This document shows positions 1-64,000 of a stretch of 64,000 nucleotides of DNA, one piece after another. The notes under the pieces are model-generated. The model worked only from the letters and a program-made list of their open reading frames with translations. It was not told the origin of the DNA and searched no databases. The stretch comes from Glycera tridactyla (taxonomy: Eukaryota): contig OZ286473.1 of the NCBI GenBank assembly GCA_965644265.1, positions 45,880,001 to 45,944,000 on the forward strand. The letters are read 5' to 3'. The position numbers were made by a program, and so were the translations under genes. The number at the start of each line of letters is the position of its first letter. Position 1 is the stretch's first letter.

Positions 1-12900: not shown

Positions 12901-15900
12901 TCATTGGAGAATTGGCTATGTTTTCTGTGGAATTGCCTACGCCTGACTGCCCTCATAAAAATTTCATCTGTATGAAATGTTCTTGTGATACCTGTAGCCT
13001 GATGAGTGGAAACTATATTAGCCACCGTGCAAATTGGGCTAAATAGGCGATTGGAGCAATTTATTCCACTGATCATTTCTTTGGCGCTGATTACTCATAT
13101 GGCAATTGAAGCAATTCATCCCACTGATTATTTCTTTGGCGCTGATTACTCATGCGGCAATTGAAGCAATTCATCCCACTGATTATTTCTTTGGCGCTGA
13201 TTACTCATGCGGCAATTGAAGCAATTCATCCCACTGATTATTTCTTTGGCGCTGATTACTCATGCGGCAATTGAAGCAATTCATTCCACCGATCATTTCT
13301 TTGGCGCTGATCACTCATATTTGCATGGTTAGTGTCGTGAGATCTGATGCCAGGACCACCAGGTGGAATACAATTCTCTCTACTCACTCATCGTGCATTC
13401 CTGCTCTTGTACCACATATAGTGCATAGGCAATTCTCTTTGGCATACATTTACTGAGTGGAAATAGTGATCTCAATAGACAAAACAAACTACTAGTGTTA
13501 TGTCCTTCCTCGAAGTAAACTAGCACAGCCTACTTGTCCTTAGGGTGGGGTTTTCCAAATGCTTGTCCATAGAGAGTATGACAGTTTTTATGTGAGGCAG
13601 CTACACTGTGAGCATTGAATATATGTTTTCATATTTGGAAATACATGTGCTTGAATGTGCATTGACACTCTTGTTCACTCTCACGTCGAGAGTGTGCATC
13701 GGAATTTCGTTTGTTTGTGTGAGGTTTGACGGCATGTATCAACCCTAGGGTTATGTATGCCGTGTGTTCCTGGTTAATGAAAGCTAGATGTTCTCTCCCC
13801 AGCAGACACCTCTCTCACGAACCCTGAACACAGGATGAATGGGAACCTGAAAGGTTGCCAAGTGGAAGTAGCTGGCAGTTCGGACACACCTCTACCTACT
13901 CTATATCAACATAATAAACTATTGATGGCATATCTAACTATGTGTAACTGGCTGGAAGCTGACACTCAAGCTTGATAGGAATGCTTGAAAAGAGCGTCTC
14001 TAATGCTTACATGTGTATGTGTGTGTTCCTACAGAGTTCGTTAGGATTACATATACAGATACGGAAGTTTTTTATTGCATAAGGTTTGAGAGGGAGGACT
14101 CACATTGCGATTGACATCTCCAATAATACCTGTCCAGGATCCGTTGCTAAGGCGTTGACCAAACTCTCCATCAGCTACTTCCTGGAATTCCAATCGATGC
14201 CCCTTGAAGATGGTAGCCAGTAAATCNNNNNNNNNNNNNNNNNNNNNNNNNNNNNNNNNNNNNNNNNNNNNNNNNNNNNNNNNNNNNNNNNNNNNNNNNN
14301 NNNNNNNNNNNNNNNNNNNNNNNNNNNNNNNNNNNNNNNNNNNNNNNNNNNNNNNNNNNNNNNNNNTCGTCGTCCTTGTCGTCATCATCGTCATCACAAT
14401 ACCTGGCAATCAGATGGTTATTGCTTACTCACCCACAATGAAACCCCGGTAGTTCCATCGCGTTCCATTGACCACCTTGATAAAGTAGGGTACCATCTGT
14501 CGAATGTACAAGGTGACATCCCTTATAGCAGAGGCCTGTCGAATATATCCAATAGTCTGTATGATCTATCTCCACATTCGTCTAAACATTCATCCATACA
14601 TCCGTCCGTCAGTCTGTCCGTCTGCCTCTTTGTCCGTTCTTCCCTCCATCCGTCTGTCCATCCGTCGCTCTGTCCCTCCGTCTGTCTGTCTGTCTACCTA
14701 TCCATCCATCCATCCATCCATCCATCCATCCATCCATCAATCCATCCATCCATCCATCTATCTATCCATCCTTCGGTCCACCAATATGTTCATTCATCCA
14801 TCCATCCATCCATCCACTCCCCCACCCATCCATCCATTTATCCATCCATCTATCCATCCACCCATCCATCCACACATCCATCCATCCTTCGATCCACCAA
14901 TATATTCATCCATCCACCCATCCACTCACATATCCACCCATCTCTCCATCTATCTGTCTTACCGTCTATCTATCCAATCGGCTCCCAAACCATATGAGAA
15001 AATTCTCCCTCCAGCCACTACACCTCCTATTATTATATGCATTCCTTCATCCTTCAATCAGTTCATCCGTACTCACCAGTTTACTTGACACACTATACGT
15101 AGCTGAACTTGCTGCTGACGTGGTCGCAGAGGTGAAGTAGGGCCCACGCGGAGGGGTATCATGTTTGGCAGTTGTACTTATATCTATCAAGATATAGATA
15201 CATTTGTTTATAGATTTCTTCAGATTTTTATTCACGTTTATACTCACACAGGAGGTACAGGTACCATATCTCCCTAGTACCCGAAATAATACCGGACAAA
15301 AAACATGACATGAAAGACAGAGGGCTAATAGAAGAAATATATACTATTTACAGGAAGCGAGAGTAGGTTAGAAAATACGGCACAGACACAGAGAAAAATT
15401 GGAAAAATAAAAAACATTAAGCAGCATCTACGACAATACTTCAGGAGAGAGAAGAAGTGTACAGTTATATGCAAAGAAAATCGGAGACGTCTCTACCACA
15501 AATAGCTTATACTAAGAAGTTTCAAAATTGTCCACATCGTATCGATGGTCCTTAAATAGAGGTACATCAATATAGAGACCAGCATTCTATCTTCAGGAGG
15601 GTATATGTGTATATCCCAAAAATTGACATACATCGTGTTCTCCCTCGCTACATATTTAATCGGAAGAGAGTAACAGCATTTAGTTCCAGAAATTCCCACC
15701 AGAGTATCTCAAGGTATTGACAGGGGGTAGCACTTCCAGTGAGCTGACTTCCACTTCCCGTTTCAATCACCATCATGGAAGGTCATTTGGATCATCATAT
15801 TTGTCTAATCAGGTACAATAGTCATGGTGTACACCAAATATGCCTGAGCTACAGTCAGTGCAGAATCAGCTATAACTTCAAAAGTCTTGAACACGATCCC

Positions 15901-18900
15901 GACACGATCTAACAAGTGAGTTCGTCGTCTTCATTTTAATGATAGGAAATTGATACAAGAAAACATCACATAGATCTGCTCATTTTCATCAGTGCAGCTT
16001 GATATCCCTGTCGACCTAAATGCAGTTAGAATTACATCATCTTCGAAATTCTCACTCAGGCTTTATTTCTGCCAATGTCTCCTATTGCACTAAATTGTAC
16101 CGAGAAACACGAAATCAAAGGGACAAAATACTTCAAATTGTATCACCCAATGATGAGATATATTACTGGGTTGGAGTAATTGGCATTGCGTATTCTATTC
16201 ATTTTTTTCTTCTATTTAGGGGGATTGGATGTCGTACGGTATGCATTCTATCGGGGTATTGCAAATGATGTCACAACGAAAATCTCGCAATCCATTCATC
16301 ATAAAGTGGGATTGGCCCCGACCGACGTTTTATGAAACAGGTCCCTTGTGTGACCCTGTGATATCTCAGGATGGTATTCGAAATTCGGTCAGAGATATTC
16401 GGAAGTCTTTCAGGAAACAAGGTAGCAACGTGCGGCCTGAGGCCCACACATACAAGGCCTTGATTGGGGGTCAGAAATACATGTGGAACTCTCTGATCTC
16501 ATATATGGGTGCCAGAGTGGAACAAGCGATGAGCAGAAAGCCCTGACACTGATATCAGCAATGGGATGGATGTATACATTCTGCTCAACCTTGTCTCACT
16601 GGTCTCCAAATAACATCATTGTAAATGAACGAATCCAATATTCTTTCAGGGAAAGATTGACAACATTTGTGGGCGATTCTACATGACTTTGAGTTAAGAG
16701 GCTTGAACAAAAAGCGTTAAGATTTAACACAGGGGAGAGAGCTTGCCGAATATAGGTGTGAACCCTATTCGCAACTTGCGAAGGCATGAGTTCACTTGTA
16801 ACATCTTTGCAGAAATTGAGTAATTGCTCCTTTTTTCATGAGCCAACAACAGAATACTCACAAATATTATTTTGGGTGTACCTGTAAATGTAGTGTGTCA
16901 TAATACAAATTTCTGATGATACTGAGGGAGGAAGAATGAGACAAGGTTCGACGCGAATTGGCGACTTTACTGGATGAGTTGCACAGTGTCGGGAGTGTGG
17001 TGGTCGTCAATTGTTCCACTCTAGTACCCGTATGTAGCGACTTGCCGGCTGTCGGCGTGGCGGGAACAAGTAGAGAAAATCATGCAATTTATGCAAGAAA
17101 ACATCACATAGATGCACTCATTTATACCAGTGCAACTTAATATTCCTGTCGACTCAAATGCTGTTAGAATTAGATCATCTTCGAAATTCTCACTCAAGCT
17201 TTATTTCTGTCACCTATTGCACTTCAGTGTACAGAGAGACTCGTAATCAATTGGACTTGCTAATTTGTGATAGCATTTATGTATACATCTGTGCGTGAAA
17301 GAATGAAAAAATGTGATGAGTGAGTGAACGATTGAATTTTATCAAGTACATACCTAATGAAAATCCATTAAAATGTAATGTACATACACCTAACATATCT
17401 AATCCCCAACGTGTGTGCAAATATTGACAAATTTGAAGTATATTCGTGTATGTTCCTCGTGTATATATGTTATTTTGCTATTATTTCACATTGTTTATGC
17501 AGGATGGAATCCATTTTTCGGATTGATTGTATAAGTTATAAGTATATATACGTTGCAGTCAGATAAAGTTGTATTCTATTCTATTCTATGATCTTGGGAG
17601 CAGACTTCTTATGAGTTGGTGCCAAAGATTACTGGCTCCACGCCACTCGATGACTCTTCACTAACATCGTATCTGATCTGACTGCTGGATATTTAGGGGT
17701 ATTATATTCCTGGAAGATTCAAGAAATTTCACGTCATTCAAAACTACTCCTTGTGCCACATACCTGATAATAGTACGTTCTCCGTTGATCGGACCTCTGG
17801 AGATTCTGTGAAAAAAAGAATTTATAGATGTATTATGTATTATGATGCAAATGGTGTAGAGTCCTAAGTTATGAAAATTGACTCGAGCTGATCTCATGAA
17901 AAAAATGATCATCTGAGATTATTGGTTCTCATTTTATGGGGATTGACGTAAGTCATACGACATCGAATTCTTGCCATTAGATGCTTTATGCCTCATTATA
18001 TGCTTTATTATATGCACGTCTATAGCAGGACTTACTGCCAAGGTATCTTACCTCTCTACTGCAACGACTAGAGCTGCGACAATGAAAAGGAATAACTGCA
18101 AACTTACAACATTGCAACGCTAACGAAATCATAGCTTAGTAACATTGATATATTGAGATAAAACAGAATACTAAGTAGATATGAAGTATTTTACAATCTG
18201 TCTATACCGGGTCAATCATCTTACCATCTTCATATTATCATTCATTACATTATCATTTACACCATCTTTTCCACCATCATCATGTTGTCGTATTTCATGA
18301 TATGTTCATTGTTTCGTCATCCTGAAGATGTACACATTTTGTTGTGTATAAATGTATTGACGAAGAATAAAAAACTGTTAAAATCAAATCAATCATCATA
18401 TGCAGTATGTGTTGAGATTTTTGGTACCTATTTCACCCAAACTGAATCAAGCTTGCTATATGTGGATAAAGTCTTCAGATATGAACTGGTGCCAAAATCA
18501 TATGCTTTTCCACCAATATCATTCCCACTTTTCAGACATTGAGGAATTCTCCTGCCACCGTCAGTGAATTTCTGTGAAGTTCATGTCATTCGAAATTGCA
18601 GCACCACATACCTGAAACCGTACTGCTTTCAGTGGACTGGATTTCTGGAAAGTCTGTAATGAAACGATATGCATACATATTTTACAGATGGATCCTATGA
18701 CATGCGAATTCTGTAAGTTCTGAATCCATGAGTTTTGTATCAAGCCATTCTCATGGGTAATTAGTCTTCTGGGGTATTTGTTTTTTATTGGACTGGAAAT
18801 TACACAAGCTACCCTTCTTGTTTCTAATACCTATTTCAATTGAATCCACTCATGCTGCCCTGATGTTAGTATGTTCTCCTAGTTGAACTGGTGGCAAAAG

Positions 18901-21900
18901 TTAACTGCCCTACCCATTTTATGCCTTTTCATCAATATCATTCTTGATCTGATTGTTCAGACCTTGAGGAATATTCTACATTCGCCTTTCCGCCATGAAT
19001 GTATTTATGTTGACACATGTGAAGTTCACCGAATTTCATGGATTCAACATTGAAATACCACATACCTGAAATGGGACTGCTTTCCGTGGACTGGATTTCT
19101 GGAAAGTCTGTAAGGAAAAGATATGCATACATATTTGACAGATGGATCCTATCACGTACAAATACTGTGTGCTCTGATTCCATGGCGATCGAATCTAAAC
19201 AGGCTCGTATTAGTCATCTGAGATTTTTTTGTTTTTTCATTGGACTGGAATTGCTACTCTTCCTGTTGGGGTAGTCTGTCAAGGTAAGATTTTTAATACC
19301 TATTTCAATCCAATCCACCCATGCTGCCCTCATGATAGTATAGTCTCCTAGTTGAACTGGTGTCAAAAGATCACAGCCATACCCCTTTCATGCAGTTCCA
19401 CCAATATCATTATCAATTTGATTTTTCAGACATTGAAGAATATTCTACATTCGCCTCCCCACCATAAATGTATTTATGTTGACTCATGTGAAGTTCAGAC
19501 AATTCCATGTCATTCAACATTGAAATACAACATACCTGAAACCGTACTGCTTTCAGTGGACTGGATTTCTGGAAAGTGTGTGAAGAAAGATGTGCATACA
19601 TTATTTGACAGAGGGATCCTATGCCATGCGAATACTGTAAGTTCTGAATTCATGAGTATTTTTTTCATTGGACTGGATTCCACACAAGCTACCCTTCTTG
19701 TTGGGGTAGTCTGTTAAGATGATAATTTTAATACCTATTTTGATCCCATCCACTCATACAGCCCTCATGTTCAATGGTATCCTTGTTGAACTGGTACCAA
19801 AAATCACAGCCCTACCTCTTTTATGCCTTCCCATCATTATCATTCTTCATTTGATTTTTAGAGGAATATTCTACATTCTCCTCCCCACCATGAATGTATT
19901 TATGTTGACTCATGTGAAGTTCAGAAAAGTTCATGTCATTTATGAATTGATATACCACATACCTGAAACCGTACTGCTTTCAGTGGACTGGATTTCTGGA
20001 AAGTCTGTAAGGAAAGGATATGCATATATATTTGACAGAGGGATCCTATACCATGCGAATACTGTAGGTCCTGGATTCATGAGTATTGAATCAAGCCATT
20101 CCCATGAGATCTATTTTGTTTTTTTGGACGAGAATTCACATAAGCTACTCTTCATGTTGGGGTAGTCTGTTAAGATGAGATTTTCGAGACCTATTACAAT
20201 TCAATCCACTCAGGCTACCCTCCTGTTAGTATAGTCTCCTAGTTGAACTGGTGCCAAAAATCACAGACCTACCCCTTTTTATGCCTTTCCACAAATATCA
20301 ATTTCAGACATTGAGGAATACTCTCCATCTGACTGTTCATCATGAATGCATTTCTGTTGACTCATGTGAAGGTCATGTCATTCAAAATTGCATTACCACG
20401 TACCTGGAACCGTACTTTCAGTGGACTGGACTTCTGGAATGTCCGTGAGGAAAAATATGCATACGAATTTGACAGATGGATTGTATGCTATGCAGATAGA
20501 GTGGATGCAAATTTCATGGGATTCGAATCAAGTCACCCTCTTGTGACTTCAATCTCCTAATATTGTTGGCTCTTTTTTTATTTGAATTGACAAACGCTAC
20601 CCTCACTTCGTGGTAATCTGTTGAGATTGTTGGTACCTATTCCATTGAAACGAACTCAAGCTACGCTCTTGTGTGTGTATTCTCTTGATTGAACTGGTGC
20701 CAAAGTATCATAACCCTCCCTATGTCTTTCCACCAAAATTGTTCTTGCCAAAAGGTGCCAGTCAGTGCTCAGAGTGTTTTTCCTGTGGATATTGATATAG
20801 ATAAGACGCAATCTTATAGAGAAGAATCAGAGCTTCCCCTTCGTATACATTCTAAGAATAGAACGTTCAGATCACATGACTCAGAAGCCGGATGTATCAA
20901 TTTTACGGAAAACGAATGCGAAGTTGAAGGCTAGACTGTGCTCAACTGGCTATTGTGAAAAATGATTCGAAATATCAGCATACTGTCTTTACACACATGT
21001 GTGTTTGACTCTTGTGGAGTTCAAGATATTTTTCTCATGAAGATTTATGTAGATTTACCATAAAGTGGGTATTTCTCAGTGGGAATGTCTGGATCGTTCA
21101 CCTGAGAATTTGTTTAGGATTCCTCTGAAATACTATCTTTATTCTCAGCATCATTATCACACTTTCCCTGGAATGCTAGTACATTCCATATAGCCATCAC
21201 ACAGTCCTGATCCTTTATGAATACTACCTAGGACCATCAGGCAGATCTGACTTAGACTAATGCTAACCAATCACCATTTTGGTTGCGAGATATATGATGA
21301 TGAGCGAAGCCCAGGCCATCAAATCAGCTGGTTGTGCATAGTGTACATTTTATCGATCAGACAGGCAGGTTTTTATTTTGAAAAATATACACTTAATGAT
21401 TACTGTATCAACTCATTACCATTGATGTATGTTTCTACTAACCTCACTCGTGACCGCCGTAAAAAGCTCTCATGAGCTGAATGCGGGTTGTATATATGTT
21501 GTACATTTCACGAGTTTGAATAAAGTTGTTTGAAATTGAATTTGAATAATGTCTGTCATGTATTCAGTGTGTATCGCCAGGTATCACCGCATCTGTCTCG
21601 TCTCCTCTGCTCTTTCGATCTGCTGTGATGAAATGTGTTTCGAATCGAAAAGCTGCACTTACTATCGTTTTCCGTATGTTCCGTCTGCTCTATATAAGTA
21701 TTTTGATGATTATTGATGGATTTTTAAGGATGCAGAGCTTGGCAGTAGACGCTATGCATTCTATTTTTGAGTTGTCAAAATCTCGTGCATTGGATGGAAT
21801 TTTAATGTATCCGTCTGGGAGTGCATCACAAAATTCACGTGGGTAATATCTTTGGTATGCAGTGACGTGAGCCCATATGAAGTAAAGAGTCAATTTGATT

Positions 21901-24900
21901 TCTCTGACATTAACCCTTTAATGCATAATAACCTGTGTCTGTGACACCCCAGAAGAACACGCACCACGAGCAACATCGTGACGCTACTCCCAGCATGTAA
22001 GGTAGACGTCACCGTCTGTAGGAAAAAGATCGCTTGATGACGTCATTTTAACACTTTGCATATCGTCAAGCCCTTTGACCACAAAATTCCATCAATAATC
22101 ACCAAAATATTCTTAAAGGGCAGACAGAGCACGCAGAAAACGATGGTAAGTGTAGATTTTGATTGGAATCCCCATTTTATACAGCTGATCGAAAGAACTG
22201 AGATGGAAGACGCGCTGATCCCGGCAGTACACACTGAATACATGTCAGACGCCGGGTAAACAAACCAGACCTTCTCACGGAAAAATACCAATCCCTCGAG
22301 AAATATATGTCAGATCATGACATTTTAAATTGCAATACTACATACCTGAAACTGTATAATGTTCTCAATGGACTGAACTTCTGAAAGTTTGTGAGAAAAG
22401 AATATGCATGGATGATTCGAAAGATGGAGTGTATTCTAATTTCGTAGGATTCAACTCATTTTGCTGGGGTTTTTTGGTTCCGGGTTAACTTCACATCAGC
22501 CACATATGTGATGTACATACAATGGGCATATGTGATGCCAATACAATTTGCATGAGTGGGACCATTCAAGGCTCATCCGGCTTTGCATTTATGATATATA
22601 TCCCAGTTGAAACATAAAGTCCAGGATTTCATGTCACTCGATAGTGCATTTCATGCCACATACCTGAAGTTGGTACGTTTTTGGCGGGTTGACTGTCTGG
22701 AAAATCTGTAAAAAGAATACACATACATGATTAGACTTCTGTATCGTTTCTCGTGCAAGAACTGGAGATCCTCTTTTCGAAGAAAATTGACTCAAGCTGC
22801 CCACGTTTTGCAGTTGACTGTTGAGATTATTGATACCGATCACATATGAATCAATCCAACTAATCTTATGGATTGCATATTATAGGTTCTGATCTCATGG
22901 ATGAAAATTTAAAATTGATAACCAATTTCAGCCCGTCAAGGAGCAAATTGGAAGCAATTGAAACTCAATAATGTGATACCCTTTGAATGCAACATACGTT
23001 CATATTTATATTCGAATACAGTCGAACCTCCCTTCATTCGCATCAAAAAGTGCTCTTTAAAGGGAGGTTTTCCTTATAGGGAGGTAATTTACTGTTGAAA
23101 ATACTACTACGGTCGCAGCTCAGGGTGGTCTTTATAGGGAGGTGGTCTTTATAGAGAGGTGATCTTTAGAGGAGGTTCGACTGTACATTCCTTTACACTT
23201 GTGATCGTGGTATTATGGAATTGCATGATTTCATGGCATACCTATTGTATATTGCATTATTGTATATTGTATATTGCACTATTGTATATTGAATATGTCC
23301 TGTGAATATCCTGGATACATCTGGTTTCAGATACGGGACGTTGTTGAAGATTGAAAATAAATATATGAAAAACGAGCATTGGCTCAAGCACCTTCCCCGC
23401 TCCCACATTTTGAGCATGGTCTACGAAGATTGTAACATCCTTTTCCATAGGAATTGACTCATGCTACCTTCAGTTTGGTGTAATCTCCTGAGGGCATGGG
23501 TTCTACTTAATCTTGTGAGGCTTCATGAAGGCTTACATTTTATGGAGACTAGGCCAGACCCTTGCCATGCACAGGTGTATTATGGTGGTTTCCCATGAGG
23601 TAATGAACCATGTGAATATCATCAAACCTGCCTGAGAGACCACCTTTGTACAAAGGTCACCTGCCTACAGATACCCCACTGAGCTGCAACCATGACAGTA
23701 TACTCTACAGCGAATGACCTCTGTCAGTACTGAAGAAAGAGTCTTTTAACAGATAAGAGTTTCAGATTGTTGGTGGGCTCTTGGCCCCATTTTTACCTTT
23801 TCTGCGCATTGATATATTGCCTAATATGGGTTCTCTGAACGAGCCTTCGTGTCCCTATCAACCGTTGACAAACTCAAGGTGGCTCATTTTTTCAGTAATG
23901 ATCCATTGTATCTCTGATTCATGGACCATATGGGCCCACAAACCTGTCAGAAAATATGACAGTCAGTGTTGAATATGATTGACAAGGAATGCAACTTATT
24001 TCCGGAGGTGGAGTCATCCATTGCTTTTCTTGACCAAGAACTTGTGTTTTAGGATTAGAGTCTCATCACATTGAGCTGTGTAATAAATATAGCCTGACTG
24101 AGAAGAGAGAAGATAAACCTCACAGAAAATTTACAAGGGAGGTGCTGCAATCACGTTGTGGCAGTTTTGTCTAAAGTATTTACCTTGCCTAAATAGTACA
24201 TTTCTTTTGAGATGCATGCTGTTGACATGAGAATTGGCTCATCCACTGGCTAAAGCTCTGGAACTAGTGTAGATCCACTTTCTTCGCCCAAATACAGTCC
24301 AACCTGTCTTAGGCAGCCATCTACTAAGCAGCCACCTGCCCTAAGCAGCCACTTTTGAATTTACCGACTAGACTTTTTCTACTATAATTAACCAGCTCTA
24401 AGCAGCCACCTGCCCTAAGCAGCCACTTTTTGCCTTCCCGAAGGATGGCTGCTTAGGACAGGTTCGACTGTAATGACAACTGATGATTTCTGCCAGCAAC
24501 CATCTGTTTATTGTGTGGCTTTACAGAAACACTGCAAGTCACTGTGACCTACTTTAAGCCTTCTGTTCTAGGAGAGGACAATGTGACAATGAGTGTACTG
24601 CCCATTCATCTGGTCCCTCAGCTGCCTCTGACCACTGTGTGAGATCACTGCTCCATCATTGTACATTCTCACTGCCATTTCTCCGATCAATTCTCCCAAA
24701 GTTGGTGAATTTTTCAAGGATTGTCAAAAATGAGTACTTTCATCATCAGTTGTGTAGAAGATGGGATACACCAAAATTACTTTCATGGGTAACTGTCGTT
24801 TATGAAATGGTGCACCCACCGTGACAATATTTATTCACCAGGATGTCCCCCATTTGGATATCTAGATGAAAAAAGTTCTCATTTTCATCGCAGATATATG

Positions 24901-27900
24901 TACAACATTTGACGAAAAATACAAAATACATGATGATAACACAAAACAAAATACATTATAATACTCATAAGTCAAATCAAATTGCTGCTAGATTTCATAA
25001 GCTATTGATAATAGATTCACGCTGCTAAGCATTCAATGAACGCCATAGTTGTTCGTAATCATGTGAATGCATCATCAATATACATCTTAAATATTATTTT
25101 TGAACATGAAGGCTGACTGCCTTGTGTCGTTTGGACGTTTCTTATTTTAAAATAGCAAGACTTTCTGTGTCATGAATGATCGGGGGCACTACTCTTGTGT
25201 GGGCGCCATTTGCTAGGATTATAGATCTTTATTTCATGGGAAGTGAGGGCATAGTCTTCTGATAATAGTCTCACCTCCTACTCTTCTGATTATAGATCTT
25301 TATCTCATAGGAAGTGAGGGCATTGTCTTCTGACAATGGTCTCATATCCTACTCTTCTGATTATAGATCTTTATCTCATAGGAAGTGAGGGCATTGTCTT
25401 CTGACAATGGTCTCATCTCCCACTCTTCTGGTTATAGATCTTCATCTCATAGGAAGTGAGGGCATTGTCTTCTGACAATGGTCTCATCTCCCACTCTTCT
25501 GGTTATAGATCTACATCTCATAGGAAGTGAGGGCATTGTCTTCTGACAATGGTCTCATCTCCCACTCTTCTGGTTATAGATCTTTATCTCATAGGAAGTG
25601 AGGGTATGGTCTTCTGATGATGGTCTCATCTCCTACTCTTCTGATTATAGATCTTCATCCCATAGGAAGTGTGAGCAATGTCTTCTGATAATAGTCTCAC
25701 CTCCCACTCTTCTGATTATAGATCTTTATCTCATAGGAAGTGAGGGCATGGTCTTCTCATAATGGTCTCATCTCCTACTCTTCTAGTTATAGATCTTCAT
25801 CTCATAGGATGTGTGGGCATTGTCTTTCGATGATGGTCTCATCTCCTACTCTTCTGATTATAGATCTTTATCTCATAGGAAGTGAGGGCATGGTCTTCTG
25901 ATAATGGTCTCATCTTCTACTCTCCTGATCATAGATCTTTATCTCATAGGAAGTGAGGCCATGGTCTTCTGATAATGGTCTCATCTCCTACTCGTCTGAT
26001 TATAGATCTTTATCTCATAGGAAGTGAGGGCATGGTCTTCTGATAATGGTCTCATCTCCCACTCTTCTGATTATAGATCTTCATCTCATAGGAAGTGAGG
26101 GCATGGTCTTCTAATAATGGTCTCATCTCCCACTCTTCTGATTATAGATCTTTATCTCATAGGAAGTGAGGGCATGGTCTTCTGATAATGGTCTCATCTT
26201 CTACTCTTCTGATTATAGATCTTTATCTCATAGGAAGTGAGGCCATGGTCTTCTGATAATGGTCTCATCTCCTACTCATCTGATTGTAATCCTTCGATCC
26301 GAGAGCCAAAATGCTTGCTTGTAAAATACTCTTATAAAGACTCTGATAGATTCCCTGGTCTCAAGGAACTGTGTTGAAATCCTTACGTCTGTTCAATATT
26401 TTGTCTGGCTGGGAACTCAAGCAATCAAGTGACCTCAGAGGTAAGAAATAGCAAGTATAAAGACTAGGCCCTAGGAATTTCCTCAGTCCCTTTTGTTAAG
26501 GACTGTGCTACTCTTACTGATTATCAAAACGTTGTCTAGGGTAGACAACAAAAAAGCGTGATTGTGAAAAATCTTTCCTCAGGCAACCAACTGTGATTCA
26601 AGATTCATAATGTGAAGAGCATGTTTTGTTCAGAGACAGGCATTGAAACACGGAACAAATAAGTAACAGATATTGATTTAGATTCATTTATTGTAGGAAT
26701 AACTCTCCTCCTCGCTCCATCACCCTTCTCTTCTTGATATCGAGTATGAAAATAGAAAGCACAAGCTAAGCGGATCTCCAAGTACTTCAAAGTAGAAGTA
26801 TTCGCATAATCATTCACATTCAATGTCACAGATACTCAACTTACACCCAAATATCTGCAGTCAACACACTTTCTGCTCCATGCTCACCCAGTCGGATCCA
26901 AGGAAGAAGTGCACATGGTTAGTGTGTGTAAGGGACAGGAAGTATGAATGATGGATGAAGATGAATTGGAAGATCAAAAGATCTCAACTTATCTACCCAA
27001 GTTCAACCCAACCCAAGTGTGTAGATCCTCTGAAATTATCGGTTCCGAAACGATACGCTATAAAGACAGAGAAAACATTTCGAGTCTATGATAACACAGA
27101 ACCGAACACGTCATCTCATCTCAGCGAATACCGAATCTAAACAATTTCCAAGACTACACGAGCGGACGGTGCGATTAAGAGATGATATTCTACAATAACT
27201 TCGTGGACCAAGTTCAGCTTCGAAACATTCAAGTTCTAACTCTGGGATCAAGAAAGAACTTAAGTCGAAGTGATGCTGGTCATTAGAAAGCGATAATCTT
27301 CATAGCGATGAGCCAGAGAGTGAATGAAAGAAACACCGGGAGGCGTTCAATGACAACTGCGAATGCACCTACAAGTCTCGCTCTGATGGAAAGAAGCAAA
27401 GCGCTGTAGCACACACAACACACATATCGCTGATTTGCTCAAGCATACGGCAGGCCGCTAAAGCTGGAAAGAGTTCATCAGGTATTCGAACACTTTAAAG
27501 AAGAATTTGGAAGTCTATGAAGACGAATGAAGCTTCAAGACTAAAGAATTCAATTCTAAATTGAAATTCAACACCAAAGAAGTGTTCAAAGAATAGTGTT
27601 CACAGTGTAAGACGCTGCAATTTGACTAAAGAGTTCAAACTGTAAGAAATGTGCCCAAGAGAAGCTTAGAGACTATCAACCAGGACAAGGGTATTCATAC
27701 TCTGTCGGGGACAGTGTCACTCAAATGGATTCACTACAGTGAACAAAGTCAACCGGTTTTCACCACTGGATTGTTCATCGGTGAATCTTAAGATGTGGCA
27801 AGGTGAAACACATTACCAGTTACCATGCAGTGCTGGTCGACTGCAATGCACCGTGCTGCATACCGATTCAGAAGATGTCGTAATGTCACGAGATGTCGTC

Positions 27901-30900
27901 ACAAGATGTCGTAGACAACACACTCTCACAACGTCAAGTATCGCTCGAGCTGAACGAAGGTCATCGGAGTTCAGTCCATACCAACTATACTCAACATTAC
28001 AGCAAAGTCGGCTGATGACGAACGCTCTACTCTACAGACGACTTCGGATTGCACGAAGGATGTCACCGAATGATGTCATCGAAGATGTCACCGAAGGCAA
28101 GATACCTCGCAGCAAATCAGGAAAGATCACGAGATCCGAAGAATCCCGATCCGAAGGATCCTGATCCGAAGAATCGCCCCGAAGGCCACTCCACGACTTC
28201 TAGCACTGGAAACGTTCGGCTGACGACCAGTAAGCCATGGCATGCATGCTGCCGCTACAGGAAAAGAAGAAACCCAAATTCCCTCAGCATCCAAGTGTGG
28301 TATGAAAACTAAATCAAAGTTTATGTTATATCGTTTTAGTTTGCAATTTTTTTGGTATTTTATATTGTTCCTGATTCATTCGAAGAGACTATAGCTAAGA
28401 AAATTGAACATTCCATGTTAAGGCAATGCTCCATGTATCCACTAACTAAATGGCAGACATTGGGTTCTATGTTGTTCATATTAACTCCATCAATCAGTTA
28501 AGACTAACCAGAGTTGAGATAGTTAAGCTCGAAAAATATTTGTTGAGCCGAGACTACTTTTAATCAAGTGATCACCTGCAATACTAATGCCATCAACAAT
28601 CATTCTAACAAGAAAGCACGTAGCTGATTTGCATGAACTTTGTTTGATTCAAGTTAGCATTAGTAGGGCAATAGCCCGAATCAGGATCCGAAAACAGACA
28701 ATGTTCAACTATGCATCCAGTTGGCATGACTGTGGACTGATTCTGCTATTTTTATTTGTTGAAATTATTCTAAGTGATTTCACAAAGAAATTGCTTGCAA
28801 AATCAAGAAATTTCAATTTCTCAATTAATTGAGTGCCATTTCAAAGAGAACTACTCACTATCAATTGCAAGAATTAAATAAATTCCATTGAGAAATAGCA
28901 AGTGTCATGATGTTCTAAGAGGGCTATCAATTGTAAACAAGTCAAAACTCTCACCTGGCCATATATGGAGGTCAACTGAGGACCACCCTCAATGGCAAGC
29001 AACACAGTGAATTCCGAATGGAATTCTACAAGTTCACTACCTATTCCTGTGTGACAAGAATTTCCTATCTGTTCTTGTTATTCCATAGCCAAATACTTCT
29101 TGACACAAGAAAAGAAGACAAGGAGGCTATTTGACTGAAATTGACAAGCTAAATTGGCTAAGATGACTAAAAGCACTACGAGAGCTACAAAGTGTCTTCA
29201 CGAAATGGAATGGGTGTAACATGTGGCTTGGAATTGTTGTAGATATACTGTGAGGGTTCCTGAAGGTCAAAAGTCGAAAATTGAGCAAATCTAATTGAAA
29301 GTAAGAAATTTCAAGATGGCCGCCAAATATAAACTGGCCGCTGCAGACCAACTCCAATGAGATACCAAGCTTGTATTCTCACACACACTATTTGAATCAC
29401 CAGGCTTTCATTTGGAACGATTTCGAATCGATATGACCTAAACTCAGAGAATTCAAGATGGCGTCCAAAATGGCCGACCAAAAACTCAAAATCGTTCTCC
29501 TGAGCTTAATATTGAAGCTAGGAGGTTGAGAAACTCACCACAGCTAGATATGAATATCTGTGACTATTTGAGCACATGAAATCAGAGATATCTTGAAAAT
29601 TGAACAGAGTCAAAAGCTAGCGAAATCCGTCACACCTCGAGTTTTCAAGGTAGAGACTTCATATTTCACATCATCACACATGACAGTTGGGTCAACAACT
29701 TTTATCGCATGAATTATAGATACAGTGAATTTATCTACAAACGGCGGATAGTTCAAAAAGGTTGCGATTTGGTTGGAAATTGGTTGGGGGGCGAAATATT
29801 TCACAAACATGAAATCTGAAGCGCCAAATCAACTGGGGATTTCACAAATACTGCAACATTGGTTTTGAACATGGCTGATAGGTAAAATCTGAGATTGGTT
29901 CAACCAATATTGGTCATACGTGATTGGTTTAGGTTGGTTGATCTCAAACCTGAACAGATGTATCAGACAAAGCCAGAATTGCCAGAATTCGGTCTAAACA
30001 CCTTATAAATCAACCGTAAGTGTGAAAAATCATGGAAAATCACGAATGGTCACAAATTCGAGGTTGGTCTTTCCACAAGGGTCTAAGTTCGAAAAGTAGG
30101 TCACGTGCTTTGGGAACATTTTGGGGCACAGTATATGAACAACCGTGTATGGAGTGTTCTATAAACGTGTTCTACGCGGGTTCTAGAGTGATTCTAGGTG
30201 GTCTTGATCCCACGGACCAAACATAAACAAGCCTATATTTACTTTCTTGTCCGGAGAATTCTCGGAACAACATTTCATAGAGATGCGATATATCTACATA
30301 GATAATGGTCTCTAACCACTCAAAACGGGTCATATCCCTCTCAAATAGATATTGTATCACAGACGTGTAGGCAAGAAGCATTCATGACAGCGTGAAACAG
30401 CAGGAAATGTGATTTTCGGAATTCTTTCGTCTAAATACTCTAGAATGTCTCCACGATGACGGGATTTCACAAAAACAACGTTTAGCTATCAAAAGTCACG
30501 AAATACTGTGCAATAACAACGTTTTGTGTGAGAAACGTCCAAAAAACAGTGTTTTTGATAAGATTGGCTGAGAAACAGTGAAGCGCCTTTCAAAGACAAA
30601 AACGGTCCGTGAATCTAAACCAGGGCGTGGGAACAATTAACCCAACAAGGCCACACACCGCGCGTCTCTCGATCAGATCCGGCGTCTCGAAGTCATGTCA
30701 ATTTCTGTCTGGATACCTAGACAACCGTCTGACTTTGAAAGAATACTCTATATTGAGATCAAGTCGTTCACTTTAAAAGAAGCATTCAGGCATGCAGGAC
30801 GCTTTTGAAGCGTTCTACATTCAACATTCTTGGACTTAACAGCCCCATTCGTCTCAATGCAAATCACGGATATTAGAAATACCGGATAGCACATTTATGA

Positions 30901-33421
30901 GACGAATTGGATATCTTACTCACTCTTTTTACCGAAATTATGAGTTACAGCCCACGTATATCGCGAAAATAGACTATTTGGGACATAATACGCATATCTC
31001 TCAATAACAGACACTTCTAACACGATTGTCGGATGAATTACAGCCTGTGAATGTGGCAATGGAGTCCACGTTCACCGTGCTTTCATCCTTTCACCGGAAA
31101 ACATCACAAATCGCGGTCACATGGATAGCTTTCACTCTCACAACCCCCACACACGAAAAGTCACGAAATATCAACCGAGAGGACATTTGGCACACAAAAC
31201 GTATCACGAGGCACAGTAACAATACAAGAACAGTTCCACGGCACATTTCATGAGTCACACTGTCATTGAAGAGAGTTTCAGAGAAAAACATGTTTCACAG
31301 TGGTGAATGCATGGTGGCACATGGGTGGTGGGGTGTTCGTGTACCTATGCTCCTACATAATGCAGCTAACAATTGGTGATGCACCTCACAATTACTGACC
31401 TGTCAAAGATGTTTAACTCATGTGGTGGATCATGATGGTGGCTTCCCGTGGAGCACTTTAGGAGTAGCGATATCCTAAGGCATCAATAGGGGAATCTGCA
31501 AACTTTCTTGCAAGACTTCTGATCCAGTGACAGCGACCTCCGGGGCGAATGTGTCGAAAGTAATCTTCACATTGCAGGTAGCCCAGATATAGGTGCTGAC
31601 ACCGATCTCTCCTAAGATACCAATGATATCACCAACCACCAATCATGTGTCCGGATTTTATTTACGGTAAACAATTACGTTAGATACGGGCGAAGGTGTC
31701 TTGTGCTCTTTTTAGCAGAGTCTATTTTACGAGACGGTGACGCTATTTGCAGGAGGGTAGCGAAATTACAATAGCAGCAGTGAAGGACTCCCCTATCGGT
31801 TTACCAAGTGGACTCTTCCACTTACCACTCGAGCAGCGGTGGTTCTCGACATGCACGAGATCTCCACGCGCACGAGATCTGCATATCTCGCTTCACACCT
31901 GTTGCAAGACAATGGCACCTGTTTGCCTTTGAAGATCTGTTAGATCTTCCTTTGATCTTCAGCCTGCTATAACTTTGAAAGTTTTAGGCGCAGTCCAGTC
32001 ATACTTTCTGACATAACGTAGTTTATGTTAACCCATAATACTGCAATTCTCTCCGAAAATCTAGAATCTTAAAATACACATTATTTAAATCATCCAAATC
32101 GGAGTTAATTACACAGGCAGAGAATTTAGCTTCCTCTTTTCTGACAAAATCGAATCAGAGCTGCAGTCAGAGCAGGGGTTGTATCTACCTCTCTGTTCAG
32201 TCATATGATCGAGATTACCACTGAAAAGAACAAGACGGGCTATACTGAGCCGTCAATAGGAAATTTACTGCCAAAACAACGATTCGTTAGATTTAATTTC
32301 CTCGTCCCATGTAATCCTAGAACTAGGCCTATAGCCATAAAAGGACAGTATTAGACCCTCGATTGTGGGACGAGATGTCACTGTTCCAGGGCTAGACCAT
32401 AATAATTCCATATTACATATCAGATAACATCACGACCTTTTCGTGGTGTTACATGATTATAGATCCTTATCTCATAGGAAGTGAGGCATGGTCTTCTGAT
32501 AATGGTCTCATCTCCCACTCTTCTGATTATAGATCTTCATCTCATAGGAAGTGAGGGCATGGTCTTTTGATAATGGTCTCATCTCCCACTCTTCTGATTA
32601 TAGATCTTCATCTCATAGGAAGTGAGGGCATTGTCTTCTGATAATGGTCTCATCTCCTACTCTTCAATGTTGGTGTCATTGATATCAATAACCAATAAGC
32701 AGTGAGTGTAAACTGTCATTCTGAAAACTGATGCTGATTCAGACCTTATGAGCAGTGGACGTCAAGCTGATATCGGTTGAATTTAAGGGTACATTCAGCT
32801 TTATGGGATATCACAATTCACACGGCTGGCATGAAATATCATTTGCAATGTTGTATCTTGATTACTCTGCTGCCTCAAAAAGAGGGAAGGGGTGTGAATA
32901 TTCAGGTAGGGCATATATTGGTCAGAACTAAACTTCTTGCCGATTAGACAATTTTCGGTGTAATCACCTGTCCAATACATTAAAATTCGTTGTTACCACT
33001 ATTGATATAGTCAAGTAGTCCCTTGAGGCAGATTTTAGGACTCCCGAGTCAATTGCTTCACTGAATAAAGATTTCAACAAATGTGGTGTGGATCGGCTCA
33101 TGCTTGCCTCATGTGACCTTATGCAGGCTCCAGTCAAGTCGAACTGGCGCCTAAAGTTCCTGGACACTTCTCGAGACTCAGTGATCTCTTCCCATGGGTG
33201 GTTAATCCGATTGTGAACTTCAATTTCAGTATCCATTGAAAGCATGCAAGTGTGAACTGGTATCATAACATATACATACTCATGTTGGCATTGCAACCGT
33301 CACTTCTGCAGGGTTCTGAAAGGGAAGATGAGTGCATATAAGATAACAAGATATTGCAATTCCGCCCATGAAAATACATACAGTTTTCACAATGAAGCTT
33401 CTATGACTCTGAACTTAGACA

Positions 33422-33473
<52 letters not shown>

Positions 33474-34799
33474 CTCTCTCTCATTGGACAAGCATTTGCA
33501 TGACTCTACCTCCAGACCACAGAGGCAGTTCAACTGGGGGCGGGGTATAACACTAGTAGTTTTTCTGTTATTCATACACCCACTGAGAGCACTATTCCCA
33601 CTCAGTCAAAGTATGCCTATACATGTTCATCTGTGGTAGACAGCATTAATGCATGGTGACTCATATTCCACTCGGTGCCGCCTTCTGATCCCATGGGGCA
33701 ATGGGTAGGATGGGAGTCCAGGGTCTAGCCCGCCTTCGTGGCTCAGTGGTAGCATGCTTGACTGGCGTGCAATGGATCTGGGGTTCGATCCTCGGTCCTA
33801 ACATGCAGGAACGTTTCACCCTTCATCTTCGCTCCTCCTTGGCAGGTGGTCTGATTTAGCCTACTCAAGTGCAGAAAGTGGACCTAAAACCTTTACATTT
33901 CATTTCTCTATAGATGGCAGCCACCAATGGTCATGGATCATTTTCTCTAAAGTGTTGCCATCGAGGATTATGTGGCCTAGACGTAGCATCATCCCTTCTC
34001 TTTTTCTCAATAGCTTTTGGCATGAAATCATAACTTCAGATTTACTGTCATCTAGCTTTAGGCATTTTCTACCAGAATTATACTATCACCAAGGTTTCTT
34101 CTTCTTCACCTCTTCGCTATCCTTCCAAGCTCTTTCTTATTTCTTCAGTGAAATGGTCTCAGGTGTAGATAGCTAACGGTTTGCCTGTAGCAGATATTGT
34201 CACTATGCTAAAAGGGTACCAGCCAAACCAGTACTGGATTACTAGGGCTGCGACTAGGTTTACTAGGATGTGTGATGGCATTGTACTGGGAGCTTAGGGC
34301 AAACATAATATCGTAAAGCTGGTTTGAAGTTTGCTGTTTGTAATTGAACACATTGGTTTGGTATTTTCAAAACCTAATGCATTTCCTTGTTCCAAGTGCT
34401 GCAGTTTGCAAAAGAAGAGCATTGCGATCAGGCTCGATTATCAGCTTCCAGCCAGTTACATAGTCAGATGTGCTATCGATAGGATTATAATGATTGTGTA
34501 CAGTAGGTAGAGGCGTGTCTGAACTGTCAGCTGCACCTATTTGACAACCTTTCAGGTTCCCATCATCTTGTGTTCAGGGTTTGTGAGAGAGAAGTCTGGA
34601 AGAGAGAGAACATCTAGTTTTCATTAAGCAGGAACACATGGCATACATAACTCTAGGCTTGACACATGCCGTTGAACATCAAACAAAGCAAAATCCCATG
34701 AGGCCCTAGTCATGCGTCATCCATCCATCCATTCATTCCTCCATCCATCCAACTGCCGACTCATCTATTCTCCCATCGTTCCATAATAATGATAATCAC

Positions 34800-34858
<59 letters not shown>

Positions 34859-44040: not shown

Positions 44041-45587
44041 CACCTATACCCAACACTGTCATTTTACTGATCCTATTTCTCAGTATTTCTTGGATACCAG
44101 CCCACCTATTCATCACACCGTCCCTATACAGATCCCTGTTCCCAGTATACCTGGAACACCAGCTCACCTCTACTCCACACCGTCCCTATACGGATCCCAG
44201 TTCTCACTATTCCTGGAATTCCAGTTCATCTATACCCAATACAGTTCAGATACAAGTCCAACGTCCAAGGATACCCCACACAGTCCCTATACAGATTCAA
44301 GTTCTCGATCTCTCTGGAATACTATCCCACGTGTATACTCCATACAATGTCTATTAAGATCACAATTTACAGTATCCTATGGATATCACCCCACTTATAC
44401 CCCCACCATTCTACCTATACCCGACACCAGTCTTCGATTCAAGCCACTCTCCTGAATCCCCATGGGGGTGAATAAGATTTCGGGAGAGTGAAAATACCAA
44501 ACTCAGTCTCCCGATTGGAGAGTGTATTTTTTTCAGTTGATGACAATGTGGTGAATTCAGTGTGAATAGAGAACACCAGTACTTTGACCCTCCTGATAAA
44601 GGAACCCTATTCCATACAATGGCCCTTCATATGTAAGATTCTGAGAAACTGATCTCAGCAGACCATGGGTTGGAGAGACTTATGACACGACAGAAAAGTT
44701 GGAATTTGCATCTTGACCAGGCGATCATTCACACAGATATCCTGTCCTGAAATTGACATAGTTACGGTTGGTTTTTTCTTTTGGAAATTCGGGAGAGTGG
44801 ATTTCTTTTCGGGAGAGTGATTCTGTCGATCGACGTGGCTGAGAAAGTTTCTCGTGAAGACTGCCACACAGTCTCTATACCGATCGCAGTTTCCAATATA
44901 CATTGAACGCCCCTCCAAAGACCCACACTACGCCAGTTTACATCTTCTATTAGCTTCGGCTTGAACCGTTATCCCATGGATGTGACAGTTTCGGTGAAAT
45001 ATCAGGCGTCGAGTATTGCGTGCGATACTTCACAGATAGGTGAGAACTACTTTTCAATGATTACTCTTCATTTCCATGTGATAAAAGCATGAATATATGA
45101 CTTTGAGGAAAAACGCAATACTAAACTGTGAATTTCGCAATATGTCTCTCGGCCTTTGGCCTCGTGACGTCCGCCGAAATGCATACCTTGTTTGGTATTA
45201 CGCTTTCACTTAACGACCTTATATTCTCACTATATCACAAAGCATACATGTTTCCAAAGCAGCCATCATTTCAATGTCTTTGGAGTAGTTACTAAGGCCA
45301 TGATTGATTGCATCCCCCCCCCCAAGACGTCGCCCACTAAAATGTCAAGTGTCGGATTTGATGGATTTATGTCGGGTGGCAGGAACGGGAATCGCGTATC
45401 AGCCCCATAAACATTCTGTTCTGGGTAAAGGCGTGTCAAATATGGACAGAACAGCCGTGAGATGGAACAGATGTCAATGCGGAAGTTAATTCCCCGGATG
45501 CCCCAGGGATGACTCGCCAGCACACAGATGAACATACAAACGAACCCACTTAATGGCTTATATATATATTCAGTTCTATAGTTGCTG

Positions 45588-45712
45588 TTTTTGGTTGGTT
45601 GTTTAACGGCGTGTATCAACCCCGAGGATCATGGGTGCCGTGCGTTCCTGGTCAATGGAAGGTAGATATTGTTTGTCCCCCACAGGCATCACTTATGTAA
45701 ACCCTGAGCAAA
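45588..45712 (-). repeat. Dispersed (AAAC)n-tailed SINE-like repeat (partial)
   Basis: gtttaacggcgtgtatcaacccc...ttcctggtcaatggaaggtagat. Confidence 0.55.
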
Positions 45713-46948
45713 AGGTAATGTAGGGTAACATAAACTACGTATTATCTGAAAATATGACTGGACTGCGCCCAAAACTTCGTAAGTTATAGCAGATCAAACA
45801 TCAATGGAATGATCAAACGATCTTCAAAGGGAAACAGGTGTGATTGTTTAGGACAGGTGCATGAAGCGGAACGCGGACCTCGAGTACGTGGACAACCACC
45901 TCTGCTTGCGCAAAAATGGATGATCCCATTCCTGTCCATTCATGTGTGATCAAATCACACATTCAATGCATTTTCGAGACTGTCACTGTCAAATGGACTC
46001 AACCAGCGTTCATGTGACGACGTCCACACATTTCTGACGCAAATTGTTTATCCGAAATAAAATCCGGACACTCGATTGGTGGGCAGTGATGTCATATCCT
46101 TAATTAAGTATCTTCGGAGAGACACCTAATTTTTTTTTCCGTCGGAGACGGTACTATTTTCACTTTGGGATTCCCACTCAATCTAGAAATTACTATCGTC
46201 CATTTTATGGGGTCATCCGCCATGATTTGCTCTGATTTGACCATGTTTGATACACATGTTCTGTGGGCTACCATTTGTAAACGATCGCTATTAAATCATC
46301 AGATTTGAACTGAAACTGCTTGAAAAATGTGTGAGAAACACAAGTTTTTGCATGGAACATCGGTGAATTCGGATATTGTGGATGACTGACTGTGTGAGAA
46401 CGTTTAAGAAGAAAAATATTTTATGAAAAGCGACACACAGTGGTCAAAGACAGCGCTATTATTGGGGAAACCCCTCCGTGGCGTCATAACAGCTTGCAAA
46501 CATGGCGCCTAGTGAAGAAGCTGCCACTCTATCGATAGTTCACTGTTTCTGGCGAGTATATGACGGATTCACCCAATTTATGCATGGGTTATACACAGCT
46601 GGATATGAAATACTTCATTTCGTGACCAGGACGAGTCATAATGCGTGTATCCGCCAGTAAGTTGCTCCGTAATTTAGCGATGATGTTTGTCGCTGCTTGC
46701 CAGTCAATGTGTGAGCACGGGGATCGGGGAGACCGCAAGCTGGGATCTACACCTTGCGGTCCCTTGACTCCCGTACTCGGAGCTCCCACTTGTTGAAAAT
46801 CTTGTTTCAAGCATATTCCCAGCAATGAAATTCGACAAAACTTCACAGATCGATAGAAGTATTTATTGACAATAATCGCTAAAATTAGAAACCAAGAATT
46901 TCCAATAGTTCCCCAATAATTATCGGTGATAGGTAACGATTGTGATTA

Positions 46949-47218
46949 GCGGTGATCGGGATTGCGGTCTCCCGTACGACAGCCACAGGTGCTCGGGGAA
47001 GATCGGCGTCGTACGTGAGATAGGTATTACTTTACTATCACGCCCGCCGCTACCGCCGCCGATCTTCCCCAAGCGCCTGTGCCGACAGCCCAATGACTTG
47101 GCCGAAAAGTCTGCCAGCGGGGGATGCGGGAGCCGAAACGTCCCGGCTGAAATGTCCGCCGGCCGAATCGTCCTGTATTTCTGCGAGGTACCCTGCCCGG
47201 GAACCCTCGATCACCGCA
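46949..47218. mobile_element. GC-rich imperfect palindromic element (MITE-like)
   Basis: Outer gcggtgatcg / cgatcaccgc and inner ggggaagatcggcg / cgccgatcttcccc inverted pairs. Confidence 0.55.
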
Positions 47219-48037
47219 GAGGTACATCATAAGACCGGTGTCGATGTTTCTCGCTGTTTGCCATTTAACCACCTCTCTCTCTCCCCCGCTCTCTCTTTCT
47301 CTCTCAGACTCTCTCCCCAGGGCAAGAAGACTTCATAAAGATCAACCTGCCCCCTGAATAATCTACCTGCCCTGCTTATATTTGCGAGTCATTTATAATC
47401 ATTTCTCACCTGCCCATCTGTGANNNNNNNNNNNNNNNNNNNNNNNNNNNNNNNNNNNNNNNNNNNNNNNNNNNNNNNNNNNNNNNNNNNNNNNNNNNNN
47501 NNNNNNNNNNNNNNNNNNNNNNNNNNNNNNNNNNNNNNNNNNNNNNNNNNNNNNNNNNNNNNNNNNNNNNNNNNNNNNNNNNNNNNNNNNNNNNNNNNNN
47601 NNNNNNNNNNNNNNNNNNNNNNNNNNNNNNNNNNNNNNNNNNNNNNNNNTCTTTAAATTTCCACCTCTCCGCTGTAAATCGACGACCATTCTTCTTTTTG
47701 AAGAAATTTCTTGTTACCCATGTCCCTTCCCAGCCACCGTAAGATACTGATCTCACCAGATCAACGTATCTGTGCGCAATTGATTCGCATACTGGACGTC
47801 GTCTGAGCAGCAAAAGTTTCTGACGTAAATAGACGATTATCGGCGGAAACGCCGAGAGACCAGTGGAGAATGTACCCCTGAGAGTTGTGAATGTGCACTT
47901 TATTCTCGTGGCGATTATGACCCTCGTCGTGGAATAAAAACGATACTCTTCAAATTTCATATTCACCCTGATGTAAATTTCCGGCGCGGAAGTGGAAAAT
48001 TTGCTGACTCATCATTTTGTTCATCCAATGTATCCGC

Positions 48038-48185
48038 AACCTTTCAGGTTCCCATCATCTTGTGTTCAGGGTTTGTGAGAGAGTATCTGCAGGGGAGAGA
48101 ACAACTAGATTTCATTAACCACAAGGCATACATAAGCCTAGGGTTATCACATGCCGTTAAACCTCAAACAAACAAAAACAAGCAA
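48038..48185 (+). repeat. Dispersed (AAAC)n-tailed SINE-like repeat
   Basis: Same core, with aaacaaacaaaaac tail. Confidence 0.65.
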
Positions 48186-48277
48186 TCATGCGGAGACGGT
48201 TGACAAAAAGGTCCTGATCCCACTCCGCCGTGAGCTCACAATGTAACAATGCATCCTGTTTCTTCATCGTATCTTAT

Positions 48278-48427
48278 AGCGAGAACGTATGGTTATTGAT
48301 TAAACTCACAATATACCACGAGGCGGGACTGCCGTGGACGGCACGAGGCCGAAGGCCGAGTGTCGTCCCACGGCAGTCCCACCGAGTGGTATATTGTGAG
48401 TTTGATCAATAACCATACGTTCTCGCT
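48278..48427. mobile_element. Near-perfect ~150-bp palindromic (hairpin) MITE
   Basis: agcgagaacgtatggttattgattaaactcacaatataccac ... gtggtatattgtgagtttgatcaataaccatacgttctcgct, with central ggccgaaggcc. Confidence 0.75.
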
Positions 48428-50617
48428 TTTATACCACAGATAAACTGATAAATATAGAGATACAGCTGTCTGGAGAACTTTGGTTTCACACAGATAGCGC
48501 CGCCATTGCTAAAGTAGTCCCGCTCGACTGGTGTATGAATCTACGAACATGCCCAAAGCATCAAATCGGTTAGACATTTTGGTTCCAAGGCCCCATAAGA
48601 TATACCGATTTTCCGACATTAATCTGTACATTCTTTGGTAATAAAGCAATGACCATGTCATAATTCATGACGATAATTAGATCAGGGTGCCTAAAAACCA
48701 GTGTCAGAGTATGAATATGACAGAAATGCATAGTGTCATTTTGGGGCTTCCCCAACTGATCCGCCGGTTGCTTCTCATTTTCGGTTTTTGCTAACATGTC
48801 CGTCGGTGGGCTTGGCTTGATGACGTCACAACACGCCAATCCCGTGGTGTATTTCACCAGCGTGGTGTATTTCACACAATACACCACGGCCCCGTATCCA
48901 ACGCTGGTAGTCGTATCTGTGGTATAATAAGACTGGTTGGAGCTACACCGAAGCAGCATCCTCACTTACATTTGTCGTAACCAAAAGTAATTAAATGATA
49001 TGTTGAGCATGCGACCAGACTAGTTTCAATGATAATTATCTCCAAGACTTCATACAGGCTTCATAATTCTTCATTATTGAGATGAGAACGAATCCTCATG
49101 TCCATCTCATAATTCGCACACCACATGATTAAGTGATCGAAATGTAAGATTCTAACATAATTAACATTGATATGAAAATGAATACAGTACATACATAACC
49201 CATCGGAATGTTTGTTAATGATAATAACAATGATGGTGGAAACTGTCATCGGAAGTTGTCATCAAATCTGTATAGCCACAATTTGAGGAGTGTAATAAGT
49301 TTCCGCAGCATTGCAGTCCAGGAATGTATGAACCGCATTTACCGAACGCTAGGCCTGGTTCGGGATAATACACATGTAATAATTTACTTCACATATTGTT
49401 AAGAAATACTAAAGCAGGCTGCCTAGAGTCATAAGACATAATACGCTTTTTGTATACCGTCATACTACCAGTATCCTTGATAATGGATGGGAGTTCAGTG
49501 TATAAATCTATGATAATGAATAGAAGATCAGTGTATACATGTGGGATAATGAATGGGAGATCAGAATCGTTAAGTTTATACACTAGAGATGATGATAAAT
49601 CCGGGCTTCTCGTGCACATCAATCATGATACTGTCTGACCAGTTCAAGGGCGATTTTTCTCCCCATAAGTCCAGGAGCTGGAAGTATGAGGATGCATAAA
49701 TCACTCAAACGTCGAAGAAATACCAAAAGCACATTCCATTCGGTGCGATCCATTGTGTAATAGGTCTCTGATTTTCTTCTTACATGATCTCGTTATGATT
49801 AGAAAAATACGATAAATCAGTTAGAACTTTTCTTTAGATGTCAAGTTGCTCGGAGAAGTCATACCAAACTGGCGACCGGAAACGTGATACTCTGGGACAG
49901 AGCGAGACAGAAAGAGAGACAGAAACGGAGACGGAGACAGAGAGGGGCGAGATACAAAGAGACACAGACTGAGAGAGAGAAAGATGTAAGTGACTGACTG
50001 GGCGACTGAGATAGTAAGTGGGTGAGACAGACATGCAGACAGATACACCGACACACAGTCAGACAGACCGATACACAGACAGACTCTCTCTCTCCCTCTC
50101 TCTTTCCCTCTCTTTCGGTCTTTCACTCACTGTCGCACACTCCCTGTCTCTCTCTTTCTCTTTCTTCCTCTCTATTTAGCTCTCTGTCACATACATACAC
50201 ACAACACACACACATACACACACACACAAACCGAAAAATTCAGGGTGAGAAGAACACCCTCAACCCCTGCTGCCACTGATGACAAATTCAGGCGCGTTCA
50301 TTCAATCATCAATGAGCAGGGTTAAGAAAGTAGGCAAGGTGGGAAGGATGATACTTTCCGAACCTTGCACGGTGCTGTGATTGTACAGCAACGTTGTGAA
50401 CTCGTGTTGCACTATCTTGTATACTTGCTTGGCAGCACATCTTCGTTTTCACAGCAGTACCCACCAGTATTATACAGTGTTTTGATGAGTTTTGTAATAT
50501 ATAGTTTATAATTGCTTTTCGATATCAATGTTTCACAAGTCAGTATCTGATATCATTGTATGACTCGCTACGCGATGTGTACCTGAGCTGGAAACGAGGT
50601 TCTATCCACATTATATA

Positions 50618-50779
50618 CAGTCAAACCTCTCTATAAAGACTGCCTTCGGTCGCATCAAAAATGGCCTTTATAGGGAGAGGTCATTCACTGTTGAAAATAC
50701 TACCACGGTCGCAGTTCACTGTGGTCTTTATAGGGAGGTGGTCTTTACAAAGAGGTGGTCTTTAGAAGAGGTTTGACTG
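50618..50779. mobile_element. TA-flanked MITE (same family as 23019-23183)
   Basis: ta|CAGTCAAACCTCT ... AGAGGTTTGACTG|ta; shares internal gtggtctttatagggaggtggtcttta. Confidence 0.8.
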
Positions 50780-53562
50780 TAATACAATTTTTATGCAGCC
50801 ATTATGAAGCCTTTCATGCACAAGTTCCATAGCTAGCATACCTAGAGCTTTCACATTTTCGACATGGCGCCTGTCAGAGAATGCTCAATCATGCTGACAA
50901 TATGGACCCATCTCCATCACTATCGGGTCTTCAAAACGTCAAACAATGCCACGCTTGTAGAACAAGGACACTCGTGGGCGGCTGTAGCTGTCAGGAAGCT
51001 ATCAGGCCAGTCTCCATGAGTGATGTATGCAAAAAGAATGAGTGATGCACGCAGTGACAACACCCGAATACCAGAAACAATGAAGATGATGAAAGATGGT
51101 TCTCTCTGATAATTATCTCTGGCATTACACTAATAGGATAGCCCTGGCGGATTTCATCAAACTTGTCAAAAAATACCCCCTCTCGATCACAGCAAAAAGA
51201 ACTTCAGCAAGCTGCGATGAAAAATTCGAGGGACACAACTGTACATTTTAGGTGATTTCCGCCGCTGGTCGGCAATTTCCGTGTTTGAGTTTGAGTTTGA
51301 AATTGAGATACTTTTATTTTCTTCCACGGATAACATTCATATACGGAAGTAGTAACCTTACATGATATTCAATATAACCGTGCCCAATATACTATAGAAA
51401 TATCAATAAAACAGGAATCCTATTTTTCCTCAATCCTCGGCCATCATTGTCCTGGTGCCTTTGGCAACTTCGGGTCTTACAAAGGAGGGGGATTTGTAGA
51501 CAGAGGGTCTTTATAGTGCTTGCTCACTGTAGAACACATACTTTCACAGCCGTGGTACATGGCAGGTGGGATTTACATAGGGGTGGCCTCCCGAGTTGGC
51601 GTGGTTGTACTTTGATGCTTCACACCTTTAATGGGTATAGTGAAAACTGTTATGCAACCGTGAGATTTGTTTCTGACATGATGGGTGACATTGTAGATAC
51701 GGGGTCTTTATAGAGGTTGTTTACCGTAGGAAATACTTTCACAGGTGGGATTGGCAACGGGATGGCCTCTTGAGTAGATATGGTTGTACTTCACACCTCC
51801 AATTGGTATAGTGTATACTGCGATGTTATGCAACGGTGAGATTTGTTGCTGTCACGGTGGGTGACAGCTTGACCTCCTTGATTATCGGATAGTCCATCAT
51901 CAAGTTTACTGATCCAGTGCTGCCGACTGGATTATCAAAGATCAGCCGTGTGAGTTCGTTTCTATACAGTATGCACGTAAAATACCCACCCTGTAATTTC
52001 ACCAAGAGTAAGATAAGTTCTCCGACAGGATTGCTCTATTCTTCAGCCAATAGTTATTTTTGCATGAAGTAAAATCGAGAAATACCAAAATATTTGATTT
52101 TAACATAGATACAAAGATGTATTTTTCAATAATTTTTATGTCAATTTTTTGTGTGGACTGGATGCTTTACAACCTAGCACAACTTAAGTCTCGAATAATC
52201 CTGTCTTGGTTGAAGAGACGTTGAGCCCTATTCAATCAATCAATCAATCAGTCAATCATTCACCATATTCACCCATATGGTATGCACTCTTCACTCAGAA
52301 GGGCACGTCTCGTCCATGAGCAGGCATCCCAGTTAAATCCACTCGTCAGTCTCCGCAGTCGGTTCTTCTCTGTCTCAGCTCTGTCCAAGATGGTGACCCC
52401 TCCACAATGTATGCCACCTTGCATCTATTTGTTGGATGATGACTCGGTGGTGCAGCAGTTAGTGGTGTTGGTAGTGTCTTGCTGGTGATGAGTGCCTCGG
52501 TCGAGAGCAGTGTCCTAAACTTATGATAGCTTTCATGAACCTGTCACGGACTGACATTATTGAATAGCTGAGTACGAATGATGATGTTGGTGTTGCTGTT
52601 GTTATTGTTGGAGGAAAATGACGCACCACGCCTTTTTGGGTAATTTCTTCTGACATTTATGATGTACTTCTCAACTTATGTTTACTTCATCCTAGTCCTT
52701 CGCGCATTTCGGATACTTCTCTTGACATTTATGGAACGTTTCGTCACATATAAAACACCTGTTGATATATATCCTAACCCCTATAAGCACCTAAATAGCT
52801 GTTCTATGGGAATTTATAGTACACTCCTTCGTGTATTTAATGAAGATTTATTGACTTCTATAGTACACTTGCTCATTTGAAATGAGTGAAGAAAACTCCC
52901 TGACGTCATTGTTTTATCCCAATGCACGTATGCGAATGCTGTTGAACTTCACAATACCCTCTCCACAAAAACAGATCTACAGTCCATTCTACTCCTGTTG
53001 TGACCCTCTGTTTCACGATTTTATGAGCGGAATCAGAAGCAAGACGCATCTTTGACAATGGAAAATGTGCCTCATGCATTTTCGCTACCGTCAGCATGTT
53101 AATCAGTGATGAACGAACCAGGTGCCATCATAGAGCTCCGTGAGAAAATACAGTCTGTACTCATCAACCCCGGCGACGTCGTCATCAAAAAAGAGTGCCG
53201 CCATCAGTCACGTGACCGGCGATTGTGACGTAGTTCAGCGTCGCCGCTTGAACATGACGGACTACGCAATTGATTATTTCTTCTCAGTTCTGTCCAAGAT
53301 GGTGGCTTTCCATGATAGTTTTTTTCAAACCATGCAAGATGTAACCAGTGTCGGGAACTCAACATACGTGAGAAATCTCCCGATATTATAACGGATTAGT
53401 TGTGTCGTGTGGCTCAAGAGCAGGACATATCATGGGACATGATACAAAATGATGGGCCATCTATTGATGTGTAGCTGGTAGTTGACGAGGGGCTGGGTAT
53501 GGGACCCCTGATGACAGATGTCCATGGGTCCAACGAGTAATGATTAGATTGGGTTTGAAAAT

Positions 53563-53695
53563 TTGTTTGTTTGTTTGAGATCGAACGACATGTATCAACC
53601 CGTGGGATTATGTGCGCCGCGTCTTCCTAGTCAATGAAAGCTAGATGTTCTCTCCCCTGCAGGCATCACTCTCACAAATCCTGAACACAAGAACA
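53563..53695 (-). repeat. Dispersed (AAAC)n-tailed SINE-like repeat (partial)
   Basis: gtttgtttgtttgtttg...atgtatcaaccc...caatgaaagctagatgttctctcccctgcag. Confidence 0.6.
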
Positions 53696-54512
53696 TGTGC
53701 CTTCATGAGGTCATTACAAGATTATGCCATCGTGTAATAGCTGCCAGTAATAACAGTAAATATGGGTGATGTGACAGAATTTACAGTAATAACAATGAAA
53801 ATAGGTGACACGAAACGGATGGTGAAAGAATGTGCATAAGAAATAGATGACACATGTATATATCAACGGAGAGGATAGTGTAATTACTGGGTGATAGACA
53901 TATGTCAAGCGTAGGTGATGAATGGTTCAAATGGTGCATCAAATCAACTCCTGTATGATACCGACAACACAATATCACCCATACCCATATCAATTCAATT
54001 CAATAAACTTTTATTTTGTCTCGCAACGTAACAATATTTACAATTTGTCGTTAGCCAAGATGGCTTTTTTCAACACGCGCGAGAAAACACACAAAGAATA
54101 ACGTTTATACACGAGTAATAATCATGATGATAGGCAATATTTATATACATGTTAGTATGGGTCCCAGTCACTCAGACACATATATCCAAAATGATAAACA
54201 CACACACACGCGCGCGCACCATTTATACTGATTCACAGGGACCGGATCACACACCAATCGTCCAATCATTAGACCAAATAGAGTCTCAATGAAATAAGTG
54301 ACTACCTATCATACAGGTACCAAGGACCTATACCCACCTTGTCTCATATATTTCACATTTTTTTGTCTTTCATCATTTCCACTGTCTCAGTTCATCTAAC
54401 ATCTGTAACCAATCTATTTGTCATATTTATTGTATTTATGTTACGCTCTGATTGCTTGTGCAGTATGAACATATAAATATGACCCTATATGGTCTAATGT
54501 CTTCGATCAATA

Positions 54513-55090
54513 AAGGTGGGTAGGATGGGAGTCCAGGGTCTCTTTAGATGGGCGTGGGTCATTTACTTTTAAGTTCTGCCATCGAGGATGATATGGCCTA
54601 GGTGTAGCATCATCCCTTCTCTACTTCTCAAAATCGTTTTGAGCAGGGGTGGGTTGGAAAATACCTTCAAAATTCTCTATCATCTGTGTTTAGGCATTTT
54701 CTACCAAAATTACACTGATTGCACTTATTTTCTTCAACTCTTTACTATCCCTCCGAGCTCTTTCTTATCCCTTCAGTGAAATGGTCTCAGATGTAGGTGA
54801 CTTACAGTTTGCCAGTAGCAGATGTTGTCACTATGCAAAATGAGGGTACCAGATACACCAGTTGTGGGTTATTGGGGCTGGATTGGCTAGATTGTGTGAT
54901 GGCATTGTACTGCAAGCATAGGGCACCCGTTATTGTAAATCTGGTTTGAAGTTGACAGTCCATAATTGAAGACATTGGTTGAGTATTCTCCAAACCTAAT
55001 GCTTTTCCTTGTTTCAAGTACTCCGCTTTGAAAAGAAACATTGCTATCAGGCATCAGTGTTAGCTTCCAGCCAGTTACATCGTTAGATAT
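54513..55090. repeat. Dispersed repeat paralogous to 33701-34500
   Basis: Colinear blocks gggtaggatgggagtccagggtct, gccatcgaggat, gtagcatcatcccttctct, cagtgaaatggtctcag, gcttccagccagttaca. Confidence 0.7.
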
Positions 55091-56824
55091 GCCATCATCA
55101 GCTTCAATACTGTAAGATGGGATGCCCTTTTGAAATCATGTCTAGATTCCAGATCCGGGGACCATCGGCTTCAAGAAGAACTGAGATATGTATAGAACAA
55201 TTTGTAGAAAGACTAAAATACCCAGAATTGTCTCGTGAATATGACAGAAATGTACCTATGCATTTTAGAAGTCTGACAATGATCAGATTTAGAAGATGAA
55301 AAGCATACTTTTTGTGTGAATATGAAATATTCTATGTATGGTGCATTAGAACCATGCTCCTAGGTTTGTTTGAAGGAAACTTCATGTCGAAAACTACCAT
55401 GTACATTTGATATATGGACATCCATGTGATGTATAGACAAACATGCATGAAGTTAGTATGATTTCTCAAATTTAGACGATTTTTTTTTCATTCATTGATC
55501 ACCATGTTCAAGAAATAATCTTTTTTCAAAAATCACCTGTGTGTTCGATAGTGGACTGAGTAAAAACTGTCAAAAATTATGACATGAGATAAGAATGAAT
55601 GTTATATGGCCAAATTTTGCCATTGGATCATATGGTCATGCCATCCATTTTTCTTCCATTGTCTGTAAACATGAATAGACTGTTGTGGTGATAAATGCTG
55701 TATTGAGCAAACCACTTGTCGAAAGCGACCACTTCTTCACGTCCCGAGCGTGATCGCCTAATCCAGGATTAACTGTATATTGTAAGCCACCACAAATTCG
55801 AAAATATCTCTCATATATGATGAACACTTGGTCGTATATATCATATATATGTTGAAATGAGAATAACACTTGTATGTGAATTATGCAGACCAACTAGCCA
55901 GCAACAAACTCAATCTAAAATTTTTGTCTACAACGGTATCATGTTGGAATACTTGTTTCATTTCTCTTGAAATATTACACCAATCCAGTCTCGTCTACGA
56001 CAGCTCAAATAACTTACCAATTTTTTACCCAGAATTTATATATATCTACCTATACTATATCCCAACCACATATTATGCTCATATACGAATAGATTTTTGT
56101 ATATAGAACTGTCATACTGTATAGCCAACGTTTGTACCTTTTATGTGTTATGATCTATCACTGTTTTGTACTCTGATTGGAGGAGATATGTCAATTTTTT
56201 TTATCCGTCCATGTTGAGTTTGAATAAATTTCTCTTATTCTTTTTTGAGACGCTTTCATTGGATCAATCAATAGGGGGGGGGGGGGGGTAGCTCTGATAC
56301 AGCAACGTTTGGTTGTTCGGGTTTGACGTCCTCTGAACATCCGTTGTCCAATCGTACCGATATACTGAAGGAAGGAGGAACCGCCACCGGGGACAGTCCC
56401 CACCTCTTCGCAAAGGACATCAGTGGATCTTTCCTGTGCTTAGAGGAGTAGACTCCCATTGACACAACCGACCTTCAATACCCTAGTCGGCATGCACTGG
56501 GATAAAAAAGGTGACGCGATCAAGTATTGATTCCTTGAATACCAGACATAATCACGTCATTATTCCCCCCCCCCGTCTATTCCTAACGACAAAGGTTGTC
56601 CGTGGTATCTATAAACAAATCAGAACAAGTTTACGATGGTGTTATGATGTTTTATTTTCATCTTCCATGATGACGAGAACAAAAGCTTCAAAACGTCGAA
56701 CCTGACCTTCACCGAAAGCAGATCACGTGATCGGAAGACGCTTCAGATAAGGTCTGTAGACATGGAATTATGATATTAACATCTATTTCGCTCATTATTT
56801 GTATCCAGTTCTCCTAGGTGGAAT

Positions 56825-56839
56825 GTATGCGTGTGCGTA

Positions 56840-56873
<34 letters not shown>

Positions 56874-57296
56874 TGTGTTTGTGTGTGTGTATGTATGTGT
56901 GTGTGTATGTCAGTTTGTTGCTGGTGAGGGTGCCAAACTGGAAGGTTGATGGTTCAAATCCCATACAAGCCAAACAATAATTTGGGCGTTTGGATAACAT
57001 TTCATGGACCTGTTGCCAGTACAATCTGAAAATATGTCTCTGACANNNNNNNNNNNNNNNNNNNNNNNNNNNNNNNNNNNNNNNNNNNNNNNNNNNNNNN
57101 NNNNNNNNNNNNNNNNNNNNNNNNNNNNNNNNNNNNNNNNNNNNNNNNNNNNNNNNNNNNNNNNNNNNNNNNNNNNNNNNNNTATGTGTGTGTGTGGGTA
57201 TATGTGTATGTGTATATATATTTATGTGTGTATGTGTGTGCGTGTGTGTATGCGTATGTGTATGTGCATATGTGTATGTGTGTGTATACGTGAATG
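56825..57296. repeat. (TG)n/(TATG)n low-complexity tracts with gaps
   Basis: Visible dinucleotide runs. Confidence 0.9.
56905..57046 (+). mobile_element. Diverged copy of the same SINE-like family (truncated by gap)
   Basis: GGTTCAAATCC B box; catttcatggacctgttgcc shared with the 57.6-kb and 59.2-kb copies. Confidence 0.45.
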
Positions 57297-57539
57297 NNNN
57301 NNNNNNNNNNNNNNNNNNNNNNNNNNNNNNNNNNNNNNNNNNNNNNNNNNNNNNNNNNNNNNNNNNNNNNNNNNNNNNNNNNNNNNNNNNNNNNNNNNNN
57401 NNNNNNNNNNNNNNNNNNNNNNNNNNNNNNNNNNGAATGTCTGCGTGTGTATGATTATCTGCTTTCTCTCTTTGTGTTCATTTATGTACCTCTTCAACGG
57501 TGCATGACTGTCCGTTCATATGTGTGTGTAGAGGTGATT

Positions 57540-57760
57540 CTGTGGTGTAGTGGTCAGGAGGGCTGGCAGTGGGTTGCTGGCAGTGAGTGCCTTACTCAGA
57601 GGTCGTGGGCTCAAACCTCTTATTCAACCCAAAAATTGGGCTTGGGCATTTGACACATTCCATGGACCTGTTGCCTGAATATTATGTCACTGACATAGTA
57701 AAATAGTGTGTGTATGTGTGTGTGTGTGCGTATATGTGTGTGTCTGCATATATGTATGTA
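57540..57760 (+). mobile_element. tRNA-headed SINE-like repeat with (TG)n tail
   Basis: TGGTGTAGTGG A-box-like and GGGCTCAAACC B-box-like motifs; body aacccaaaaattgggcttgggcatttgacaca shared with 59080-59330. Confidence 0.6.
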
Positions 57761-58149
57761 GTCATGCATGTATGCATTGCATGCATTCGGGTATTCATGT
57801 ATGTATGGAGGCACGCAGACAATGGACAGAAGACATTTTTTTATTCACCATTCAAGAAGCAGGGTACACATTCAATACATTCCGTTCAATCAAACATATC
57901 AAATAATGTCAAGAAACATCCGGAATTCTCGTCCACGCAACAAACGGCCATGCATACATACTGTTATCGTGATGATTTCAAAGTAAACTTGCAAATATTC
58001 TGCCCCAACACCTCCCCAACGATTTCTTATTTGATCAAATTACACAGATTCAGTACAATTATTTAGAGTTTTGAACAGATACACACAGAGCTACAATCCC
58101 ACCAGGAACGGTACCTGATACCCCCCCCCCCCCCACCACATCGCTGATT

Positions 58150-58300
58150 TTTGTTTGTATGTTTGTTTGAGGTTCAACGGCATGTATCAATCTGGAGGAT
58201 TATGTATGCCATGTGTTCCTGGTCAATGAAAGCTAGATGTCCTTTCCCCTGCAGGCATCACTCAGACCAACCCTGAACACAAGATGATAAGGAACCTTCG
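58150..58300 (-). repeat. Dispersed (AAAC)n-tailed SINE-like repeat (partial)
   Basis: Same core sequence. Confidence 0.6.
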
Positions 58301-59079
58301 AACCTTTCGTCCTCCCTACTCAACTTCCTCACTGATTGCCCAGTGATACACTGTTTGTGAGACTATGACGATGTATATGTTCCAGATGAATGAGAGGTAC
58401 TTGGGTGAGAGTGCATGTCTGTTTGTTGGTTTGACAGTACCACTTCCAAAGCCTGGTGGTTCTTATTTCCCCACTGCTGCTATATTAGCTATTTACGGGT
58501 GACAGGTCTGATCCTGGCAAGTTGTACCCTACGCCTGCTATTGGATTTTGAACCCTCCTTCATTGTGCTTGCATGTGCATGTATGCCAAGGAGAGGTATC
58601 AGAGTAACAAGGTCTTTGTAGTCACTTATTTTCCCCAACTGCAACGTACTGCGTATTTGGCATAAGACATTACCTTCCCTCATATAATTCCTTCTGTCCT
58701 ATTTATCGGTGCTCGGGGCAGGGGTTGAGTGGTTGTTGGTTGGTTGATTGTCTCACTTTCTGTGAGCACCATTTTCGCTATATAGAGACTCCCACGCAAT
58801 GGACATGAGTTGTATCTTTCAAACCTCCTCATTCTCGGTCGATAACGGGAGGTGAAAATTCATGGAATCCACCGGCACCCAGGGTGCAATCAGAGAGTCT
58901 CTGGTGCAATTTCTGGTATCAAAAATGTTCACCACTATCTTACAAACGAAAATGGTATTGGTTTATATGGCCCCAACTAGGTCAGATATTGTGGCGCCAT
59001 TTCTCTGGATCTCCACTTGTCCGCGCGCGCGCGCGTGTGTGTGTGTGTGTGTGTGTGTGTGAGTGTGTGGGGTGCATTG

Positions 59080-59264
59080 GTGGGGTAGCGAGTAAGGAGC
59101 ACTGGCAGTGTGTTGATGGTGATGGGTGCCGTACTCAGAGGTCGTGGGTTCAAACCCCAGATGAAACCCAAAAATTGGGCTTGGGCATTTGACACATTTC
59201 ACAGACCTGTTGCCTGAGCATCATGTCACTAACATGGAAATAATCAAAAAGTGTGTGTATGCGT

Positions 59265-59311
<47 letters not shown>

Positions 59312-59330
59312 TGTGTGCGTCAGTGTGTTT
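59080..59330 (+). mobile_element. tRNA-headed SINE-like repeat with (TG)n tail
   Basis: GGGTTCAAACC B box; body nearly identical to the 57540 copy; (TG)n tail. Confidence 0.6.
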
Positions 59331-59894
59331 GTGAGTGTGTATAGGGGGGTCAGGGTGGTCAGGTCGAGGCGACACACTGCGTCTTTGAACAGACAATGCT
59401 ATAAACACTGATTCGTGGATAATACAGATGCAACACATTCATACATCAATTACACTATCAACACTATCCTTGCTATGGAATGTCGTGAAAGCATCTTCAG
59501 CACGATTTGGGGTGGAATTCCAACCCACAAATACCACGTGTCAACCATCTCGCTTAATTTGTAATCATCTGTAAGATAGGCATCACTTTTCTCTTACAAC
59601 GTCTCGGAACATATATCTCAAATGGACGTCGAATAATTACAGATAACCCTTCATGAACATTAATTCTGGCGATATAATTCTACGGTGCTATTGAAACAGT
59701 CGAAAGTCAAATCTACCCATACAAAGACTGCCTGTAAAAGGAGACCTCTCCTGAGTTTATTGCATACTATATAACACACCTCCGAATTCTATGAACCACT
59801 CCCCTACAAGGGTTATCTACCAACAAGAATCATTAGAATGACAAGGAATACCGTCTGTAGATAGGATTGATTCATCTCTTTTCTACACAATTTG

Positions 59895-60070
59895 ATGATT
59901 GGCTGTTTGTTTGTTTGTTTGTTTAAGTTAACGTCCTTCCAACCACTTTTGCTTATATCAGACTGGAAATGCTGAAGAAAAGAGGCACCGCTGCCGGGGC
60001 CGACCCTACTCTTTGCGAAAGACAGCAGTGGTTCACTGGCGTGCAAACAGGAAAATATTCTTATACACAC
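59895..60070. repeat. Second (GTTT)n-bounded dispersed repeat, related to 56290-56460
   Basis: Both copies share gctgaag..aagagg.accgc...cgggg...cc..ctctt.gc.aa.ga.a.cagtgg. Confidence 0.45.
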
Positions 60071-60089
60071 GGCCGGCCTTTGAAATTGG

Positions 60090-60480
60090 CTGATTGATTG
60101 ATGGATTGATTGATTGATTGATTAAAGCCCATAAACAGATAGTAACACAAAGGATCATATGTGTCACATATTTCTCACCAATGAGAGTTGGATGCTCCGT
60201 CCCCTGGATGCATCACTCACACAAACCCTAAACATAAGATGATGACGAACAAGGAAGATTGTCAAGTGGAATTTGCTGATAGTTCGTAAACCTTTACATA
60301 CATACAACGTTGAATCCATTGATGACATATCTTATGTAACAGGTTGGAAGTTGACACACAAGCCTGATAGCTTCTATGAACAAAGCTCATAACTCGAAAT
60401 AAGGGAGAGCGTTCACTTATAAACTGTCAGCTTCCAACCAGTTCCACTTGAATAGTTGCCCTACGCTTTCAATATGAAAG
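60090..60480 (-). repeat. Diverged copy of the (AAAC)n-tailed family
   Basis: aaccctaaacataagatgatg...gtcaagtggaa...tatgtaacaggttggaag shared motifs. Confidence 0.45.
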
Positions 60481-60602
60481 TCACCACACTTTCAAGTAAA
60501 CCTATTTGGAACACTGGTAATCCGGAAGTCATGTGTCACATATGCATTTTGATGCCTCCACGCATTCCATTTGCTGAAACCTACACACACACAGAGCTAG
60601 TG

Positions 60603-60847
60603 TTAAGAAGGTAGAATGATTTCACATACAGAACCCGCAGGTATAGAACAGTTCGCATTCTCGAACATATAAGCGTAGGAAGTGGACTGCATGAGCCAGA
60701 TGCAAGTGCCCTCAAATGGCCGCCGTTGGATGCCCCAGTTCCGGTGGTGTAGCGAGATCTCGGCTAAAGTGTCCGCCCAAACGAACTGCGATATTCGTTC
60801 TAGATATCTACCGCCTATCCACCATCCTTCCCAGCCATCGAATAGTG
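60603..60847 (-). CDS. Gene A C-type lectin domain, C-terminal half and stop
   Basis: WWIGG (WIGL-like motif)...FVWAD...NW...CIWL...NC...VCE, then TAA at 60603-60605; tatttgcag| acceptor in phase 1. Confidence 0.88.
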
Positions 60848-63800
60848 CTGCAAATACAGAATGTAGATTTTGAAGTTGATTTACTTTTGGGTAGGAACCG
60901 AAGCTGTATTCGTCAGTCACTGGCGCCGTTTCGGTCTTCGACAGCTACCTCAGTGGGTTTTTCTTGATGAATGCTTCATGAAGGCTAAATCCATAAGCAC
61001 TGTCTCANNNNNNNNNNNNNNNNNNNNNNNNNNNNNNNNNNNNNNNNNNNNNNNNNNNNNNNNNNNNNNNNNNNNNNNNNNNNNNNNNNNNNNNNNNNNN
61101 NNNNNNNNNNNNNNNNNNNNNNNNNNNNNNNNNNNNNNNNNNNNNNNNNNNNNNNNNNNNNNNNNNNNNNNNNNNNNNNNNNNNNNNNNNNNNNNNNNNN
61201 NNNNNNNNNNNNNNNNNNNNNNNNNNNNNNNNNNNNNNNNNNNNNNNNNNNNNNNNNNNNNNNNNNNNNNNNNNNNNNNNNNNNNNNNNNNNNNNNNNNN
61301 NNNNNNNNNNNNNNNNNNNNNNNNNNNNNNNNNNNNNNNNNNNNNNNNNNNNNNNNNNNNNNNNNNNNNNNNNNNNNNNNNNNNNNNNNNNNNNNNNNNN
61401 NNNNNNNNNNNNNNNNNNNNNNNNNNNNNNNNNNNNNNNNNNNNNNNNNNNNNNNNNNNNNNNNNNNNNNNNNNNNNNNNNNNNNNNNNNNNNNNNNNNN
61501 NTATGGCAAAAAGATGCAAAGAACGGGATGAAAGTTTTCTACAAGGACCAACTTCAGTCGAGTGACTTTTGTGACAATGTGGTCTCTTTGGAAAAGTGGT
61601 TCATCGTGAAACTCCCATTGCAGTCACCTACTACGAGTAACCCTTTAGGACAGGTGGTTGGTTGAGTATGTTTTGATGTTAGATCACTGTCATGTATGAT
61701 AGATTATGACGACCATGCAATGTATATGGGTGGCAAATATACAGGGGTAATTTAGCGAACCAAATGATCAGGTTCAACTTTACTCACGAGTAACAGAGCT
61801 GAGAAGACCAGCGAGGTAGAGGCGTTTGTCGACGGAATCGATCCGAGCTAGGTGCGCATGCGCGTCTATCCGTCGACAGTAAGCTTCCGCTTCCGTGTAG
61901 GTGCGTGCGCCGTGCGGGTCCGAGTGAATGCGGAAGCATGAAGAAATCCCATCAGCCTTGCGAAATCCCACCGGACAGGAGGCTACAATGAATTAAGGTA
62001 ATTTTTGTATGGGCAGGAACTGATTGCGATGAGCCCATCATATTGTCATCTTGGTGGAATCGGTCAACGTGTAGATCATGACAGTGAAAAGATGTATCCT
62101 CAGGGAAAGCATGGAGCAGTATCTGNNNNNNNNNNNNNNNNNNNNNNNNNNNNNNNNNNNNNNNNNNNNNNNNNNNNNNNNNNNNNNNNNNNNNNNNNNN
62201 NNNNNNNNNNNNNNNNNNNNNNNNNNNNNNNNNNNNNNNNNNNNNNNNNNNNNNNNNNNNNNNNNNNNNNNNNNNNNNNNNNNNNNNNNNNNNNNNNNNN
62301 NNNNNNNNNNNNNNNNNNNNNNNNNNNNNNNNNNNNNNNNNNNNNNNNNNNNNNNNNNNNNNNNNNNNNNNNNNNNNNNNNNNNNNNNNNNNNNNNNNNN
62401 NNNNNNNNNNNNNNNNNNNNNNNNNNNNNNNNNNNNNNNNNNNNNNNNNNNNNNNNNNNNNNNNNNNNNNNNNNNNNNNNNNNNNNNNNNNNNNNNNNNN
62501 NNNNNNNNNNNNNNNNNNNNNNNNNNNNNNNNNNNNNNNNNNNNNNNNNNNNNNNNNNNNNNNNNNNNTTGTTTGTCTGTCTGTCTCTGTCTGGTTATCT
62601 ATCTGTTTTCAATACAGCAGTTTTCAAAATTATTCTCATGTCAACATACTGCTTAATCAGCCACATCGATGATCCCCTGTGACCCGCGCTACATTCATTG
62701 ATATTTCTTTGCATCCCGACCTTTTAGAGCTCAAAGGCGTAATTCTTTGCTCACTCCGACGGCAAGAAAAACATACGTGTTAGGAACACGCGTTGCACAT
62801 GTACAGACGTACCTAGGCAGCCCCTGTCATCATCTGCCAGTGTGTAGAGTTCTCGGCAGACACACTGGTGAGATCCTTCCAAGTTGATACAGTTCTGCTG
62901 GCATCCGCCATTATCACTCAGACACTCGTTCTCATCTGAAAGCATGTAGAGTTCCGTTTATGTTAGGCGGGTTTAAGAGTATATTGATTGATGGATTGAC
63001 TGGCTAGCTGATCGACTGATTGACTGAACGACTCTCATTCGCCCAATTATCGTTTGCAAACTGATTGATTGACTGATTGATAGATTGATTGATTCATTAA
63101 TTGATTTATTGATTTATTGACCGACTTACTGATCGATTGATTGATTGGTTGATTGATTATATAATCGAATAAATCCAATGTCTAACTGACTGGTTGATTG
63201 ATTGATGAATTGATTTACCATATGATTGAACGTTTGAATGATAAAGCAATCTATCGATAAAATGATGGGTCAATCGATTGATGACAGAGTAAAAGGTGTA
63301 TGGATTGACCGACTCAATGATGGATTGACTGACTGATTGATCATGTGACTTGATTGTTGTTCCATACATTGTTTGTCTCATTGACTTGCTTAGAGATCCA
63401 ATGACGTGGTGAATGACTGACAGAGGGATTGATTGATCGATTGATTGATTGGTTTGCCGATCGATTGATCGATTCAAATCAATTCATTTATTGATAGATT
63501 GATGGATGAATTCATCCATTATCCATTATTTCATTCATTTATTCATTCATTCGTTCATCTGCTCATTCGTTCATTGATACATTGATTGATTCATTCATTT
63601 ATCAATCCATCCATTCATCCATCCATCTATTCATTCATTCATCCATTCATTCATTCATTCATTTATCTATCCATTCATCCATCCCTTTATTCATTCCATC
63701 ATCTAACATGCATTCATTTATCCATCCATTCATCCACCGAATTTTGACCGTCAGTAATCTCAATTCCCTCGATAATGTCTACCTACCCACACATGACACC

Positions 63801-63909
63801 CCATCTGTATCAACTTGATATCCGGGGCGACAGCTACAGTTATACGAGCCATTCGTATTGACACATGTGTCCTCACAAAAAAAGGTACCACTTGCGCATT
63901 CATCGATAT
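60603..63909 (-). CDS. Gene A, 3' part: EGF-EGF-C-type lectin domain protein (5' end beyond the window)
   Basis: Four phase-1 exons with canonical sites: 63787-63909, 62813-62935, 61788-61982, 60603-60847, ending CEIILPS-TAA. Confidence 0.88.
61788..61982 (-). CDS. Gene A C-type lectin domain, N-terminal half
   Basis: SCPVGF...SSCFRI...TYTEAEAYCRR...HLARIDS (long-form CTLD pattern); cattgtag| and C|gtgagt. Confidence 0.88.
62813..62935 (-). CDS. Gene A Ca-binding EGF exon
   Basis: DENECLSDNGGCQQNCINLEGSHQCVCRELYTLADDDRGCL; ctttcag| and G|gtacgt; 123 nt, phase 1-1. Confidence 0.92.
62980..63740. repeat. (GATT)n/(CATT)n degenerate tetranucleotide tract in the EGF-EGF intron of gene A
   Basis: Visible runs. 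Confidence 0.9.
63787..63909 (-). CDS. Gene A Ca-binding EGF exon
   Basis: DIDECASGTFFCEDTCVNTNGSYNCSCRPGYQVDTDGVSCV; ttttgcag| and G|gtaggt; 123 nt, phase 1-1. Confidence 0.92.
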
Positions 63910-64000
63910 CTGCAAAATAAAGATGATAGATGACAGTAATGATGATAATGATAGTAATTATAGCAGAAGTATTCATATTAAGAAGGGGAATGGGAAGAGG

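Follow-up and report, generated by a model that had tools for sequence, protein, structure and literature searches.

A cassette array on the minus strand of the window (the whole 64,000-nucleotide stretch of DNA that was analysed) is the product of tandem duplication in which exon and intron were copied as one unit, and the cassettes that it carries are probably real, frame-symmetric (phase 1-1) exons of 42 nt. This reading is supported by the observations that exon and splice sites have outlasted the introns, that the splice sites decay jointly, and that the reading frame is compatible with the neighbouring exons upstream and downstream. The layout of the array, the history of its duplication, the unequal conservation of its parts and the agreement of the frames are seen in the sequence itself; splicing of the cassettes, glycosylation of their product and any tuning of its length are what we infer from it. 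The positions of all the elements discussed below are collected in Table 1.

Table 1. Cassettes, decayed copies, inserted transposon and flanking exons in the window, listed in the direction of the minus strand.
Feature	Position	Strand	Properties
EGF-domain exon	35842..35970	minus	phase 1-1; GTATGT donor; frame-compatible with the first cassette
Cassette 1 (old, diverged)	22664..22705	minus	42 nt; acceptor TTTTTACAG; donor GTATGTGG; (D)+13 residues, phase 1-1
Decayed copy	22346..22388	minus	43 nt; acceptor AA, not AG; donor GTATGTAG
Foldback (MITE-like) transposon	21551..22250		700 bp; inverted arms
Decayed copy	20404..20442	minus	39 nt; acceptor GG; in-frame 3-nt deletion; donor GTACGTGG (GTACGT)
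Young-copy cassette	19963..20004	minus	42 nt; 14 residues
Decayed copy	19536..19577	minus	acceptor AG changed to AC; donor GTATGTTG
Young-copy cassette	19066..19107	minus	42 nt; 14 residues; 4 bases unlike its neighbours
Young-copy cassette	18612..18653	minus	42 nt; 14 residues
Last cassette (old, diverged)	17764..17805	minus	42 nt; (E)+13 residues
Candidate exon	16877..17046	minus	Ser/Thr-rich; phase 1 to 0; weak donor; stop at 16870
Candidate first exon of the receptor-domain gene	15248..15311	minus	ATG; 21 codons; GTGAGT donor in phase 1
Downstream exon A	15077..15183	minus	AG acceptor, entered in phase 1; ends in phase 0; Ser/Thr-rich; 35 residues

Structure and origin of the array

The layout is the same in all five intact cassettes: a pyrimidine tract, YAG, 42 nt and GTATGTGG. 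When the last base of the preceding cassette, a G, is included and the reading is in phase 1-1, each of the five is free of stops, and the Ser+Thr+Pro fraction of the encoded residues is 0.38-0.54, about half. Since both ends of a cassette are in phase 1, skipping any one of them would preserve the frame. A second in-frame acceptor, YYCAG/A, is present in every copy nine bases into the cassette, and its use could give in-frame forms of 33 and 30 nt. These observations agree with a preliminary description of this DNA, which had placed five minus-strand cassettes with open 14-residue readings at the same positions and had regarded the exons as symmetric. The five intact copies that it listed stand, but the array totals eight, as three decayed copies had been overlooked. 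The inner acceptor and the transposon inserted in the array (see below) had gone unnoticed as well.

The distance from unit to unit is 427-470 nt, and TRF gave a period of 427 nt. The 26-nt core of the cassette had five matches compared to none in 100 shuffles, while an nhmmer profile run over the window detected exactly eight copies, with E values from 1e-17 to 1e-32. We found that the intron flanks are homologous between units, with identity of 74-81%; therefore, the array is a tandem duplication of exon plus intron, as had been proposed earlier. The unit and the cassette signature were confined to a single locus in a search of the 2.04-Gb genome, which argues for local duplication and against a satellite. 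Thus, from the earlier wording, the diverged tandem repeat is upheld by the spacings and the eight profile matches, whereas the term 'satellite' has to be dropped.

It is most implausible that the repeat belongs to a satellite or transposon family, or that it is coding on the plus strand: the TRF period and the long plus-strand ORFs (19352-19717 and 19719-20165, 121 and 148 codons, spanning whole units) could be taken that way, but the ORFs are junk-like, open in two units only and without a Pfam match, an Rfam search of the array gave no match, the eight copies sit at one locus with a significantly better kept exon core, and a true transposon, the one within the array, is represented by more than 1400 candidates across the genome, so that the unit is not a dispersed repeat. 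This transposon, the foldback element with at least 1448 candidate copies genome-wide, separates copies 2 and 3, thus splitting the array, and is not part of the unit.

The copies that had lost the acceptor AG were also changed in the donor 8-mer (three of three, compared to none of the five intact copies). For the copy at 22388-22346, the inner acceptor leaves 35 nt and the frame is broken. The copy at 20442-20404 could still yield a 30-nt in-frame exon from its inner acceptor, and its 3-nt deletion is the sole in-exon deletion in a copy that is still usable. At 19577-19536 the only usable acceptor is the inner one (33 nt, in frame); despite the loss of AG, the exon part of this copy is identical to its neighbours at 42 of 42 positions. 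Exon identity may therefore partly reflect recency or local gene conversion and not selection.

A roughly 450-bp unit of exon plus intron was thus duplicated in tandem, with two old copies at the edges of the array, a younger burst of five copies in its middle, and three copies now decaying into pseudo-exons. A 33-nt form of the exon might be made through the inner acceptor. Each exon used would add about 14 residues of a low-complexity spacer, rich in Ser, Thr, Pro and Glu and probably O-glycosylated, to an extracellular protein.

Conservation of the exon and intron parts

The maximum of the conservation profile coincides with the exon and its borders. Among the four youngest copies, only 4 of the 42 cassette columns are variable and none has a gap, while the flanking introns vary at 98 of 250 ungapped columns and have 143 gap columns in addition (Fisher p = 6e-5 for variable columns in exon versus intron). 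The preliminary description had named this comparison as a check, and the young cassettes indeed turned out to be the better kept part.

An alignment of the two outer copies with the central ones covers about -95 to +60 nt, with an identity of about 65% and 16-19 gap positions, none of them within the 42 nt. The 11-nt junction made of CAG and the following GTATGTGG is identical in all five intact copies, even in both outer ones, where the rest of the intron is near saturation. Within the exon, the bases that stay invariant when the outer copies are included are 8 of the first 10, all of the last 4, but only 6 of the 28 in the middle. Such a distribution, with invariant ends and a free middle, fits a situation in which it is splicing and length that are constrained, and not the peptide sequence. 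All three frames are open in the outer copies. The pN/pS ratio was about 0.5 in the coding frame, not significant with 14 codons; in this and in a codon-position test the coding frame was the sole frame to show a trend, again not significant. The divergence of the outer copies, with length and splice sites retained, had been taken earlier as a sign of selection. This argument is weaker than it was put: what these copies have kept is the 42-nt length, both splice sites and the ends of the exon, and their exon sequence (57-64% identity) is no better preserved than the adjacent part of the intron (about 65% within the alignment).

A serious, if rather unlikely, possibility is that the cassettes are unspliced, i.e., that a local duplication in intronic or intergenic DNA carries a chance AG...GT pair or a long-dead exon, with the conservation of the core due to recent duplication, local gene conversion or a non-coding element. 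It would agree with three of the eight copies being already broken and with the intact exon part of the AG-less copy, but much less with the joint degradation of acceptor and donor in the broken copies. The poorly kept exon sequence of the outer copies and the non-significant pN/pS point the same way; against them stand the conservation peak at the exon borders, the donor junction shared by old and young copies, and the absence of indels from the old 42-nt cassettes in spite of their gap-rich flanks. Tandem repeats can also create fake cassettes: a 54-55-nt minisatellite upstream of the paralogue found with exon C (see below) generates AG...GT cassettes in phase 1-1. The receptor-domain gene downstream may own a first exon, and its relatives are without such an N-terminus; on the opposing side, the frame fits at both ends of the array, the composition matches that of exon A, and the phase-1 donor of the EGF exon, which needs a partner, has no other candidate in the 13 kb between. 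We therefore prefer to read the cassettes as real exons.

Flanking exons and assignment to a gene

The EGF-domain exon is located 13 kb upstream of the array, and we found no convincing next exon for it in the 13 kb before the first cassette. This exon (35970-35842) ends with a phase-1 donor, and exon A (15183-15077) starts with a phase-1 acceptor and has no in-frame ATG, which supports the exon reading, since the cassettes would fit in frame between the two. Exon A resembles the cassettes in composition, both being rich in Ser, Thr and Pro, and continues, at about 14524-14432, into the S1 exon of a pore-less glutamate-receptor binding domain. Further upstream on the same strand there are confirmed EGF_CA exons, and exons that we read as putatively C-type-lectin-like; a Pfam search of the lectin-like halves gave no match.

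If the cassettes are real exons, we assign about half of the probability to transcripts in which they are joined to exon A and thus to the receptor domain, whether the upstream EGF/lectin-like exons take part or not. The rest goes to cassettes that form the end of the EGF/lectin-like gene upstream, in which case the receptor-domain gene would have a start of its own.

Taken as an explanation of its own, and one we hold to be unlikely, the cassettes would belong to the upstream EGF/lectin-like gene only, as its C-terminal mucin-like stalk or tail, and the receptor-domain gene would be separate, with a small first exon such as 15311-15248. Proteins with lectin, EGF and mucin-like stalk parts are a common architecture, the EGF exon offers an open phase-1 GTATGT donor, and the EGF_CA and lectin-like exons lie on the same strand, but the lectin-like halves, as noted, had no Pfam match. 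The Ser/Thr-rich candidate exon at 17046-16877 could be entered in phase 1 and end the protein at its stop, but its donor is weak; as an exon before exon A it was rejected, because going from phase 1 to 0 it breaks the frame, and it might serve as an alternative terminal exon. A transmembrane scan found no credible transmembrane exon and no convincing membrane anchor after the array. The frame at 15432-15329, the sole transmembrane-like open frame there, was rejected because it lies in T-rich DNA and its arginines are placed against the positive-inside rule; the candidate at 18119-18051 was rejected for a phase misfit.

The start of the receptor-domain gene bears on the same question. Closely upstream of exon A there are plausible separate first exons. 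The candidate at 15311-15248 is separated from exon A by a 64-nt intron, and, if it is used, the receptor-domain gene needs no cassettes. The relatives of the receptor-domain protein look self-contained and compact, beginning about 30 residues before S1, and in one of them, the transcript contig L026, an in-frame stop lies upstream of the ATG. On the other hand, the candidate makes a poor signal peptide, and exon A matches the cassettes in both phase and composition. For a transcript containing the cassettes, the scan for signal peptides and first exons upstream of the array identified no start exon or signal peptide, giving weak candidates only, e.g., 31246-31165.

Under the preferred reading of real exons, a single transcription unit could join the lectin-like and EGF exons, by way of the micro-exon spacer and exon A, to the pore-less glutamate-receptor ligand-binding domain with its lipid-anchor-like tail. 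We regard this full chain as quite improbable; it is allowed by all junction phases, and the search for an alternative partner of the EGF donor found none. Whether 'stalk', the word of the preliminary description, is apt is uncertain. Joined to the receptor domain, the cassettes would be N-terminal to it and far from the C-terminal membrane tail, so they would make a spacer or an N-terminal extension rather than a membrane-proximal stalk.

In protein searches made exon by exon, exon A matched no database protein or transcript fragment, the last exon found nothing, and exon C had four RRM-repeat matches only, which we judged spurious. The product of the gene is thus absent from those libraries. 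A retrocopy search showed exon A to be single in the genome, so there was no processed copy to display the splice pattern. No close paralogue with an array like this one turned up: relatives of the last exon reach 31-41% only, and exon C has one paralogue (C39:59.57 Mb). The 20 kb upstream of this paralogue contain no comparable Ser/Thr cassette array, and the relatives reached through it, most of which are fragments, show no mucin-like N-terminus.

Comparison with known systems

The gene design itself, with tandem micro-exon repeats for mucin-like segments and with symmetric exons that can be skipped, is already established. In the schistosome MEGs, symmetric micro-exons permit skipping without a frameshift; a MEG encodes a small secreted protein, and its coding sequence consists mostly of unrelated micro-exons. 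The array differs from them in having one cassette type, duplicated beside ordinary domain exons (the EGF and receptor-binding-domain modules).

Exons A, B and C of CD45 and the variant exons of CD44 are frame-symmetric and encode Ser/Thr-rich, O-glycosylated extracellular segments, and combinations of such exons alter both protein length and glycosylation. The likeness to the array is in the frame-symmetric, Ser/Thr-rich cassettes, with glycosylation and usage here predicted at most. The CD45 and CD44 exons, however, exceed the cassettes in size, did not come from recent tandem copying of a single unit, and are documented to be used alternatively.

For the upstream exons, the layout to compare is that of thrombomodulin and CD93, in which a C-type lectin domain and EGF repeats precede a stalk rich in Ser and Thr, and a transmembrane helix with a short tail comes last. 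From this layout we have the EGF_CA exons, lectin-like halves that drew no Pfam hit, and the putative array in the position of the stalk, while the scan for a transmembrane exon gave no credible one.

The polymorphic mucins of Schistosoma mansoni (SmPoMuc) have a tandemly repeated exon 2; the unit, a tiny exon with its intron, measures about 1 kb, the exon 27 bp, there are up to about 20 copies, and the number of repeats varies among transcripts (PMC2576457). Both there and in the array the tandem unit is one tiny exon plus intron, with one mucin-like repeat encoded per exon. The unit described here holds one short exon with flanking intron, and in five copies this exon has 42 nt, divisible by three, and phase 1-1. 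The array has a longer exon (42 nt vs 27 bp), a shorter unit (about 450 bp vs about 1 kb) and only 5-7 usable copies, and its introns are less alike (74-81% identity compared to >94% in SmPoMuc). Furthermore, it is a single locus and not a multigene family, it is flanked by exons for an EGF domain and for a glutamate-receptor binding domain, and the host is a free-living animal, with annelids as the named protein relatives.

Biological meaning

If the cassettes are spliced, the array would be a clean and datable case of an animal gene lengthening a glycosylated spacer by copying an exon together with its intron, and of copies being lost again later through decay of their splice sites. Old, young and dying copies are all visible within one array. 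A long mucin-like N-terminus, or a fusion to EGF/lectin-like modules, would change the possible roles of a channel-less glutamate-receptor domain protein. Were all the exons to form a single unit, the product would be a chimeric surface protein with a recently amplified, variably spliced mucin spacer, which would set the distance between adhesion-type modules and a clamshell that binds small molecules.

An array of 42-nt cassettes and its origin

Reading of the sequence gave eight homologs of the cassette, a putative 42-nt exon present once per repeat unit, on the minus strand between positions 22705 and 17764. A nhmmer profile of the cassette with its flanks identified exactly eight array copies, with E values of 1e-17 to 1e-32, and no ninth anywhere in the window. 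Five of the eight are intact, with a pyrimidine tract, YAG, 42 nt and GTATGTGG; all five are located exactly where the preliminary description had placed its microexons. Translation agreed with its phase 1-1 14-mers as well: read with the G ending the preceding cassette, the five have phase 1 at both ends and no stop codon. The three other copies are decayed. Nine bases inside every copy we observed a candidate inner acceptor YYCAG/A, whose use would yield an in-frame 33-nt exon, three residues shorter. Among the decayed copies it would leave 33 nt in frame in 19577-19536 (the sole usable acceptor of that copy), 30 nt in frame in 20442-20404, and 35 nt with a broken frame in 22388-22346.

Units recur every 427-470 nt with homologous introns, as expected from the exon-plus-intron tandem duplication that had been proposed. 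The label "satellite" had to be dropped, since one unit used as a query matched only the array locus in the whole 2.04-Gb genome; judged by these sequence matches, the array is a local exon-plus-intron duplication. A genome search for the signature TCCAGA-N28-TCAGGTATGT returned six matches, all within the array, compared to two for the control. In contrast to the single-locus unit, the foldback element inserted into the array has at least 1448 candidate genomic copies at ~76-83% identity. No Rfam family matched the array. Long plus-strand ORFs spanning two units were rejected as candidates; they had no Pfam match and were not open in the remaining units.

Features of the array and its surroundings (window coordinates)
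Feature	Position	Strand	Remarks
EGF_CA exon	63898-63791	-	Pfam
EGF_CA exon	62924-62817	-	Pfam
Putative C-type-lectin-like half	61992-61783	-	sequence reading
Putative C-type-lectin-like half	60944-60606	-	sequence reading
EGF exon	35970-35842	-	phase 1-1, GTATGT donor
Decayed copy	22388-22346	-	acceptor AA; length 43 nt; donor GTATGTAG
Foldback (MITE-like) element	21551-22250		700 bp; ~190-nt inverted arms
Decayed copy	20442-20404	-	acceptor GG; 3-nt deletion; donor GTACGTGG
Decayed copy	19577-19536	-	exon part 42/42 identical to neighbors; acceptor AG to AC; donor GTATGTTG
Inner acceptor YYCAG/A	17796/18644/19098/19568/19995/22696	-	conserved
Ser/Thr-rich candidate exon	17046-16877	-	weak donor; would break frame before exon A
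Candidate ATG exon	15311-15248	-	21 codons, GTGAGT donor, phase 1, 64-nt intron
Exon A	15183-15077	-	AG acceptor, entered in phase 1; ends in phase 0

Conservation of the cassettes

In the four youngest copies, 4 of the 42 cassette columns were variable and none had gaps. In the flanking introns, 98 of 250 gap-free columns varied and another 143 held gaps (Fisher p = 6e-5); among these copies the cassette is the better conserved part. A sliding profile placed the conservation maximum on the exon and showed shoulders between about -80 and +50. The ratio pN/pS was ~0.5 for the coding frame, against ~1 for the remaining frames, a difference not significant for 14 codons. Recency or local gene conversion may account for a part of the exon identity, because the AG-less copy 19577-19536 has a perfect exon part; alternatively, the inner acceptor may have kept this copy in use.

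That the cassette recurs in the young copies does not count as independent evidence, since a 54-55-nt minisatellite elsewhere on the contig makes a row of apparent cassettes by repetition alone. Each unit looks like a phase 1-1 cassette of the form AG/54 nt/GTGTGA (VIVFTGGAVRDALLFTP), and the minisatellite is situated just upstream of the S1 exon of a receptor-domain paralog (~8445-9975 of sequence L024, G000:C39:59571445-59572975). "Micro-exon arrays" spotted by eye can usefully be checked against it as a negative control.

The old copies are the two outer ones (22705-22664 and 17805-17764). Their alignment with the central copies is confined to a stretch of about -95 to +60 relative to the exon, at ~65% identity, and none of the 16-19 gap positions falls inside the 42 nt. 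The earlier argument for selection on these copies needs sharpening, since their exon identity (57-64%) is not above that of the proximal intron; what stands is that the 42-nt length, the acceptor and other splice signals, and the exon ends were kept. The 11-nt junction CAG/GTATGTGG is identical in all five intact copies. Eight of the first ten exon bases and all of the last four are kept, while in the middle of the exon just 6 of 28 bases are invariant. Such a distribution suggests that splicing and length are constrained and that the low-complexity peptide would be free to evolve. The donor 8-mer is altered in all three copies that lost the AG and in none of the five intact ones, a paired change that relaxed selection on a dead exon would predict.

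Therefore, the cassettes are probably real exons made by exon-plus-intron duplication; this judgment draws on the uneven conservation within the unit, on the old copies, on the joint decay of acceptor and donor, and on the fit of the neighboring exons in frame and composition. The preliminary observation is confirmed and its interpretation supported in part: the duplication and the putative in-frame exons are retained, the satellite is not, and the stalk geometry, glycosylation and combinatorial skipping stay hypothetical. That the cassettes are an unspliced relic we consider less likely.

Neighboring genes and ownership of the array

Calcium-binding EGF exons occur in the upstream gene, which extends past the window end. 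Two of its exons read like halves of a C-type-lectin-like domain, with no Pfam match for either half. For the phase-1 end of the last EGF exon visible in this gene, no obvious partner precedes the cassettes; no convincing exon was found in the 13 kb between its donor and the first cassette. The cassettes are in frame with both neighbors, this EGF exon and exon A downstream. This gap holds a 71-bp tandem satellite (25217-26300, ~15 copies, roughly 90% identity). Minus-strand open frames of LINE-type reverse transcriptase are located inside the upstream gene (38629-40968) and in an intron of the receptor-domain gene (10172-12184).

Downstream, the Ser/Thr-rich exon A has no in-frame ATG and joins the S1 exon at ~14524-14432, a part of a pore-less glutamate-receptor binding domain. 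The analysis covered the sequence outside a masked stretch at 14227-14366. No retrocopy of exon A was found in the genome. Exon-by-exon protein-library searches returned nothing for the product of this gene, which is thus absent from the searched libraries. Within the intron that separates exon A from the last cassette, a ~190-nt segment is present twice, 1.13 kb apart (17060-17256 and 15930-16124, 80-90% identity).

The putative cassettes may belong to the receptor-domain transcript via exon A. However, the ATG exon 15311-15248 could start the receptor-domain gene alone (three further ATG candidates exist), and the relatives of the domain are compact, one of them having no mucin-like part. 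The upstream gene may instead be the sole owner, but no credible membrane anchor was found after the array, and the Ser/Thr-rich candidate 17046-16877 offers a poor path to exon A for its donor and frame.

Similar systems and relatives of the receptor domain

In vertebrate CD45 and CD44, an extracellular segment changes in length through frame-symmetric Ser/Thr-rich cassette exons. Among described systems, the SmPoMuc mucin family of Schistosoma mansoni comes closest: its ~1-kb genomic unit carries a 27-bp exon and occurs in up to ~20 copies, with one mucin repeat encoded per exon (PMC2576457). By comparison with these examples, the array is of an already known kind.

The relatives of the receptor domain were reached through the paralog at C39:59.57 Mb of the same contig (L023, G000:C39:59572518-59575712). 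This paralog is 35% identical to the domain over the S1-S2 junction exon, has a 236-codon exon terminating in a hydrophobic tail, and counts a Paralvinella palmiformis protein among its relatives. The relative of the pore-less domain without a mucin-like part (encoded on L026, a 1194-nt contig of Logan ERR6338309, apparently a transcript) has an in-frame stop upstream of the ATG, ~30 residues before S1 and a hydrophobic C-terminal tail. It has no obvious signal peptide, which raises the question of how the receptor-domain family reaches the membrane.
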